Below, piece by piece: positions 1-64,000 of a stretch of 64,000 nucleotides of DNA; within the stretch, counting starts at the first letter, position 1; every line of letters begins with the position of its first letter. The stretch spans positions 10,775 to 74,774 of the forward strand of contig CAMBYH010000005.1 of assembly GCA_945872065.1 (NCBI GenBank). The letters run 5' to 3'. The stretch is from Arsukibacterium tuosuense. Its GTDB lineage: Bacteria > Pseudomonadota > Gammaproteobacteria > Steroidobacterales > GCA-2729495. Both the position numbers and the translations under genes were made by a program. The notes below the pieces were generated by a model, which did no database searches, was not told the origin of the DNA, and saw only the letters and a program-made list of their open reading frames with translations.

Positions 1-1453
1 GCAGCACTACGGGCGCCCGATGGATATCGAGTGGGGCAAGGACGGCATCGATGGGCAGATCTACATCCTGCAGGCGCGACCGGAGACGGTGCAGAGCCGC
101 ACGGGTAACACGCTGCTGCGCTATCGCCTCAAGACGCGCTCCAAGGTGCTCATCCGGGGACGAAGCATAGGGCAGCGCATCGGCGCGGGGCAGGCCCGGA
201 TCATAGCCAGCACCGCAGAGATGGGCCTCCTCCGGGACGGCGACGTACTGGTGGCTGACATGACTGATCCCGACTGGGAACCGGTCATGAAGCGGGCCGC
301 CGCCATCATCACGAACCGCGGTGGCCGCACCTGCCACGCCGCCATCATCGCCCGCGAACTGGGTATTCCTGCCGTGGTGGGCTGCGGTGACGCTACCCGG
401 CAGATCCCGGACGGCACCCCGGTTACAGTCTCCTGCGCCGAGGGTGACGAGGGCTTTGTCTACGAGGGCGTCCTGGACTTCGAGCAGCAGCGTATCGAAC
501 TCAGCAAGCTGCCAAACCTGCCAGTGAAGGTCATGATGAATGTCGGCAATCCCGACCGGGCGTTTGATTTCTCCTTCCTGCCCAATCACGGCGTCGGCCT
601 GGCCCGCCTCGAGTTCATCGTCAATCGGATGATTGGCGTGCACCCGAAGGCAATTCTTGATTTCGACCGGCTCCGTCCTGAACTTCGGGAGGTCATCCGC
701 GAGCAGATGGCGGGGTATACCGACCCAGTGGAGTTCTTCGTTGCCCGTCTGACTGAGGGCATCAGCACGATCGCGGCAGCCTTTGCACCGAGCCCCGTGA
801 TCGTCCGGCTGTCTGACTTCAAGTCGAATGAATATGCCAACCTCATTGGCGGCCAGCAGTATGAGCCCCACGAGGAGAACCCGATGCTGGGCTTCCGGGG
901 CGCCTCCCGCTATCTGGCCGAGAGTTTCCGGCCGTGCTTCGAACTGGAGTGCCGCGCTCTCCGTCGTGTGCGCGAGGACATGGGACTGACCAACGTCGAG
1001 GTCATGGTCCCCTTCGTACGTACCGTCGCCGAGGCCCGTGCGGTAACCCAACTGCTCGCTGCCAACGGACTCAAGCGGGGCCAGCACGGCCTGCGCCTCA
1101 TCATGATGTGCGAACTGCCGACCAACGCCCTGCTGGCACACCAGTATCTGGAGTTCTTCGACGGCATGTCCATCGGCTCCAACGACCTGACCCAGCTCAC
1201 ACTGGGTATTGACCGGGATTCGGGACTGATCGCAGCAATGTTCGACGAGCGGGATGAAGCCGTCCGAATCCTGCTCAAGATGGCGATCGACGCCTGCCGG
1301 AAAGAGGGCAAGTACATTGGTATCTGCGGCCAGGGTCCTTCGGACCACCCGGACCTGGCCCGCTGGCTTATTGATGAGGGCATCGACAGCCTGTCACTGA
1401 ATCCGGACACCGTCGTGGAGACGTGGCTGTACCTTGGAGGAGAAACCGCGTGA
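1..1453 (+). CDS. ppsA: phosphoenolpyruvate synthase, C-terminal ~477 aa (5' end outside window)
   Basis: ORF is open to the left edge. Swivel-domain phosphohistidine motif [21 protein letters not shown], followed by PEP-utilising TIM-barrel motifs ([29 protein letters not shown]). Confidence 0.95.
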
Positions 1454-1472
1454 TCAATCTCTGGAGCTGGCA

Positions 1473-1862
1473 ATGACTACAGCCTACTGGTGTGTACTCC
1501 TGGCCGCCCTGCTGCCCATCCTCTGGGCTGGCGCGGCCAAGGCAGGCGGCGCCAGGTCCGGCAGCCGCTACGACAACGCACGACCCCGCGAGTCCCTTGG
1601 CGCCCTCTCGGGCTGGCCCGCCAGGGCCAACTATGCCCAGCAGAATTCCTACGAGGCCTTGCCGCCCTTCGCGGCGGGGGTCATCATCGCGCAGCTCTGC
1701 AACGCAACCCAGTCCACAATCGACACACTGGCCATCACCTTCGTGGTGGCCCGGGTGGCCTATGGCCTGTGCTACATGGCGGACCAGGCTGGTCTGCGTT
1801 CGCTGGTCTGGCTGGTGGGCTTCGGCTCCATGATTGGCCTCTTTGTTGCGGCAGCCGGATAA
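1473..1862 (+). CDS. MAPEG-family small membrane protein
   Basis: ~129 aa with hydrophobic helices (MTTAYWCVLLAALLPILWAG..., RVAYGLCYMADQAGLRSLVWLVGF), typical of bacterial MAPEG proteins. ATG at 1473 has GGAG 6 nt upstream. The track ORF starts earlier (1434) and overlaps ppsA. Confidence 0.7.
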   Translation: MTTAYWCVLLAALLPILWAGAAKAGGARSGSRYDNARPRESLGALSGWPARANYAQQNSYEALPPFAAGVIIAQLCNATQSTIDTLAITFVVARVAYGLCYMADQAGLRSLVWLVGFGSMIGLFVAAAG

Positions 1863-1905
1863 GTTCAAGGATTTCCTGATTCCGCGAGTTGCCGCTCTTC
1901 TTCAC

Positions 1906-2631
1906 TCAATCCAGCCGGACGGCAGTTAGGGCATACAGCTCCCAACGCATCCCGATCTCGCCGTCCCGATCGCTCACACCCAACTGCGACTCGATGCCGT
2001 CGGCCACCGCGGGGCTATCGATATCCCGCATATCAAACAGCAGCCGGCAGAAGTCCGACATGTCGGTCCGCGTGGAAAACCACCAGTGGTAAGCCAGGCG
2101 CTCGGCCGCTACAACCCGGAAGCCGCAGGCCTCCAGCCGGGGGATGTCCGTGGCCGTCAGATAGATGCCCCGGTGACCCGTGCTGTTGTAGCGGCCGACA
2201 AAGCTGTCCAGGAAGCGGGCCACGTCTGAGTCTGCATGGACATCCGCCAGCACAAAGCGGCCGCCAGGTTTCAGCACCCGGTGGATCTCCCGGTACAGGG
2301 GCAGCTTGTCTTCCTGGTGATGCACTCCCGCGATACTGAGAGCCGCATCGGCGAAGCCATTGGCCCAGGGCAGAGGGAGCAGCGGCTGATCGCCGGCGGC
2401 AGACGTGGCGAAGAAGCTGGCGCAGGGTTCGTGCCCGAGCCAATGCACTGCCGCCGGCAGGTAGCGCTGCAGGTAGCCGCCGCCGGCCGGGACGTCCACT
2501 ACCACGTCGCCAGCCTGGAGTGCCGCCCGGTCCACAGGCAGCAGGAACTCTTCGCGCCGCGCGTCCGGCCAGGCGGCCATGGCGTGGGCGTACGCGGCGC
2601 CCCGCTCCCGGAAGATGTCCTCGTAGTTCAT
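1906..2631 (-). CDS. class I SAM-dependent methyltransferase
   Basis: 241 aa. Motif I-like VVDVPAGGGYL and post-I/II KPGGRFVLADV. The ATG overlaps the stop of the upstream ATP-grasp gene (ATGA at 2628-2631). Confidence 0.85.
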   Translation of the reverse strand: MNYEDIFRERGAAYAHAMAAWPDARREEFLLPVDRAALQAGDVVVDVPAGGGYLQRYLPAAVHWLGHEPCASFFATSAAGDQPLLPLPWANGFADAALSIAGVHHQEDKLPLYREIHRVLKPGGRFVLADVHADSDVARFLDSFVGRYNSTGHRGIYLTATDIPRLEACGFRVVAAERLAYHWWFSTRTDMSDFCRLLFDMRDIDSPAVADGIESQLGVSDRDGEIGMRWELYALTAVRLD

Positions 2632-4457
2632 GCGGCGACGCCGGCCGCCCGGCGGGCGAGTACGGCCTGGATGTCCGACTCCACGGCTGTGCTGACGAAG
2701 TCCGCCGGCAGGTCCCGTCGGACGGCACCACAGCAGTCCTGCAACAGGCCGTAGGCCGCACCGGACAAGCCTGCGCCACCGGCCACGAGGGCCAGGTCGA
2801 AGCGGTCCAGCGGCAGTCCGTGGGTGCTGATATCGTTGGCTGTGGCACTGACCACCAGGGCTTCGGTGGCTGGATCAAGCACCAGTGCGGTCACGCGCTC
2901 CGGCAGGGTTGCCGGGGTGGTAAAGCGCTGCTCGTCTCCAATACCCGTCTGCTCTGCGTCGGTCCAGGCCACCCGGAGCCCCGTGGCCCGAATGGCGGCC
3001 GTGACGGCGGCCAGAGCCGATGGGCCAGCGCCCACCAGCAGCACGCTGGGCAGGCGCCCGTCGCTGCCTGGCGGGAATTTTGCCGCCAGGATGATCCCGG
3101 CCCGGCCGTCCGAGGAAAAGCCCGGTGTGGAGTTCACTTCCAGAATCCCGCAGGGCACGTCCCGCCAGGACCGGCGGATGTCCGGTGTCATGAAGTCGAT
3201 GCCCGTGGCATCCAGATGAAAGCTGCGGGCGAGCGCCTCGGCCATGGCCTTGTTGTCCGGGTGAATCTCTGCAGAGCAGTCCGTAAGCGTGCCACCCCGG
3301 GAGATGTTGGCAATCTGGCCGAGGGCCACGCTCGTCCCGGCGGCGGGCCGGGCTTCCAGGGCCAGACCCTGGCTGGCCAGCAGCGCCTCAACTTCTGTAT
3401 CCACGACGATGGCGGTACCGGCGATGTCGGGGTTCGGGGCGGCACGGCGGCGAGCATTCTCCCGGGCAATAAGTTCCCGGACACTCAGAGCGCCGTCACC
3501 GGTGACCCGGGGAGGAGAACGGCGCACGGCCCAGGCGAAGCGGCCACTGAACACGGCGAGCCGGTGGTCTTCGCCTGGAATCTGGGCCTCCACCAGTACC
3601 CTGCCCGGCGACACCTGGTGGGCCACTTCGAAAGCGGCCTCCACGGCGGCAGCGCTGGTGACGCCCGCGGTGACACCCTTGCCCTTGCCACTGTCCGCTG
3701 GCTTGATCACGACCGGAAAGCCCAACTCCGCTGCCGCCTTCCGCGCCTCAGCGGCAGTGGGTACCATGCGGTGGCGCACACCGGGCAGGCCAAGGCGCGT
3801 GATCAGACGGTTACTGAAAAACTTGTTACGGGCGAGGCGCGACCCCGTGAGCCCGTCCCGGTGGTTGGCAGTCTCGAAGAACTGGAAGCCGGCGGCACCC
3901 TGGCCGTACAACCACACACGGGACCCCAGGGCCGCCGGACAAGCCGGAATTCCCCGTTGCCGCGCCACCCGGATAAGGGCCCGTGCCAGGGGGTCCGGCT
4001 GAAGCTTGAGGATCTCGGCAACAACCCTCTGCAGCTTCGCGCTCACTGCCGGGGCATCCACCCGCTCGCCTGCCAGGTGCCGGAACAGGGCTGCCGTCAC
4101 CTGCAGGCCCATCTGCAGCGCAACGACCGTGGCGCTCGGCTCGTGAAAGCCGAGGAGCACGCGGCAGCGGCCATCTACGCTTCGGGTGGCCCGCACGGGC
4201 AGACCACAGGGGCCATGGGCATCCTGGATAGCATTGGCGAGCGCCCCGGCCACCGTCTCAAAGGCGCCGTCGGCCAGGGGCAGCACCACACGGGCCAGAA
4301 ACTCCGGTGAGAGCCACTGCTCCAGGGCCAGGGCGATCTCGGCCGCAGTCCGCGTCGGGCCACGCGGTAACGGGAACTCCGCCAGCACGGCGGGAAAGGG
4401 CGCCAGCACGCTGGGACCCTGGAGGACGGCGATCTGGAAGCGGGAATCCGCTTGCAC
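2628..4457 (-). CDS. cyanophycin-synthetase-like ATP-grasp protein with truncated/degenerate Mur-ligase-like C-terminus
   Basis: ATP-grasp core: GFPVVIKPADSGKGKGV, GEDHRLAVFSGRFAWAVRRSPPRVTGDG, ANISRGGTLTDCSAEIHPDN, GIDFMTPDI, GILEVNSTPGF. These are collinear with the CphA G domain as I remember it. Proposed start is GTG at 4457, with GGAG 6 nt upstream and 16 nt after the orn stop. The track ORF runs to 4637 but overlaps orn. Confidence 0.8.
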   Translation of the reverse strand: MQADSRFQIAVLQGPSVLAPFPAVLAEFPLPRGPTRTAAEIALALEQWLSPEFLARVVLPLADGAFETVAGALANAIQDAHGPCGLPVRATRSVDGRCRVLLGFHEPSATVVALQMGLQVTAALFRHLAGERVDAPAVSAKLQRVVAEILKLQPDPLARALIRVARQRGIPACPAALGSRVWLYGQGAAGFQFFETANHRDGLTGSRLARNKFFSNRLITRLGLPGVRHRMVPTAAEARKAAAELGFPVVIKPADSGKGKGVTAGVTSAAAVEAAFEVAHQVSPGRVLVEAQIPGEDHRLAVFSGRFAWAVRRSPPRVTGDGALSVRELIARENARRRAAPNPDIAGTAIVVDTEVEALLASQGLALEARPAAGTSVALGQIANISRGGTLTDCSAEIHPDNKAMAEALARSFHLDATGIDFMTPDIRRSWRDVPCGILEVNSTPGFSSDGRAGIILAAKFPPGSDGRLPSVLLVGAGPSALAAVTAAIRATGLRVAWTDAEQTGIGDEQRFTTPATLPERVTALVLDPATEALVVSATANDISTHGLPLDRFDLALVAGGAGLSGAAYGLLQDCCGAVRRDLPADFVSTAVESDIQAVLARRAAGVAA

Positions 4458-4473
4458 AGTCTGCTCCGGTCGA

Positions 4474-5034
4474 TCAGACGTGATTTGCGGGCCGCCGGAT
4501 AAGGTGCTGGCGGTAGTGACGCAGCTCGGCAATTGAATCGTGGATATCTGCGAGGGCCAGATGCGTGGAACTCTTGGTGACGCCAGCCAGAACCTCTGGC
4601 GCCCAGAGGCCAGCGATGATCTTGAGGGTCGATACATCCAGGTTTCGGTAGTGAAAGAAGGCTTCGAGGGCTGGCATTTCCCGCGCGAGAAACCGCCGGT
4701 CCTGGCAGATGCTGTTGCCGCACATTGGTGAGGCCTGCGCCGCCAGGTGAGGCGCCAGAAAAGCCAGGGTCTGTTGCTCAGCTTCGGCCGCCGTGACCTG
4801 GCTTAAGCGCACGCGCTCGATAAGCCCCGACTTGCCGTGCTGGCGGGTATTCCACTCGTCCATCTGACCGAGGACCTCCGGGGCCTGGTGAATGGCAAGC
4901 ACGGGGCCCTCCGCGATCACGTTCAGGTCACCATCCGTCACGACGGTCGCGATCTCGATGATAGAATCCCGCTGCGTGTCGAGCCCGGTCATTTCCAGAT
5001 CGATCCAGATCAGCCGGTCTGCCTGTGAACCCAT
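4474..5034 (-). CDS. orn: oligoribonuclease
   Basis: DEDDh exonuclease: [52 protein letters not shown]. Start is the internal ATG at 5034 ([15 protein letters not shown]). Confidence 0.95.
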
Positions 5035-5067
5035 GGCCAGTACCCTTCCAATGATGCCGCGCCCCGA

Positions 5068-5991
5068 ATGAAGCACACCCCGGCCGGCGCGGCGGATTCT
5101 AGCAAACCCGCCTTGGTGGTCGCGGCCCACGGCCGCCGGGGCCTTCTTGCGCAACCCGACGGCAGACGACTGCCCTTCATGATCCGGGGACGGCACCTGC
5201 GGGCCTACTGCGGGGACCGGGTGGCCTTCCAGGTCACCACCGCTGGCGAGCCCGTGCTGATCACGCGCATTGAACCCCGCGACAACGAACTACAGCGCCT
5301 GTCCGGGCGCGGTGGCCTGCCGGAAACGATTGCCGCCAATGTCACGCATCTCATCGTGGTCATGGCTGCCCTGCCAGCGCCAGACCTGTACCTGACAGAC
5401 CGGTACCTGTGTGCTGCCCGGCTTATGGGTGCGACCAGTGCCATCGCGTGGAACAAGTCAGACATGGCTTCCCTCCCTGCCGCGGAACTCGCCGGCTACG
5501 AAAGCCTCGGCTGTCCGGTCTGGCCCGTGTCAGCGGTCACGGGCGCCGGCATCGCTGCGCTGCGCGGGTGGATCGGCGCGGGTACCGCGATACTTGTGGG
5601 GCAATCCGGGGTGGGCAAGTCGTCGCTATTGAATACCCTGGTGCCGGGCATCGGCGCGACGACTGGCGAGATCTCCCTGTCGAGTGACGAGGGCCGGCAT
5701 ACGACAACCGCCTCGGTGCTGCATCCCCTGCCAGGTGGCGGGTGCCTGCTCGACACGCCAGGTGTCCGGGACTTTGTGCCGGCCATCCCGGAGCGCACCG
5801 CCATCAGCAAGGGCTTCGGGGAAATCGACGAGTATGGCCGTCAGTGCCGTTTCACCGACTGCAGTCACCTGAGGGAGAGTCACTGCGCCGTGCAGGAGGC
5901 CGTGAATGACCGCCTGATCGATCCACGTCGCTACGAGAGCTACCGGCGGCTGATGAACCTGGTCCGGCAGTCCGACGGGCGTGCCGGCTAG
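5068..5991 (+). CDS. rsgA: ribosome small-subunit-dependent GTPase A
   Basis: Circularly permuted GTPase: NKSD ... [12 protein letters not shown] ... DTPGVRDF. C-terminal zinc knuckle [16 protein letters not shown]. Divergent from orn as in E. coli. Confidence 0.9.
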
Positions 5992-6593
5992 TCAGCGAGC
6001 ATCGGCGTGCGCGCCGTGATGGCGTGGGACAGGGTACCCGCATCCACGTACTCCAGCTCCCCACCCATGGGCACGCCGTGGGCAATGCGCGTCGCGCGAA
6101 CCCGGTGCTCCCTGGCCAGACTGGCCAGATAACCCGAGGTCGCCTCTCCTTCAACCGTGGCACTCGTGGCCAAGATGATCTCGCGGGTGACGCCATCCGC
6201 CATCTGGGACTCGAGCACAGGAACCCCAAGCTGTTCAGGACCGATGCCATCGAGCGGCGACAGACGGCCCATAAGCACAAAGTACCTGCCCCGGTATACG
6301 CCCGACTCCTCGATGGCAACGACGTCCGCCGGGGTCTCAACGACGCACACAACCCCGGCATCGCGCCGCGAGTCACCGCAGATGGTGCAGAGTTGCGTCT
6401 CGGTAAACATGCGGCAGCGGGAGCACAGGCCGATCCTTTCCAGCGCGGCGGCCAGGCTCGTAATTATCCGCTGCGCACCCTCCCGGTTTCTCTCCAGGAG
6501 ATGAAATGCCATGCGCTGGGAGGACTTCGGACCCACGCCGGGCAGGCACCGAAGTGCTGCCAGGAGATCCTGCATCAGCGGAGTAAAGGCCAT
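5988..6593 (-). CDS. recR: recombination protein RecR
   Basis: LPGVGPKSSQRMAFHLL helix-hairpin-helix, CxxC...CxxC zinc finger (CSRCRMFTETQLCTIC), Toprim region. Confidence 0.96.
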   Translation of the reverse strand: MAFTPLMQDLLAALRCLPGVGPKSSQRMAFHLLERNREGAQRIITSLAAALERIGLCSRCRMFTETQLCTICGDSRRDAGVVCVVETPADVVAIEESGVYRGRYFVLMGRLSPLDGIGPEQLGVPVLESQMADGVTREIILATSATVEGEATSGYLASLAREHRVRATRIAHGVPMGGELEYVDAGTLSHAITARTPMLAD

Positions 6594-6608
6594 GCCAGTC
6601 GCTTCGCC

Positions 6609-6932
6609 CTAGAAGGGCAGCTTCAGGCCAGCCGGCAAGCCAAGACCAGCTGTCATCCCGCCCATCTTGTCCTGCACCGTCCGCTCAACCTTCCGCAGGG
6701 TGTCGTTCAGCGCGGCGACGAGAACATCCTCCAGCATCTCCCGGTCATCGCCGAGGAGTGAGGGGTCGATCGTCAGCTTGCGCACTTCGTGTTTGCAGGT
6801 CATGCAGATTTTCACCAGCCCACCGCCCGCTTCGCCCGTGACTTCGAGGCCCGCCAGCTCTTCCTGCGCTTTCTGCATCTGGGCCTGCATCTTCTGGGCC
6901 TGCTTCATCAAACTGCCGAGATCGGGTTTCAT
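6609..6932 (-). CDS. ybaB: YbaB/EbfC nucleoid-associated protein
   Basis: [18 protein letters not shown]...[12 protein letters not shown]. Start is the internal ATG at 6932. Sits in the classic dnaX-ybaB-recR order. Confidence 0.93.
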
Positions 6933-6939
6933 GGACTGC

Positions 6940-8547
6940 TTACTTCCTGCTTGGCGGATTCGGGTTCTTGCGGACGGACTCCGGAATGACTTCCGCACCG
7001 AACATCTCGGTCATCTGGCGCACGTTGCGGTCTGCGGCGATCAGTTCACGGGCCTGCCGCAGATCGTCGTCATCGGTCTTTGCCTGCAGTGTAGCCGGCG
7101 TCTCCTGGGGTGCCTCGGCAAGGGTGTACAGAACCTTGACGCTACTGCCCAGCCGCTCATGCAATGCGGCGGTGAGCCGGGACTGGAGGTTCTCGGTCAG
7201 CAGGTGCCCGTTGCGCTTGTCGAGAGTCAGCCGGAGTTCAAAAGGCGAATGGGCTACGACGGCACAGTGCTCCGCCAGTTGACGGGCCGCGCCATCCACA
7301 CTAAGGCTGGCAATGAACGCGGACCAGTTGCCAATATCCGGGGGGCCGGCCGGGAGCGTGGCTGAGGTCACGGAGGCAGCGGGCCGCGGCGTGGGCGCGG
7401 CAGCCCGAACCTGCGCAGAGGCACCTGTGGCGACCACCGCCTGGGGCAAGCGCTCCGGGTGAAAGGCCACCAATCGGAGCAAGGCCATCTCGAAGCCGGT
7501 GCGGGGGTCCGGTGCGAGGGCGAGATCCCGGCGACCCATGACTGCAATCTGGTACATCAGCTGCACCGTTTCCGGGGCTAACTGAGCCGCCAGCCGGGTA
7601 AGCAGGGCAACCTCATCCTCCACTGCTGTTTCAGTGTCCAGCGCCGCAGCACCTGCCACCTGCACAACAGCCACCTGTTGCAGCAGAGTGGCGAGCCCGG
7701 CGAGCACGTCGCCGTAGTCCGGCGCCAGTTCATCCAGCAGCTGCACCTGGGCCAGGAGGGCGGGCGCATCGGCTACGGCGAGCGCCTCCATGAGGGCCGT
7801 GAGCTTTCCCCGATCCAGGCTGCCAAGCATCTCCGCCACATCTGCGTCCCGCAAGGCGCCATCGCCGAACGCCAGCGCCTGATCCAGCAGGCTGAGCGCA
7901 TCCCGCATGCTGCCTGCGGCGGCGCGGGCCAGACGCACTACGGCCCCCTGCTCGACGCTGATCCCCTCGTTGCCGCAAACGAGGGTCAACCGTTCGATAA
8001 TCGTCGCCAGGGGCAGGCGCTTCAGGTTGAACTGCAGGCAACGCGACAGGACGGTGACGGGAATCTTCTGGGGGTCCGTGGTCGCCAGCAGGAACTTGAC
8101 ATGGGGAGGTGGCTCTTCGAGGGTCTTCAGCAAGGCGTTGAAGGCGGCCTTGGACAGCATGTGCACCTCATCGATGAGGTAGACCTTGAACCGGCCTGCA
8201 GCGGGCGTGTACTGGGCGTTGTCGAGCAGTTCCCGGGCATCGTCGACGCCGGTGCGGGACGCCGCATCAACTTCCAGAAAATCCACGAAGCGGCCCTGGT
8301 CGATGGAGACGCAGCTGGAACAAACCCCGCAGGGCTCCGCGCTCACTGCCTTCTCACAGTTCAGCGCCTTAACGAAAATCCGCGCGATGGTCGTCTTGCC
8401 GACACCCCGGGTGCCCGTAAAGAGGAAGGCGTGGTGGAGCTTCCCTGAATTCAGCGCGTTCTCCAGGGCGCGAACGACGTGCCCCTGGCCCGCGACGTCA
8501 GCGAAGGTCCTGGGACGCCATTTCCGGGCGAGCGCGAGGTAGGTCAT
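6940..8547 (-). CDS. dnaX: DNA polymerase III subunit gamma/tau
   Basis: [25 protein letters not shown] Walker A, zinc module CGVCSSC, DEVHMLS, SRC motif (VLSRCLQF). Confidence 0.96.
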
Positions 8548-8569
8548 AAGCCCTTGTTACAGCGGAAAA

Positions 8570-8668
8570 GTGAGCCCGCGCCAGCCGCACCCCGGCGCCC
8601 GGCATCACCGCTACCGCTGCTTCCTTCCGGACCTGACGGGGTTCACGGCTAGCCGCCGCGGGGGGACC
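8570..8668 (-). ncRNA. ffs: signal recognition particle RNA (4.5S, small type)
   Basis: The minus strand reads ...CCCGUCAGGUCCGGAAGGAAGCAGCGGUAG..., which is the conserved SRP RNA domain IV with GGAA tetraloop. 5' CCCGCG pairs with 3' CGCGGG and is followed by UUUUCC. Lies immediately upstream of dnaX. Ends are +-5 nt. Confidence 0.82.
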
Positions 8669-8774
8669 AGCGCGGACCCGGCGACAGGGTATGCGGTGGC
8701 CTCTGTTTGGGCAAGTTGCTAACCTGAAAGCCTTGCGGCCCGCAGGCCGCCAGCCAGCAAAGGTTGACGAACGC

Positions 8775-9764
8775 ATGAAACGCATAGCCTGGATCCTCGC
8801 ACTGGTGGTGGCCGTTGGAGCCGCCCTCGGCGTTGCCTACTACAACCTGTTCCTTCCCCGGCAGCAGCCGGCAGCCAACATCCAGGTGGAGATCACGCCC
8901 GAGCGGGTCGAGCGCGGCCGCTACCTGGCAATCAACGTCCTCCAGTGCGTGGACTGTCATTCCGAGCGGGACTGGGGGCTGTACGGTGGTCCGCCACAGA
9001 AACCTGTGGGTGCCGGCCGCGCCTGCCTGACCCGCGAGACGGAAGCCGCCGGCGTCAATGTGGGCCAGGAGAATTTTCCGGGCATCCTGTGCATACGAAA
9101 CATCACCCCGGACAACGACACCGGCATCGGGCGCTGGACGGACGGGGAAATCATCCGGGCTGTCCGGGAAGGTGTGGATCACCAGGGCAAAGGACTGTTT
9201 CCCATCATGCCCTACTTCGTTTACGCCAACGTATCGGACGCCGACATGGAAGCGGTAGTGGCGTACCTGCGCTCAATGCAGCCCGTGCGTTCCGCCCAGA
9301 CTCCCCAGCGGCAGGTCGATTTCCCCCTGAACATGCTTATCCAGCTCTGGCCCAAACCGGTCAAGGGGCCGGTGGTTGCGCCAGAACCCTCGGACCGGAT
9401 TGCTTACGGCCGCTATCTCGCCACCATTGCCCGCTGCGAGTTTTGCCACACGCCACGGCCCATGAACTCCATGGAAGGATTCCCCGGCCGGGAGTTTGCC
9501 GGCGGCATGCCGTTCTTTCTCACCAGCGAGCGGATCATGTACACCATGAACCTGACGCCCCACGAATCAGGTTTGGGCAACTGGACCAGGGAGCAGTTCA
9601 TCCAGTTGTTCCGCGACCGCGCGGTCCCCCGCCCGGTATCCCTCAAGGAAAACACCCTGATGAACTGGAGCGCCTTCGCCGGCATGACCGACGAGGATCT
9701 GGGTGCCCTCTTCGACTTTTTCCGCTCCCTGCCGCCGGTGCCCTACCAGCAGGAACCGATCTGA
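8775..9764 (+). CDS. membrane-anchored dihaem c-type cytochrome
   Basis: N-terminal anchor MKRIAWILALVVAVGAALGVAYY. Two haem-binding CxxCH sites (CVDCHSE, CEFCHTP). ATG at 8775. Confidence 0.8.
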   Translation: MKRIAWILALVVAVGAALGVAYYNLFLPRQQPAANIQVEITPERVERGRYLAINVLQCVDCHSERDWGLYGGPPQKPVGAGRACLTRETEAAGVNVGQENFPGILCIRNITPDNDTGIGRWTDGEIIRAVREGVDHQGKGLFPIMPYFVYANVSDADMEAVVAYLRSMQPVRSAQTPQRQVDFPLNMLIQLWPKPVKGPVVAPEPSDRIAYGRYLATIARCEFCHTPRPMNSMEGFPGREFAGGMPFFLTSERIMYTMNLTPHESGLGNWTREQFIQLFRDRAVPRPVSLKENTLMNWSAFAGMTDEDLGALFDFFRSLPPVPYQQEPI

Positions 9765-9780
9765 CCTGCGCGACACCTCG

Positions 9781-10227
9781 CTACGGAGACCGCGTGTAGT
9801 GGAGGTAGCCGCTGCGCTGGGCGACCCGATCGTAGAGGGCCCGGGCCGTTGTGTTGGTCTCGTGGGTTAACCAGTAGACGCGATCCGCGCCCCGGGCATC
9901 CGCTTCCCGATAGACCGCGGCGATCAGGGCCCCACCCAGTCCACTACCACGCTTGCTCGCGGCCACATAGAGGTCCTCGAGATAGCAGTGCTGGGTAAGC
10001 GACCAGGTGCCCCGGTGCAGCACGCAATGGGCGAAACCCGCAATCTCCCCGTTGCGCTCGGCAACCAGGCCGTAGAGGGGCTCGGCGGGATCCAGAAGGC
10101 GCCGCCAGGTAGTGGCGGTGACCTCCTCGGGCAGGACGGTTTTATAGAACTCCAGATAGCCCCTCCAGAGCGGCCGCCACCCAGCTTCATCGCCAGCCTG
10201 CAGTGGACGAATCAGAGTGTCAGACAT
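9781..10227 (-). CDS. GNAT-family N-acetyltransferase
   Basis: ~148 aa. Acetyl-CoA pocket motif RGSGLGGALIAAV and a typical GNAT beta-alpha pattern. Start is ATG at 10227 (MSDTLIRPL). Confidence 0.85.
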   Translation of the reverse strand: MSDTLIRPLQAGDEAGWRPLWRGYLEFYKTVLPEEVTATTWRRLLDPAEPLYGLVAERNGEIAGFAHCVLHRGTWSLTQHCYLEDLYVAASKRGSGLGGALIAAVYREADARGADRVYWLTHETNTTARALYDRVAQRSGYLHYTRSP

Positions 10228-10251
10228 GGCAGTGGCTCCCAAGGTTAGCGG

Positions 10252-11184
10252 CTACCGGTCGCTCGTCAGGATATGCATCTGCCGCGCCCGGTAATCGATG
10301 ATGATCTCGTCGAGTACGCCCAGCACATCCATCCCCAGCATGATGGTTGGCCGACTGGTCATGCGCCAGTGCCGGAAGATGGAAACATCGCTGAAAGTCA
10401 GCATGGCACCGCGAATCTTGACGTTCCGTAACTGCATCGTGGGCACTACCATCCGGTCGCCGTACTCGACGTCGAGGGTGATACCAACGATCGCTGTACT
10501 CGGGTCGTCTTTCGCCTGCCGCCTCAGGGCCGTAAGAAGGGCAGCGTTACCCAGCGAATCCGGGGCGCCCGTATCGAGGATGGCGGTGGCGCGGACACTG
10601 CCAACCAGCACCTCGATGGCCAGCAAGTGACCGCGAAGGAGCGTCATGGGCTGGGTTTCGAAGCCAGCGCCCGGCCGCTCGCGCCTTGAGCGGCGGATGC
10701 TGATTGAATCGCGCTTGAAGTCGATGGCAATCCGCTTGTCCCGGAGGCCCTCGTTGCCCAGGACGCCCTCGGCACCGCCAAAGACATCCGGCATGACCGG
10801 GAGCAGGACACTGCCAAGAACCAGGTCACCGATTTCCATGCCGCTCACCCGGATAACGGGCGCCAGTGCAGTCCCTGTCACTCCGCGGACCTCCACCGTG
10901 GAGTTCGTGCGCACTTGCGGGCCAAGCGCTTCGGCCACCGCTGGCGTCACCACCGAGCGGTTGGCCCCCGTATCCAGGACGAACCGGAAAGGGCCCTGGC
11001 CATTCAGGTAGACAGGCGCCCAGATGCGCCCGATCCGGTCCCTTCGGGTCGGGGCCACGTATCGCGGCTCTGGAGCGGTAACGAGAACCTCGCTCAGAGG
11101 TGCAGAGTCCTCGCCAAAGGCGAGCCCCAGGGAGAACATATTGCCCAGCGCCAGGACTCCCAGCTGCAACACTCTATGGCTCAC
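10252..11184 (-). CDS. secreted protein with two retropepsin-like aspartic protease domains
   Basis: Signal-like N-terminus. Two D-T-G-A catalytic motifs (FRFVLDTGANRSVV and ATAILDTGAPDSLG), each in a ~110-aa unit. The first codon of the track ORF is GTG. Confidence 0.7.
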   Translation of the reverse strand: MSHRVLQLGVLALGNMFSLGLAFGEDSAPLSEVLVTAPEPRYVAPTRRDRIGRIWAPVYLNGQGPFRFVLDTGANRSVVTPAVAEALGPQVRTNSTVEVRGVTGTALAPVIRVSGMEIGDLVLGSVLLPVMPDVFGGAEGVLGNEGLRDKRIAIDFKRDSISIRRSRRERPGAGFETQPMTLLRGHLLAIEVLVGSVRATAILDTGAPDSLGNAALLTALRRQAKDDPSTAIVGITLDVEYGDRMVVPTMQLRNVKIRGAMLTFSDVSIFRHWRMTSRPTIMLGMDVLGVLDEIIIDYRARQMHILTSDR

Positions 11185-11260
11185 TGCCCAATGCCCGTTT
11201 CGGCCCCAGTCGTGCTGCTATTCTCTGCTTCTGTTTCGTTACCCGCACAAGGAGTTCGCC

Positions 11261-11545
11261 ATGTCTGAATCAGGTCTGGGCACGTTGCTTGGCATGGGCC
11301 TGGCAGCCGTGGTGCTGTGGTTCGCAGTGGGCGGCCTGATCACTGGCGCCCTGGCCCGCTGGTTGCTGCCCGGGCCAGACCCGATGAGCTGGCTGACCAC
11401 CATCGCCTATGGGATTGGCGGCTCGCTGCTTGGCGGCTTCGCCGGGCGGCTGCTGGGCGTGCCGGAAGGACTCAGCTTCCTCATGGCTGTGGCGGGCGCC
11501 GCGGCGCTGATCTGGTTCTTCCGCCGGCGCAACGCCGGCCCCTGA
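11261..11545 (+). CDS. GlsB/YeaQ/YmgE-family (transglycosylase-associated) stress membrane protein
   Basis: 94 aa, glycine-rich TM helices (GGLITGALARWLLPG...GIGGSLLGGFAG). AAGGAG RBS 7 nt upstream of ATG 11261. Confidence 0.85.
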   Translation: MSESGLGTLLGMGLAAVVLWFAVGGLITGALARWLLPGPDPMSWLTTIAYGIGGSLLGGFAGRLLGVPEGLSFLMAVAGAAALIWFFRRRNAGP

Positions 11546-11548
11546 GGC

Positions 11549-12061
11549 CTAAGTCCGGACCGCTGGCCCCTGGCACTGCGCCAGCTGCTCCGGCGTCAGC
11601 TCGGCAGCAATACTGTCCCGGGTCGTTGCGGCCTTCTCATGGCCTGCTGTGGCGGCAAGGTCGTACCAGCGATAGGCCTGAACGTAGTCCTGGGTAACTC
11701 CCTGACCGAGCGCGTAGGCAATGCCAAGGTTGAACTGGGCATCGGCGTCACCCTGCCCAGCCGCCGCGCGATACCACTGCAGGGCAGCCGGGAAGTCGGG
11801 AGGAACGCCGTCATCGCTGGAGTACAGCACGCCCAGATTGAACTGGGCCGGGGCAAAGCCCTGCTCCGCGGCCCGGGTGTACCACGCCAGAGCTGCCGGG
11901 TAGTCCTGAGACACCCCCCGCCCGTTGGCATAGAGGTAGCCCAGATTGTACTGGGCGCGAGCGTCGCCCTTCTCTGCCAGCCCTCGCCAGAGCTCCGCGG
12001 CAGTCGGGAAATCACCGCGACGGGCCGCAGCCAGGCCCTCCTTGAACGGATCCGGCTTCAT
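11549..12061 (-). CDS. Sel1-like (SLR/TPR) repeat protein
   Basis: Four consecutive Sel1 repeats (A.AQ.NLG..Y..G.GV..D...A..WY..AA). No obvious signal peptide. The ATG overlaps the nfu stop (ATGA). Confidence 0.85.
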   Translation of the reverse strand: MKPDPFKEGLAAARRGDFPTAAELWRGLAEKGDARAQYNLGYLYANGRGVSQDYPAALAWYTRAAEQGFAPAQFNLGVLYSSDDGVPPDFPAALQWYRAAAGQGDADAQFNLGIAYALGQGVTQDYVQAYRWYDLAATAGHEKAATTRDSIAAELTPEQLAQCQGPAVRT

Positions 12062-12699
12062 GCCAGCGCTGACGTGCCGGAATTCCGGTAGTAAGGCGTT
12101 TCGCCAGTGGCATGGTCCGTGACATCGATGATCTCCGTGACCTCTGGCGCCACCCCGCGGACCCTTTGTTCAAATCCCTGGCGCAGGGTTGCCTGGGACC
12201 CGGCACAGCCCTGGCAGCCGCCACTCATACGGATGTAGAGGCGGTAGTCCCTGACCGCCACCAGGGCGATGGACCCGCTGTGGGCAGCCAGGGCGGGATT
12301 TACTTCCCGGTCGAGGAGCAGCTGGACCACGCTGCTGATCTCGGCGGCACTCCGACCCTGGACGCCGGAACCAGTCAGGGGGCGGACGACGAGAGGAACC
12401 CCACTCCGCAACTCGCTTCTGAGGACGGCAGCAATCAGCGGCTTAAGCTCTGGCCAGGCAGCCTCCCGGGTCTTGCCGACCGCCATGACCCGGTCGGCCA
12501 CCAGTACATGGATCACGCCCGGCAGCTCGAACAGGCGGGCGATGAGAGGGGCTCCGGCCGCCTGCTCCGCGCTGGCAAAGAAGTACTCGCCGTTCTGACT
12601 CAGACTCTGGCTGAGAGTGAATTTGCAGGTGTCCGGATCAGCCAGGGAGATCTCTGCCCGAATCGCGACCGGTGCATTGACCTGCACCCCATCAGACAT
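12058..12699 (-). CDS. NifU/Nfu-type Fe-S cluster carrier
   Basis: C-terminal Nfu domain with the CxxC motif MSGGCQGCAGSQATL. Start ATG at 12699 overlaps the Mrp stop by 8 nt. The longer track ORF (to 12876) lies inside the Mrp gene. Confidence 0.85.
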   Translation of the reverse strand: MSDGVQVNAPVAIRAEISLADPDTCKFTLSQSLSQNGEYFFASAEQAAGAPLIARLFELPGVIHVLVADRVMAVGKTREAAWPELKPLIAAVLRSELRSGVPLVVRPLTGSGVQGRSAAEISSVVQLLLDREVNPALAAHSGSIALVAVRDYRLYIRMSGGCQGCAGSQATLRQGFEQRVRGVAPEVTEIIDVTDHATGETPYYRNSGTSALA

Positions 12700-13927
12700 C
12701 CTCGGCCACCAGGGCGCCACTACGCTCGCCAAGGGAACGAAGGTGATCGAAGGAATACAGCCCGGAATTGTGCCCGTCGTTCCAGTCGATGCCGATCGCG
12801 TAGTTGCCCACACTGGCAAGCACGCGAGGAGTGACATCGGCCCTGACGGTGCTGGGGTCCAGCAGCTTTCTCCCACTCATTTCCTCTATGCACAGTGCGC
12901 AGCGACAGGCGAGCCGCAGGTCCCGGACATCGAAGTGGTCCTGGCGCCCGTCCTCCCACAACACGGCCAGCGTACGCAGGTCGTGCCGCCTGAGGCCTAT
13001 GGGCCGCACAGGACTTCCCGCGGGCCGGGCGGCACTTGCCACCCAGCCGGGCGCTCCCTCGTTGGCATCCCACCGCCAGGCAAAGGGCTTGAGCACGCCA
13101 CTGCTCGCCTTGTCGAGATACGCTTCCAGCTGCGCCGCCAGTGCCCCGTAGGCCCGCGCGGCAACGGACTCGGGTCTGGCAATGACAATGGGGCAACCCT
13201 CATCGCCCCCGGTCACGATCTCGGCGTCGAGGGGGATGGCGCCCAGGAACGGCACCTGCAACTGCTGGCTCATGCGCTCGCCGCCGCCACGGCGAAAGAC
13301 ATCCGTGGTCTCGCCACAGTGTGCACAGGTGAACCCGCTCATGTTTTCAATCACGCCCAGGATGGGCACATGGACCCGCTCAAACATGCGGAGCCCCCGG
13401 CGGGCGATCTTCAGGCTGACGTCCTGGGGTGTTGTCACGATGACAGCCCCGGACAGGGGTACGCTCTGGGCGAGCGTGAGCTGGATGTCACCAGTCCCCG
13501 GGGGCAGATCCAGGAGCAGGAAGTCGAGCACGCCCCACTGGGTGGCCCCGATAAACATCTTGAGATATTTGCTGACCATCGGGCCCCGCAGCACCGCCGG
13601 ACTGTCGTCATCGGTGAGCATGGCCATCGACATCGTGCCAATGCCATAGCGCTCCACGGGCAGCGCCTGGCCCTCGGGTGTCATCGCTGGTGGCTGGCCA
13701 CTGGGGATACCGAGCATCCCCGGGATGCTGGGACCCAGGATATCCGCGTCTACCAACCCGACTCGCGCCCCCCGCTGGCGCAGCGCGAGGGCCAGGTTGA
13801 CGCTGACCGTCGATTTGCCGACACCACCCTTGCCACTCGCCACCGCAATGACGTGGCGGATGCCCGGTAGCTTTTCCCCGGTTGATCCGGTCTCTGCACT
13901 GGTGGAACCGGTAGTTGTGTTTGCCAT
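12692..13927 (-). CDS. apbC: Mrp/ApbC-type Fe-S cluster carrier ATPase fused to a C-terminal DUF971 domain
   Basis: Deviant Walker A VASGKGGVGKST, CxxC site FTCAHCG, and a C-terminal ~90 aa with LACRCALCIEE and GNYAIGIDWNDGHNSGLYSF (DUF971-like). Start ATG at 13927. Confidence 0.9.
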   Translation of the reverse strand: MANTTTGSTSAETGSTGEKLPGIRHVIAVASGKGGVGKSTVSVNLALALRQRGARVGLVDADILGPSIPGMLGIPSGQPPAMTPEGQALPVERYGIGTMSMAMLTDDDSPAVLRGPMVSKYLKMFIGATQWGVLDFLLLDLPPGTGDIQLTLAQSVPLSGAVIVTTPQDVSLKIARRGLRMFERVHVPILGVIENMSGFTCAHCGETTDVFRRGGGERMSQQLQVPFLGAIPLDAEIVTGGDEGCPIVIARPESVAARAYGALAAQLEAYLDKASSGVLKPFAWRWDANEGAPGWVASAARPAGSPVRPIGLRRHDLRTLAVLWEDGRQDHFDVRDLRLACRCALCIEEMSGRKLLDPSTVRADVTPRVLASVGNYAIGIDWNDGHNSGLYSFDHLRSLGERSGALVAEDV

Positions 13928-14112
13928 GAAAACTCTGCCTGCAGCAATTGGGACCGCTTCGGTACGATATTCGGCCGTTGAAGGGATCACTGTCAAACCC
14001 CTCGGCAAATGGGGCTGACGGTAGCCCATTTCAATTATAGTGACAGTTCACTTCCGGCAGACCTGGCGCCCGAACGCGGCTACCGCTTGGCTGCAACTTT
14101 ACGAGGAATGAC

Positions 14113-14415
14113 ATGCGTACTATCCCTGAGTCCGTGCTTCTCAGTCTCGCACTTGGCGCACTCCTGCCCGCCCTGGCGGCCGCCGATGACAGCAATATGA
14201 TGCCCGCCACAGGAACCGACAGCTTTCGGTGTGGCAGTCACCTGGTCGAGAACGGCATGACCCTGGCCAAAGTTCAGGAGTACTGCGGTGTTCCCACCCA
14301 GCAGACGTCCGATCGATGGTTTTACGATCGGGGACCGGACAAGTTCCGGATCATTATTCACGTCCAGCCGGACAACACCGTGGGCATGATCGAGGAACAG
14401 CAGCCGCAGCAGTAG
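14113..14415 (+). CDS. small secreted DUF2845-like protein
   Basis: 100 aa. Signal peptide ending ALAAAD, two Cys (FRCGSH...EYCGVP), and W.YDRG...F motif. GAGGA RBS upstream. Lies 10 nt before the next gene. Confidence 0.7.
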   Translation: MRTIPESVLLSLALGALLPALAAADDSNMMPATGTDSFRCGSHLVENGMTLAKVQEYCGVPTQQTSDRWFYDRGPDKFRIIIHVQPDNTVGMIEEQQPQQ

Positions 14416-14425
14416 GCTCCGTTTC

Positions 14426-15823
14426 GTGGTCCTGAGCAGCCTGACCCAGTTCCACGAAAATCCCGTGGTGATCGCCTGGTGGCGGGCCCGCCTGGGCAGG
14501 GCGCTCACAGGCTTTACCCCAGCACGGCGCCGGGGACTCCTCGCCGCAGGTGCTGTGGTTTTCGCTTTTACCCAGACGCTGCGCCTGCTGAAAAAGGCCA
14601 ACGAGTTGCCGGTGCCCACAGATCTGCTGGGCAAGGCCAGCGTGATCCTGGCGGGCTTCGGCATTCTGTGGCTGCTGTACCGGGCCGCCCTCGCCTATCC
14701 CGCCCTTCCTGCTGGCATTCGCCGACGACCCCAACTCACCCTGCACCTGGCCTACTGGACCGTCCTGGTGGTGCTCTGGAACACCGCCCCGACCGGCAGC
14801 TACTGGCGGGGGGTCCTGCTCGGGTTAGCGGTCGTGTTTCCCTTTCTGATCTGGCGGTGCGGCTACCTGCTGCTCGCGGGTCAGCAAGGCCGTATGGGTG
14901 GCAGCCGCTTCACCGACCACCTCCTCTACCTGTGGCCAGTGTACGGCGGCTCCCAGACCCCCTACGGCAATGGCCATGGCTACCTGTCCCGCTACGAGGC
15001 GAAAACCGACGAGCAACTGGCCAGATCCCAGCTGGCCGGAATCAAGCTGATCCTGCTGTCCTTCGTCTGGGGCGCACTGGCCGACCTGATGGCAGCGGTG
15101 TACGGACCAGGCACTGACCTGAGCGGGACCCTCGCCGGAACCCTGGCCGGAAGCCTTGGTGAGCAGCCGATCACCGTTCCCAGACTGCAGGAGATGGTGA
15201 CCGGTCAGACCACGGCGCCCCTGTGGGCTGCCTGGGCGAGCATCTACTGCGAGCTTTTCTGGCAGGTGCTGCGCCATGCCGCCCGGGGCCACGAGATCAT
15301 TGGCATTCTGCGGGTGTTCGGCTTCAACGTGTTTCGTAACACCTACAAGCCGCTTCTGGCCCAGTCCATCGTCATGTTCTGGAATCGTTACTACTACTAC
15401 TTCAAGGAACTCCTGGCGACCTTCTTTTTCCTGCCCACGTTCACCAGCCTGGGCGCTGGACTCCGGAAATGGCCCGCCCTACGGTTGTTCCTGGCGGTAT
15501 TCGCCGCGGCCTTTGTGGGCAACATGTACTACCACCTGCTCCAGAGAACACCCCTGCTGGTCGGCGGCGAGGTCTTCGAGGCACTCTATGACCTGCGCTC
15601 CCGGTTCTTCTACTGTTTCCTGCTGGCAGCAGGGATCTTTCTCTCGATGCGCCGGGAGCAGCGTCGTTCCCGTCAGGCCCTCGTCCCAGGGCCAATACAG
15701 GTGGTCCTGAACATACTCGGCGTGTGGACCTTCTTTGGCCTGATCAACATCTGGAACGTGCGCAGTGACGCGCCATTTTTCGTCCGGGTAGAATTCTTCC
15801 TGGGTCTTTTCGGGCTTGCATAG
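14426..15823 (+). CDS. polytopic membrane protein, divergent MBOAT-like (DltB/AlgI-like) acyltransferase
   Basis: ~10 predicted TM helices. The block GHEIIGILRVFGFNVFRNTYKPLLAQSIVMFWNRYYYYFKELLATFFFLP is collinear with the MBOAT signature (..AIG...FGF....NF..PY.A.SI..FWRRWH.SLS.WLRDY.YIP). The first codon is GTG, so the start is uncertain. Confidence 0.62.
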   Translation: MVLSSLTQFHENPVVIAWWRARLGRALTGFTPARRRGLLAAGAVVFAFTQTLRLLKKANELPVPTDLLGKASVILAGFGILWLLYRAALAYPALPAGIRRRPQLTLHLAYWTVLVVLWNTAPTGSYWRGVLLGLAVVFPFLIWRCGYLLLAGQQGRMGGSRFTDHLLYLWPVYGGSQTPYGNGHGYLSRYEAKTDEQLARSQLAGIKLILLSFVWGALADLMAAVYGPGTDLSGTLAGTLAGSLGEQPITVPRLQEMVTGQTTAPLWAAWASIYCELFWQVLRHAARGHEIIGILRVFGFNVFRNTYKPLLAQSIVMFWNRYYYYFKELLATFFFLPTFTSLGAGLRKWPALRLFLAVFAAAFVGNMYYHLLQRTPLLVGGEVFEALYDLRSRFFYCFLLAAGIFLSMRREQRRSRQALVPGPIQVVLNILGVWTFFGLINIWNVRSDAPFFVRVEFFLGLFGLA

Positions 15824-15846
15824 ACGGTTTCCGGGAAATCAGAGCC

Positions 15847-17379
15847 ATGTTTCTTGATCTCAAGGTTGGTGCGCTGGCAGAGCCCATCAGTGGTCGGCGC
15901 TGGGCGGAGGCGGATGTGGTCCAGGAAGTCGCCCGGCGGACGGCCCGCTTTCAGTGTCAGGGGCTGGCGGCCGGTGATCGGGTGTTTCTGCTGTTCGGGA
16001 ACCGCCTGGAGTTCTTCGCCGAGTTGCTCGCCATCTGGCGGCTGGGCGCCTGCGCCGTTCCCGTCGACGCACGGCTTACGGCCTTCGAAGTCAGTACGCT
16101 CATCGCTGCCGCGAGCCCGCGTCTTGCCGTCGTGGACGAGGCGACAGACGCCGCAGTCATCGCAGTGCTCAGCGCCGCTGGCGTCGCAGCCGTGGACACG
16201 AGGGAGACGGGCAGCCAGGAGGCCACTGTCGGGCTGAGCAGGCTGGACGATGACGCACTGATCCTGTTCACCTCGGGCTCCACCGGCGCCCCGAAGGGCG
16301 TCATCCACACCCATCGCTCCCTGCGCGCCAGATGGCTGTCGCTGCGGGATCACCTCGGCGTGGCCGCCTTTGCCCGCAGCCTCTGCCTGCTGCCCACCCA
16401 CTTTGGGCACGGGCTGATCTGCAACAGCCTTTTCCCCTGGCTGGCAGGCCAGGACCTCTACATCACGCCACCCTTTCGGGCCGACATCCTCATGCGTCTG
16501 GGGGCGCTGGTGGATGAACACGGCATAACCTTCATGTCCTCGGTGCCGTCCCTGTGGCGACTGGCCCTGAAGATGTCCCGGCCTCCCCAGGGCCGCACCC
16601 TTCAGCGCATCCACTGCGGTTCGGCGCCCCTGTCGGCTGCGGTCTGGGAAGACATTCGCGCCTGGACCGGCACCCGCCAGGTGTGTAACGCCTATGGCAT
16701 CACGGAAACGGGGAGCTGGGTCGCGGGACTCAGCAATGCGGATACCCCAGCGGAGGACGGGCTGATCGGCGGTGGCTGGGGAGCTTTGATCCGGATCCTC
16801 AGCACGTCCGACACCTCAGTCCCTCTGGATGGCAGCCTTGAATGCGCCGTCGGGGACGCTGGCTTCGTCTGGCTGAACACGCCAGCACTGATGAAGGGCT
16901 ACTTTCAGCGCGACGACCTGACCCGGCAGGCCGTGGTGGACGGCTGGTTCCTGACGGGGGACATCGGCTTCCTTGATGACCGGGGTCGCCTGGTCCTCCG
17001 CGGCCGGGAGCGGGACGAGATCAACCGGGGCGGTATGAAGATCTATCCCGGCGATGTGGATGCAGTCGTCGAACGGTTTCCGGGCGTGACCGACGTGTGC
17101 ACGTTTGCCCTTGACGACGAGATGTATGGCCAGGCCGTCGGTATCGCCGTTGTGCTGAATGCCCGGGATGATGCAACCATTCGTGCCCTGTATCGCTGGA
17201 TGACAGAGCACCTGGCGGCCCACAAGATGCCGGGCCGCTGGTGGCTCGTGGACGAGATCCCCCGGACGTCCCGGGACAAGATCAATCGTGATGAGGTCAA
17301 GTCGGCCTGCGTAAACGAGCCCGGACTGGAGCTGATTCGCATCCTCGGCGCCAGCGGGAACACGGCAGGAAACCCATGA
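15847..17379 (+). CDS. adenylate-forming enzyme (ANL superfamily; DltA/acyl-CoA-ligase-like)
   Basis: Core motifs LILFTSGSTGAPKGV, YGITETG, GWFLTGDIGFLDDRGRLVLRGRERDEINRGGMKIYP and PRTSRDKINR. Confidence 0.9.
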   Translation: MFLDLKVGALAEPISGRRWAEADVVQEVARRTARFQCQGLAAGDRVFLLFGNRLEFFAELLAIWRLGACAVPVDARLTAFEVSTLIAAASPRLAVVDEATDAAVIAVLSAAGVAAVDTRETGSQEATVGLSRLDDDALILFTSGSTGAPKGVIHTHRSLRARWLSLRDHLGVAAFARSLCLLPTHFGHGLICNSLFPWLAGQDLYITPPFRADILMRLGALVDEHGITFMSSVPSLWRLALKMSRPPQGRTLQRIHCGSAPLSAAVWEDIRAWTGTRQVCNAYGITETGSWVAGLSNADTPAEDGLIGGGWGALIRILSTSDTSVPLDGSLECAVGDAGFVWLNTPALMKGYFQRDDLTRQAVVDGWFLTGDIGFLDDRGRLVLRGRERDEINRGGMKIYPGDVDAVVERFPGVTDVCTFALDDEMYGQAVGIAVVLNARDDATIRALYRWMTEHLAAHKMPGRWWLVDEIPRTSRDKINRDEVKSACVNEPGLELIRILGASGNTAGNP

Positions 17380-17654
17380 CCGCGACCCGGGAGCAGCGCC
17401 TGGAGCACCTGCAGAACTTCCTGCGCAGCATTCAGAAGCCCGGCACGCCCCTCGGCAGCGTCGGCATCGACGACAGCCTGGTGGACTCAGGCCTCATCGA
17501 CTCCCTCGCCATCGTCGAGATCGTGGCTTATCTCGAGGAGACCTATGGGCTGGACTTTGCGGCCCGGGGTATAGATCCGGAAACCCTGGCGTCGATGGGC
17601 AACATTCTTGCCCTGATAGCCGCCGCCGGCGCAACCTCCGCAACGCCGTCCTAG
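17376..17654 (+). CDS. acyl/peptidyl carrier protein (phosphopantetheine attachment)
   Basis: 92 aa with a four-helix carrier pattern and GLIDSLAIVEIV (DSL serine). The ATG overlaps the ligase stop (ATGA). Confidence 0.85.
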   Translation: MTATREQRLEHLQNFLRSIQKPGTPLGSVGIDDSLVDSGLIDSLAIVEIVAYLEETYGLDFAARGIDPETLASMGNILALIAAAGATSATPS

Positions 17655-17670
17655 CGAGGGGTTCCGACCC

Positions 17671-19584
17671 ATGCTGCTTGCCCGGTGGGGCTTCATTCTG
17701 CGGCGCCTTGGCCTCGTGATGCTTCTCTACAGCGTCCTGCGCTGCCTGTTTTTCGGCTTCAACCAGTTACTCTACGGCGAGGCAACCGTCGGGGAAGTCG
17801 CCCGGGCATTTCTCTACGGCCTCCGGTTCGATCTGTCGGCGACGGTCGCAACCAATGCCATTTTTCTGCTTCTGTGCCTGCTGCCCCGGCAGCAGCCCAT
17901 GGGTGCTGGCTATCTGCGGCTCCTGAAGACGGTGTTCCTGGTCCTGAACATTCCGTTTCTGGTGATCAATGCCGTAGACCTGGAATACTTCAGTTTCAAC
18001 GGCAGGCGCTCCACCCTGGACCTGCTCAGCCTGGCTGGGGACGCGGGGGTCAAGTGGCTGGGACTGATCACCACCTACTGGCCCGTACTGCTGATCAGCA
18101 CACTGCTCGGTGCCGCACTCTGGCTGTTCTACGGCCGAACCAGTGCAGCCACCTCCGCGCCCGCTCCCCGGCCCCGGCTGGGGCTGGCCACCTGGGCCAC
18201 GAACCTTATCGTCGGTATCGCTCTGGCAGTCGTGGCGGTCCGCGGTGGCCTCCAGTCCAAGCCCATCAGCTCGGCGGATGCCGCCTCCCTCGGACGAAGC
18301 GAACTGGCTCAGCTGGCACTCAATTCTTCGCTGACCGTGATCAGGAGCTACAAGAAATCGCCACTCAAGCGTTACAGATACGTGGAACCGGCGGCGCTGC
18401 TGCCCTACCTCCGCAACCAGATCGACGGCCAAAAACTGATCCCGGATGTCCCCCGGACCGACAACGTCGTCATTCTGATTCTGGAGAGCTTCTCCGCAGA
18501 GTACTGGGGTGCAGGCAATGGGGGCGGTCGCTATACGCCGTTTCTCGACTCACTGGCCAGTCAGTCCCTGTTCCTGCCTCAGCACTACGCGAATGGCCGG
18601 CGATCCCGGGATGCGGTGCCCGCCATACTGGCCGGACTGCCGGCACTGATGACCGATTCGGTGCTCGATTCGCTCTATGCCGCCAACGACATCGTCGGCC
18701 TGGGGACTCTGCTGGCGCCACGGGGCTACACCACAAGTTTCTTTCACGGCGCGACGACGGGCACCATGCACTTCGATACGTTCACGCGGATTGCCGGCAT
18801 CAACCACTACTTTGGCCTGGAAGACTATCCGGATCCGCAGGACTTCGACGGGCGCTGGGGAGTCTTCGACGAGCCCTATCTGCAATACGTGTCCCGGGAA
18901 CTGAGCCAGCAGAAACCGCCCTTCGCCGCAGTCATCTTTACGGTGACCTCCCACAACCCCTACCCCATCCCTGAAAAGCATCGGGGCAGGTTCAGCAAGG
19001 GCACCCTGCCGATTCACGAGACGATTGGCTACACGGACCATGCACTCGAGCAGTTTTTCGCCACGGCAAGCAAGCAGCCCTGGTTCGCCAACACGCTCTT
19101 CATCATTACCGGCGACCATACCGAGACACTGGAAACACCTGACTATGTGAATGCGCTGGGTCAATACCGGGTCCCCCTGCTGGTCTACAAACCCGGCGTG
19201 ACGTTTTCGGGGGTCGATCCCAACCGGGTGACCGAGCACGCGGACATCCTGCCGTCGGTTCTCGATTATCTCGGGATCGAACCCGGGCGCCGCCTGCTCT
19301 TTGGCAAGTCCATTTTTCGCTCCGGGGAAGGGCGTGCGTTCCTGAACGCCAATGGCCACTACTGGCTGGTCCGCGGTGACGATGCCCTCGAGTTCGTGCC
19401 GGGCAGCCTGAGCCAGACGTTCCGTCTCGACACGGACCGGCAGCTGAAAGCACCCGGCAAAGCTGAGACACCCCGCCGGGCGGAACTGGAACTGGAGGCC
19501 AAGGCCCTCATTCAGTACTACAACGACGGCGTCATGGACAACCGGCTCTATGACACGGGGCTGGCGAGACCTCAGGCACCCTGA
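17671..19584 (+). CDS. LtaS/OpgB-type (sulfatase-superfamily) membrane phospho-alcohol transferase
   Basis: ~5 N-terminal TM helices plus an extracytoplasmic alkaline-phosphatase-like domain. Metal/nucleophile motifs VVILILESFS, FFHGATTGTMHFDTF and FIITGDHTE. Confidence 0.85.
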   Translation: MLLARWGFILRRLGLVMLLYSVLRCLFFGFNQLLYGEATVGEVARAFLYGLRFDLSATVATNAIFLLLCLLPRQQPMGAGYLRLLKTVFLVLNIPFLVINAVDLEYFSFNGRRSTLDLLSLAGDAGVKWLGLITTYWPVLLISTLLGAALWLFYGRTSAATSAPAPRPRLGLATWATNLIVGIALAVVAVRGGLQSKPISSADAASLGRSELAQLALNSSLTVIRSYKKSPLKRYRYVEPAALLPYLRNQIDGQKLIPDVPRTDNVVILILESFSAEYWGAGNGGGRYTPFLDSLASQSLFLPQHYANGRRSRDAVPAILAGLPALMTDSVLDSLYAANDIVGLGTLLAPRGYTTSFFHGATTGTMHFDTFTRIAGINHYFGLEDYPDPQDFDGRWGVFDEPYLQYVSRELSQQKPPFAAVIFTVTSHNPYPIPEKHRGRFSKGTLPIHETIGYTDHALEQFFATASKQPWFANTLFIITGDHTETLETPDYVNALGQYRVPLLVYKPGVTFSGVDPNRVTEHADILPSVLDYLGIEPGRRLLFGKSIFRSGEGRAFLNANGHYWLVRGDDALEFVPGSLSQTFRLDTDRQLKAPGKAETPRRAELELEAKALIQYYNDGVMDNRLYDTGLARPQAP

Positions 19585-20624
19585 CCAGCACCGGGAGTCT
19601 GGCCTGAACCCTGCGCCTGGGAATCGTCCCGGTTGCTGGGACTGCGGCCCGTCCAGCGCCGGTAGGCCCGGGAAAAGTTGCTCTGATCCGAGAAGCCCAG
19701 CAGGTAGGCAATTTCGGCCTGGCTAAAGCGGGCTTCCCGGAGGTAAGCGTCCGCCAGGCTTCTGCGGGTCGCGTCGAGGACGCTGCGATAGTTGAGGCCC
19801 TCGGACTGGAGCTGCCGCTGCAGGGTGCTGAGGCTGCAGTTGAGACGGGCGGCCACGGTCTCCTGGCCCACCTCACCGGTGGGCAAGAGGTCACGCAGGA
19901 TGCGCCGCACCCGGGTCGCGACGGGCTGCGGCTGTAAATCAGCTATGTAACGCTCCGCCAGTTGATCCATGAGGACGGATACATCGGGATTGTCCGTCGG
20001 CAGGACCGCCTCGGCAGTGGCGGTATCGAGCCGCAGGCCGTTCGTTGCTGCATCGAACTCTACGGGGACACCGAACGCGGCCTGGTAGACCGCAGTGGTG
20101 GCGCGGCACGGATGCCGGAGGGACACGCCACGCGGCCTTACGGGATGCCCCGCTGCCCGCTCAGCGAGGGTCAACAGGCCCATCAGGCTCGCGTCGATCC
20201 CCGCGTCGTGGGGCTGCTGGGCAGGATCGGGAAACGCCGCCGTGAACCGGCAGCCCGCGCTGGATGACATAACGCCCGCCGCGATGGGCAGCGTACTGAG
20301 GACCTTTACGTACCTGCAGTAGCGTTGCAGCGCTTCTGCCAGCGTGCGACTGCTCATCCACGCGTATCCCAGTGCGTGCAGGCCCTCGGGCCGGACCCGC
20401 CGTCCGACTTTCAGCCCCAGCGCCGGGTCCCCGGTGGCTGCCACTGCCCCCTCCCAGAGCCGCCGTGCGGCGCCTTGGGAAACCCGCGCGCCCGACTGGC
20501 GCGTGCGGTCCAGGGGCACCCCCGCGTCTGCAAACAGGGGGCCTGGATCTTTCTCGTAGTCCTCATCCAGCACCTCCGCCAGATAGCGCAGGGCCGTCGC
20601 CAGGTTTGTGGCTTCCAGGAGCAT
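19572..20624 (-). CDS. AraC-family transcriptional regulator (N-terminal AraC-binding-like domain)
   Basis: C-terminal dual HTH (LSTLQRQLQSEGLNYRSVLD...IAYLLGFSDQSNFSRAYRRWTGRSP). Start is the internal ATG at 20624. The 3' end overlaps the LtaS-like gene by 13 nt (convergent). Confidence 0.85.
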   Translation of the reverse strand: MLLEATNLATALRYLAEVLDEDYEKDPGPLFADAGVPLDRTRQSGARVSQGAARRLWEGAVAATGDPALGLKVGRRVRPEGLHALGYAWMSSRTLAEALQRYCRYVKVLSTLPIAAGVMSSSAGCRFTAAFPDPAQQPHDAGIDASLMGLLTLAERAAGHPVRPRGVSLRHPCRATTAVYQAAFGVPVEFDAATNGLRLDTATAEAVLPTDNPDVSVLMDQLAERYIADLQPQPVATRVRRILRDLLPTGEVGQETVAARLNCSLSTLQRQLQSEGLNYRSVLDATRRSLADAYLREARFSQAEIAYLLGFSDQSNFSRAYRRWTGRSPSNRDDSQAQGSGQTPGAGQGA

Positions 20625-20726
20625 GGTCGTAGGCCATTGAATACAGGCTGACCTGAAATGACAAGCCGGGGCACCCCACGGGCCGTTAGGGTGCGCGCCA
20701 TTAAGATGAATGCGCTGGGCGGCACC

Positions 20727-21050
20727 ATGTCTCTGGTGGAAGCGGTGGATCGGGTGACCCGGGCAGTGCATATCGGTGCGCGCCTCCCCGGCTCGAAGCG
20801 GCCAGCCCTCGATGCGCTAGACCGCTCCTACCTGGGCGGCTTTATCGGCGCCCTGGTTGACGCGCTGGACCTGGACGATGGCTTTGCAGAACTCGTGGTC
20901 TACGCCTACCTGCTGCAGGAGGGACTGGCCGCCGATGCCGCCCGGCTGTCCAAGGTGATCCTGGTGGTCCCGGAAGATGGCGAACTGCGCCAGGCATTTC
21001 TGCGCGGGAGGGCGGAAGCCAGGACGGTGGCCGAGGGACAATCGCCCTGA
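20727..21050 (+). CDS. hypothetical protein
   Basis: Strong GC3 bias consistent with coding. I recognise no motif. Alternative starts at 20658 and 20706. The stop lies 1 nt from the tRNA-Ser 3' end. Confidence 0.45.
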   Translation: MSLVEAVDRVTRAVHIGARLPGSKRPALDALDRSYLGGFIGALVDALDLDDGFAELVVYAYLLQEGLAADAARLSKVILVVPEDGELRQAFLRGRAEARTVAEGQSP

Positions 21051-21051
21051 G

Positions 21052-21142
21052 TGGCGGAGAGGGAGGGATTCGAACCCTCGTTACGGGGTTACCGTAAACA
21101 CGCTTTCCAAGCGTGCGCCTTCAGCCACTCGGCCACCTCTCC
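21052..21142 (-). tRNA. tRNA-Ser (anticodon GGA)
   Basis: The reverse complement GGAGAGGTGGCCGAGTGGCTGAAGGCGCACGCTTGGAAAGCGTGTTTACGGTAACCCCGTAACGAGGGTTCGAATCCCTCCCTCTCCGCCA folds as a class II cloverleaf with a long variable arm. Anticodon loop TTGGAAA; CCA is encoded. Confidence 0.93.
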
Positions 21143-21183
21143 ATTGTCTGTATGGTCGCTTATTTTGCTGGCTATCTGCGCGG

Positions 21184-21489
21184 TTATTGGGCCGGCGAAG
21201 GCCCAGGATCCCTGCGGAAGTAGTCTGGCGGCCTCGCCAGACAGGCAGCCCCGTCAACCTGGGCGTCAGCGACCTGCGGCGGGATCACATAGCCGGACCC
21301 CCGGCTGGGGGCCGCGAGCCCGTCGGGCGTAACCACCAGAGGCAGGCTGGTGGCCAGCTGGTACTCGGACACATCGTCACAGCGGGCGTCTGGGTTCTTG
21401 CCACCAAAACACCCTGTCAGTCCACCCACCAGGGCCGCCAGAATCATGGCGCGGCACCCGGCCGCTGCCTGCAGGTCTCTGACGGACAC
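21184..21489 (-). CDS. small lipoprotein downstream of dapA (possible minimal BamC-like)
   Basis: Lipobox LVGGLTGC after a hydrophobic stretch. Sits in the position of bamC/nlpB (downstream of dapA) but is only 87-101 aa. Start is GTG 21489 or ATG 21447. Confidence 0.55.
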   Translation of the reverse strand: MSVRDLQAAAGCRAMILAALVGGLTGCFGGKNPDARCDDVSEYQLATSLPLVVTPDGLAAPSRGSGYVIPPQVADAQVDGAACLARPPDYFRRDPGPSPAQ

Positions 21490-21492
21490 TGT

Positions 21493-22410
21493 CTAGGACT
21501 CCCCACCGGCTGCCGCCCGCGGCACGGTCGTGGCATCCAGCAGACCGGCCCGCCGCAGGGCCGCCTCAACGGTGGGCCTCGCGGCACCGCTGAGGGTCGT
21601 CAGCGGCAACCGTAACCCGCCCCCGATCAGGCCGAGGCGCTCCAGTGCCCACTTCACGGGAATCGGGTTGGACTCGATAAACAGATCCCGATGGAGATCC
21701 GCAAGACAGGCATCCAGCTCTGCGGCAAGCACGACATCGCCCTCCAGCGCCGCCTCACACATCCGGGCCATCAGGGCGGGTGCCACATTGGCCGTGACGG
21801 AGATGACGCCCTGACCACCCTGAAGAATGAACTCCCGGCAGGTCGCGTCGTCGCCGCTCAAGAGCAGGAAATCGTCCCCACACCCCTCGCGTAACGCAGT
21901 GAGACGACTCAGGTCGCCGGTGGCTTCCTTGATGCCAACGATCCCGGCGTGACCCGCCACGCGCGCCACCGTCGGGGGCAGCATATCGACGCCGGTCCGT
22001 CCCGGCACGTTGTAGAGGATTACCGGCCGGTCGACCGCATCGGCAATGGCCAGGTAGTGGCGGCAAAGTCCCTCCTGGGTCGGCTTGTTGTAGTAGGGGG
22101 TAACAACCAGATAGCCATCGATGGGGAAGCCAGCCACGGCCTGGGACAGGTCGATAGTCTGGGCCGTGGAATTGGAGCCGGTTCCCGCGACCACCGGGAT
22201 ACGTCCGCCCGCCCGCTCGGCCGCGACGCGAATGACCTCGATGTGCTCTGCCCTGCTTAACGTGGCCGACTCACCGGTGGTGCCGGCAATCACCAGAAAA
22301 TCCGCGCCCTCCTCAATGTGCCAGTCCACCAATCGCTGGAGGCACGGGAAGTCGACCGCCCCGTCCGCGGTCATGGGGGTCACCAGAGCGACACTGCTGC
22401 CTGAAAACAT
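21493..22410 (-). CDS. dapA: 4-hydroxy-tetrahydrodipicolinate synthase
   Basis: MFSGSSVALVTPM... GTTGESATL ... YNVPGRTG ... GIKEATGD. Start is ATG at 22410. Confidence 0.95.
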   Translation of the reverse strand: MFSGSSVALVTPMTADGAVDFPCLQRLVDWHIEEGADFLVIAGTTGESATLSRAEHIEVIRVAAERAGGRIPVVAGTGSNSTAQTIDLSQAVAGFPIDGYLVVTPYYNKPTQEGLCRHYLAIADAVDRPVILYNVPGRTGVDMLPPTVARVAGHAGIVGIKEATGDLSRLTALREGCGDDFLLLSGDDATCREFILQGGQGVISVTANVAPALMARMCEAALEGDVVLAAELDACLADLHRDLFIESNPIPVKWALERLGLIGGGLRLPLTTLSGAARPTVEAALRRAGLLDATTVPRAAAGGES

Positions 22411-22541
22411 CGAAGGGAACCGGACGGAGATCAGCCGCGAATGGTACTTCCCGACCCCCTGGGTCGCAAGGCCGAGGACTACGCAGAGAGGCGCTGAAAT
22501 GGGCTGCAACGCGCCCCGGGACTCGCTTGCTGGTGGTCGAA

Positions 22542-22567
22542 TTCCCGGTACACTTTCCCGGTACACT
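22542..22567. repeat. perfect 13-bp tandem direct repeat (TTCCCGGTACACT x2) in the dapA/gcvR divergent intergenic region
   Basis: Read directly: 22542-22554 is identical to 22555-22567. Lies 35 nt upstream of the gcvR ATG. Confidence 0.9.
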
Positions 22568-22601
22568 GGCCCTCGTTCAGCAACCTTCCCAGATCGAATT
22601 C

Positions 22602-23129
22602 ATGGAAAAGCTACTCGCGGTCACCGCCATCGGCCCGGACCGCGCCGGTGTGGTTCGCGACCTGAGCCAGGCCGTGACCTCCGCCGGAGGCAGCATTCGG
22701 GAGAGCCGGATGATTGCTCTCGGCTCCGAGTTTGCTGTGCTGATGCTGGTGTCCGGCAACTGGCACACGGTGACGAAACTCCAGAGCTCTTTTCAGGCAT
22801 TGCAGCAACAGTCCGGCCTGATCGTTACGGTCCGGGAAACGCGCCCCCGACCGGTTGAAACGGCTGCTCCCTACCTCGTGGATGTGGTCACACTGGACCA
22901 CGACGGCATCGTGTTCGGCCTGTCGAACTTTTTCGCGTCCCGTGGACTCGAAATCGCTGAGGTCAGCACGCGCCGCTACAATGCGGCTCACACCGGTTCA
23001 CTCATGTTCGGCGTACAGATGACAGTCAACGTCCCGGGAACCGCCCATGTGGCGACGCTGCGGGACGAGTTTCTCGAGTACTGCGATGAACAGAACCTGG
23101 ACGCCGTCATCGAACCGGCACAACGCTGA
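22602..23129 (+). CDS. gcvR: glycine cleavage system transcriptional repressor (tandem ACT domains)
   Basis: LLAVTAIGPDRAGVVRDLSQAV...GSEFAVLMLVSGNW resembles E. coli GcvR. Conserved dapA<->gcvR-bcp synteny. Confidence 0.85.
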   Translation: MEKLLAVTAIGPDRAGVVRDLSQAVTSAGGSIRESRMIALGSEFAVLMLVSGNWHTVTKLQSSFQALQQQSGLIVTVRETRPRPVETAAPYLVDVVTLDHDGIVFGLSNFFASRGLEIAEVSTRRYNAAHTGSLMFGVQMTVNVPGTAHVATLRDEFLEYCDEQNLDAVIEPAQR

Positions 23130-23144
23130 GGAGCTATCGAGACC

Positions 23145-23612
23145 ATGAGCACCGTCAGCCTGGGCAAAGCGGTCCCGAACTTCAGCCTGCCGTCCACCGG
23201 CGACAAGACGGTGGATCTCAAGAGCCTCCGCGGCAGCAAGGTAGTCATCTACTTCTACCCCAGGGACAGCACCCCCGGCTGCACTACCGAAGGCTGTGAC
23301 TTTGCCAGTCTCCACGCCAGGTTTCGCCGCTTGCAGACCGTGATTCTCGGTGTCTCCCGGGACTCCCTGGCCTCCCATGAGAAATTCAAGGCGAAGTTCG
23401 AATTCCCCTTTGACCTGCTCTCCGACGGGGACGAGACCCTGTGCCGGCTGTTTGATGTCATCCGGGAGAAGAACATGTACGGCAAGAAGGTGATGGGCGT
23501 GGAGCGCAGCACCTTTCTGATCGACGCCGAGGGCAAGCTGCGCGGGGAATGGCGCAAAGTCAGCGTGAAGGGCCATGCCGCCCTGCTGCTGGCGGCAGTC
23601 GAAGCGCTCTGA
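23145..23612 (+). CDS. bcp: thioredoxin-dependent peroxiredoxin Bcp/PrxQ
   Basis: VVIYFYPRDSTPGCTTE peroxidatic Cys motif; 155 aa. GAGGAG RBS upstream. Confidence 0.93.
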   Translation: MSTVSLGKAVPNFSLPSTGDKTVDLKSLRGSKVVIYFYPRDSTPGCTTEGCDFASLHARFRRLQTVILGVSRDSLASHEKFKAKFEFPFDLLSDGDETLCRLFDVIREKNMYGKKVMGVERSTFLIDAEGKLRGEWRKVSVKGHAALLLAAVEAL

Positions 23613-23629
23613 GATCTCCCGGCGGAACC

Positions 23630-25111
23630 ATGCGACGCGTTATTGCCCTGGTAGCAACCCTGTCCCTGCTCGTGCCTCCAGCGGTACCCGCGGCAGCCGG
23701 TGACGACCTCCCGGATATCGGCAGCCCCAGCAATTCGGTTCTCTCCCGCGAGAAGGAGCAGCAGATCGGCCGGTCGATATTCCGCAGCCTGGTCGATACC
23801 GACCGGGTGATGGAAGACCCCGAGGTCCAGGAGTACGTGCAGGATGTGGGGCTGAAACTCGCCTCCCAGGCGCAAGATGGCGATTTTCGCTTTACCTTTT
23901 TTGTCGTTAACGATCCCGCCATCAATGCCTTTGCCCTTCCCGGGGGCTACATCGGCGTGCACTCCGGTCTGATTCTGGCCACCAAGACAGAAAGTGAACT
24001 GGCGGGCGTACTGGCCCATGAGATCTCCCACGTCACCCAAAGGCACATTTCCCGGGCTGTATTTGCCAACCAGCGCAGCAGTATTCTCACCATGGCCGCC
24101 ATGCTCGGGGCCATTCTGCTGGGCGCCATAGGCGGCAGCCCCGATGTCATTACTGGCGCCATCGCCACGGCCCAGGGTGTTTCTGCCCAGCAACAGATCA
24201 ACTTCACCCGGGCCAATGAATATGAGGCCGACCGGGTAGGCGTTGGCGTGCTGGCTGCAGGCGGTTTCGACCCCATGGGCATGCCCGCCTTCTTCGAGAC
24301 CCTGGCGCGTCAGTCGGGCCCCCTGGCTAGCCAGGCTCCCGAGTTCCTGCGCACCCACCCCGTCACGGTGAATCGCATTGCCGAAACCCGGGAGCGGGCG
24401 GCCAGCTACCCGCGTCCCGACGTGCAGGACGCGGACGGCTATGCCGTGACCCGCGCCCGGATTCGCGTCCTGTCCAGCCCCACTCCGGAGAAGGCCCTGG
24501 AGTTTTTCGTGGGTCAGCAGAAGGTGCCGAGATCCGCGGGGGACATCGGCACGGAATATGGTATTGCCCTGGTCCGGATGGAACTGGGCCAGTACAGGGA
24601 GGCCCGCGCCCTGTTCCAGGGCCTGCTGGCCACTAATCCGGGTGTGATTCCCTTCCACACCGGCCTCGCTGGGGCAGAACTTGCGCTTGGCAACCGGGAC
24701 GCGGCCTTCGGCATCTACGAGCAGGCCATGGAACTTTTCCCCCGCAATACGCCGCTCACCGTGCGCTACGCCGAGGCACTCCTGGCGGCGGGCAAGGGCA
24801 AGCAGGCGCATACCATTCTTCTCGACCTGCTGAACAATGTGCCCCCCACAGTCGAGCAGGTACGATTGATTGCCCTGGCAGCCAGCGCTGCTGGCGATAC
24901 AGCTGACGCCTACTACTACATGGCAGAACTGCACCTTCTGAAAGGTGACGTAATCATGGCCGCCGATCAGTTGCGGGTCGCACTGTCGACGCCGGGCCTG
25001 GACGCCGTACAGAAAGCCCGCTTTACTTCCCGCCTGGCGGAGATCCAGGAGTGGCTGGATCGGGAACAACGAGCCCGGCGCCAGCAGACCTCAACCGGCA
25101 AACAGCAGTGA
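23630..25111 (+). CDS. bepA: M48 metalloprotease with TPR domain (BepA/YfgC-like)
   Basis: Signal peptide, HEISHV zinc motif plus downstream E, and C-terminal TPR repeats. Start is ATG at 23630. Confidence 0.88.
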   Translation: MRRVIALVATLSLLVPPAVPAAAGDDLPDIGSPSNSVLSREKEQQIGRSIFRSLVDTDRVMEDPEVQEYVQDVGLKLASQAQDGDFRFTFFVVNDPAINAFALPGGYIGVHSGLILATKTESELAGVLAHEISHVTQRHISRAVFANQRSSILTMAAMLGAILLGAIGGSPDVITGAIATAQGVSAQQQINFTRANEYEADRVGVGVLAAGGFDPMGMPAFFETLARQSGPLASQAPEFLRTHPVTVNRIAETRERAASYPRPDVQDADGYAVTRARIRVLSSPTPEKALEFFVGQQKVPRSAGDIGTEYGIALVRMELGQYREARALFQGLLATNPGVIPFHTGLAGAELALGNRDAAFGIYEQAMELFPRNTPLTVRYAEALLAAGKGKQAHTILLDLLNNVPPTVEQVRLIALAASAAGDTADAYYYMAELHLLKGDVIMAADQLRVALSTPGLDAVQKARFTSRLAEIQEWLDREQRARRQQTSTGKQQ

Positions 25112-25122
25112 AGGAATCCGGC

Positions 25123-25905
25123 ATGACGACACTGGGGAGGATCCTGGTGGCCGGTAGCCTTGCCCTGGCAGTTTCCGGTTGCGCCAGTCAGAGCGCCGCA
25201 ACGTCAGCCGAAGCTTACGATCCGCTACAGCCTGTGAATCGGGTGTTTTACCGTGTCAACGACCTGGGCGACCGGTACATTCTTCGCCCAGTAGCGGTGG
25301 GTTACTCCCGAGCCCTGCCGGCGCAGGTCAGGACCGGGGTGCGCAATTTCTTCAGCAACCTGCTCTACCCGGTGACCATCGCCAACGCCTTCCTGCAGGG
25401 CAAGTTCCAGCAGTCAGGCCGGGACGGAGCGCGATTTCTGCTCAACTCCACCGTCGGTCTTGGCGGCCTGTTTGATCCCGCCAGCCGGGTCGGCCTCACG
25501 GAGAACGATGAGGACTTTGGCCAGACGCTGGCGGTGTGGGGCGTCGGCGATGGGCCTTACCTGGTCATCCCGATATTCGGGCCAAGCACCGTTCGCAACG
25601 CCGTTGGGGACATAGTGGACGCGCCACTCACTCCATTCCTCAACTTCACTGACGGGGATCTGGGCTGGAGGCTGGGAGCCTGGGCCATCTACCAGGTAGA
25701 CGGGCGTTCGGGCCTCCTCGATGCGGACGACCAGGTCTTCGAGGCGTACGACCCCTACATTTTCGTCAGGGACGCTTATCTACAGAACCGTCTATACCGG
25801 TCCCTGGACGGCAACGTCCCGGAGGATGACTCCTACCTGGATGATTCGGAATTCGATGATCCCGAAGACTATGCCCCGGAAACGGCAGAGCCAGCCGGGG
25901 AGTAG
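25123..25905 (+). CDS. mlaA: phospholipid-binding lipoprotein MlaA/VacJ
   Basis: Lipobox LAVSGC, then YDPLQPVNRVFYRVND...NLLYPV...NSTVGLGGLFDPA. Confidence 0.9.
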   Translation: MTTLGRILVAGSLALAVSGCASQSAATSAEAYDPLQPVNRVFYRVNDLGDRYILRPVAVGYSRALPAQVRTGVRNFFSNLLYPVTIANAFLQGKFQQSGRDGARFLLNSTVGLGGLFDPASRVGLTENDEDFGQTLAVWGVGDGPYLVIPIFGPSTVRNAVGDIVDAPLTPFLNFTDGDLGWRLGAWAIYQVDGRSGLLDADDQVFEAYDPYIFVRDAYLQNRLYRSLDGNVPEDDSYLDDSEFDDPEDYAPETAEPAGE

Positions 25906-26216
25906 GAGTCGGTCAGTATCGCCTCAACACCACTCAGACGGGCAATGGCCAGCAACTTGGCAGGCATCCCCTGAAACGTGACGGCGCACTGCTGCGCCCG
26001 ACCCTGACAAAGCCACTCCAGCAGCAAGGCCAGGCAGGCGCTGTCCACGCTGGTGACCTCCCGCAAATCAACGGTTACGGCCTTCTGACCAGCAAACAGC
26101 GACTTACCGGACTCGAGCAACCCACCCGCAGTGGCAAACGTCACCGGGCCCCGGACGGCGATTTGCCCGGCTCCCAACGACGCAAGGGAAGAAGCCATCA
26201 GGTGTGCCCCGGTCAC
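25869..26216 (-). CDS. mlaB: STAS-domain protein MlaB
   Basis: ~110 aa STAS fold (VDLREVTSVDSACLALLLEW). Last gene of mlaFEDCB. Start is GTG 26216 (overlapping the mlaC stop) or ATG 26198. The 3' end overlaps convergent mlaA by 37 nt. Confidence 0.75.
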   Translation of the reverse strand: MTGAHLMASSLASLGAGQIAVRGPVTFATAGGLLESGKSLFAGQKAVTVDLREVTSVDSACLALLLEWLCQGRAQQCAVTFQGMPAKLLAIARLSGVEAILTDSYSPAGSAVSGA

Positions 26217-26854
26217 TTGCTACCTGCACCCGGCGCGTTCGTGGTCACCTTGGCTGCATCCGCCTTGAGCCGGGCAATGACCGCGTCGATACCCTTGGCT
26301 CCGATCTCCGCGTTGAACTGGTTACGGTAGTTCTGGACGTAGGAGATACCCTCAATGCGCACATCGAAAGCGCGCCAGCCCTTGGGGGTCTGATGCAGGG
26401 AGTAGTAGACGGGGAGCTTCGTCCCGTCCGCCAACTGAATTTCCGTCTTCACCACAGTCCGCTTCGGATCCGGCGCTCCGCCGGCATCCGGCAGAAACCG
26501 GACCTTGTCTTTCTCGAATCGCAGCACGTACCGTGCATAACTGCGCAGGAGGAAATCATAAAACGTGTCGATAAACTGCTGACGCTGGACCGGCGTGGCA
26601 GTCCGCCAGTGCTTGCCCAGCACCAGGCGTCCGGAGTAATCGGTATCGAAGACCGGCAGGAAGACGTCACCAACCAGCTTGTAGAGCTCGGCTGGGTTGG
26701 CCGCGAGTTCCTGCTGCCTGCCTTCAATACGCGCCGTTAGGGTATCCGCAGTCTCGCGCACAACCTGACCTGGCGTACGCTCGTCCGCCGCGTGGATTGC
26801 CGGTGCAAGGAGCCCGGCAAGCAGGCTTAGAGTCAGGGCGGCAAAAACACGCAT
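26213..26854 (-). CDS. mlaC: phospholipid-binding periplasmic protein MlaC (Ttg2D)
   Basis: Signal peptide MRVFAALTLSLLAGLLAPAIHA and Tol-tolerance family pattern (FDTDYSGRLVLGKHWR). Start is ATG at 26854. Confidence 0.88.
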   Translation of the reverse strand: MRVFAALTLSLLAGLLAPAIHAADERTPGQVVRETADTLTARIEGRQQELAANPAELYKLVGDVFLPVFDTDYSGRLVLGKHWRTATPVQRQQFIDTFYDFLLRSYARYVLRFEKDKVRFLPDAGGAPDPKRTVVKTEIQLADGTKLPVYYSLHQTPKGWRAFDVRIEGISYVQNYRNQFNAEIGAKGIDAVIARLKADAAKVTTNAPGAGSK

Positions 26855-26867
26855 AAGAAAACTCCGC

Positions 26868-27401
26868 TTACTCACTGGACGTGCCGACCTGGTCGCCAGG
26901 AGTTGCATCAGGAATGGTTGCCTCAGGTGCTGTTTCGTCCCCTTTCTCCGCCTGGCTGAACAGGAACTTGCTGACCAGCTGCTCCAGCACGATAGCCGAC
27001 TGGGTAATTTCCAGCTGGCTGTTCTCCGTCAGAAACGTCTCAGAGCCACCCGGCCCAAGACCAACGTACTTGCTGCCGAGTAATCCCGCCGTCAGGATCC
27101 TGGCATCTGAATCATCGGGAATCTTGTTGAACCGGGGGTTAATACGGAGCGTTACCAGTGCATCGAGCTGCTCGTTGTCTAAAACGATGCTCTCGACCCG
27201 CCCGATATTCACGCCCGCCATGGTCACCGGCGACCGCACCTTGAGGCCAGCCACGTCATCAAATCGGGCGGTAACCCGATAACCCTTGTCCCCACCATAC
27301 TCTTCCATGTCTGTGGTCTGCGTGCCCAGAAAGAGCAGGGCCGCAAAGCCCAGAAAGATGAACAGGCCGGTACCGAGTTCCCGCGTGCGCGTGGTTTCCA
27401 T
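26868..27401 (-). CDS. mlaD: MCE-domain protein MlaD
   Basis: N-terminal TM then MCE domain (GLKVRSPVTMAGVNIGRVESI). Confidence 0.9.
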   Translation of the reverse strand: METTRTRELGTGLFIFLGFAALLFLGTQTTDMEEYGGDKGYRVTARFDDVAGLKVRSPVTMAGVNIGRVESIVLDNEQLDALVTLRINPRFNKIPDDSDARILTAGLLGSKYVGLGPGGSETFLTENSQLEITQSAIVLEQLVSKFLFSQAEKGDETAPEATIPDATPGDQVGTSSE

Positions 27402-27414
27402 ATTCGCAACGTTC

Positions 27415-28182
27415 CTAGAGAAGGTAGGCAGTAATCAGGTAGTCAAGGACCAGAACAAGAATCGACGTGGTCACCACCGTACGGGTGGTGGCCATGCCCA
27501 CACCTTCGGCGGTCGGCGGAGAATTGTAGCCCTCGTACACCGCCACGAGGCCGGCTGTGACGCCGAAAACAAAGCTCTTCAGGACACCCTCGAAGATATC
27601 CTCAGGATCGACGAATTCCTGCATCTGGGACCAGAAGGCACCGTTGTCGACACCCATGACCTGCACACCGATGAACCACGCGCCCAGGATTCCAACCGCG
27701 TTGAACACAGCTGTCAGTAACGGCACAGAGATAACGGCGCCCACAAAACGTGGCGCAATGATCCGGCGAATCGGGTCTATAGCCATGACTTCCATGGCAG
27801 CCAGCTGGTCCGTAGCCCGCATCAGCCCGATCTCCGATGCCAGGGCCGTTCCCGCCCGACCGGCGAACAACAAAGCTGTAACTACAGGCCCCAGCTCCTT
27901 GAACAAGGTCAGGGCAACCACCGCACCCAGTACGTCCTCTTGCCGAAGGCGGGCCAGGGAGTCGTAGCCCTGCAGTCCAATGACCATGCCGACAAAGAAT
28001 GCCGACATCATGATGATCACCAGCGACAGGACACCCGAGTTATGTACCTGCTGGGAAATCAGCCGGGGGCGAGCCAGCGCTGCAGGACACTGCCGGAGTA
28101 TAGCCACCAGGAACAGGGTTACTGCGCCCAACTTGCGCAGCGAATCGACGAGCCCGCCCCAGAGTTGAAGTGGCAGGGTCAA
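27415..28182 (-). CDS. mlaE: ABC transporter permease MlaE
   Basis: 255 aa MlaE/Ttg2B-type permease (ELGPVVTALLFAGRAGTA...EIGLMRATDQLAAMEVM). Confidence 0.92.
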   Translation of the reverse strand: MTLPLQLWGGLVDSLRKLGAVTLFLVAILRQCPAALARPRLISQQVHNSGVLSLVIIMMSAFFVGMVIGLQGYDSLARLRQEDVLGAVVALTLFKELGPVVTALLFAGRAGTALASEIGLMRATDQLAAMEVMAIDPIRRIIAPRFVGAVISVPLLTAVFNAVGILGAWFIGVQVMGVDNGAFWSQMQEFVDPEDIFEGVLKSFVFGVTAGLVAVYEGYNSPPTAEGVGMATTRTVVTTSILVLVLDYLITAYLL

Positions 28183-28985
28183 CGCCCGACTCCAAGCAAC
28201 TGCTCGGCATAGTCCGGCGCGGGGTAATGAAAGGGTACGGGGCCATCGGCAGCGCCCGTCATGAACTGGCGGACGAGGTCTGAAGGGCTGTCAGCGAGCT
28301 CCCGGGGCCCGCCCGAGGCAATGACCCGGCCCTCGGAAATGACGATGCAATGATCAGCAATGTGGCTGATCTCGGCCACATCATGGGAGACAACGATGCT
28401 CGTGAGGCCAAGGGCATCGTTGTTGAGGCGAATCAGCCGCAGGACCACGCCCAGGGAAATGGGGTCGAGTCCGGAAAACGGCTCATCGTAGAGCAGCAGT
28501 TCCGGATCCAGCACCATCGCCCTGGCCATCGCGACGCGCCGCGCCATGCCCCCGGACAGTTCCGCAGGCATCAGGTCGGCAGCGCCGCGGAGACCAACAG
28601 AGTTCAGCTTGGTGAGCACGACGTGGCGAATCAGCGCATCTGGCAGCCTGGTGTTCTCCCGCACGGGAAAGGCGATGTTCTCGAAGACGTCCAGATCCGT
28701 GAGCAGTGCGCTGTTCTGAAAGAGCATCCCCATACGCCGCCGCAGATCGAAGAGCGCATTGCGGGACAGCGCCGCCACGTTCTGCCCTGCCACCTTGACG
28801 GTGCCCGACTCCGGACGAAGCTGGCCCGTGATCATCCGGAGGAGCGTCGTCTTGCCCGTACCGCTCGGCCCCATGATCGCGGTGATGCTGCCACGCCGGA
28901 TGCCAAGATCCAGCCCGGAAAATATCGGGCGACCGGAACGTCGGAAATGGAGTCCGCTGATCTCGACGAGATTATCCGCTGTCAC
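28179..28985 (-). CDS. mlaF: ABC transporter ATP-binding protein MlaF
   Basis: Walker A GPSGTGKTT, signature LSGGMARRVAMARA, Walker B LLLYDEP. I prefer the GTG at 28985 (269 aa, just after the fba stop) over the track start at 29039, which overlaps fba. Confidence 0.9.
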   Translation of the reverse strand: MTADNLVEISGLHFRRSGRPIFSGLDLGIRRGSITAIMGPSGTGKTTLLRMITGQLRPESGTVKVAGQNVAALSRNALFDLRRRMGMLFQNSALLTDLDVFENIAFPVRENTRLPDALIRHVVLTKLNSVGLRGAADLMPAELSGGMARRVAMARAMVLDPELLLYDEPFSGLDPISLGVVLRLIRLNNDALGLTSIVVSHDVAEISHIADHCIVISEGRVIASGGPRELADSPSDLVRQFMTGAADGPVPFHYPAPDYAEQLLGVGR

Positions 28986-28989
28986 TGAG

Positions 28990-30006
28990 TCAGGCTGCTT
29001 CCATATCGCGACGGTACTGCCCGGCGTGGGCCAGGCCATTGAGGCGGGCCCGCTTGAGGAAAGCCTCCTGCCCGGCCTTCACACCCTCGGGCTTGCCACC
29101 CCAGGTCTTGAGTGAGGGCGCCTGCAGCGCGCGACCGTAGGAGAACGTCAGCTGCCAGGGCAGCGACCCCAGGGCGTTCATGGCAGAGAGATGCTCAGTG
29201 GATTCCTCCGGACTCTGGCCCCCGGAGAGGAACGCTATGCCGGGCACCACCGCCGGAACGGTGCTCTTGAGACAACGGATGGTGGCCTCAGCAACCTCTC
29301 GGACCGTCGCCTTCTGCTTGCAGTCTTCGCCCGGCACAATCATGTTGGGTTTAAGGACCATCCCGGCAAGGTCAACCCGGTGGGCCCGCAGTTCGATAAA
29401 TGTGTGCTCCAGAGCCATCGTGGTCACTTCCTCGCAGCGCGCAAGGCTGTGGTTGCCGTCCATGAGCACTTCGGGCTCAACGATCGGGACAATGCCGGCT
29501 TCCTGGCACAAGGCCGCATACCGCGCCAGTGCGTGGGCATTGGCAGACAGGCAGTAGCTCGTCGGCAAACCCGGCCCAATAGTGATGACAGCGCGCCACT
29601 TGGCAAACTTTGCGCCCAGCTCCGCGTACTCCTTGAGGCGCTCCCGCAGACCATCCAGGCCTTCAGTGAGGGTCTCGCCGGGAAAACCGGCCAGCGCCTT
29701 GGCGCCTGCATCCACCTTGATACCGGGCAGCATCCCCTGCTGGGCCAGATACTTGGGAAACGGCACTCCGCTCAGCGTCGACTGCCGCAGGGTCTCGTCG
29801 TAGAGGATCACACCACTGATGAAGTCGCCCGCCTTTGGTGCGGTAAAGAGCATGTCCCGGTAGGCGCGCCGACTGTCCGCCGTGGACTCCAGGCGAATGG
29901 CATCAAAGCGCTTCTTGATGGTGCCCGAACTTTCGTCCGCGGCCAGGATCCCCTTACCGGGTACAACCATCGCCTGTGCGATGGCAGCAAGAGACTGGGC
30001 ACTCAT
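28990..30006 (-). CDS. fba: class I (Schiff-base, eukaryote-type) fructose-bisphosphate aldolase
   Basis: GKGILAADESSGTIKKRF, ILYDETL, LKPNMV (Schiff-base Lys region), FLSGGQS. ATG at 30006 has GGAGGT 7 nt upstream. The 687-aa track ORF is an artefactual upstream extension. Confidence 0.92.
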   Translation of the reverse strand: MSAQSLAAIAQAMVVPGKGILAADESSGTIKKRFDAIRLESTADSRRAYRDMLFTAPKAGDFISGVILYDETLRQSTLSGVPFPKYLAQQGMLPGIKVDAGAKALAGFPGETLTEGLDGLRERLKEYAELGAKFAKWRAVITIGPGLPTSYCLSANAHALARYAALCQEAGIVPIVEPEVLMDGNHSLARCEEVTTMALEHTFIELRAHRVDLAGMVLKPNMIVPGEDCKQKATVREVAEATIRCLKSTVPAVVPGIAFLSGGQSPEESTEHLSAMNALGSLPWQLTFSYGRALQAPSLKTWGGKPEGVKAGQEAFLKRARLNGLAHAGQYRRDMEAA

Positions 30007-30141
30007 GACATAAACCTCCGGTTCGTGAATTTCATCCCGCGCCGGGGTTCTCTGACTGACCACCCTCTGGGGTAATCGGCGCGGCGGAGAAGAATAGCAA
30101 ATTCCCGCCCCGGACCGGCTCTCAGGGTTCCCACCGAGCAG

Positions 30142-30166
30142 ATACTGGACTAAGATAGTCCCATAT
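30142..30166. promoter_or_regulatory. candidate Rrf2/IscR-type operator (25-bp imperfect palindrome)
   Basis: ATACTGGACTA-AGA-TAGTCCCATAT: 9/11 half-site symmetry, GACT-N5-AGTC core with ATA/TAT flanks. Resembles the IscR type-1 motif. Lies 18 nt upstream of the Rrf2 gene ATG. Confidence 0.55.
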
Positions 30167-30183
30167 AGATTTGAGCCCGAATT

Positions 30184-30690
30184 ATGCTTCGTATCAGCAA
30201 GCTTACCGACTACGGCACGATGATCCTGGTGCATCTCGCCGCGGGAGCCCGCGGGGCAAAGGAAGGCGCCGTAAACCCCGAACACCTGTGCTCCGCCAGC
30301 GACGTTGCGTCCGGTACACGCCTGGCACTGCCGACGGTGCAGAAACTTCTCAAGCTGCTGGCGCGGAGCGAACTCGTGCGATCTGTCCGCGGTGCTGAGG
30401 GCGGCTACGCGCTGGCGCGGAATCCGGCGACGATCACCGCAGCCGAGATTCTCGACGTGTTTGAGGGCCCCCTGAGCATTACCGAGTGCAGTACCGCCGA
30501 CAGCCGGTGCGAACTGGAGGATGGCTGCCCGACAGGGGGGGCCTGGCAGAAGATCAACCGCGGGATTCGCGGAGCGCTCGAGGATATATCCCTGGCGGAC
30601 CTCGCACACCCGCCCCGGGAGTTTCCGCTGGTGGACCTGTCTGGCCGCGCCAGCCGGCTGCGCCAGCGCCTTCCCCCTGGCCAAGGATGA
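30184..30690 (+). CDS. Rrf2-family [Fe-S]-binding transcriptional regulator (IscR/SUF regulator-like)
   Basis: MLRISKLTDYGTMILVHLA winged-helix N-terminus. Three-Cys cluster site CSTADSRCELEDGC. First gene of the suf operon. Confidence 0.88.
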   Translation: MLRISKLTDYGTMILVHLAAGARGAKEGAVNPEHLCSASDVASGTRLALPTVQKLLKLLARSELVRSVRGAEGGYALARNPATITAAEILDVFEGPLSITECSTADSRCELEDGCPTGGAWQKINRGIRGALEDISLADLAHPPREFPLVDLSGRASRLRQRLPPGQG

Positions 30691-30696
30691 ACTGAG

Positions 30697-32148
30697 ATGA
30701 CCGGTAACGCACTGAATCAGGGTCTTGAGGACTTCATCGGCCGGGGCTACGCCCACGGCTTCGTGACGGACATTGAATCGGACACGGTGGCACCTGGACT
30801 CAGTGAGGATGTCATCCGGTTCATCTCGGCCAAGAAGGGCGAACCTGAGTTTCTGCTGGCCTGGCGGCTGAAGGCCTACCGGCACTGGCTGACCCTCAGG
30901 GAACCCCGCTGGGCGAAACTTCATCACCCGCCGATCGACTATCAGGCTATTTCCTACTACTCCGCCCCGCGCGCCACGCCGGGACTGAAGTCCATTGATG
31001 AAGTGGACCCGAAGCTCCTGCAGACTTACGAGAAGCTCGGTATTCCCCTCCATGAGCGCGCGCGATTGGCAGGCGTCGCAGTCGACGCCGTATTCGACAG
31101 CGTCTCGGTCACCACCACCTTCAAGGACAAACTCGCTGCGGCGGGCGTCATTTTCTGCTCTTTCTCAGAAGCGGTACGAGAGCACCCTGAACTCGTGCGC
31201 AAGTACCTGGGTACGGTAGTGCCCTACCGGGACAACTATTTCGCAGCATTGAATTCGGCAGTGTTTACCGACGGTTCCTTTGTCTACATCCCGAAGGGCG
31301 TGCGCTGCCCGATGGAGCTCTCAACCTATTTCCGCATCAATCAGGCCAAGACCGGTCAGTTTGAGCGGACGCTGATTGTGGCCGAGGATGGCAGTCATGT
31401 GAGTTATCTCGAGGGCTGCACGGCGCCACAGAGGGACGAGAATCAGCTGCATGCAGCGGTGGTGGAACTGGTGGCCCTTAACGATGCCACCATCAAATAT
31501 TCAACCGTACAGAACTGGTATCCAGGGGATGAGGAAGGCCGCGGCGGCATCTACAACTTCGTCACCAAACGTGGCGACTGCCGGGGGGCCAACTCACGGA
31601 TTTCCTGGACCCAGGTAGAGGCCGGGTCAGCAATCACCTGGAAGTACCCGAGCTGCATCCTGCGGGGCGAGAACTCCGTGGGGGAGTTCTACTCCGTCGC
31701 CGTGACCAACAACCTGCAACAGGCCGATACCGGCACCAAGATGATTCACATTGGCCGCAACACCCGGAGCACGATTGTCTCCAAAGGCATATCAGCAGGT
31801 CGCGCGCAGAACGCCTATCGCGGCCTGGTGAAAATACTCCCGACGGCCGAGAACGCCCGCAATTACACCCAGTGCGACTCCCTGCTCATGGGGGCTCGCT
31901 GCGGAGCCCACACGTTCCCCTATATGGAAGTGCGCAATCCAACTGCGGTGGTCGAGCACGAGGCTACGACCTCCCGGATTGGCGATGACCAGCTGTTCTA
32001 TTGCCGGCAGAGAGGCATCTCAACCGAGGACGCGGTGAATCTCATAGTGAATGGTTTCTGCAAGCAGGTGTTTCGCCAGTTGCCCATGGAGTTTGCAGTG
32101 GAAGCCCAGAACCTCCTGAATGTCAGCCTGGAAGGGGCAGTCGGTTGA
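30697..32148 (+). CDS. sufB: Fe-S cluster assembly scaffold SufB
   Basis: 483 aa with highly conserved SufB blocks ([38 protein letters not shown]). Confidence 0.96.
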
Positions 32149-32906
32149 GCACGTTATTGGCAGTCTCGGGGCTCCGCGTAGAGGTAGGTGGCAAGGAGAT
32201 CCTGACGGGCCTTGATCTCGTCGTTCGCCCCGGTGAGGTGCACGCCATCATGGGCCCGAACGGCTCGGGCAAGAGCACACTGGCCCACGTTTTGTCCGGG
32301 CGGGACGGCTATGTAGTTACTGGCGGCTCGGTCAGCTATCAGTGCCGCGACCTGCTCGCCATGGCTCCTGAAGAACGCGCCAGGGCCGGACTCTTTCTCG
32401 GCTTCCAGTATCCGGTCGAAATCCCTGGCGTGAGCAATGTGTACCTGCTGCGCTCGGCGCTGAATGCCCGGAGAGCCGCCCGGGGCGTGAGTGAGATCGA
32501 TGCAGCAGGCTTTCTGCGCCTGGTGAAGGCAAAGGCCAGACTTATGCAGATGGATGAGAGCTTCCTGCAGCGGGGTGTCAATGAGGGGTTCTCTGGCGGG
32601 GAGAAAAAGCGCAACGAGATTTTCCAGATGGCGGTCCTCGAACCGGTGCTTGCCATCCTCGACGAAACAGACTCAGGCCTGGATATTGATGCGCTGAAGG
32701 TTGTGGCGAATGGCGTCAACAGCCTGCGAGACCCAGCGCGGGCCTTTGTCCTGGTGACCCACTATCAGCGACTGCTGGACTACATCAGGCCGGATTTCGT
32801 GCATGTGCTGGCCGGCGGCCGCATCATTCGTACCGGCGACCATACGCTGGCCCTTGAACTGGAGGCGGACGGCTACGAACAGATCCTCGCCGCTGCCAGT
32901 TCCTGA
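32145..32906 (+). CDS. sufC: Fe-S cluster assembly ATPase SufC
   Basis: [35 protein letters not shown]. Proposed TTG start at 32145 overlaps the sufB stop. The track ORF from 32001 lies inside sufB. Confidence 0.93.
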
Positions 32907-32916
32907 GGTAATCGCG

Positions 32917-34257
32917 GTGTCGCAATCAACCGTGCGGGATGACCCCGGCGACCAGGCGGGCAACCGCCGCCCCTGGCTAGCCGCTGCAGAACAATCAGGC
33001 AGCACGGCCTCTGGACTGGACTGGCTACGTGAACGCCGCACGGCTGCCCTGGCTCGCGCAGACCGCCTCGGCCTGCCCGACCAGAGCCACGAAGAGTGGC
33101 GCTACACCAGCCTCGCTCCTTTCACGCGGCGCTGGCTGGAACACCTGGCCGGCGTGAGACTGCCGGCGGCACCAGAACTGGTGCCCCCCGCCCTGGCCGG
33201 CGTGTTCAGCGTGGATATCGTCGACGGCATGCTCTGTGCTCCTCTGCTCGCGACTCCGCCCGGCCTTACCATCCAGTCGCTCCAGACCCTTGGTCCTGAG
33301 TGGAGGACACAGGTGGAAGCTCTGCTGGGCAGCACAGTGAGCGCGAGAGACGACTCTGCCAGTGACAGCCTCGTGGACCTCAATACGGCCTTGCTGAATG
33401 ACCTGATACTGGTTACGACGGAACCGGGGGCCAGCGTGGCCATGCCCATTCATATCCGGCTTCAGGCTACTGCAGCATCGGCCCTTTGCCAGACGAGACT
33501 ACTGGTCGATCTGGCGGCAGGCAGCAGGCTGACCCTGAGCCTGGTGTGCACCGGAACAGCGGGGGTCCTGGTGAATGCCGTGGCCCAGATACGTCTGGGC
33601 CGGGACAGCGAGCTGAACCTGGTCCGCGTGCAGGCGCTACCCGATGACGGCATGCTCACCGAGTCGACGAGCATTGAGGTTAATGACGCTGCTACCGTCA
33701 CGGTAACCAGCGTCGATCTCGGCGCGCAACTCAGCAGACAGTCCCTGACTGTACGCCTGGCCGGAACCGGGGCCAGCGCCAACCTGAATGGGCTGTTCCT
33801 TGCCGACGGACATCGACACATAGACAACCGCACAACGCTGCAGCATGAGGCCCCGTCGACGATCAGTCGGGAATTTTTCCGGGGCATCGCCGCTGACCAT
33901 GGCCACGGAGTCTTCAGCGGCAAGATCATCGTGCAGCCCGGAGCGGCAGGCAGCAACGCTGCTCTGACCAACCGCAATCTCCTGCTCACGACGACGGCAG
34001 AGATTGATACGAAGCCCGAGCTGGAGATCTATGTGGACGACGTCCGCTGCAGCCACGGCGCGACCACAGGGCAGCTGGATGCCAACGCGCTCTTCTACCT
34101 GCAATCCCGTGGGCTCGATCTGAGCGCCGCCCGGCAGGTGCTCACAGCGGCATTTCTCCGGGATAGCCTGACCAGCATTGCCTTGCCGGAACTCCGCGAA
34201 CGGCTGGAAGCCCTGCTGGAGAGCCGATTGCAGGCTCAAACCGGGGCTGCATCATGA
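32917..34257 (+). CDS. sufD: Fe-S cluster assembly protein SufD
   Basis: EEWRYTSL N-terminal motif, beta-helix core, and C-terminal TKPELEIYVDDVRCSHGATTGQLD. Proposed GTG start at 32917 follows the sufC stop. Confidence 0.9.
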   Translation: MSQSTVRDDPGDQAGNRRPWLAAAEQSGSTASGLDWLRERRTAALARADRLGLPDQSHEEWRYTSLAPFTRRWLEHLAGVRLPAAPELVPPALAGVFSVDIVDGMLCAPLLATPPGLTIQSLQTLGPEWRTQVEALLGSTVSARDDSASDSLVDLNTALLNDLILVTTEPGASVAMPIHIRLQATAASALCQTRLLVDLAAGSRLTLSLVCTGTAGVLVNAVAQIRLGRDSELNLVRVQALPDDGMLTESTSIEVNDAATVTVTSVDLGAQLSRQSLTVRLAGTGASANLNGLFLADGHRHIDNRTTLQHEAPSTISREFFRGIAADHGHGVFSGKIIVQPGAAGSNAALTNRNLLLTTTAEIDTKPELEIYVDDVRCSHGATTGQLDANALFYLQSRGLDLSAARQVLTAAFLRDSLTSIALPELRERLEALLESRLQAQTGAAS

Positions 34258-35492
34258 GCCCCGGTACTACCGCTCCCCCGCTGGATGTGGCATCGATCCG
34301 CGCCGACTTCCCGGTACTCGCACAGCAGATTAATGGTCATCCGCTGGCCTACCTCGACAATGCGGCTTCATCCCAGCGACCGCTGCAGGTCCTTGAAGCG
34401 ATCCAGAACTACTACACCCACGATCATGCCAACGTACACCGGGGTGTCCACAGCCTGAGCCACCGGGCAACGGACCGGTATGAAGCAGCGCGGGAAACGG
34501 TCAGGGCCTTCATCAATGCCGCATCCGTGCGGGAGATCATCTTCACGCGGGGCACTACGGAAGCGATCAACCTGGTCGCCTTCAGCCTCGGCCAGCGCCT
34601 GCAGGCAGGCGATGAGATCCTCATTACGGCGATGGAGCATCACTCCAACATAGTGCCGTGGCAGCTCCTCTGCGAGCGGAGTGGCGCCATCCTGCGGGTT
34701 GCGCCGATCAACGACGCCGGGGAGCTCGTTCTTCCCGAATTCATGGCACTGCTCGGTCAGCGGACGAAGCTGGTGGCAATCACCCACGTCTCCAATGCCC
34801 TGGGCACCGTCAACCCGGTCAAGGTCATCATCGCCGCAGCCCGGAGCCGGGGCGTGCCGGTGCTGCTGGACGGGGCGCAGGCCATCCCGCACCAGGCCGT
34901 CGATGTGCGGGACCTGGACTGCGACTTTTACGCCTTCTCAGGCCACAAGATGTGCGGACCCACCGGCATCGGCGTGCTCTACGGTCGCGAGGCTGTGCTC
35001 CGCGACCTGCCGCCTTTCCAGAGTGGCGGGGACATGATTCTCACCGTCAGCTTCAAGGGCACCACCTACAACGAACTCCCCTACCGGTTCGAGGCGGGCA
35101 CGCCCCACATTGCCGGGGCGATCGGCCTGGCTGCCGCCATGGACTACCTCACGCGCCTTGGCCTGCCAGCCATCGCCGCCTGGGAGGCCGGGCTGCTCAG
35201 CTACGCTACCGGGTTGCTGCTCCAGCTTCCGGGTCTGTCGATTGTGGGTACCGCGGGGGATAAAGCCAGCCTGGTCTCCTTCAACATAGCGGGCATCCAC
35301 CCCCACGATCTGGGCACTATCCTGGACCAGCGGGGCGTGGCTATCAGGGCTGGCCACCACTGCGCCATGCCGGTGATGGAGCGCTTTGGCCTGGCGGGTA
35401 CGGCGCGCGCGTCCTTCGCCTTCTACAACACCCGTGGGGAGATCGACCAGCTCCTGGACGCCCTGCGGCTGGCCCAACGGATGTTCGCCTGA
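34254..35492 (+). CDS. sufS: SufS-type (group II) cysteine desulfurase
   Basis: HANVHRGVH, ITHVSNALG, FSGHKMCGPTGIG (PLP lysine), RAGHHCA (active-site Cys). ATGA overlap with sufD. Confidence 0.95.
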   Translation: MSPGTTAPPLDVASIRADFPVLAQQINGHPLAYLDNAASSQRPLQVLEAIQNYYTHDHANVHRGVHSLSHRATDRYEAARETVRAFINAASVREIIFTRGTTEAINLVAFSLGQRLQAGDEILITAMEHHSNIVPWQLLCERSGAILRVAPINDAGELVLPEFMALLGQRTKLVAITHVSNALGTVNPVKVIIAAARSRGVPVLLDGAQAIPHQAVDVRDLDCDFYAFSGHKMCGPTGIGVLYGREAVLRDLPPFQSGGDMILTVSFKGTTYNELPYRFEAGTPHIAGAIGLAAAMDYLTRLGLPAIAAWEAGLLSYATGLLLQLPGLSIVGTAGDKASLVSFNIAGIHPHDLGTILDQRGVAIRAGHHCAMPVMERFGLAGTARASFAFYNTRGEIDQLLDALRLAQRMFA

Positions 35493-35962
35493 TGTCCGAG
35501 CCCGTCAGGGAGTTAACCGACCTTTACCGGCAGATCGTTCTGGATCACAGCCGTCACCCGCGTCACCAGGGTCGGCCCGAGCATTTCAACCGGGAGGCGG
35601 AGGGCCATAACCCCCTCTGCGGAGACAAGGTCCGGATCTACCTTCAGCTGCAGGGTAATCTGCTGCAGGAGGTCGCCTTCGAGGCCTCTGGCTGTGCCAT
35701 CTGCCTGGCTTCGGCTTCCCTGATGACTGAGACGGTCCACCGGCGCCCACTGCTTGAGGCCAGGGCTTCCGTCGAGCAGTTCGACAGGGCTTTGTCGACC
35801 GGCGCAGGCGCCACCCTGACCGGAGATCTCGCAGCACTTGGCGGGGTCAGTCAGTATCCCTCCCGGATCCGGTGCGCCACACTGCCATGGAAAACACTCC
35901 TGGCCGCGATGGATGCAAGTTCCGCGACAGTGACCACCGAACAAGAGAGCACCCAGCGATGA
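35492..35962 (+). CDS. sufU: SufU/IscU-like sulfur-acceptor scaffold
   Basis: LYRQIVLDHSRHPRH, NPLCGDKV, EASGCAICLASASLM, RIRCATLPW: three Cys plus Asp typical of SufU. Confidence 0.88.
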   Translation: MSEPVRELTDLYRQIVLDHSRHPRHQGRPEHFNREAEGHNPLCGDKVRIYLQLQGNLLQEVAFEASGCAICLASASLMTETVHRRPLLEARASVEQFDRALSTGAGATLTGDLAALGGVSQYPSRIRCATLPWKTLLAAMDASSATVTTEQESTQR

Positions 35963-36510
35963 ACAGTGCGGACAACGAACCCGTCGTAGTGAGACGCGAC
36001 GTGGAGGGCCTGATGGTGCCGTCCGGCGTCCCCGTGACGCTCCCCATGGACTCCCTCGTGTACATCACCCAGGCCATGGGCGGGAGCTTTACGGTCTATT
36101 TTGAGGGAAACCTCGTTCGCGTCCCGGGCAAGGATGCGGATGCTCTGGGCAAAGAGTCTGTAACGCTGCCAGCACTGCCGGACGGTGCCACCGATGAGCA
36201 GTTCGAAGCGCTCGCCTGGGAGCAACTCAAGACCATCTACGACCCCGAGATTCCGATCAACATCGTGGAACTCGGCCTGGTTTATGAATGCGCCATTCGC
36301 CGCCTGCCCTCCGGGCAGCGCTCAGTCAACCTGCGCATGACAGTCACGGCACCAGGCTGCGGTATGGGCGAGATCCTGGTAGAGGAAGCGCGGCAGAAAA
36401 TCAGTATGATTCCAACCACCGGTGAAGTAGATGTGCAACTGGTCTTTGATCCACCGTGGAGCCAGGACATGATGTCGGAAGCCGCGCGGCTCGAAGCAGG
36501 CCTGATGTAG
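35959..36510 (+). CDS. sufT: SufT (DUF59/MIP18-family) Fe-S maturation factor
   Basis: C-terminal DUF59 block (IYDPEIPINIVELGLVY...MTVTAPGCGMG). ATG at 35959 overlaps the sufU stop (ATGA). Confidence 0.85.
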   Translation: MNSADNEPVVVRRDVEGLMVPSGVPVTLPMDSLVYITQAMGGSFTVYFEGNLVRVPGKDADALGKESVTLPALPDGATDEQFEALAWEQLKTIYDPEIPINIVELGLVYECAIRRLPSGQRSVNLRMTVTAPGCGMGEILVEEARQKISMIPTTGEVDVQLVFDPPWSQDMMSEAARLEAGLM

Positions 36511-36516
36511 CCAGAG

Positions 36517-37041
36517 GTGTCAGCAAGAATGCACCGTCAGTTAACCCTCCTCCGCCACGCCAAGTCGTCCTGGGACGACACCAGGCTCAAGGACGAGCAG
36601 CGACCGCTGAATGACCGGGGAGAAAGGGATGCGCCCCTGATGGGCAAGCGATTGCTCGCCCGGGGGGCGCGACCGACCCTGATCATCACCAGCCCTGCGG
36701 TACGCGCCCGCCGCACAGCCCAGATTGTCGCCCGGGAAATCGGCTTCCCCCTGGAATTCCTCCAGCGGGAAGAAGACCTTTATCTGGCAACGCCGGCGGA
36801 GATCATTGCGGTGCTGGGCAGGCAGGACGACAGCTACCGGGACGTGGTCGTCTGCGGACACAATCCAGGACTTACTGATCTCACCAACCAGCTGACAGGT
36901 GCACAGATAGATAACGTGCCAAACACCGGCGTCGTGATCATCGGCCTGGAACTGGAGAGCTGGTCTGACCTTGCTGGCGCCCAGGGTGAACTGCTGCTGT
37001 TCGATTATCCGCGTCGCGGAGTGGATTCCCAGCCGGCCTGA
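36517..37041 (+). CDS. histidine phosphatase family protein (SixA-like)
   Basis: LTLLRHAKSSW catalytic RH motif and a later GHNP. ~170 aa. Start is GTG 36517 or ATG 36529. Confidence 0.8.
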   Translation: MSARMHRQLTLLRHAKSSWDDTRLKDEQRPLNDRGERDAPLMGKRLLARGARPTLIITSPAVRARRTAQIVAREIGFPLEFLQREEDLYLATPAEIIAVLGRQDDSYRDVVVCGHNPGLTDLTNQLTGAQIDNVPNTGVVIIGLELESWSDLAGAQGELLLFDYPRRGVDSQPA

Positions 37042-37084
37042 GTCAACACAAATGGCGCTGCCTTCCGGGACGACGCCGTGCCGT

Positions 37085-38968
37085 CTACTCCACCATGCAG
37101 TCACAGTGGGAGTAGAGACCCCGGGGGTCATTGAATCTCGCCAGAAGCTGCAACTCCTTGTCCAGGCGTGCCATAACCTCCCGGGCCATCCCGCCGGAGT
37201 GGCTGCGCAAACCCGCGAACATGGCGCCGAGACCCAACCGCCCGGCCACACGCAGGCCCCGGGCACCAATCTCGACGGCCATTCGCTGCAGCAAGGTCTG
37301 CTCCGGCTCCAGGAAACGCAGGCTGTAGGTACCCTCCTCCAGGCCGGCCAGCGCAGCAGCTGCTGCCACGGCCTCATCGAGGCCTCCGATTTTGTCCACG
37401 AGACCCCGCTCCCGGGCATCTGCTCCGATCCAGACCCGGCCCCGGGCGATGGTGTCGGCCTGCTCGTAGGTCAGGTCGCGAGCCGCTGCCACCTTACTCA
37501 CGAAAACCCGGTACGCATCCTCGACACTAGCGGTCAGTACCCGACGGGCGTCCTCACCGAGCGGACGGTCCAGGCGCAGCTGCCCCGCGAGGCGCGTGGT
37601 GCCGAAGCCATCCACGTGGACACCGAGCTTGTCCAGAGTACGCGGCACGGTAGGCACCAGGGCGCCTACGCCAATGGAGCCGGTAATTGTCGTGTTACTG
37701 GCCCAGATTTCGTCAGCGGGCATCGCGATGTAGTACCCGCCGGAAGCGGCAACGCTGCTCATCGATGCGACCAGCGGCTTGCCATCGGCCTTCAGAGCCT
37801 CGAGCTCCGCAAAGATGACCTCGGAAGCAAACATGCTTCCCCCGGGACTGTCGATCTGCAGCACGACCGCCGCTACTGAGTCATCGAATCTGGCGCGGCG
37901 AATCTCGGCCGCCAGGGTATCGCCACCCACGACACCGGGTGCGGCTTCACCATCGACGATCTCACCAGCAGCCACGATCACTGCGACCGTGTCTCCGCTG
38001 CCTCCATCCTTAAGACTCTGCTCGATAGCTGTTGCCCGCACGTAGGAACGGAAGTCGATGCCATTGAAGCTGCCATCGTCGGCCTCGCTGTCGCCCACCA
38101 GGTCGACGAGGTAGACATCGACCTCCGGACGGCTCATAAGCTTGTCCACCAGTCGAGCCGAGACAGCAGCCCTGGCAGCATTACCCTGCTCCGCCTCCAG
38201 GCGACTGGCCAGATCGTCCGCATAAGACTGCAGAGCCCCCGGGGCCAGTTTGCGGGCTGTGGTTACCTCCCGCTCCCAGGCAGCCCAAAGCCCGTCCAGC
38301 CAGACCTTGCTGGACTGCTTGTCTTCCGCAGACATGTCATCGCGAATGTAGGGTTCGACGAAGGACTTGAACTCGCCGACGCGAAAGACATTGAGGTCAA
38401 CCTGGAGGTTTTCCAGGGCGCTACGGAAAAAGGTGCGGTAGTACTCGTAGCCCTCGAGATAGACCAGCCCCAGCTGGTTCATGATGACCTCGTCGGCCTG
38501 GGAAGCCAGGTAGTACTGATCCCGGGTAAATCCATCGCCCACGGCAATGACTTTCTTGCCAGCTGACCGCACCTTCTGCAGCCCTGCAGCCAGGGCCTGC
38601 AACTTCGCCAGGCCGCTGCCGGCATCCATTGCATCAAGATCGAGAACGACCGCTTTGATGCGGTCATCACTCACCGCCCTGTCGAGGCTGTCAGTCACAT
38701 CGCGCAGCAAGGTCTGGGGCGGGACGTCACCGCTAATCTCGGCGAGAGCCCGATCCAGCGCGCTACCCTCGAGCTGATCGACCAGGACGCCGGTGGGATT
38801 GATCACCAGGGCCGCTGATGAGGGCACGGAAAGGGACTCACCCACAGAGCCGGCGAGCAGCACCCCGAAGATGACCAGCAGGAGGATGAGATGGAGGACC
38901 CTGCGGATAGTGTCCAGTCCATACCAGATAGCCCGCAGCAGTTTGCCAAAGAATCGAAAGATGAACAT
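37085..38968 (-). CDS. sppA: signal peptide peptidase SppA, 67K type
   Basis: N-terminal TM and duplicated ClpP/crotonase-like S49 domains (SMSSVAASGGYYIA nucleophile region). Confidence 0.9.
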   Translation of the reverse strand: MFIFRFFGKLLRAIWYGLDTIRRVLHLILLLVIFGVLLAGSVGESLSVPSSAALVINPTGVLVDQLEGSALDRALAEISGDVPPQTLLRDVTDSLDRAVSDDRIKAVVLDLDAMDAGSGLAKLQALAAGLQKVRSAGKKVIAVGDGFTRDQYYLASQADEVIMNQLGLVYLEGYEYYRTFFRSALENLQVDLNVFRVGEFKSFVEPYIRDDMSAEDKQSSKVWLDGLWAAWEREVTTARKLAPGALQSYADDLASRLEAEQGNAARAAVSARLVDKLMSRPEVDVYLVDLVGDSEADDGSFNGIDFRSYVRATAIEQSLKDGGSGDTVAVIVAAGEIVDGEAAPGVVGGDTLAAEIRRARFDDSVAAVVLQIDSPGGSMFASEVIFAELEALKADGKPLVASMSSVAASGGYYIAMPADEIWASNTTITGSIGVGALVPTVPRTLDKLGVHVDGFGTTRLAGQLRLDRPLGEDARRVLTASVEDAYRVFVSKVAAARDLTYEQADTIARGRVWIGADARERGLVDKIGGLDEAVAAAAALAGLEEGTYSLRFLEPEQTLLQRMAVEIGARGLRVAGRLGLGAMFAGLRSHSGGMAREVMARLDKELQLLARFNDPRGLYSHCDCMVE

Positions 38969-38982
38969 ACGCTGGCTCCCGG

Positions 38983-40095
38983 CTAACCCGTGTAGCTGAT
39001 GCGGTAGATGACGCCGCGCTTGTCGTCACTGACCAGTAGCGAACCATCCGGAGCGACCAACAGATCGACGGGCCTGCCGAGGACTTCATCGTCGGCGAGC
39101 CAGCCCTCGATGAACGGTTCATAGGCCACGGCCTTGTTGCCCTGCAGCCGGACCAGAGTGACGCGGTAACCGGTCTTGCCCGCTGCCTTGCTGCGGCTCC
39201 GGGAGCCGTGTTCAGCAATCAGTATCTGCCCCCGATACTCCGACGGAAACATCCGGCCGGTGTAGAACGCGAGGGCTAGCGGGGCGACATGAGGACCCAG
39301 GTTCTGGATGGGAGCCACCGCATCGCTGCAACGGCCCGCCGACCCGAACTGCGGATCCACAATGGTGTCAGCGTGACAATAGGGAAACCCGAAGTCCAGA
39401 CCAGTCTTTGGCGCGTGATTCAACTCGCAGGGTGGCGTGTCATCCCCGAGCATGTCGTGGCCATTGTCGGTAAACCACAGGTCCTTCGACGCCGGATGCC
39501 AGGCGAGGCCCACCGCATTACGGACGCCCGTAGCAACGACCTCCCTCCCCGTGCCATCCGGATTCATCCGCAGAATTTCACCGAAACCGGGCTGCACACA
39601 GACGTTGCAGGGGGCGCCCACGGGAACGTACAGCTTGTTGTCCGGACCAACAGCCAGGTACTTCCAGGAGTGAAGAACCACCTTGAACGGCAGCGCAGGA
39701 TCGACTATCTCGGCGGGCGGCGCCTTGAGGGCTGCCTCTGCATCGGGATACCGGATCAGGCGCTTCTGCTCAGCCACATAGAGCGACCCCTTGTAGACGG
39801 CCACACCATTGGGCATGGCCAGGCCTTCGGCAAACCGCTCTACCGTGGGATTGGCCCGCAGTGCATTGCGTACCGCATACACCACACCACCCGACATGGT
39901 GCCCACGAAGAGCGTCCCCCCCTCACCCAGGGCGATTGAGCGCGCGTTGGGCACGTTGTCGATAAGAATCTCGGCACGGAAGCCCGGGGGCAGCTTCAGA
40001 AACTCAGCTGGCTTGCCGGGCGGTACTTCCGAGGCCACCGATGAGCAGCCCGCCGTCACGACCATCGCTGCCAGCAGAACGAGTACCTGTTTCAT
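38983..40095 (-). CDS. PQQ-dependent sugar (sorbosone/glucose) dehydrogenase-family lipoprotein
   Basis: Lipobox VTAGCSS. Beta-propeller family pattern (GLAWHP...LWFTDNG.D......P.ELN, DFGFPYCH, PHVAPLALAFY). Confidence 0.8.
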   Translation of the reverse strand: MKQVLVLLAAMVVTAGCSSVASEVPPGKPAEFLKLPPGFRAEILIDNVPNARSIALGEGGTLFVGTMSGGVVYAVRNALRANPTVERFAEGLAMPNGVAVYKGSLYVAEQKRLIRYPDAEAALKAPPAEIVDPALPFKVVLHSWKYLAVGPDNKLYVPVGAPCNVCVQPGFGEILRMNPDGTGREVVATGVRNAVGLAWHPASKDLWFTDNGHDMLGDDTPPCELNHAPKTGLDFGFPYCHADTIVDPQFGSAGRCSDAVAPIQNLGPHVAPLALAFYTGRMFPSEYRGQILIAEHGSRSRSKAAGKTGYRVTLVRLQGNKAVAYEPFIEGWLADDEVLGRPVDLLVAPDGSLLVSDDKRGVIYRISYTG

Positions 40096-40113
40096 TTAGC
40101 AAGGAGCTCCGTG

Positions 40114-41373
40114 TTAGTTGGGGAGAAGAGCAAGCGAGAGGCCTGGGACAAAGGTGATCAGGATGACCGCCGCAAACAGGATAAGAATGAATGGCAGCGT
40201 AGCCAGACAAACCTCCAGGACGGGCTTGTTGAACCGGTAACTTGAGATGTAAAGATTAAGGCCAATCGGCGGCAAGAGATACCCGAGCTCCATCGTGGCG
40301 ACGAAAATGATGCCAAGGTGAATCGGATCAACTCCGTACTTTGCCGCCACGGGCAGCATCAGGGGAACCACCAGCACCAGGGCAGAGAAAATGTGCAGGA
40401 TGCACCCGATAAGCAGGAGGAAGGCTATGAGCAGCAGCAGGAAACTGGTCTGATCCGTGATGTACCGCGTAACCAGCTCAATGAGCTGCTGGGGCACCTG
40501 GGCATCAATCATGTAGTTGGTCGAGGCCAGGGAGATGCCGAGGATCAGAAGGATGCCCCCGACCAGAACCATGGAATCCCTGACGATTGCTGGCAGGCGC
40601 CGCCAGGAGACCTCCCGATAGATCAGCATCTCGACGACTAGCACGTAGACCACAGTAACTGCGGCCGCTTCGGAAACTGCAAAGTAGCCGCTGTAGATTC
40701 CGCCCAGAACCACCACGGGCAAGGGTAGCTCCCAGATCGACTCGCGGATGGCACCCCGAACCTCCTGCCAGGAGAACTCGGCCATGGGTCGCCGGTTTTC
40801 CCGGTTCCGCCAGAGGCAGAAAGCAGCCAGCGCGAGCATCATCAGAACGCCTGGAACGATGCCGGCCACAAAGAGGGAGTCGATCGAAACCTCGGCAATG
40901 ATTCCGTAGATGATCAGGGGGAGCGACGGCGCAAAGAGCAACCCAAGGCTACCCGATGAAGTCACCAGACCCAGAGTAAACCGCTCGCTGTAGCCGGCCT
41001 GGACCAGGGCCGGAAAAAGCAGCGCGCCGATGGCAATAATCGTGACCCCGGAGCCCCCGGTAAAGGCCGTAAACAAGGAACACGTAGCGACGGCCACCAT
41101 AGCGAGGCCACCAGGCAGCCAGCCAATCAGGGCGGCGCTGAGACGCACCAGCCGCGCAGCGGCCCGGCTCTCACTGAGAACGAATCCCGCAAACGTGAAG
41201 AGCGGAATGGCGAGCAATATGGGCGTTTCGGCAATGCCGAAAATCTCAATCGGGACAGCCGTAAGGTCCACGCCCGTGCGGGCAAAGCCGAGTAGCGCTC
41301 CCGCCCCGATGATCGCAAACAGCGGCGCGCCAAGCACGGCCAGCAGCAGCAGCACCAGGCTGGTAAGAATCAT
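40114..41373 (-). CDS. TRAP transporter large permease (DctM family)
   Basis: 419 aa, ~12 TM, DctM-like blocks. ATGA overlap with the small permease gene. Confidence 0.9.
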   Translation of the reverse strand: MILTSLVLLLLAVLGAPLFAIIGAGALLGFARTGVDLTAVPIEIFGIAETPILLAIPLFTFAGFVLSESRAAARLVRLSAALIGWLPGGLAMVAVATCSLFTAFTGGSGVTIIAIGALLFPALVQAGYSERFTLGLVTSSGSLGLLFAPSLPLIIYGIIAEVSIDSLFVAGIVPGVLMMLALAAFCLWRNRENRRPMAEFSWQEVRGAIRESIWELPLPVVVLGGIYSGYFAVSEAAAVTVVYVLVVEMLIYREVSWRRLPAIVRDSMVLVGGILLILGISLASTNYMIDAQVPQQLIELVTRYITDQTSFLLLLIAFLLLIGCILHIFSALVLVVPLMLPVAAKYGVDPIHLGIIFVATMELGYLLPPIGLNLYISSYRFNKPVLEVCLATLPFILILFAAVILITFVPGLSLALLPN

Positions 41374-41891
41374 GCGGCATCCAGCCCGGCAGAGGGATTT
41401 GCGGGCCGGAAATGCCGGCGCAATCCGGCCAGATACCGGTAGGCGATCAGCGTGAACGCGACCGGGAGAATGGCCTGAAAGCCCCAGGCCGGCAATGTGC
41501 CAAGAACCTGATCGCCGAATTCCCTGGTTTCGGCAACAAAGCGCCAGGAGTAGAAGGCAAGTATGGCCGAGACGCCAGCGGCGAAGACATCAACCACCAC
41601 TGCGGCTGCACGTCGCCAGTTGGTCGGGAGAAACCTGGAAAGGAGGTCAATCCGGAGATGGACGTTATCCCTGCTGGCCGCAACAGCGCCCAGCATGGCG
41701 GACCACAGGACCAGCAGGCGCAGGGCCTCGTCAGCCCACGCCAGCCCGCCACCGAAGACACTCCGCAGAAGCACCTGATAGGCCGCAAGTCCGATCATCG
41801 CAAACAGGACCATTCCGAGCAGTGTGTTCTCAAGCCAGCGACCGAGGCACTCAGCAGGACCAGAGCCGGCAACTTGTGAGCGTGACTCCAT
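41370..41891 (-). CDS. TRAP transporter small permease (DctQ family)
   Basis: 4 TM (~173 aa). ATG at 41891 overlaps the stop of the binding-protein gene by 1 nt. The longer track ORF is inside dctP. Confidence 0.85.
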   Translation of the reverse strand: MESRSQVAGSGPAECLGRWLENTLLGMVLFAMIGLAAYQVLLRSVFGGGLAWADEALRLLVLWSAMLGAVAASRDNVHLRIDLLSRFLPTNWRRAAAVVVDVFAAGVSAILAFYSWRFVAETREFGDQVLGTLPAWGFQAILPVAFTLIAYRYLAGLRRHFRPANPSAGLDAA

Positions 41892-42925
41892 CACGGTGTG
41901 GCATTCGCTCCGACACCCACCGGTCGGTTCTTGCGATAGTCCTGCAGGTGCCCTCGAAGCTCGGCAAGAAGTTCTGCAGAGAAGGTCCCCCGGTTGGCCA
42001 TCTTGTCCATGGCCGCTGACACTGCGGCACGCCACTCAGGAATCTCAGCCACATTGGGCGACACGAACTGGAGGCCGTTCACCTTCAGCGCCTGTTCGGC
42101 CTTGGTGTTGTCAACACGATTCTCAACATCCAGTCGCGCGTAGAGGGCAGACATCACTTCACGGAGCACTGCCTGGTCAGCAGCGCTGACCTCTTTGAGG
42201 GCGCCCTGGTCAATCACCATGACACCAAGGGTATAGCTGAGCGGCTGGCGAGTGACGTACTTCGTCTTTGTGTACCACTGGAGAACGATTGCTCCGACAG
42301 GCGGCGCCGCAACGATATCCAGCAAACCGGTCTGGAGGCCCGTCAGTACGTCCGTGATGGGCAAGACCACCGGCGACAAGCTCAGTGATTCCATGGCAAC
42401 AAAGCTGGTCTGGTCGCCCTCCGGCACCCAGATCTTCTGGCCGCGAAGGTCGGCAAGGCCCGTTACCGGCTTACCCGACATGAAGTAGGCAAAGCCACCG
42501 CCAGCGAAACCGTAGGACGCAAATCCGGCCTTCTGAAGTCCGGCCGTCAACTTCTCGTCCATCTTCTTGCGGACGTAGTCCACCTCGTCCTGAGAGTTGA
42601 ACAGCATCGGCAGGCCGTAGAGCAGGATATCCGGATAGCGCTCTTCGAGGCCGTTGGAGGTGAACATCCCGCCCTGGAGCTGACCAATGCGGATCTTGCG
42701 CAGTACCTTCTTGTCGTTACCCTGAATGCCGCCGCCATAAAACTTGAGATTGACCCGACCCGCCGTGCGATCACGCACCTGCTGACCCGCGGCGCGCAAT
42801 TCCTTCATCCAGCCGGAGCCCTCTGGGGCCACGGTGGCAAGCTTCAGGTCGGTGGCGTGAAGAGTGAGCGGCAGGCAGGCAATCACTATCAGGCCTGCAA
42901 GGGCCCGGGACCAGGTGCGCTGCAT
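41891..42925 (-). CDS. TRAP transporter substrate-binding protein (DctP family)
   Basis: Signal peptide, then a DctP-type periplasmic binding pattern (LKLATVAPEGSGW..., FYGGGIQGND). Confidence 0.88.
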   Translation of the reverse strand: MQRTWSRALAGLIVIACLPLTLHATDLKLATVAPEGSGWMKELRAAGQQVRDRTAGRVNLKFYGGGIQGNDKKVLRKIRIGQLQGGMFTSNGLEERYPDILLYGLPMLFNSQDEVDYVRKKMDEKLTAGLQKAGFASYGFAGGGFAYFMSGKPVTGLADLRGQKIWVPEGDQTSFVAMESLSLSPVVLPITDVLTGLQTGLLDIVAAPPVGAIVLQWYTKTKYVTRQPLSYTLGVMVIDQGALKEVSAADQAVLREVMSALYARLDVENRVDNTKAEQALKVNGLQFVSPNVAEIPEWRAAVSAAMDKMANRGTFSAELLAELRGHLQDYRKNRPVGVGANATP

Positions 42926-42958
42926 TAGCGATTCATCCTCATTGTTGTGGGTGCGGAA

Positions 42959-43879
42959 TCAGAAGTAGTCGTTCGCCGCAGCCAGGAGTTCGGTTGCCTG
43001 CTTCTGGGCAAGTGTATTTAGCAGCGTGTAACCCTCCTGCCGGGGATCGGCCGCCAGTACCTGATTGAGGAGGGAATCATAGAGTTCCCGATCATAGACA
43101 ATCCGGGCATAGCCCCGGGCATACTCAACCAGCACGCTGAGGTCCCGACCGCCAGTGAGCTCGATGGCCTTTTCAAAGTAGGCCCGGCCCTGCTCCGGCT
43201 GGCCGCCAAGAGCCGGTGGACGGAGGGTATTGAGGATACCCAGATAGGCATTCACCGTGCCTGCCTCGTCGGGCGCGCCGATAACCAGCAAGCGGGTCAG
43301 TACTGCCTCGATACGGGGCAATCCGGCAATTGCCTCCCAGTCCTCGCTGTGAGTCCGGACGTAGGCCAGAGAGCCCACGGCAAAACTGAACAGGGCACCG
43401 GACTGGGCAGGCGTCACCTTCTCGAGCCGGTCGCCCAGGTCAGCAAACGGAACGGTCTCGATATCGCACGTGGCCGCGGTTGCAACACAAGTGGCCCTCA
43501 GTCCATAAACACCGGCCCGGCTGGCGAGAGTGGCGGCCCGATCGGGATCTGTAACGAAAACTACGGCGTAGGCCGAGTAAAGCCGGGCGGCTGCCCCCAG
43601 GACTGCCGGCGTGGCGTCGGGACTGGAGGCGAGGGAATCCAGCAACAGCAGGTAGGCGGGCAGGCTCTCCCGCACGAGCTCAGGGTCATCCTGATTGAGG
43701 ATCGCGGCAGAAAGATTGTCAGCCAGGTCACCGGCAGCTGAGCTGGCAATGCTGCTGCAGCCACTCAGGACCCCGGCACAGCACAGTCCTGCAAGAATGG
43801 AGAGCCTGGCGGGCGCAACGCAGGCGCCCGCCAGGCTTCGCAACACGCTAAACAGAGCACGCAGAAGCGGAATGCCCAC
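42959..43879 (-). CDS. TatT-like TPR lipoprotein (TRAP-T-associated)
   Basis: Lipobox VLSGCSS with an all-helical TPR-like body. Sits immediately upstream of dctPQM, as in TPR-protein-associated TRAP (TPAT) systems. First codon is GTG. Confidence 0.7.
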   Translation of the reverse strand: MGIPLLRALFSVLRSLAGACVAPARLSILAGLCCAGVLSGCSSIASSAAGDLADNLSAAILNQDDPELVRESLPAYLLLLDSLASSPDATPAVLGAAARLYSAYAVVFVTDPDRAATLASRAGVYGLRATCVATAATCDIETVPFADLGDRLEKVTPAQSGALFSFAVGSLAYVRTHSEDWEAIAGLPRIEAVLTRLLVIGAPDEAGTVNAYLGILNTLRPPALGGQPEQGRAYFEKAIELTGGRDLSVLVEYARGYARIVYDRELYDSLLNQVLAADPRQEGYTLLNTLAQKQATELLAAANDYF

Positions 43880-43897
43880 GACGCGCGCTCCGGGGCG

Positions 43898-44242
43898 TCA
43901 GACCTTCTCGCGAATCCGGGCAGACTTGCCGCTGCGATCCCGCAGGTAATAGAGCTTTGCCCTGCGCACAGCGCCGCGTCGTTTTACAGTGATCTCGGCA
44001 ACCGTCGGACTGTGGAGCGGAAAAACGCGCTCTACACCTTCGCCATGCGAAATCTTGCGGACGGTAAATGAGGAGTTCAAACCGCGATTGCGGCGTGCCA
44101 CCACCACCCCTTCATAGGCCTGGAGTCGCTCCCGGGTACCCTCCTTGACCCGCACCTGCACAACGACGGTGTCTCCCGGGGAGAAATCCGGTATGCCCGT
44201 CTTCAGGGCTTCCGCTTCCAGCTTTTCGATGATGTTTGCCAT
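43898..44242 (-). CDS. rplS: 50S ribosomal protein L19
   Basis: MANIIEKLE...[27 protein letters not shown]. Confidence 0.97.
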
Positions 44243-44278
44243 GTCAAATAATCCCAGTGATCAGTAAGTCAAATTACT

Positions 44279-44297
44279 CTGCCCGACAGTCGGGCAG
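44279..44297 (-). other. intercistronic GC-rich hairpin between trmD and rplS
   Basis: Perfect palindrome CTGCCCGAC-A-GTCGGGCAG with no following U-run. Confidence 0.4.
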
Positions 44298-44305
44298 TAT
44301 TACCA

Positions 44306-45049
44306 TCAAGTGACACGCTGCTCGGCGCGAAACTCGTCCAGCAGCCTGCGATCTTCGTCACTGAGCTCCGTGTTGCCCAGCAGGTCAGGTCGTCGAAGGC
44401 TGGTCCGACCCAAAGCCTGTTTCCTTCTCCAGCGGCGAATCGCCTCGTGATTCCCCTCCATCAGCACGCGGGGAACGGGTCTGCCGTGGGCAACCTCCGG
44501 CCGGGTGTAGTGCGGGTAGTCCAGCAGTCCAGTGGCAAACGACTCTTCCTCCACCGAGTGCTCATCGCCCAGCACTCCGGGACGAAGACGAAGGGTAGCG
44601 TCCATGATCGCCAGTGCTGCAATTTCTCCGCCGCTCATGACGAAGTCGCCCACCGAAACCTCCTCGTCCGCAGCACTCTCTATCAGCCGTTCGTCGAATC
44701 CCTCGTAACGTCCAGCGACAAGGACCAGGCCAGGCAAGCCCGCATAGCGCTGAGCCGTCGCCTGATCAAAGGCCTTCCCCTGCGGGCTCAGAAACACGAC
44801 TGGACTGCCACTCGGAACCTGCCCGCGTGCAGCTTTGATTGCTGTCGCGAAAGGCTCAACCCGAATGACCATCCCCGGACCACCCCCGTAAGGCCGGTCG
44901 TCCACTGTGCCGTGCGGGTCGGTAGCGAAGGCCCGGGGATCTACCGGGGTGACCCGCGCCAGATTCCGCCGGATCGCCCGACCGACAACCCCGAACTGCG
45001 CCAGAGGCGCAAACATCTCAGGGAACAGGGTTACTACAGCCAAGTCCAA
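44306..45049 (-). CDS. trmD: tRNA (guanine37-N1)-methyltransferase
   Basis: VVTLFPEMF, DDRPYGGGPGMV, GRYEGFDERL, SVGDFVMSGGE. The first codon is TTG (no ATG nearby). Confidence 0.95.
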   Translation of the reverse strand: MDLAVVTLFPEMFAPLAQFGVVGRAIRRNLARVTPVDPRAFATDPHGTVDDRPYGGGPGMVIRVEPFATAIKAARGQVPSGSPVVFLSPQGKAFDQATAQRYAGLPGLVLVAGRYEGFDERLIESAADEEVSVGDFVMSGGEIAALAIMDATLRLRPGVLGDEHSVEEESFATGLLDYPHYTRPEVAHGRPVPRVLMEGNHEAIRRWRRKQALGRTSLRRPDLLGNTELSDEDRRLLDEFRAEQRVT

Positions 45050-45111
45050 GTCTGTTTCCTCAAACCCCGCTCCGTAACGAGGCGGCGTCTCAACTCCGGC
45101 TGGAACCCCGG

Positions 45112-45753
45112 CTAAAAATCCGGATCCCAGTCCACCGTAATCACACGGCGTGCGCCGTCGACGGATTCCACCACGCTGCCGTACAAGAACGGAATCAGGT
45201 GACGGTCTGCGCCAATGACAATCATGACGTCGTTAGCCCCGGTCTCGAACAACTGCTCGACGAAGCCAAGGCTGGTACCTTCCCGGGTTTGAACCTCCAT
45301 ACCCTGGAGATCGACCCAGAAAAACCGGCCACCTGGCGCACTCTCGCCGTCTGCAGTTCCAAGTTCCGGTCCAAGCGTTGACCGCTCAACTTCGATCTCA
45401 GCCCCGATCAGCGCCGCTGCGGAGTCTCGATCGTTAATGCCTGCCAGGGAAGCGACAACGCCATCTCCGTGCGCATGCCCGGCCGTAACCTTCTGCAGCA
45501 CTTCCCCGCCATTCTGGAGCAGGAACCAAGGGCTGTACTGCACCACGTTCTCCCGCGGCGAAGTGTAGGAATAAACCTTGACCCAACCACGCACACCGAA
45601 AACACCGGAGATGCGGCCTATGCCGATGCGCTTACTCAGGTCAGCTACTTGCGAAACACCAGGCCTTAGGCAGCTTTGGCCAGTGCCTGCTGCCGAAATT
45701 CCTTGACGAGGGCAGCGACCCGCTCGGAAGGCTGAGCGCCAACGCCCTGCCAA
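45112..45753 (-). CDS. rimM: ribosome maturation factor RimM (start codon uncertain)
   Basis: [19 protein letters not shown]... plus a PRC-barrel C-terminus. The only in-frame ATG/GTG/TTG upstream of the conserved N-terminus is TTG 45753, which overlaps rpsP by 88 nt. Confidence 0.85.
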
Positions 45754-45929
45754 TACTCATAGCGACCCACATCCACCCGGAGTCGCTCTTCCGACTCCGT
45801 GGCAATCGGGCTGAAAAATCCGAGGCGCTCGATGTAGCGGCCATCTCGTGCGCGCCGTGAATCGCAAACAACGAGGTGATAGAAGGGCCGCCCCTTGGCG
45901 CCTCCGCGGGACAGACGGATAGTGACCAT
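45666..45929 (-). CDS. rpsP: 30S ribosomal protein S16
   Basis: [32 protein letters not shown]. Confidence 0.97.
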
Positions 45930-46025
45930 CGCTCTTAAGCTTCCTTATGGCAAATTTGGATCGGTGGAAACCGATTAACCGCCGAATATTACTCGAAAAA
46001 TCGCCCAATGGCACCGGGTCACTGG

Positions 46026-47372
46026 CTAACGGGGCAGTCCCGGGAACCCCCGCATGAGGCGCCGGAGGCCCCCATTGCCCATCTTTTTCATCATTTTTTG
46101 CATCTGGCTGTGCTGTTTCAGGAGGCGATTGACCTCCTGGACCGGCAATCCGGCACCCCCGGCGATCCTGCGGCGGCGGGAGCCGTCCACAATCGCCGGC
46201 CGGCGTCGCTCCCGGGGGGTCATGGAGTCAATGATCGCGATTTGGCGGCGCAACATCTTCGGGTTGATCTGACCGGCGAGCTTTCCGGCGGACATCCCCG
46301 CCGGCAGGGGCATCTTTTCGAGCAGGCTCTCCACGCCCCCGAGACCGGAAATCTGCTGCAACTGGGCTCGCAGGTCATTGAGGTCAAACTGCTTGCCGCC
46401 GGCCACCTTCTCGGCCAGCTTGGCCGCGGAGTCATGGTCCGCCTTCCTCTGAACCTCCTCGACCAGGCTCAGCACATCGCCCATGCCCAGGATGCGCGAC
46501 GCCATTCTGTCGGGGTGAAAGGTTTCAAGCTCGGTAACCGCCTCGCCCGTACCCAGAAATTTGATGGGCTGACCCGTGACGGTCTTTACCGACAGCGCGG
46601 CGCCACCGCGCGCATCGCCGTCGGCCTTGGTCAGAATCACGCCTGACAAGGTCAAGGCCTCGCCAAACGCCCGCGCGGAGTTGACTGCGTCCTGACCCGC
46701 CATGCTGTCCAGGACGAACAGCGTTTCAGCCGGATCCGTCCTGTCGCGCAATATCCGCAGCTCGGCCAGAAGCTCCGCATCAAGTCGGCTGCGGCCTGCG
46801 GTGTCGATGATCAGTACTTCAAGCTGGTCTCGTCGGGCGTCGGTAAGAGCTTTCTCCGCTATGCCCACGGCACCCAAGCTGATCTCTCCCGAGAGAAACG
46901 GGACGTCGATTGAGGCCGCGAGGCGCTCAAGCTGCAGGATTGCGGCCGGTCGCTGGGTGTCAGTGCTGACAAGGCCGACCCGCTTGCCAAGGCGATCACG
47001 AATGAACAGCGCAAGCTTCGCTGCCGTGGTGGTCTTGCCAGCACCCTGCAGGCCCGCCAGCAGAATCACCGCTGGGGGCTGGCGCCGGAGATTCAGCTCA
47101 GCAGCACCCTCGCCCAGCGCCCGGGTGAGTTCCTCGTGAAGGATGCGAACGAAAACCTGTCCCGGCGTCAGGCTACGCAGAACGTCGGCGCCCAGCGCAC
47201 GCTGCCGAACCACTTCTACAAAGTCGCGCACTACAGGCAACGCCACGTCTGCTTCTATCAGGGCACGTCGTACGTCCCTGACGGCATCCTGAATGTTGTC
47301 TTCGGTCAGCCGCCCGCGGCCGCGGACCTGATCCAGGACACCACGCAACCGTTCACTCAGAGTGTTAAACAT
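46026..47372 (-). CDS. ffh: signal recognition particle protein Ffh
   Basis: MFNTLSERL start, GLQGAGKTTT, DTAGR, TKADGDARGGAALS, methionine-rich M domain. ATG at 47372. Confidence 0.96.
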   Translation of the reverse strand: MFNTLSERLRGVLDQVRGRGRLTEDNIQDAVRDVRRALIEADVALPVVRDFVEVVRQRALGADVLRSLTPGQVFVRILHEELTRALGEGAAELNLRRQPPAVILLAGLQGAGKTTTAAKLALFIRDRLGKRVGLVSTDTQRPAAILQLERLAASIDVPFLSGEISLGAVGIAEKALTDARRDQLEVLIIDTAGRSRLDAELLAELRILRDRTDPAETLFVLDSMAGQDAVNSARAFGEALTLSGVILTKADGDARGGAALSVKTVTGQPIKFLGTGEAVTELETFHPDRMASRILGMGDVLSLVEEVQRKADHDSAAKLAEKVAGGKQFDLNDLRAQLQQISGLGGVESLLEKMPLPAGMSAGKLAGQINPKMLRRQIAIIDSMTPRERRRPAIVDGSRRRRIAGGAGLPVQEVNRLLKQHSQMQKMMKKMGNGGLRRLMRGFPGLPR

Positions 47373-47532
47373 GACGATGAACCTGCCTGAGGCCCCAACT
47401 GCCGTCCAAGGCTGAAATTGTAAGCTGCCACGCCGGTTCTGTAGCAGCCTCTTGCAGAGGAGCCCGCCTTGACAGTGTCGCTGGCGGGTTGTCACCATCA
47501 TCGTGTGATGACTGAATTAGTGGGGCCTGCCC

Positions 47533-48843
47533 TTGCCTGACGCCGTCGCCCCAGACCTGCAGGCTGGCCTGCAGTTTGGCCTGGAGATTGGCCCGCTGCT
47601 TGGCCTGCTGGTCCTCCTTCTGCTGATCTCGGCCTTCTTTTCCGGCTCTGAGACGGCGCTTCTGACGCTCAACCGGTATCGCCTCCGCCACCGGGCCCGG
47701 CAGGGGCATCTGGGTGCGCGCCTCGCAGAGAAGCTCCTGGCCCGCCCGGACCGCCTGATCTCGCTGATCCTGATTGGCAGCAATATCGCCAACACTCTCG
47801 CGACATCCCTGGTAACAGTGGCCGCACTACGCATCGGCGGGCCGGCCGGCGTCGCCGTCGCCAGTGTCGGCCTCGCCTTTGTGATCATGGTTTTCACCGA
47901 CGTGATGCCGAAGACGGTGGGTGCCCTCCGGTCCGAGCAACTTGGCCTCCCCGCCGCGGTCATCTACTACGGCCTGCTGAAGATAACGCTGCCCGTTGTC
48001 TGGGTGGTTACCGCGATTTCTAACGGCCTGCTGCGACTCTTTGGTGTCCGGGGAGATCAGGTCAGTCAGCACAATCTCACTCTCGACGAGCTTCGAACAA
48101 TCGTCACGGATGCCGGGGCCCTGCTCCCGCGCCGCCGGCAGCGCATGCTCATGTCTATCCTCGAGCTGGAGGATATGACGGTAGACGAAATCATGATTCC
48201 GGATAACGAACTAACGGGGATTGACCTGGACGACGACTGGCAGTCGACTGTTGACGCCATCAGCCGGTCCCCCCACAGCAGGCTTCCCGTGTACCGGGGC
48301 AACGTCGAGAACCTTCTGGGCCTGCTCCACGTGCGATCCCTGGTGGGTGCGATGTCAGGCACCCTCAATCAGCAGGTCATCGAGAACCTGATGGCAGAGC
48401 CATTTTTCGTACCCGAGGGCACTTCGGTGCATGGACTGCTGGTCCAGCTGCACCGCACTGGCCAGAGAACGGCTTTCGTCGTGGACGAGTACGGCGACAT
48501 CCAGGGCATGGTCACGATCGAGGACATCATTGAGGAGATTCTGGGCGGGTTCTCTGCCAGCGCTGACACGAGCGATATGGACGTCCGGAGGGAGGGCTCA
48601 GAGGAAGCCTGGGTGGTGAACGCCGGAATCAACGTGAGGGTGCTCAACCGGATGATGCACTGGAACCTGCCCACCGACGGTCCAACCACGCTTAACGGCC
48701 TCATACTGGAAAAACTTGAGACCATTCCCGCCAGTGGTGCCCTGCTGCGACTGAATGACTATCAGGTTGAGATTCTGGCAACGGGCGACAATGCGGTGAG
48801 CACCGTGCGCGTCAGGCCTCCAGAGCGGGCAGCATCCGCATGA
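47533..48843 (+). CDS. CNNM/CorB-type transporter (DUF21 + CBS pair + CorC_HlyC)
   Basis: FFSGSETAL in DUF21, a CBS pair, and a C-terminal transporter-associated domain. First codon is TTG. The 3' end overlaps convergent radA by 32 nt. Confidence 0.85.
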   Translation: MPDAVAPDLQAGLQFGLEIGPLLGLLVLLLLISAFFSGSETALLTLNRYRLRHRARQGHLGARLAEKLLARPDRLISLILIGSNIANTLATSLVTVAALRIGGPAGVAVASVGLAFVIMVFTDVMPKTVGALRSEQLGLPAAVIYYGLLKITLPVVWVVTAISNGLLRLFGVRGDQVSQHNLTLDELRTIVTDAGALLPRRRQRMLMSILELEDMTVDEIMIPDNELTGIDLDDDWQSTVDAISRSPHSRLPVYRGNVENLLGLLHVRSLVGAMSGTLNQQVIENLMAEPFFVPEGTSVHGLLVQLHRTGQRTAFVVDEYGDIQGMVTIEDIIEEILGGFSASADTSDMDVRREGSEEAWVVNAGINVRVLNRMMHWNLPTDGPTTLNGLILEKLETIPASGALLRLNDYQVEILATGDNAVSTVRVRPPERAASA

Positions 48844-50167
48844 TATCCCGAAGGTTATCTGCCACCGTGATCGCGAGGCCCGGGATTGGCTGCTTGGGGG
48901 CATTCGCCCTTGGAATTACGGCGCGGGTGAAGCCAACCTTTGCAGCCTCCCTCAGACGCTCCTCGCCGTAGGCGACCGGCCGGATCTCCCCGGCCAGGCC
49001 TACCTCTCCAAACACCACCAGGTCCCGGGGCATCGGTCGGTCCCGAATACTTGAGATGGTTGCGAGGAGTGCCGCCAGATCGGCTGAGGGCTCCATGATC
49101 CGGACCCCACCCACGACATTGACGAAAATGTCGTGGCCATGGGTTGCAATCCCGCCATGCCGATGCAGGGCCGCGAGAAGAAGCGTGAGCCGGTTCTGCT
49201 CCAGTCCAATGGCTACCCGTCGGGGGGGGCCACCGCTGCCCTGATCTGCAAGCGCCTGTACCTCCACCAGCAGGGGCCGGCTCCCCTGATGAACGGCCGT
49301 CACCACACTTCCCGGCACCGGATCACCGCGCTGGGAAACAAACAAAGCTGATGGGTTACGGACCTCCCGGATGCCACCTTCCGACATGACGAAGATGCCC
49401 AGTTCGTTCGCCGCTCCGAAGCGGTTCTTGACCGTACGCAGTATCCGGTAACGGCTTGCTACCTCACTCTCGAAGTACAGGACAACGTCCACCATGTGCT
49501 CGAGCAGCCGGGGTCCCGCTATCTGCCCGTCCTTCGTCACGTGACCCACCAGAAAGACCGCGATTCCCGACTGCTTGGCGAGCCTGACCAGCAAACCGGC
49601 GCAGGCACGGAGCTGATTGGGAGAGCCGGGTGTGGACGGCAGGAGATCTGTGGCCATGGTCTGGATGGAATCGACGATCAGGCATCCCGGCCGGGTCTCC
49701 TGGACCGCGGCGAGTACCTCATCTACCCGCGTGGTGGCGATCGCCGCCACAGACCCAAGATCAGCGCCAAGTCGCCGCCCACGGAGACTGATCTGCTGCA
49801 GAGACTCCTCGCCACTGGCATAGAGCGTGCCACCCCCGGTCCGGAGGTTCGCAGCTGCCTGCAGAAGCAGTGTGGACTTGCCGATACCCGGGTCGCCACC
49901 AAGCAAAACGACAGACCCGGGCACCAGCCCGCCCCCGAGCGTGCGATCGAGCTCGGTGAGACCGGTCGAAACGCGCACCACGGTCTCGGTACCCACGTCT
50001 GTGAGGCGCCGCACGGGCACAGTGCCCGGGGTCACTGCTGCTCTGGCCAGGCCGCTGGCTGCGGGCTCGAGTGAGTTCCAGGCGCCACAGGCGGGGCACT
50101 GCCCCTGCCATTTGGAGGTGCCAGCGCCGCAATCGCTGCAGACATAGGTTTTGTTGGCTTTTGCCAT
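48812..50167 (-). CDS. radA: DNA repair protein RadA/Sms
   Basis: Zinc finger CSDCGAGTSKWQGQCPACGAWN, GDPGIGKSTL, KNRFG, Lon-like C-terminus. ATG at 50167. Confidence 0.95.
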   Translation of the reverse strand: MAKANKTYVCSDCGAGTSKWQGQCPACGAWNSLEPAASGLARAAVTPGTVPVRRLTDVGTETVVRVSTGLTELDRTLGGGLVPGSVVLLGGDPGIGKSTLLLQAAANLRTGGGTLYASGEESLQQISLRGRRLGADLGSVAAIATTRVDEVLAAVQETRPGCLIVDSIQTMATDLLPSTPGSPNQLRACAGLLVRLAKQSGIAVFLVGHVTKDGQIAGPRLLEHMVDVVLYFESEVASRYRILRTVKNRFGAANELGIFVMSEGGIREVRNPSALFVSQRGDPVPGSVVTAVHQGSRPLLVEVQALADQGSGGPPRRVAIGLEQNRLTLLLAALHRHGGIATHGHDIFVNVVGGVRIMEPSADLAALLATISSIRDRPMPRDLVVFGEVGLAGEIRPVAYGEERLREAAKVGFTRAVIPRANAPKQPIPGLAITVADNLRDIMRMLPALEA

Positions 50168-50301
50168 GGGCGCCTCAGGATTCGACCGGCAGCTTTGTGG
50201 GCGGATAAAGGCCCCATTTCGAGACGGGCGGCGCCGCGAGCAGCCCAAAAACTACCACTCAGGTCTCACCCCGGAACCCCTGATCCGCATACTATTTTGT
50301 A

Positions 50302-52755
50302 ATGCTCTCACAGGACAATAAGCGGATCGGCCTCAGCGAGGCTGCCCAGGCCGGGGTGTGCGCCGTTCTGGCCCTGTTCTTTGCCCTGGGCGGCGACCGG
50401 CTGGTCGGCATTGAAGGGGGATTCTATGACCTGTGTCAGCGACTGTCCGCACGCCCAGCCACAGCCCCGGTAGTCATCGTCAACGTCGATGCCGACACCA
50501 AGAATCTGTGGGCACTTCCCCGGCTGGATGAACTTATCTCAAGCCTGAAGGCTGCGGGGGCCCGGCTGATCATCCCGGCCACGCCTGCGCCGCCGCCAGC
50601 AGGGTCGGACGATGTCAGCAGGCTCCAGTCACTCCTGCGGCTTGAGGAACGTGGCGGAGCGCTTCAGAGTCGTACCGAGCCCGGTCTTCTCAGCAGGCAA
50701 CTGGCGGAGATCGAAGCACGGATTGAACAGCAAGAACGCGTCGCCGCTGCGGTTCAGGCGGCCGGTAACGTCGTTCTCCCCCTGCCAACTGCCGAACTCC
50801 GGCCGGGGGGAGCACCGGGAACCGGCATCTGCGCCGAGCGGATCGCTGCCGCAAGTTCTCGCTTCGCGGTCCTGGACCACAGCCAGCAAAAGACCGCAAT
50901 GCTGGCACCAGCAGCGGGGGTACTCTGCAGTGCGGCTGCGATGGTCGGCCATGCCGCACTGCTGACCGACCGCGATGGCGTGGTCCGCCGGGCGGCTCCC
51001 GTGCTGACGACAGATTCGGGCAGTCTGCCGTCGAGCGCACTGGCGGCCTTCGAACTGGAGTCTGGTGCACCCCAGGCAGCCGGGAATCTCACCCGCTTCT
51101 ACCAGGCTCAGGCCGGAGCTGAGGGCTTTCCCGTAGTCTCCGCCAAGGACGTACTCAGCGGCATAAGTGCCGCTGACATCCGTGACCGCTATGTCGTGAT
51201 CGGCACCGCTGTCGGAGGACCAGCGGACAGCGTGCATACTCCAGTGGCAAGGGATGACGGAGTGGCCGTTCTGGTCGCCACGGATCTTGCCAACTACCTG
51301 TCGCAGGAACACATCCGACGCCCGGGATGGGCGTTGTGGCTGGAGATAGGGCTTGCGCTCCTGCTGGCTGTCAGCGCGGTGGCTGTCGGCAGGCTGAGTT
51401 TGCCCAAAGCAACACTCCTTGCCGCCTCAGGCACGCTGCTGCTGCTAATGACCGAGTATCTGCTGATCAGCTTTGCCGGCGTCTGGCTCCAGCTCGCGGG
51501 GCTGGCGCTCTTCTGCCTCACAGGAGTCGCAGTCCTGCAGTTCATTATGCAGCTGCCCTCCCGCTCTGGCGATACCGGAGCCGCCGATACCAGCAGGCTC
51601 AGCATCGGCGCTGCGGGCACCGCTCAGGAGCTCGACCTGGGGTTCTCTGTTCTGCGGCAGCAGCCAACCACGGAGCGCACCAAGCTGCAGCTCTACGAGC
51701 TGGCGATGGAACACGGCAAGAAGCGGAACTATGCGAAAGCAGAGCGCGTGTTTCGCCACCTTGCTGCCAGGGATCCTGGCTATCGCGATGTGGCAGCAAA
51801 GCTCGAAAAACTCTCCGGTGCACGGGGGCTGGCGCCACCAGCGCCCCGCGTTCCTCCCGCCCGGCCCAATGCCCTGCCCAACGCCCAGGATCCCCCGCCT
51901 GCCCCGTCTCCGGCGGGCCGAACTCTTGGACGCTACGAACTGGAGAGGGTCATTGGTCGAGGGGCCATGGCCACCGTCTACCTGGGCCGGGATCCCACCA
52001 TCAATCGGCGGGTGGCGATCAAGACACTGCCGCTTGCAGAGGAGTTCGCCGAGAGCGACCTGGCCACGGCACGTTCGCACTTTCTCCGGGAAGCGGAATC
52101 AGCAGGACGCCTCAACCACCCCTACATCATCTCCATTCATGATGCAGGCGAAGACAACAACGTCGCCTACCTGGCCATGGAGTACTTCGAGGGCAAGCCC
52201 CTCAGCCATTACGCCCAGCTGGGCCGGCTCCTGCCTCCCAAGGTAGTCTTCGAGCTCATGGCAAGGGCAGCCGAAGCGCTCCACTATGCCCATACCCAGA
52301 ACGTCGTCCACCGGGATGTGAAACCTGCCAACCTGATGTACGACCTCGCATCGGACAGATTCAAGCTGACCGACTTTGGCATTGCCCGCCTGACCGATGC
52401 CAGTCGAACCCGGACAGGGATCATCCTTGGGACGCCCTCCTACATGTCCCCGGAGCAGCTGTCGGCCAGCAAGGTCTCAGGTCAGACCGACATCTACTCC
52501 CTTGGCGTTACCATGTACCATCTGCTGACAGGTGCGCCGCCATTTCAGGCAGACTCTATTCCCCGCTTGATGGATAAAATCATGCATCAAGGGCATAGCC
52601 CGGTATCTGATATACGCGACGACATCCCAGCCTGTGCCGATGCGATTCTGGAACGCGCACTCGCCAAGAATCCGGCGGACCGGTACGAGACCGGCGAGGC
52701 CATGGCGTTGGCCCTGCGGGAATGTTCCAGTACGTTCCCTTCGGAAGTCCTATGA
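50302..52755 (+). CDS. CHASE2-sensor Ser/Thr protein kinase (Hanks type)
   Basis: N-terminal CHASE2-like region (VVIVNVDADTKNLWALPRLDELISSLKAAGARLII ... DRDGVVRR) followed by 3 TM helices. Then a Pro-rich linker and kinase motifs GRGAMATVY, VAIK, HRDVKPANL, DFGIA, GTPSYMSPE. Confidence 0.88.
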   Translation: MLSQDNKRIGLSEAAQAGVCAVLALFFALGGDRLVGIEGGFYDLCQRLSARPATAPVVIVNVDADTKNLWALPRLDELISSLKAAGARLIIPATPAPPPAGSDDVSRLQSLLRLEERGGALQSRTEPGLLSRQLAEIEARIEQQERVAAAVQAAGNVVLPLPTAELRPGGAPGTGICAERIAAASSRFAVLDHSQQKTAMLAPAAGVLCSAAAMVGHAALLTDRDGVVRRAAPVLTTDSGSLPSSALAAFELESGAPQAAGNLTRFYQAQAGAEGFPVVSAKDVLSGISAADIRDRYVVIGTAVGGPADSVHTPVARDDGVAVLVATDLANYLSQEHIRRPGWALWLEIGLALLLAVSAVAVGRLSLPKATLLAASGTLLLLMTEYLLISFAGVWLQLAGLALFCLTGVAVLQFIMQLPSRSGDTGAADTSRLSIGAAGTAQELDLGFSVLRQQPTTERTKLQLYELAMEHGKKRNYAKAERVFRHLAARDPGYRDVAAKLEKLSGARGLAPPAPRVPPARPNALPNAQDPPPAPSPAGRTLGRYELERVIGRGAMATVYLGRDPTINRRVAIKTLPLAEEFAESDLATARSHFLREAESAGRLNHPYIISIHDAGEDNNVAYLAMEYFEGKPLSHYAQLGRLLPPKVVFELMARAAEALHYAHTQNVVHRDVKPANLMYDLASDRFKLTDFGIARLTDASRTRTGIILGTPSYMSPEQLSASKVSGQTDIYSLGVTMYHLLTGAPPFQADSIPRLMDKIMHQGHSPVSDIRDDIPACADAILERALAKNPADRYETGEAMALALRECSSTFPSEVL

Positions 52756-53576
52756 GCCTCCGCACCAAATTCAACAACGTCCAGGTCTCTGATACCGGCA
52801 GGGTCAGGGAGCACAACGAAGACGCCGTGGGCGCCGACAGCGATACCGGTCTGCTCGTGCTGGCGGATGGCATGGGCGGCTATAACGCAGGAGAGGTTGC
52901 CAGCGGCATAGCCGTGCGCACGGTACTGGAACTGGTACCGCCGGCCTGCGAGCGGGAGGTGCGCAACGCGACGGACCCGGAAACCAGCCTGATGCGGCAG
53001 ACCATCATTCTCCGGGACGCCATTGCCCGTGCCAACCGGGTCATTCACCAGACCGCGAAGATGCAGCCCCAGTGTGAGGGGATGGGCACCACCATTGTGG
53101 CCTGCCTGTTCTACGACAACCGCGTATCCATCGCCCATGTCGGGGATTCCCGGCTGTATCGCTTTCGCCGCAATCGTTTCGAACAGTTAACGATGGACCA
53201 CTCCCTCCTGCAGGAACTCGTGGACCGGGGCTTCTACTCTCAGGAAGAGGCTGCGCGGTCAACCAACCGCAACTACGTGACCCGGGCTCTGGGGGTGGAT
53301 ACCACGGTCCAGGTCGAGGTCCAGGAGGTCGAGGTCCAGGAAGGTGATATCTACCTGCTCTGCTCGGACGGCCTTCCCGACATGGTCGAGGACGAGGATA
53401 TTCACTTAACGATCAGCACTTTTAGTGCTAATCTTCAAATGGCAGGTCAGCAGTTGGTCCAGCTAAGCAACGACCATGGGGGCAAGGACAATGTCTCTGT
53501 CATCCTTGCTCAGGTTATCGAGCCTTTTCCGGCCAAGAGCAGCGTGTTGGCCCAGTTTCGGCGCATCTTTCAGTAA
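52752..53576 (+). CDS. PP2C-family Ser/Thr phosphatase
   Basis: GRVREHNEDA, LADGMGG, GMGTTIV, HVGDSRLY, CSDGL, DNVSVIL. ATGA overlap with the kinase stop. Confidence 0.9.
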   Translation: MSLRTKFNNVQVSDTGRVREHNEDAVGADSDTGLLVLADGMGGYNAGEVASGIAVRTVLELVPPACEREVRNATDPETSLMRQTIILRDAIARANRVIHQTAKMQPQCEGMGTTIVACLFYDNRVSIAHVGDSRLYRFRRNRFEQLTMDHSLLQELVDRGFYSQEEAARSTNRNYVTRALGVDTTVQVEVQEVEVQEGDIYLLCSDGLPDMVEDEDIHLTISTFSANLQMAGQQLVQLSNDHGGKDNVSVILAQVIEPFPAKSSVLAQFRRIFQ

Positions 53577-53627
53577 CCCGTCTTTTAGCAACCCCTCCTT
53601 TAGCAAGGTTGGGCAGGAATTCCGGTC

Positions 53628-54404
53628 ATGGCACGACTGCTTCTAAGCCTCGACGGGCAGGTTCTCGCCGAGTACAACATGTCCAAGGAGCGGTACACGG
53701 TTGGCCGTCTCCAGGACAATGACATTCGGATCGATAACCCCACGATCAGCGGACACCATTCCCTGATTATCAATATCCTCAATGACTCGTTCCTTGAGGA
53801 CCTCAACAGCACCAACGGCACCTACGTCAACGGCAGGCTGATCAAGAAGCACGCTCTGCAGAACGGCGACGTCGTGACCGTAGGCCGTCACCAGCTCCGC
53901 TTCCTGGACGGGACCGCCGACGAGGAAGACGAGTTTGCCAGCACGATGGTGATTGAGCGTCAGGCCGGTGGTATGGAGTCGCTGGCCAAGGCCGCGGCAC
54001 TTTCAGCCAGCATGCACTCGGATTCGAGTGCCGGTTCAATGAGTGCCGGTTCAATGAGTGCCGGTTCAAACGGAGCTGCGCCCAGTCCGGCTGCCGTCCG
54101 TCCCGCAGGTGCCGAACCGGCCGCCAAACGCCTGGCTATCGCGAAGGTTCAGGTTCTGAACGGGTCGTTTCAGGGTCGTGAGATTACGCTCAACAAGGCA
54201 CTGACCACGCTGGGCAGGCCTGGGGCGCAGGTGGTGGCGATTACCCGTCGCGCCGATGGCTATCATCTGGTGCAGGTTGAGAACAAGTCTGACAAGGATC
54301 AGCCAAGGCTCAATGGCCAGGAGCTGGGCCCCCAGGCCCGCAAGCTCGCCGACAATGACGTCATCGAGATTATTGGCACCAAGATGGGGTTCTTCCTGAC
54401 CTGA
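53628..54404 (+). CDS. double FHA-domain protein
   Basis: N-terminal canonical FHA (VGRLQDNDIRIDNPTISGHHSLI...STNGTYVNG). Then a low-complexity linker with SAGSM repeats. The C-terminal FHA-like domain is degenerate (TTLGRPGAQVV...PRLNGQEL). Confidence 0.85.
   Translation: MARLLLSLDGQVLAEYNMSKERYTVGRLQDNDIRIDNPTISGHHSLIINILNDSFLEDLNSTNGTYVNGRLIKKHALQNGDVVTVGRHQLRFLDGTADEEDEFASTMVIERQAGGMESLAKAAALSASMHSDSSAGSMSAGSMSAGSNGAAPSPAAVRPAGAEPAAKRLAIAKVQVLNGSFQGREITLNKALTTLGRPGAQVVAITRRADGYHLVQVENKSDKDQPRLNGQELGPQARKLADNDVIEIIGTKMGFFLT
54027..54071 (+). repeat. in-frame 15-bp tandem repeat, ~3 copies (AGTGCCGGTTCAATG; encodes SAGSM)
   Basis: Units 54027-41 and 54042-56 are identical. The third (54057-71) matches 13/15. 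Confidence 0.9.
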
Positions 54405-54424
54405 CCGGCCACCACGGACGGCGC

Positions 54425-55546
54425 TTAGTCCGGGGTCGTTCCCGCTTCGACGCGCACTGCCACGCGCCGGTTGATCCCTGTCATCAGCGTCCACGGAATG
54501 GTGCGGGAAGCGCCCGCAACCTCTTCCACCGTCGGGCCATCGCCCCAGAGGACGACGCGGTCCCCCGCACAGGCCCCGGGCACGTCAGTCAGGTCTATCG
54601 TCAGCATGTCCATCGATACGCGGCCGACCAGGGGCGCGAGGCTCCCTCTGACAGCCACCGGGGTTCCAGCCCCTACATGCCAGGGGTACCCGTCGGCGTA
54701 GCCCGCCGCTGCCACACCCAGAACACTGGTCCGGGGGGCAACCCAGTGACCGCCATACCCGACCCGCTGCCCCGCCGGGACAACCTTCACGGAAATCAGG
54801 CGGGTCTCAAAAGACATCGCTGGTCGCAGTCCCAACTCGCTGGCCGTCTTGCTCCGCAAGGGCGACGCACCAAACAACATGATTCCTGGACGAACCCAGT
54901 TGACCCCGGTATAGCGCAGGACGCCCGTGCTTCTGAGGGTCTCGGGCCACTGCAGGATAGCTGCCGAATTGGCCAGACTGACGTCGCCATCCCAGATCCC
55001 AAGCACACTGCTGAAGCTCTGCAGCTGCGCGCGCGTTTGCGGGTCTGTCTGGTCGTCGGCACATCCCAGGTGAGTCATCAGCGTCAGAGACCGAACCGTC
55101 GCGGCAGACTGGAGCCGCCGGAGAAGATCAGGAACCATGGCAGGCTCCATCCCCAGTCGCCCCATGCCTGTATCCACCTTCAGCCAGCAGGCGACGGGGG
55201 CAGCCACCGCCGTGGTTTCAAGGAGCCTGACGTGCTGGATTGAGTGCACTACCACGTCAAGGGCCAGGTCCGAGGCGGCCCGGATCTCCTCAGCGGTCGA
55301 ACAGCCACCGAGTATGACCAGACGCTTCTGGATCCCGGCCTCCCGCAGCTGAATGGCTTCCTCCAGGCGCGCTACCGCAAAGGCCTCGGCCGCCTCCAGA
55401 ATGCGGGCGACCTGAATCAGTCCGTGACCGTAGGCATTCGCCTTGATGACAGCGAGTACGGCACAGCCCGGCGCCAGCTCGCGTACCCGGTTGAGATTGC
55501 TCCGCAGCGCTGCCGGTCGAATGACCGCAACCGCCGCTGGCGTCAC
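54425..55546 (-). CDS. alr: alanine racemase
   Basis: AVIKANAYGHG (PLP lysine), a C-terminal beta-barrel, and the dnaB-alr arrangement. GTG start overlaps the dnaB stop. Confidence 0.93.
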   Translation of the reverse strand: MTPAAVAVIRPAALRSNLNRVRELAPGCAVLAVIKANAYGHGLIQVARILEAAEAFAVARLEEAIQLREAGIQKRLVILGGCSTAEEIRAASDLALDVVVHSIQHVRLLETTAVAAPVACWLKVDTGMGRLGMEPAMVPDLLRRLQSAATVRSLTLMTHLGCADDQTDPQTRAQLQSFSSVLGIWDGDVSLANSAAILQWPETLRSTGVLRYTGVNWVRPGIMLFGASPLRSKTASELGLRPAMSFETRLISVKVVPAGQRVGYGGHWVAPRTSVLGVAAAGYADGYPWHVGAGTPVAVRGSLAPLVGRVSMDMLTIDLTDVPGACAGDRVVLWGDGPTVEEVAGASRTIPWTLMTGINRRVAVRVEAGTTPD

Positions 55547-56925
55547 TGAAAGCCCTCGAGCTCGGGCGAGTAGTTTTCAAACTTCGTGAACTTGCCCAGG
55601 AAAGTGAGGGGAAACTCCCCAGTAGGCCCGTTCCGCTGCTTAGCCACGTTGATATCGGCAATACCCTTCCGCGGGCTGTCGTGGTTGTAAACCTCATCGC
55701 GGTAGATGAACAGGATTAGGTCCGCATCCTGCTCGATGGCTCCCGACTCGCGCAGATCGGACATCACCGGCCGCTTGTCGGTTCGCGACTCCACACTTCT
55801 GTTGAGCTGGGACAAGGCGATTATCGGCAGGCGCAACTCCCGCGCAAGACCCTTCAGAGAACGCGAGATCTCGGAGATCTCCGTCGCCCGATTCTCGGCC
55901 GTGCCAGCCACACGCATCAGCTGCAGGTAGTCGATGACGATCAGGTCGAGGCCGCGCTCCCGCTGCAAGCGGCGAGCACGCGCACGGATCTCGGTGGGCG
56001 TCATGGATGGCGTGTCATCAATATAAATGGGGGCCTCTGCCATCTGCTGAATGGCGCCATTGATACGGGGCCAGTCGTCATCGCCAAAACGCCCGTTACG
56101 CAGGTGGGCCTGGTCTACACGGCCGAGCGAGGACACCATGCGGAAGGCCAGTTGCTCCACCGACATTTCCATACTGAACACCGCCGCGGATCGCTGGGCT
56201 CCAAGCGCCGCATTCTCGGCGATATTCAGTGCGAGGCTCGTTTTCCCCATGGACGGGCGACCGGCAATGATGACGAGGTCGCCCGGCTGCAATCCCGCAG
56301 TTATCTCATCGAGCTTGGTGAAGCCGGTCGGCAAGCCCGTGATTGAGCCCTTGGACTGGTGCAGCTTGTCGAGACGGTCGACCGTCGAGTTAAGGACTTC
56401 ACTCAGGCGGACAAATCCGGAGCCACGACGTTGTCCCCGCTCCGCGATCTCGAATACCCGATGCTCTGCCTCATCGACAAGCTCGGCAATCGGCCGGCCC
56501 TCCGGCCGGTAGGCAGACGATGCTATCCCGTTGCCAACTTCGATGAGCCGACGCAGCAGCGCCCGCTCACGAATGATGCGGGCGTAGTAAGCCACGTTCG
56601 CCGCGCTGGGAGTGTCGCTGACGAGGTCGCCCAGATAGGCGGCCCCGCCCGCCTCGGCGAGCTCGGACCGCGAGGCCAGGTACTCACCGAGCGTAACGGA
56701 GTCGGCAGGCTGACTGCGCTCGGCCAGCCCCTGGATGGCGCTGAAGATAAGCCGATGATCGGGACGGAAGAAGTCTGGGGCAGAGACGAGATCGGCAATG
56801 CGGTCCCAGCTACTGTTGTCGAGCATCAGGCCACCAAGCAGCGCCTGCTCGGCCTGATTGGAACTCGGCGGCACCGGGAGGTCAGTCATTGACCCGGTAT
56901 CGCGTCGCGGCCCGGGTATTGCCAT
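55543..56925 (-). CDS. dnaB: replicative DNA helicase DnaB
   Basis: PPSSNQAEQALLGGLMLD, GRPSMGKTS Walker A, IVIDYLQLM, SQLNRSVE. The start is ATG 56925 or ATG 56889; neither has a clear SD. Confidence 0.93.
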   Translation of the reverse strand: MAIPGPRRDTGSMTDLPVPPSSNQAEQALLGGLMLDNSSWDRIADLVSAPDFFRPDHRLIFSAIQGLAERSQPADSVTLGEYLASRSELAEAGGAAYLGDLVSDTPSAANVAYYARIIRERALLRRLIEVGNGIASSAYRPEGRPIAELVDEAEHRVFEIAERGQRRGSGFVRLSEVLNSTVDRLDKLHQSKGSITGLPTGFTKLDEITAGLQPGDLVIIAGRPSMGKTSLALNIAENAALGAQRSAAVFSMEMSVEQLAFRMVSSLGRVDQAHLRNGRFGDDDWPRINGAIQQMAEAPIYIDDTPSMTPTEIRARARRLQRERGLDLIVIDYLQLMRVAGTAENRATEISEISRSLKGLARELRLPIIALSQLNRSVESRTDKRPVMSDLRESGAIEQDADLILFIYRDEVYNHDSPRKGIADINVAKQRNGPTGEFPLTFLGKFTKFENYSPELEGFQ

Positions 56926-56986
56926 GTGCGCTTGCCGATTCTCGCCCTGTAGTCCTGAATCCTGCCAGGCGCCGACTGAGCCGGGC

Positions 56987-57454
56987 CTAGGTGGCCTGGC
57001 CGCTGTCGTCCTCGGCAACGACCGTGATGCGGATGGTGGCGTTCACGTCGCTGTGCAGGTGCAGGACGATGGCGTGTTGGCCCACAGTGCGGATCGGGCC
57101 ATCCGGCAGACGAATCTCGGCACGCTTGATGGGCACGCCGGCCGCTGTGCAGGCCTCGGCAATATCTGCGGTACCCAGGGACCCGAACAACTTGCCTTCG
57201 GTGCCTGCCTTCGCGGCGAGACGCAGAGTCAGCTTGGCGGCACTGGCAGCTCGCTGGGTGGCGGCCTGAAGTTCATCAGCTTCCTTCTTCTCAAGGTCTG
57301 CGCGGCGTGCCTCAAAGATGGCGATGTTGGAGGGGGTAGCGAGCGTTGCCTTGCCCCGGGGCACGAGGAAGTTGCGGCCGTAACCGGAACGGACCTTGAC
57401 GCGGTCGCCAATGTTGCCCAGGTTTTGGACCTTCTCGAGAAGAATCACGTCCAT
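56987..57454 (-). CDS. rplI: 50S ribosomal protein L9
   Basis: [36 protein letters not shown]. Confidence 0.97.
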
Positions 57455-57500
57455 GCTTAGAATCTCTTAGGTTAAGTTTGGCGCCAGTCGGGGGCGCGTA

Positions 57501-58382
57501 TTAAACCACATTCGCGGGCCGGCGGCGCAGGGCAAAGGCATTGTCAACCAGGCCGGCAACTGCCAGTGCCAGCAGCACGAGGCCCGCTGGCGGCGCGCCC
57601 AGCAACAAGGGTCCGTAGAGCACCAGGGGCCAGATGCGGGGCCAGCGCCGCTGGTCGGCGGTCCAGTGGACGATTGCGAGGCCCTGGGTAGCGAAGCCGG
57701 TACCAAGCACCAGGAGCGCTCCACCCCCGACGCTCACGAACCCGGCGAAGGTCAGCAGTGTGGCCACCCCGGCCGCGAGCGAGAGCACCAGTCCGAGGCG
57801 CAGTTCCAGGAACTGTTGCCGCCATTCGCTGCTGGTGGTGTCCCGGTCCAGCCACAGACCCAGCATCACGGCCAGCACGAGGGTTGAGAGCAGGCTGGCG
57901 CCGATAATCCCGTGCATCAGGGTTGCCACCGTCCCCAGCCAGCCGGCCGGCAAACCGCTCACCTGGGGCAAACCAGCCGCCTGGATCAGGGCCTCAAGAA
58001 CGGGCTGCCAGTGGGAGCGTGGATCTGGAATGGCCACGCCAGCCGCCAGGACTCCCAGCAGGGCGAGAACCACGAGAGCCTGGACCGCCAGGTCCACGGA
58101 CTGATAACGCCCCAGGAGGATGCCACCCAGAAGCGCGCCACCCCACAGGGCAGAGGCCCCGAGGAATGCCGTAAGGGCACCAGCCCCAGCCCCACCCGCC
58201 CCGGTGCCCGACAGGGCCACAAGGCCGGTGAGCAGGGTCAGGCTGACCGCGACATCCAGTACGGCTGCCTGTCCGCCATGACGCCGGGCGGTCATGACCA
58301 CGATGGCCGCGCTGATGAGATTGGTCAGGGGCAGAACGAAGCTTATGACGATCCCGGCGATCCGCGACCATCGGTGCTTCAA
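57501..58382 (-). CDS. polytopic membrane protein inserted between rpsR and rplI (possibly DUF2232/YybS-like)
   Basis: ~290 aa with 7-8 Gly/Ala/Leu-rich TM helices and strong GC3 bias. The first codon is TTG. The family call is from gene context and composition only. Confidence 0.6.
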   Translation of the reverse strand: MKHRWSRIAGIVISFVLPLTNLISAAIVVMTARRHGGQAAVLDVAVSLTLLTGLVALSGTGAGGAGAGALTAFLGASALWGGALLGGILLGRYQSVDLAVQALVVLALLGVLAAGVAIPDPRSHWQPVLEALIQAAGLPQVSGLPAGWLGTVATLMHGIIGASLLSTLVLAVMLGLWLDRDTTSSEWRQQFLELRLGLVLSLAAGVATLLTFAGFVSVGGGALLVLGTGFATQGLAIVHWTADQRRWPRIWPLVLYGPLLLGAPPAGLVLLALAVAGLVDNAFALRRRPANVV

Positions 58383-58466
58383 GAGCCACTCAGAGACGGC
58401 GTTTACGGCAGCGACCCACCAGCCAGGCAGGACCCGAACGCAGGCGCCCGGGTCGCCCTCCGGTAC

Positions 58467-58691
58467 TCAGTGCTTGTCGGTATAGGGCAGCAGCGCAAGA
58501 AAGCGGGCTCGCTTCACCGCCGTGGACAACTGGCGCTGATACCGTGCTTTGGTGCCAGTAATCCGGCTCGGCACGATCTTCCCGGTTTCCGTGACATACG
58601 CCCGCAGCGTCTCGAGATCCTTGTAGTCGATCTCCTTGATGCCCTCAGCCGTGAATTTGCAAAACTTGCGACGACGAAAATACTTGCTCAT
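58467..58691 (-). CDS. rpsR: 30S ribosomal protein S18
   Basis: [47 protein letters not shown]. Confidence 0.97.
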
Positions 58692-58727
58692 GAATCTGGT
58701 GTCCTTGAATTTCGGGCAGACGACTGA

Positions 58728-59156
58728 CTAGGAGATGACGCCATCGGCACTGGCCGAGTCGCCATCATCAGCGCGGGGCCTGCCCGGGCCGTCATCGTTG
58801 TCCTCAGAGCGCCCTAGTACCGCCCGGCTGCCGTCATCAGCAGCCTTGACCAGCGGGGACGGGTCAGTGACCGCATCATCCCGACCCATCACCAGGTGAC
58901 GGAGCACCGCATCGCTGAACCGAAATGAACCAACGAGCTCGGCCAGTGTGGTCTGGTCGCACTCGATATTCATGAGTGCGTAGTGGGCCTTGTGCACCTT
59001 GTTGATGGAGTGCGCCAGCTGCCGCCGACCCCAGTCCTCAACGCGATGGATACTGCCGCCGCCGGCAGTAATCATCGTGCGATAGCGCTCAATCATGGCG
59101 GGCACCTGCTCGCTCTGATCGGGATGGACGAGGAACACAATCTCGTAGTGACGCAT
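58728..59156 (-). CDS. rpsF: 30S ribosomal protein S6
   Basis: [18 protein letters not shown]...[13 protein letters not shown] with an acidic C-terminal tail. AAGGAG RBS upstream. Confidence 0.97.
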
Positions 59157-59286
59157 GGCAACTCCTTATGGATTAAAGCCACCCATCTGACTCCGGGTAA
59201 CCTGGACGAGGATATCCAGGCATCGAGGCCGTGTGGTGTGGCAAGGGCCGCTTGGGGGGAGGACCCCCTGGTGCGGGACGCGAATC

Positions 59287-60054
59287 TTACCGGACAGGAC
59301 GGGCCCGAGGCAACCTGTCCGCGACCGAGCGCTGGCGGAGGCACTCATACAGGCAGATTCCGGTAGCCACGGCCACGTTCAGGCTGCTGACGGTGCCGTG
59401 CATGGGAAGCTGGACCCTGTGGTCGCAACGCTCGCTGGTCAAGCGCCTCAGCCCCTCCCCTTCAGCGCCGAGAACCATGGCGATGCCAGTAGTCAGATCG
59501 ACGTCGTAAAGCGAAGTTTCTGCTGCGTCGTCCGTACCGACGATCCATAAACCCTGGCTCTTCAAAGCCTCAAGAAAGCGCACCAGGTTGCTGACCTGCA
59601 CGATGGCCTGCGATTCCGCGGCTCCCGCCGCTACCTTGCTGACCACCGGGGTCACATCCACATTTCGGTGGCGGGCGACAACCACCAGATTGACCCCAGC
59701 TGCGTCAGCCGTTCTCAGGCAAGCGCCGAAATTGCGGGGATCCTGTACGCCATCTAGAACCAGAACCAGTGGACGCGGAACCCGCGCCAGAAGATCCCGG
59801 GCAGCGCCCTCTGAGAGCGGCCCTGACTCCGTCGCCAGAGCAGCCACGCCCTGGTGCTTCGGGGTGCCGGTCAGCTTCTCGAGTTCGTCCGCCGAAACCT
59901 GCGTGATACGGATACGGTCGGAAAGCACATCAGCAAGCCTCGCCCGGCGCTCTTCACCCAGATCAGACTGGAGATAAACCCGCTCAACCGCGTCGGGCCG
60001 TGACAGCAGAAGCTGCCGCACGGGATGAATGCCGTAAATGAGACGCTGGCTCAC
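59287..60054 (-). CDS. rlmB: 23S rRNA (guanosine2251-2'-O)-methyltransferase RlmB
   Basis: SpoU/TrmH motifs (LDGVQDPRNFGACLRTA, VLGAEGEGLR, LPMHGTVSSLNVAVATGI). Proposed GTG start at 60054, 8 nt after the rnr stop. The longer track ORF lies inside rnr. Confidence 0.9.
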   Translation of the reverse strand: MSQRLIYGIHPVRQLLLSRPDAVERVYLQSDLGEERRARLADVLSDRIRITQVSADELEKLTGTPKHQGVAALATESGPLSEGAARDLLARVPRPLVLVLDGVQDPRNFGACLRTADAAGVNLVVVARHRNVDVTPVVSKVAAGAAESQAIVQVSNLVRFLEALKSQGLWIVGTDDAAETSLYDVDLTTGIAMVLGAEGEGLRRLTSERCDHRVQLPMHGTVSSLNVAVATGICLYECLRQRSVADRLPRARPVR

Positions 60055-60061
60055 CGGATCC

Positions 60062-62320
60062 CTAGCGACGCGACCGGGAGGTACGTTTCCGGCCAGGACT
60101 CTGCGACCCGACCGGGCGTTTCCCTGCTGGCTGCTGTCTGCCGCCAACCTCGAGCGCGAGGTCGATTTTAGCCTCTTCAGTATCCACCCGCACCACACGC
60201 ACGCGGACGTCGTCTCCCAGGCGGAATGCGCGTCCGGTACGCTCGCCCTTGAGGCCGCGCGCCCCGGGTTCGAGGTGATAGTAGTCACTCGGCAGACTTG
60301 TTACGTGAATCAGTCCGTCCACAAGCAGGTCGCGAAGCATCACGAAGAGGCCAAAATGGGTTACCCCAGTAACCACGCCATCCAGCGTGGCACCAACCTG
60401 ATCCTCCATGAACAGACACTTGCAGCGCGACTCGACGTAACGGGTGGCCTCATCAGCCCGTCGCTCCTGCATTGACGTCGTCGTCCCCAGCTGCTCGGCG
60501 GCTGGCACATCCACAGCGAATGCGGCGGGCTTGCCGCCATCGAGGAGGTGGCCAATCCCGCGATGCACGAGCAGATCCGGGTAGCGCCTGATCGGGGACG
60601 TAAAATGGGCGTAAGTGCTCAGGGCCAGGCCAAAGTGCCCCTTGTTCGCCGGCTGATACACAGCCTGCTTCATGCTCCGGAGAACCGCAGTCGCTAGCAT
60701 GGGGAAATCCGGCCGGTCACTAATGAGCTTGAGGACGCGATTGATCTCGGCAGGTCGTGTTCCCGCAGTCTCCGCGATTGGTATGCCAAGCCCCTGAAAC
60801 AGGAGACGCAGATCGTCCAGCCTGTCCCCTTCTGGTCCCGCATGGACGCGATACAAGGTCGTCAGCTTGTGCTTACCAAGGTAGCGAGCCGCCTCGACAT
60901 TGGCCGCAATCATGCACTCCTCGATCAGGCGGTGGGCGTCGTTGCGGCGCCGGGAGGCCACACCGACGATGGTACCGGCAGCATCCAGCTGGATCTTGAC
61001 CTCGGGAAGATCGAGATCCAGTGCCCCGCGCAGCCCGCGCGCCTGATGAAGACCGGCAAAGACCCCGTAGAGGTTGTCAATTACGGGCTGAACAGCCTTG
61101 GGAACGCCTGAGTCCGGTTCTCCACGCTGGTAAAGGTCCACGGCGTTGTAGGTCAGACGAGCCCAGGAATGCATCAGACCGCGATAGAAGGTGGAACCCG
61201 TAACGTTGCCCTTCTGGTCAACGCGCATATCGCAGACCATGCACAGGCGGTCCACGGCTGGCTTGAGTGAGCACAGCTCGTTGGACAGCTCTTCGGGCAG
61301 CATCGGGACGACCCGGTCTGGGAAGTACACCGAAGTACCCCGGCGCCGCGCCTCGGTGTCGATTGACTCCCCGCTCCGGACGTAGTGGGAAACGTCAGCA
61401 ATGGCAACGACAAGTCGCCAGCCATCGCCCTGGGGCTCAGCAAATACAGCATCATCGAAGTCCCGGGCGTCTTCACCGTCGATTGTGACCAGTGGCAGCT
61501 TGCGCAGGTCGGTCCGGCCGCGCTTGTCGGCGGGATCCACCTCAAGTCCAATCAGGCGCGCATCCGCCAGGGTCTTCTCGGCCCATCGGGACGGAACATG
61601 GAACATCTCTATGGCGGCATTCGTCAGCACCCGGGGATCGCGCGGATCCCCCAATACCTCAACCACCCTGCCACGGGCCTCATGCTCAGGACCGGGGTAC
61701 TCAAGAATCTCGAGCTTGACGAGTTGGCCCGGCTCCGCATTGCCACGGTCGCGATCGGTGACGATGAAATGGTGGGGTGAACGGCCACTCTCGACGACCC
61801 AGCCAAGGTCGCGCTCCCGGTGATAACGGCCGACAAAACTGTCCCGGCTGCGCGCAAGAATCTCCACCACCGTACCCGCGCGACGACCGCCCCGCCCGCT
61901 TCCCGAGAGCCGGACGGCGACCCGATCACCATCCAGCACAGCGCGCATATCCGGCACCGGGAGATAGACGTCATCGGAGCCATCGTCGGGGACCAAAAAG
62001 CCGAAGCCATCCCGGTGGGCAGTGACTGTTCCGGGAATAACATCGAGCTTCTCGCTGAGGCAATACTCACCGCGGCGATTGACCAGCAACTGACCCGCGG
62101 TGCGCAATGCCTCAAGACGGCGCCGTAGATCTGCCACCTGCCGCTCTCCGCTCACCTCGAGAGAAGACGCCAGCGAGGCCAGAGTCAGAGGAATACCCTG
62201 CTGACGAAAGACGGCAAGGAGGGAATTCGGGTCCGGAACCGGGTGACGGTACGCCGAATCCGGTCCGGTTTTGGCGGGGCCCGCCGGCGGCGACGGGCGC
62301 CGCCCACGCTGCTTACGCAT
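60062..62320 (-). CDS. rnr: ribonuclease R
   Basis: RNB catalytic block (TIDGEDARDFDDAV...), cold-shock-like N-terminus, C-terminal S1 domain and basic tail. ATG at 62320 (TTG at 62323 is also in frame). Confidence 0.95.
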   Translation of the reverse strand: MRKQRGRRPSPPAGPAKTGPDSAYRHPVPDPNSLLAVFRQQGIPLTLASLASSLEVSGERQVADLRRRLEALRTAGQLLVNRRGEYCLSEKLDVIPGTVTAHRDGFGFLVPDDGSDDVYLPVPDMRAVLDGDRVAVRLSGSGRGGRRAGTVVEILARSRDSFVGRYHRERDLGWVVESGRSPHHFIVTDRDRGNAEPGQLVKLEILEYPGPEHEARGRVVEVLGDPRDPRVLTNAAIEMFHVPSRWAEKTLADARLIGLEVDPADKRGRTDLRKLPLVTIDGEDARDFDDAVFAEPQGDGWRLVVAIADVSHYVRSGESIDTEARRRGTSVYFPDRVVPMLPEELSNELCSLKPAVDRLCMVCDMRVDQKGNVTGSTFYRGLMHSWARLTYNAVDLYQRGEPDSGVPKAVQPVIDNLYGVFAGLHQARGLRGALDLDLPEVKIQLDAAGTIVGVASRRRNDAHRLIEECMIAANVEAARYLGKHKLTTLYRVHAGPEGDRLDDLRLLFQGLGIPIAETAGTRPAEINRVLKLISDRPDFPMLATAVLRSMKQAVYQPANKGHFGLALSTYAHFTSPIRRYPDLLVHRGIGHLLDGGKPAAFAVDVPAAEQLGTTTSMQERRADEATRYVESRCKCLFMEDQVGATLDGVVTGVTHFGLFVMLRDLLVDGLIHVTSLPSDYYHLEPGARGLKGERTGRAFRLGDDVRVRVVRVDTEEAKIDLALEVGGRQQPAGKRPVGSQSPGRKRTSRSRR

Positions 62321-62349
62321 CAAGTGCTGCTGTCAATTCGGTCATTTCG

Positions 62350-62378
62350 TTGACAAGCATACAGCCTGCCATTAGATT
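62350..62378 (+). promoter_or_regulatory. candidate sigma70 promoter for tRNA-Leu
   Basis: TTGACA (62350-55), a 17-nt spacer, then TAGATT (62373-78). Lies ~30 nt upstream of the tRNA 5' end. Confidence 0.55.
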
Positions 62379-62408
62379 GCCGCACTCTTAATTGAGCCGT
62401 ACCACCGC

Positions 62409-62495
<87 letters not shown>

Positions 62496-62543
62496 CGTGA
62501 GACGACTTAAAGCTGCGTAACCTTGCGCTGGCTTGAGCAACTA

Positions 62544-62576
62544 CCCTGCCGGGTGCCTGCGGGCACTCAGGCAGGG
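62544..62576. terminator. GC-rich nested inverted repeat between convergent tRNA-Leu and lipoprotein gene (possible bidirectional terminator)
   Basis: CCCTGCC...GGCAGGG encloses GTGCC-TGCG-GGCAC. There is no clear U-tract on either strand. Confidence 0.35.
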
Positions 62577-62581
62577 CTCCC

Positions 62582-63496
62582 TTACCGACTACCTGACGCT
62601 GGGTTGCTGGCTTTTACCAGTGAATCGAAGTCTGCGGCGTAGGTTTTGAGATTCTTCTGCAGGCGCTTTGCCTGGACTGGCGTGAGGTTTCCAAGAACCT
62701 CTGCGACCAGCCTGAAGGAGTATTGCCGGTTCTCCTCCACGAGAGCCCGGTATCCGGGGGCATCAAACTGGTTGGGATCAAGCACTAGCTCTGTGAACCG
62801 GTCCACAAAGACCGGATCAGCTTTCCTGCCCGTCATCAGTACCCGAAACTCTCCCTGCCAGACCGCCCGCCGACGGAGCCAGTCGCTGGACAGATCGTGC
62901 ATCTGCGCCGTCTGCCCTGTGACGAGAGCCTCCTGCGAGGTATTCAGCGTGCCGGTGAAGCGGCGAAACGCCTGGATAATCTCCTTGTCCCGCTTGGCAC
63001 GGCGCTCTTCCGGACTGACACCCGAGTAGTCTTCCTCAAGCTCGCTGTTCTCCTCGGCAAGCCTGGCAAAGAGTGACTCAACCTGCTCATCGGACAGTGT
63101 CTGCAGCAGGCGGGCCAGGTCCGGGGCCACGTGCCGAAGCAGCGCGTCCCACAACTCAACAACCTCCGCGTAGCGGGTGGCCAGAAACTCAGCGTCGACG
63201 GAAGTCTCCGCCCCTTCGAGCAGCCTGCGGGCCAGCGCTGCGTACTGCGGTAGCTGGGTGGTGCGATGCCAGCTGAGAGTCTGGGCAATCAGCCGCTTCG
63301 CCTGCGGCTCCTGCGCCCGGTCCAGCTCAAAGTAATCCTCGACGTACCAGAGAGCCAGCCAGTCCAGCTGGTTGTAGGCAACCCGAATAACGCAGCCCCC
63401 GAGCACCGTTACCAGCACCAGCCCGGTTATCAGCAGCCTGACCCCGCGCCAATGGCGGGTCCATATGCTGTCGGGCGGCACTGTCATTACCCTCAC
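62582..63496 (-). CDS. hypothetical lipoprotein (DUF6279-like)
   Basis: TM/lipobox LVTVLGGC, then AYNQLDWLALWYVEDYFELD, and a helical body. Start is GTG 63496 or ATG 63487. Confidence 0.65.
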   Translation of the reverse strand: MRVMTVPPDSIWTRHWRGVRLLITGLVLVTVLGGCVIRVAYNQLDWLALWYVEDYFELDRAQEPQAKRLIAQTLSWHRTTQLPQYAALARRLLEGAETSVDAEFLATRYAEVVELWDALLRHVAPDLARLLQTLSDEQVESLFARLAEENSELEEDYSGVSPEERRAKRDKEIIQAFRRFTGTLNTSQEALVTGQTAQMHDLSSDWLRRRAVWQGEFRVLMTGRKADPVFVDRFTELVLDPNQFDAPGYRALVEENRQYSFRLVAEVLGNLTPVQAKRLQKNLKTYAADFDSLVKASNPASGSR

Positions 63497-63513
63497 AGAT
63501 TCAGCGGGCTGGA

Positions 63514-64000
63514 TCAGCCATAGGGGTGGCGCACAATGATGTTGTGATCGCGATCAGGGCCTGTCGAGATCATGTCGACGGGTATGCCGACTATTTCCTC
63601 AAGCCGCTGCAGATATGCCCGGGCCTCAGCAGGCAACCCATCAATACTCCGGATGCCCTTCGTGGACCCGGACCAGCCCGGGACTTCCACGTAATCAGGC
63701 TCTACAGCGCTGTACTGATCAACGAGCAGCGGCGGATTGGTGCTCACATCGCCATTCAGGCGGTAGCCCGTACAGACCTTAACGACGGGAAAGCCATCCA
63801 GTACATCAAGCTTGGTGACGCAGAGGCCGGTAACGCTGCTATTGATCACGGCCCGCCGCACGGCTACGGCATCAAACCAGCCACAGCGCCGCGGACGGCC
63901 TGTCGTGGACCCGAACTCGACTCCCACTCTTGCCAGCCGCTCGCCAGCCTCGTCAAAAAGTTCGGTGGGAAATGGGCCGCTGCCCACCCGGGTGGCATAG
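63514..64000 (-). CDS. purA: adenylosuccinate synthetase, C-terminal part (5' end outside window)
   Basis: TRVGSGPFPTEL, GSTTGRPRRCGWFD, VTKLDVLDG. The ORF is open to the right edge. Confidence 0.95.
   Translation of the reverse strand, partial: YATRVGSGPFPTELFDEAGERLARVGVEFGSTTGRPRRCGWFDAVAVRRAVINSSVTGLCVTKLDVLDGFPVVKVCTGYRLNGDVSTNPPLLVDQYSAVEPDYVEVPGWSGSTKGIRSIDGLPAEARAYLQRLEEIVGIPVDMISTGPDRDHNIIVRHPYG

Follow-up and report, generated by a model that had tools for sequence, protein, structure and literature searches.

The 64,000-nucleotide window, the whole stretch of DNA analysed here, holds an operon in which an ANL adenylating enzyme, a carrier protein and a MBOAT-like membrane protein stand beside an LtaS-type transferase and a small secreted protein. 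This raises the question of whether the locus encodes a form of the D-alanylation system that decorates teichoic acids, and which of its five genes belong together. The locus contains an uncharacterised, widespread Dlt-like system, whose parts differ from those of Dlt or are far diverged from them. As the initial annotation had suspected, it has no match among described pathways, curated families or the literature.

Operon organization

All five open reading frames lie on the plus strand (14,113–19,584), with gaps of 10, 23 and 16 nt and an ATGA overlap at the junction of the ANL and carrier protein genes, by which these two are probably translationally coupled. Coordinates and spacing were reproduced as first annotated, as was the 13-nt overlap of the last frame with a convergent AraC gene. 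The GC3 of the five frames (0.73–0.84) is similar to that of the flanking genes, indicating real coding sequence and no compositional island. Upstream, a divergent intergenic region (14,030–14,112) separates the operon from apbC/mrp on the minus strand and is the presumed promoter site; a search of this region for a sigma-70 consensus promoter found none, so that the promoter is placed there by inference only. The sequence reads GAGGAA 5 nt upstream of the ATG at 14,113.

The first gene (14,113–14,415) encodes a secreted protein of 100 aa with a hydrophobic, signal-like segment (residues 3–21) and two cysteines. Its proposed likeness to DUF2845 is borne out by a Pfam match (2e-8) that covers residues 36–65 only (30 aa), and no PDB relatives were found. 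The public name of this protein is 'hypothetical protein'. The convergent neighbour (19,572–20,771, minus strand) is a QhpR/GliR-like regulator of the AraC family (Arabinose_bd, 7e-40; HTH_18, 4e-16; QhpR, 209 bits against a cutoff of 250).

Conservation of the three-gene core

Co-conservation of all five genes, on which the initial annotation had staked its proposal in advance, fails, with the DUF2845 gene and the LtaS-like orthologue absent outside a few loci. The conserved unit is the trio of MBOAT-like, ANL and carrier protein genes, not the five-gene set. These three, likewise part of the original proposal, are tightly linked across loci and adjacent in about 65 of 79, spanning at least five diderm phyla; hosts include Gamma- and Betaproteobacteria, Binatia, Desulfobacterota, Verrucomicrobiota and Methylomirabilota. 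The MBOAT-like family was found in diderm phyla only. The DUF2845 gene, a candidate lineage-specific accessory of the module, stands beside the trio only in L001 and L002, the two nearest MAGs; these are also the only loci that keep the synteny of the AraC gene with the operon. The orthologous LtaS-like gene accompanies the trio in these two and in one Verrucomicrobia locus (L067).

Other lineages add different LtaS-like, EptA, PAP2 or ICL-type lyase genes to the trio. Non-orthologous transferases of the sulfatase family adjoin the module in 38 of 85 loci, a dozen of them within 300 nt. In one locus a true EptA gene lies near the trio, together with genes for a PAP2 lipid-A-phosphatase-like protein, BacA and a two-component system; the EptA/PAP2 pair of the Rhodoferax group, at a distance of about 3–6 kb, could be mere within-clade synteny. 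Another locus carries a YejM-like gene and an AT3-SGNH gene, and a third an ECF sigma/anti-sigma pair, while the Pseudomonas pohangensis operon holds a dedicated PPTase of the Sfp/HetI type. In 26 loci the carrier protein gene is immediately followed by a gene, fused into the operon, for a C–C lyase of the ICL/PEPM family that resembles petal death protein, oxaloacetate acetylhydrolase and methylisocitrate lyase. The absence of DltD noted at the outset is correct, and no conserved SGNH or DltD neighbour of the trio was found across the loci examined.

The LtaS-like phosphotransferase

The 637-aa LtaS-type protein (17,671–19,584) consists of five N-terminal transmembrane segments and a periplasmic catalytic domain (Pfam Sulfatase, 4e-40). 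It scores 76 bits on the LtaS equivalog against a cutoff of 970 and 35 bits on OpgB against 574, and also lies far under the YejM cutoff. Its nearest solved relative is VP1736 (3lxq, 113 bits), an uncharacterised Vibrio protein; Listeria LtaS scores 68 bits. Of three motifs first read as intact, the metal-ligand motifs ILESF (Glu272) and TGDHT (Asp482/His483) are so, but GATTGT does not hold the nucleophile position, which falls on Ser312 in GRRSRD and pairs with the nucleophilic Thr of LtaS. Glu272, His428, Asp482 and His483 are invariant in all 23 module-adjacent LtaS-like proteins. In pairwise alignment with Listeria LtaS, the protein has M-H-F where LtaS has W-N-R, and the positions aligned with W-N-R vary among module-adjacent homologues. 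We take these positions to include Trp354 and Arg356, which bind glycerophosphate in S. aureus.

The subfamily to which the protein belongs comprises at least 3029 relatives, Bacteroidota included. The trio is missing from all six of their sampled genomic contexts, five of which are LPS-core neighbourhoods, and relatives at 50–62% identity adjoin a GT9, PMT, GT25, Wzy_C or MsbA-like gene. The initial annotation had placed the LtaS-type transferase within the system, citing the known role of LtaS as a builder of polyglycerolphosphate; such an integral role is not sustained by a subfamily that is far larger than the module and occurs, free of the trio, in LPS-core and glycan clusters. The protein is probably a transferase of phospho-substituents to LPS or glycans that was recruited to the operon, and looks like a local accessory, not like a polyglycerolphosphate synthase that forms an integral part of the system. 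Because its relatives lie in LPS-core clusters, the module most likely acts at the periplasmic face on LPS, either its lipid A or its core, or on some other glycolipid or glycan of the envelope. As acceptor, LPS is suggested by genomic context.

The same observations bear on a different reading, which we consider unlikely, that the trio functions alone, beside an LtaS-like and a DUF2845 gene that are chance-adjacent envelope genes, and acts on an acceptor unrelated to LPS or to the products of LtaS-type enzymes. The two flanking genes may indeed be mere neighbours: their association with the trio is restricted to the few loci named above, the LtaS-like subfamily is large and trio-free where sampled, and in many loci the trio is bare, with no envelope gene nearby. 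However, the genes are co-directional and tightly spaced, with 16 nt between the carrier and LtaS-like genes and 10 nt between the DUF2845 and MBOAT-like genes. Non-orthologous LtaS-like subfamilies, at least three in number, and EptA-like genes also occur independently beside the module in different phyla. In Accumulibacter (L014, L023 and L024), moreover, an LtaS-like gene has a second MBOAT-like paralogue as its direct partner, with ANL and carrier genes absent.

A cryptic MBOAT-superfamily membrane protein

No profile in Pfam or NCBIfam matches the polytopic 465-aa protein (14,426–15,823, GTG start), even with the threshold relaxed to E = 10, and the Pfam MBOAT signal is absent in 37 of 37 family members tested. 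Its AF2 model (pLDDT 81.8, pTM 0.80) gives DltB as the top Foldseek match (6bug_C, E 5e-6, TM 0.52/0.57), followed by PORCN, HHAT, DGAT1, MBOAT7 and ACAT. Profile–profile comparison with eight canonical MBOATs by hhalign gives a probability of 90.7% (E 1.3e-6, 169 columns), and this profile homology spans the core, including the FWNR(W/Y)(H/Y) motif. The description of the protein as MBOAT-like thus stands for its fold, with DltB closest by Foldseek, but not for its detectability by Pfam or NCBIfam profiles. As modelled, it is a cryptic member of the MBOAT superfamily whose predicted fold is nearest to DltB.

His370 is the likely, putative catalytic residue. All 38 close members carry it, as do 34 of the 37 distant members; the other three lack it. 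It lies exactly 47 residues past the position equivalent to DltB His289, identical to the spacing from His289 to His336 in DltB. Extended hhalign runs pair it with the canonical catalytic His in low-confidence columns, and when the His370 segment was aligned alone the sequence match was not significant. Spacing, invariance and these low-confidence columns together suggest that His370 is likely the equivalent of DltB His336. The His289 position is occupied by Tyr323, and by Asn or His in a minority of the family, where canonical MBOATs use Asn or His; since the first MBOAT active-site residue is Tyr, and not His, Asn or Asp, a different chemistry is possible. His370, Asn366, Tyr325, Lys327, Glu328, Arg321 and Ser407 vary little or not at all, while identity within the family falls to 27%. 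The C-terminus is conserved as R-V-x-FFLGLFGLA, and the tyrosine shuttle motif FxYxxF was found in none of 80 members.

The adenylating enzyme and carrier protein

The ANL enzyme (15,847–17,379, 510 aa) matches Pfam AMP-binding (1e-55) and AMP-binding_C and retains all core motifs. About 60 full-length copies from different phyla are 54–76% identical to it, against 24–28% in five loci with a divergent paralogue. Its top NCBIfam models (FadD7, long-chain FA-CoA ligase) score about 230 bits, all under their cutoffs, and its PDB matches are FadD13 (160 bits), MatB (154) and oxalate-CoA ligase (140). The initial annotation had likened it to DltA, which does not hold: S. aureus DltA scores only 51.6 bits at 21% identity, and the amino-binding Asp of DltA FSFDLS pairs with the Gly of THFGHG. 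By sequence, the enzyme is assigned to the acyl-CoA-synthetase clade of FadD13, MatB and oxalate ligase and not to that of DltA, and its substrate is more likely a carboxylic acid than an amino acid. Of the proposed combination of a phospho-alcohol transferase with (amino)acylation, the pairing with a transferase gains support from the 38 loci described above, whereas aminoacylation is unlikely, given this Gly.

The enzyme presumably loads its acid onto the adjoining stand-alone carrier protein (17,376–17,654, 92 aa; Pfam PP-binding, 2.6e-6). The phosphopantetheine Ser, first noted as a DSL serine, sits in G-L-I-D-S-L, and G[LI][ILV]DS recurs in all 64 module-linked homologues. Among PDB entries a type II peptidyl carrier protein scores highest (32 bits), DltC reaching 17 bits; the DltC equivalog gives 18 bits against a cutoff of 68.

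If the acid were a fatty acid, a dedicated ACP could feed re-acylation of lipids by the MBOAT-fold protein, resembling the Aas/Lands cycle or DGAT1. The substrate could be a lysophospholipid, or diacylglycerol left when LtaS/EptA-type enzymes use PG or PE head groups. Such recycling seems rather improbable. Consistent with it, curated and structural matches of the ANL enzyme include the fatty-acid ligases FadD7, FadD13 and FadD5, and the enzyme appears in one source as 'long-chain fatty acid--CoA ligase'. Direct lipid acylators (LPCAT3, MBOAT7, DGAT1 and ACAT) are eukaryotic MBOATs and also occur among the fold matches, SGNH partner and Tyr shuttle are both absent, and P. pohangensis has a WS/DGAT gene 5.6 kb upstream. 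Diacylglycerol would also be a product of the LtaS-like and EptA-like enzymes encoded beside the module, its release being established biochemistry of these families. Against it, the top fold match is DltB, a polymer acylase that uses a carrier, and not a lipid MBOAT; MatB and oxalate-CoA ligase score nearly as high as FadD13; the usual AcpP and acyl-ACP synthetase would be enough for fatty acids; and the lyase of the 26 loci points away from a fatty acid and towards a small organic acid.

True Dlt- or Alm-type aminoacylation, with D-alanine or glycine esterified to a phosphoglycerol-bearing envelope polymer or to lipid A, is very improbable. It would share the gene logic of ANL, carrier and DltB-fold protein, the G-[LI]-I-D-S context of the carrier and DltC, and an LtaS-type enzyme within the operon. 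Yet the Gly and the poor DltA score make it unlikely, the amino-acid adenylation model reaches 172 bits against a cutoff of 317 (under the acyl-CoA ligase models), the DltC and LtaS equivalogs fall far below their cutoffs, and DltD and DltX are absent. It is also very improbable that the MBOAT-fold protein is a degenerate scaffold or transporter, with ANL and carrier serving the synthesis of a cytoplasmic compound, for example a small natural product: Tyr at the canonical second active-site residue and the missing Pfam signal would agree with this, but the seven conserved residues form an active-site-like pattern, and condensation, thioesterase and PKS/NRPS genes are not conserved nearby in the loci examined.

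Proposed mechanism

The reading that we favour, at a probability of about 0.55, is that the core (14,426–17,654) may be a Dlt-like, carrier-dependent module for transmembrane acylation of LPS or an envelope glycan, with an LtaS-like partner. Homology suggests that the ANL enzyme would adenylate a carboxylic acid, an alpha-amino acid being unlikely, a small (di)carboxylate a candidate and a fatty acid a possible one, and thioesterify it onto the 92-aa carrier. The acyl-carrier protein would then dock with the cryptic MBOAT-fold protein on its cytoplasmic face, and this protein, via His370, would convey the acyl group across the membrane to an acceptor on the periplasmic side. With neither an SGNH partner nor a Tyr shuttle motif, direct transfer is probable, as in eukaryotic MBOATs. 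Acylation of the cell envelope, possibly of lipopolysaccharide, is the probable function of the trio. The lineage-specific operon would join it with the LtaS-type phosphotransferase and the small DUF2845 protein, the LtaS-like enzyme placing a phospho-alcohol substituent on the same molecule or a neighbouring site.

Comparison with known systems

DltABCD(X), which D-alanylates teichoic acids in Firmicutes, shares with the module the passage from ANL to dedicated carrier to MBOAT-fold protein. DltB is the nearest fold to the 465-aa protein; both carry the FWNR motif, and both have a conserved His at the 47-residue spacing. In contrast, the ANL here is of the acyl-CoA-synthetase clade and not of the DltA type, Tyr replaces DltB His289, and Pfam MBOAT is blind to the DltB-like protein. 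The module also lacks DltD (SGNH) and DltX; the nucleophilic Tyr is missing, since the C-terminus reads FFLGLF where DltX has FIYNEF. Its hosts, unlike those of Dlt, are diderms without teichoic acids.

AlmEFG, which adds glycine to lipid A in Vibrio cholerae, is likewise Gram-negative, with an ANL enzyme and a carrier feeding an inner-membrane acyltransferase for an envelope lipid, and the genomic context of the module, like the AlmEFG target, points to LPS or lipid A. AlmE, a DltA-like enzyme, activates glycine; AlmG belongs to the LpxL type of lysophospholipid/lipid A acyltransferases and is not an MBOAT. The transferase of the module, however, has an MBOAT fold, and its ANL is without the amino-binding Asp.

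The 637-aa protein shares with LtaS, OpgB (MdoB) and EptA the architecture of five transmembrane segments and a periplasmic domain of the alkaline-phosphatase superfamily, as well as the catalytic set of Glu, nucleophile, His and Asp-His, although its nucleophile is Ser where LtaS has Thr.

In PatA/PatB, AlgI/AlgJ/AlgX and WssH/WssI, as in the module, an MBOAT-fold protein of the inner membrane moves an acyl group towards the periplasm of Gram-negative envelopes (PMC12148441). These MBOAT-SGNH shuttles take acyl-CoA as donor, bear a C-terminal FxYxxF tyrosine shuttle on the MBOAT and depend on an SGNH partner (PMC12148441), whereas the module has a carrier protein as donor, no member with FxYxxF and no conserved SGNH neighbour.

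Results

Operon layout and genomic setting

The operon comprises five open reading frames (ORFs) on the + strand. They encode a 100-aa secreted protein (14113-14415; Pfam DUF2845, 2e-8, over 30 residues only), a 465-aa MBOAT-like membrane protein (14426-15823), a 510-aa ANL adenylating enzyme (15847-17379; Pfam AMP-binding, 1e-55, and AMP-binding_C), a 92-aa carrier protein, CP (17376-17654; Pfam PP-binding, 2.6e-6), and a 637-aa LtaS-like phosphotransferase (17671-19584; Pfam Sulfatase, 4e-40). Three junctions measure 10, 23 and 16 nt, the ANL and CP genes share an ATGA stop/start overlap, and the last ORF shares 13 nt with a convergent AraC gene (19572-20771). In ORFs, coordinates, strand, spacing and AraC overlap, this layout agrees with the initial annotation.

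GC3 is 0.73-0.84 across the five ORFs, equal to that of the flanking apbC, araC and dapA genes, and a GC content scan of the window region shows no island. With housekeeping synteny also kept in relatives (apbC upstream; tRNA-Ser and dapA downstream), a mobile or defence island is ruled out. Scans for sigma-70 promoters (1 promoter-like site against 1.1 expected) and for terminators (terminator-like sites located within coding sequence) were uninformative. Divergent from the operon lies a gene for an ApbC/Mrp-type Fe-S carrier ATPase (12692-14029, minus strand), a domain fusion in which a ParA/NUBPL domain (2e-95) is followed by a C-terminal GBBH-like_N (DUF971-type) domain (7.6e-22). A tRNA-Ser(GGA) gene (21052-21142, minus strand) separates the AraC regulator from the lipoprotein/dapA genes, and no signs of integration or of an island boundary were seen around it.

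Conservation of the MBOAT-like, ANL and CP genes

A scan of genome collections for MBOAT-like homologues returned 79 loci, all from diderm lineages. The closest relatives of the window locus are Gammaproteobacteria (92-93% identity); many others are Betaproteobacteria, including Accumulibacter, Propionivibrio, Sulfuritalea, Methylophilaceae and Rhodoferax, and further loci come from Steroidobacteraceae, Binatia, Desulfobacterota, Verrucomicrobiota and Methylomirabilota. The ANL and CP genes adjoin the MBOAT-like gene, in either order, in about 65 of the 79 loci, which bears out the core of the proposed neighbourhood. The full five-gene set is not co-conserved: DUF2845 and an orthologous LtaS-like gene stand beside the trio only in the two nearest metagenome-assembled genomes (MAGs), and the five-gene form is thus an elaboration particular to one lineage. 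One Verrucomicrobia locus also has an LtaS-like gene, at 52% identity, beside the trio. A rival explanation, rated less likely, is that the DUF2845 and LtaS-like genes are independent neighbours of the trio; their restricted distribution suits it, and the tight co-directional spacing of the operon speaks against it.

Across loci, identity to the window proteins is 54-76% for ANL, 44-65% for the MBOAT-like protein and 47-68% for CP; an isocitrate lyase (ICL)-like neighbour found at other loci shows 66-79% identity. Between phyla, ANL and the ICL-like lyase thus vary far less than do the MBOAT-like protein and CP (loci L003-L079), a constraint that is unusually strong for accessory envelope-modification enzymes.

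Several loci depart from the simple trio. A Deltaproteobacteria MAG (RIFCSPLOWO2_12_FULL_60_19; locus L071, 5173-10808) carries four tandem MBOAT-like paralogues with 43-45% identity to the window protein, preceded by a CP gene and a divergent ANL (24% identity) and followed by an LtaS-like gene; this arrangement suggests diversified acceptor or acyl specificity in one locus. Some Accumulibacter and other betaproteobacterial genomes hold two MBOAT-like copies (L008 and L024 in the same Accumulibacter MAG-198; also L014 and L023). The first copy lies within a full operon of the trio and the ICL-like gene, and the second has an LtaS-like gene about 60-110 nt downstream, with ANL and CP absent nearby; it may share the carrier protein in trans. 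The cultured Pseudomonas pohangensis (L080; LT629785.1, 1210387-1229754) has a compact operon of PPTase, MBOAT-like, ANL, CP and ICL-like genes. A few kb upstream of it are genes for a WS/DGAT wax-ester synthase, for two zinc alcohol dehydrogenases and for an acetyl-CoA synthetase, and downstream are pgsA-like and uvrC genes.

Accessory genes at other loci

A gene of the ICL/PEP-mutase family directly follows the CP gene in 26 loci, and the two overlap by 4 nt in P. pohangensis. Against the PDB, its product scores best with petal death protein (122 bits), oxaloacetate acetylhydrolase (113) and methylisocitrate lyase (110), and sequence similarity accordingly places it in the C-C lyase branch. 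A true PEP mutase, and with it a phosphonate pathway, is ruled out by the lower scores to PEP mutase (<=58 bits, against 100-122 for C-C lyases); the RRCGH Cys motif also counts against that identity.

Of 85 loci, 38 have membrane transferases of the sulfatase superfamily in their fetched flanks. A dozen of these transferases are encoded less than 300 nt from the module, and several non-orthologous subfamilies are represented, LtaS-like and EptA-like. At one locus (L081) the genes on either side of the module encode an LtaS-like protein, a PAP2 lipid-A-phosphatase-like protein, a bona fide EptA (638 bits; cutoff 500) and a second LtaS-like protein, with a BacA gene and a two-component system in the vicinity. 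Other contexts include YejM-like and AT3-SGNH genes at one locus and a dedicated Sfp/HetI-type PPTase at one. In the betaproteobacterial MAG MnB_8 (L092, 5748-6787), a stand-alone MBOAT-like gene lies directly 3' of an ECF sigma and zf-HC2 anti-sigma pair, which hints at envelope-stress regulation. Across the 85 loci, no SGNH/DltD-type gene was found as a conserved neighbour.

Fold and active site of the membrane protein

Pfam and NCBIfam gave zero matches to the 465-aa protein even at E = 10, which rules it out as an ordinary annotated MBOAT; Pfam PF03062 and PF13813 had no match across 38 sequences of its family. A profile of 38 family members retrieved only spurious myosin matches from PDB sequences (E about 0.6). 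The AlphaFold2 model (pLDDT 81.8, pTM 0.80) was compared with the PDB by Foldseek, and the best 17 matches are all MBOATs. DltB ranks first (6bug_C, E 5e-6; also 8jem; probability 1.00, TM 0.52-0.58), followed by PORCN, HHAT, DGAT1, MBOAT7, ACAT and LPCAT3, and non-MBOAT folds rank below all of these. Alignment of the family profile by hhalign with eight annotated DltB/MBOAT proteins taken from plasmid records gave a probability of 90.7% (E 1.3e-6, 169 columns). The MBOAT fold suggested by the initial annotation, a ring of many helices about a funnel and tunnel core, thus holds, and the predicted fold together with profile homology makes the protein a member of the MBOAT superfamily. Its family has >900 members at 90% clustering and 870 representatives at 50% clustering in an exhaustive HMM search; all members are unnamed or 'hypothetical', and none has a precomputed Pfam domain.

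In DltB, His336 is the invariant catalytic residue, with DGAT1 His415 and HHAT His379 as equivalents, and His289 is a conserved second site, occupied by Asn or Asp in DGAT1, PORCN and HHAT (PMC11035591). The family motif FWNRYY (318-323) aligns with DltB FWNRWH(289), placing Tyr323 of the window protein at the His289 position, where it is neither His, Asn nor Asp. This residue is Tyr in 33 and Phe in 5 of 38 close members; among 37 members of the wider family it is Tyr in 26, Asn in 4, Phe in 3, His in 2, and Thr and Ser in 1 each. His370 is kept in 38/38 close and 34/37 distant members, and lies 47 residues past the first, FWNRYY-site position, equal to the DltB His289-His336 spacing. Extended and global hhalign alignments set it opposite the canonical G-x-W-H histidine with low column confidence. 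Aligned alone to the MBOAT-like protein, the DltB His336 segment gave no significant match (329/500 shuffles score as high), and a forced ungapped register scored -19. Given good spacing and invariance, low column confidence and a segment that cannot be aligned alone, His370 is taken as the probable catalytic histidine, not a proven one. A non-catalytic scaffold, another and unlikely rival reading, would accord with the altered second site; the near-invariance of His370 speaks for a catalytic protein.

DltX and PatA-type MBOATs use an FxYxxF acyl-shuttle motif (PMC12148441), whereas the MBOAT-like family has its own FFLGLF-type C-terminus instead: FxYxxF is present in the last 40 aa of 0/80 family members. 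The conserved C-terminal sequence is R-[VT]-x-F-F-[LF]-[GS]-L-F-G-L-A (15769-15820 in the window), and its FFLGLF hexapeptide has the shape of FxYxxF with Leu replacing the nucleophilic Tyr; a real DltX ends FIYNEF. To judge from this resemblance, FFLGLF may be a remnant of the shuttle arm or a repurposed one. With its second active-site residue altered and the Tyr shuttle absent, the family is a distinct, unannotated MBOAT clade.

Adenylating enzyme and carrier protein

The translation and alignments show the core ANL motifs TSGSTGAPKG, YGITETG and TGD together with the C-terminal catalytic Lys. In the PDB, ANL is most similar to FadD13 (160 bits), malonyl-CoA synthetase MatB (154), FadD5 and oxalate-CoA ligase (140). 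Acyl-CoA-ligase models of NCBIfam reach 232 bits, against 172 for the amino-acid adenylation model, all under their cutoffs. Identity to S. aureus DltA is 21% (51.6 bits). The Asp of FSFDLS-type motifs in adenylation domains binds the alpha-amino group, and the Asp of DltA FSFDLS aligns to a Gly in ANL THFGHG. The DltA-like enzyme initially proposed is therefore not borne out. Because of its acyl-CoA-ligase relatives, its weak match to DltA and the Asp-to-Gly change, ANL most likely acts on a carboxylic acid without an alpha-amino group; true aminoacylation, despite the Dlt-like logic of the module, fares poorly on the same grounds. Lipid re-acylation of an Aas- or DGAT-like kind finds some footing in FadD13 as the best-scoring relative and in DGAT1 among the structural matches. 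Since the lyase partner and the similarity to MatB and oxalate-CoA ligase point the other way, we infer that a small (di)carboxylate is favoured over a fatty acid.

Every one of 64 CP homologues has the carrier Ser motif G[LI][ILV]DS. CP, a generic type II carrier protein, scores 18.1 bits with the DltC equivalog NF003464 (cutoff 68), and a BLASTP comparison with S. aureus DltC yielded E = 0.29. No exosortase/PEP-CTERM-associated ANL or ACP family is among the 25 best NCBIfam matches.

The LtaS-like protein

The LtaS-like protein has five N-terminal hydrophobic segments (residues 8-188) and a sulfatase-fold domain, in which Glu272, Ser312, His428, Asp482 and His483 align to the LtaS catalytic positions. 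Glu272, His428, Asp482 and His483 are invariant in 23/23 module-adjacent LtaS-like proteins; as the nucleophile, the window subfamily has Ser and 19/23 module-adjacent proteins have Thr. Equivalog scores are 75.8 bits for LtaS (cutoff 970), 35.3 and 26.3 for OpgB (cutoffs 574 and 572) and 27.8 for YejM (cutoff 825). Of the relatives with a solved structure, the Vibrio protein VP1736, itself uncharacterised, is the closest. LtaS and OpgB enzymes transfer sn-glycerol-1-phosphate from phosphatidylglycerol. In a pairwise alignment with Listeria LtaS, M-H-F stands opposite W-N-R, at positions that vary among module-adjacent LtaS-like proteins and that include Trp354 and Arg356 of S. aureus LtaS, both of which bind glycerophosphate.

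The subfamily has at least 3029 relatives, Bacteroidota included. None of six sampled relatives (50-62% identity) adjoins the MBOAT-like trio, and LPS or glycan genes surround five of the six. In three of these, from metagenome contigs (L093, L094 and L097; 58-62% identity), the LtaS-like gene directly follows genes for a GT9 heptosyltransferase and an ArnT-like PMT; of the other two contexts, one has GT25 and Wzy_C and the second has an MsbA-like ABC transporter, GT4 and GT2. The combination of GT9, ArnT-like PMT and LtaS-like genes resembles a conserved LPS-core modification cassette, for which no described function was found. As its relatives sit among LPS and glycan genes without the trio, the comparison suggests that the LtaS-like protein is an LPS-directed phospho-substituent transferase recruited into the operon in the window lineage.

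Discussion

These features may be combined into a working scheme. ANL would load a non-amino carboxylic acid onto CP, and the acyl-CP would dock at the cytoplasmic face of the MBOAT-like protein. There, His370 would catalyse transfer to an acceptor on the periplasmic face, probably directly and without an SGNH relay. A lipid or glycan of the envelope would serve as the acceptor, LPS (lipid A or core) being the leading candidate, and the LtaS-like protein would add a phospho-alcohol group to the same molecule.

Bacterial MBOATs are known mainly from a few polymer-acylation systems, Dlt, Pat, Alg and Wss, and an acyl-tyrosine shuttle with an SGNH partner is thought typical of them. A bolder reading, put at a probability of roughly 30%, is that bacterial MBOAT systems include a third mechanistic class to which the module belongs, fed by a carrier protein as in Dlt and transferring directly without SGNH partner or acyl-tyrosine shuttle. 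In many environmental diderms (Accumulibacter, Rhodoferax, Methylophilaceae, Binatia, Desulfobacterota and Verrucomicrobiota) it would esterify LPS, or another lipid of the outer envelope, with a small organic acid, a modification so far undescribed; in about a third of lineages a dedicated lyase of the ICL family would provide the acid. If true, the module would be a counter-example to the model in which an MBOAT passes its acyl group through a Tyr shuttle to an SGNH protein.

With about 870 clusters at 50% identity unseen by Pfam and NCBIfam, a whole Gram-negative Dlt-like clade has been missed. Should LPS or some other part of the envelope prove to be acylated by the module, bacteria of ecological and industrial importance, among them the phosphate-removing Accumulibacter, would carry a new surface modification. 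The module is thus of interest as widespread, hidden from annotation and mechanistically off-model. It is also testable, and the operon of the cultured P. pohangensis provides an experimental entry point.

Public names of all module components are generic, and a full-text literature search found no description of the module. Since it also fails membership of Dlt and AlmEFG, the earlier view that it matches no described pathway stands. The module works like Dlt in its logic. It differs in having neither a DltA-type enzyme nor a DltC equivalog, and no DltD or DltX analogue was found, with ORFs <90 aa only partly searched. The likeness to AlmEFG is looser. In that system AlmG is an LpxL/LABLAT-type acyltransferase and AlmE activates glycine, whereas the transferase of the module has an MBOAT fold and its ANL is without the amino-binding Asp; this distinction is drawn from the family assignments of AlmG and AlmE. 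As for LtaS and OpgB, the LtaS-like protein falls far under their equivalog cutoffs, and hence without supported orthology, but has in common with them five transmembrane segments, an extracytoplasmic sulfatase-fold domain, a metal site and a hydroxyl nucleophile.
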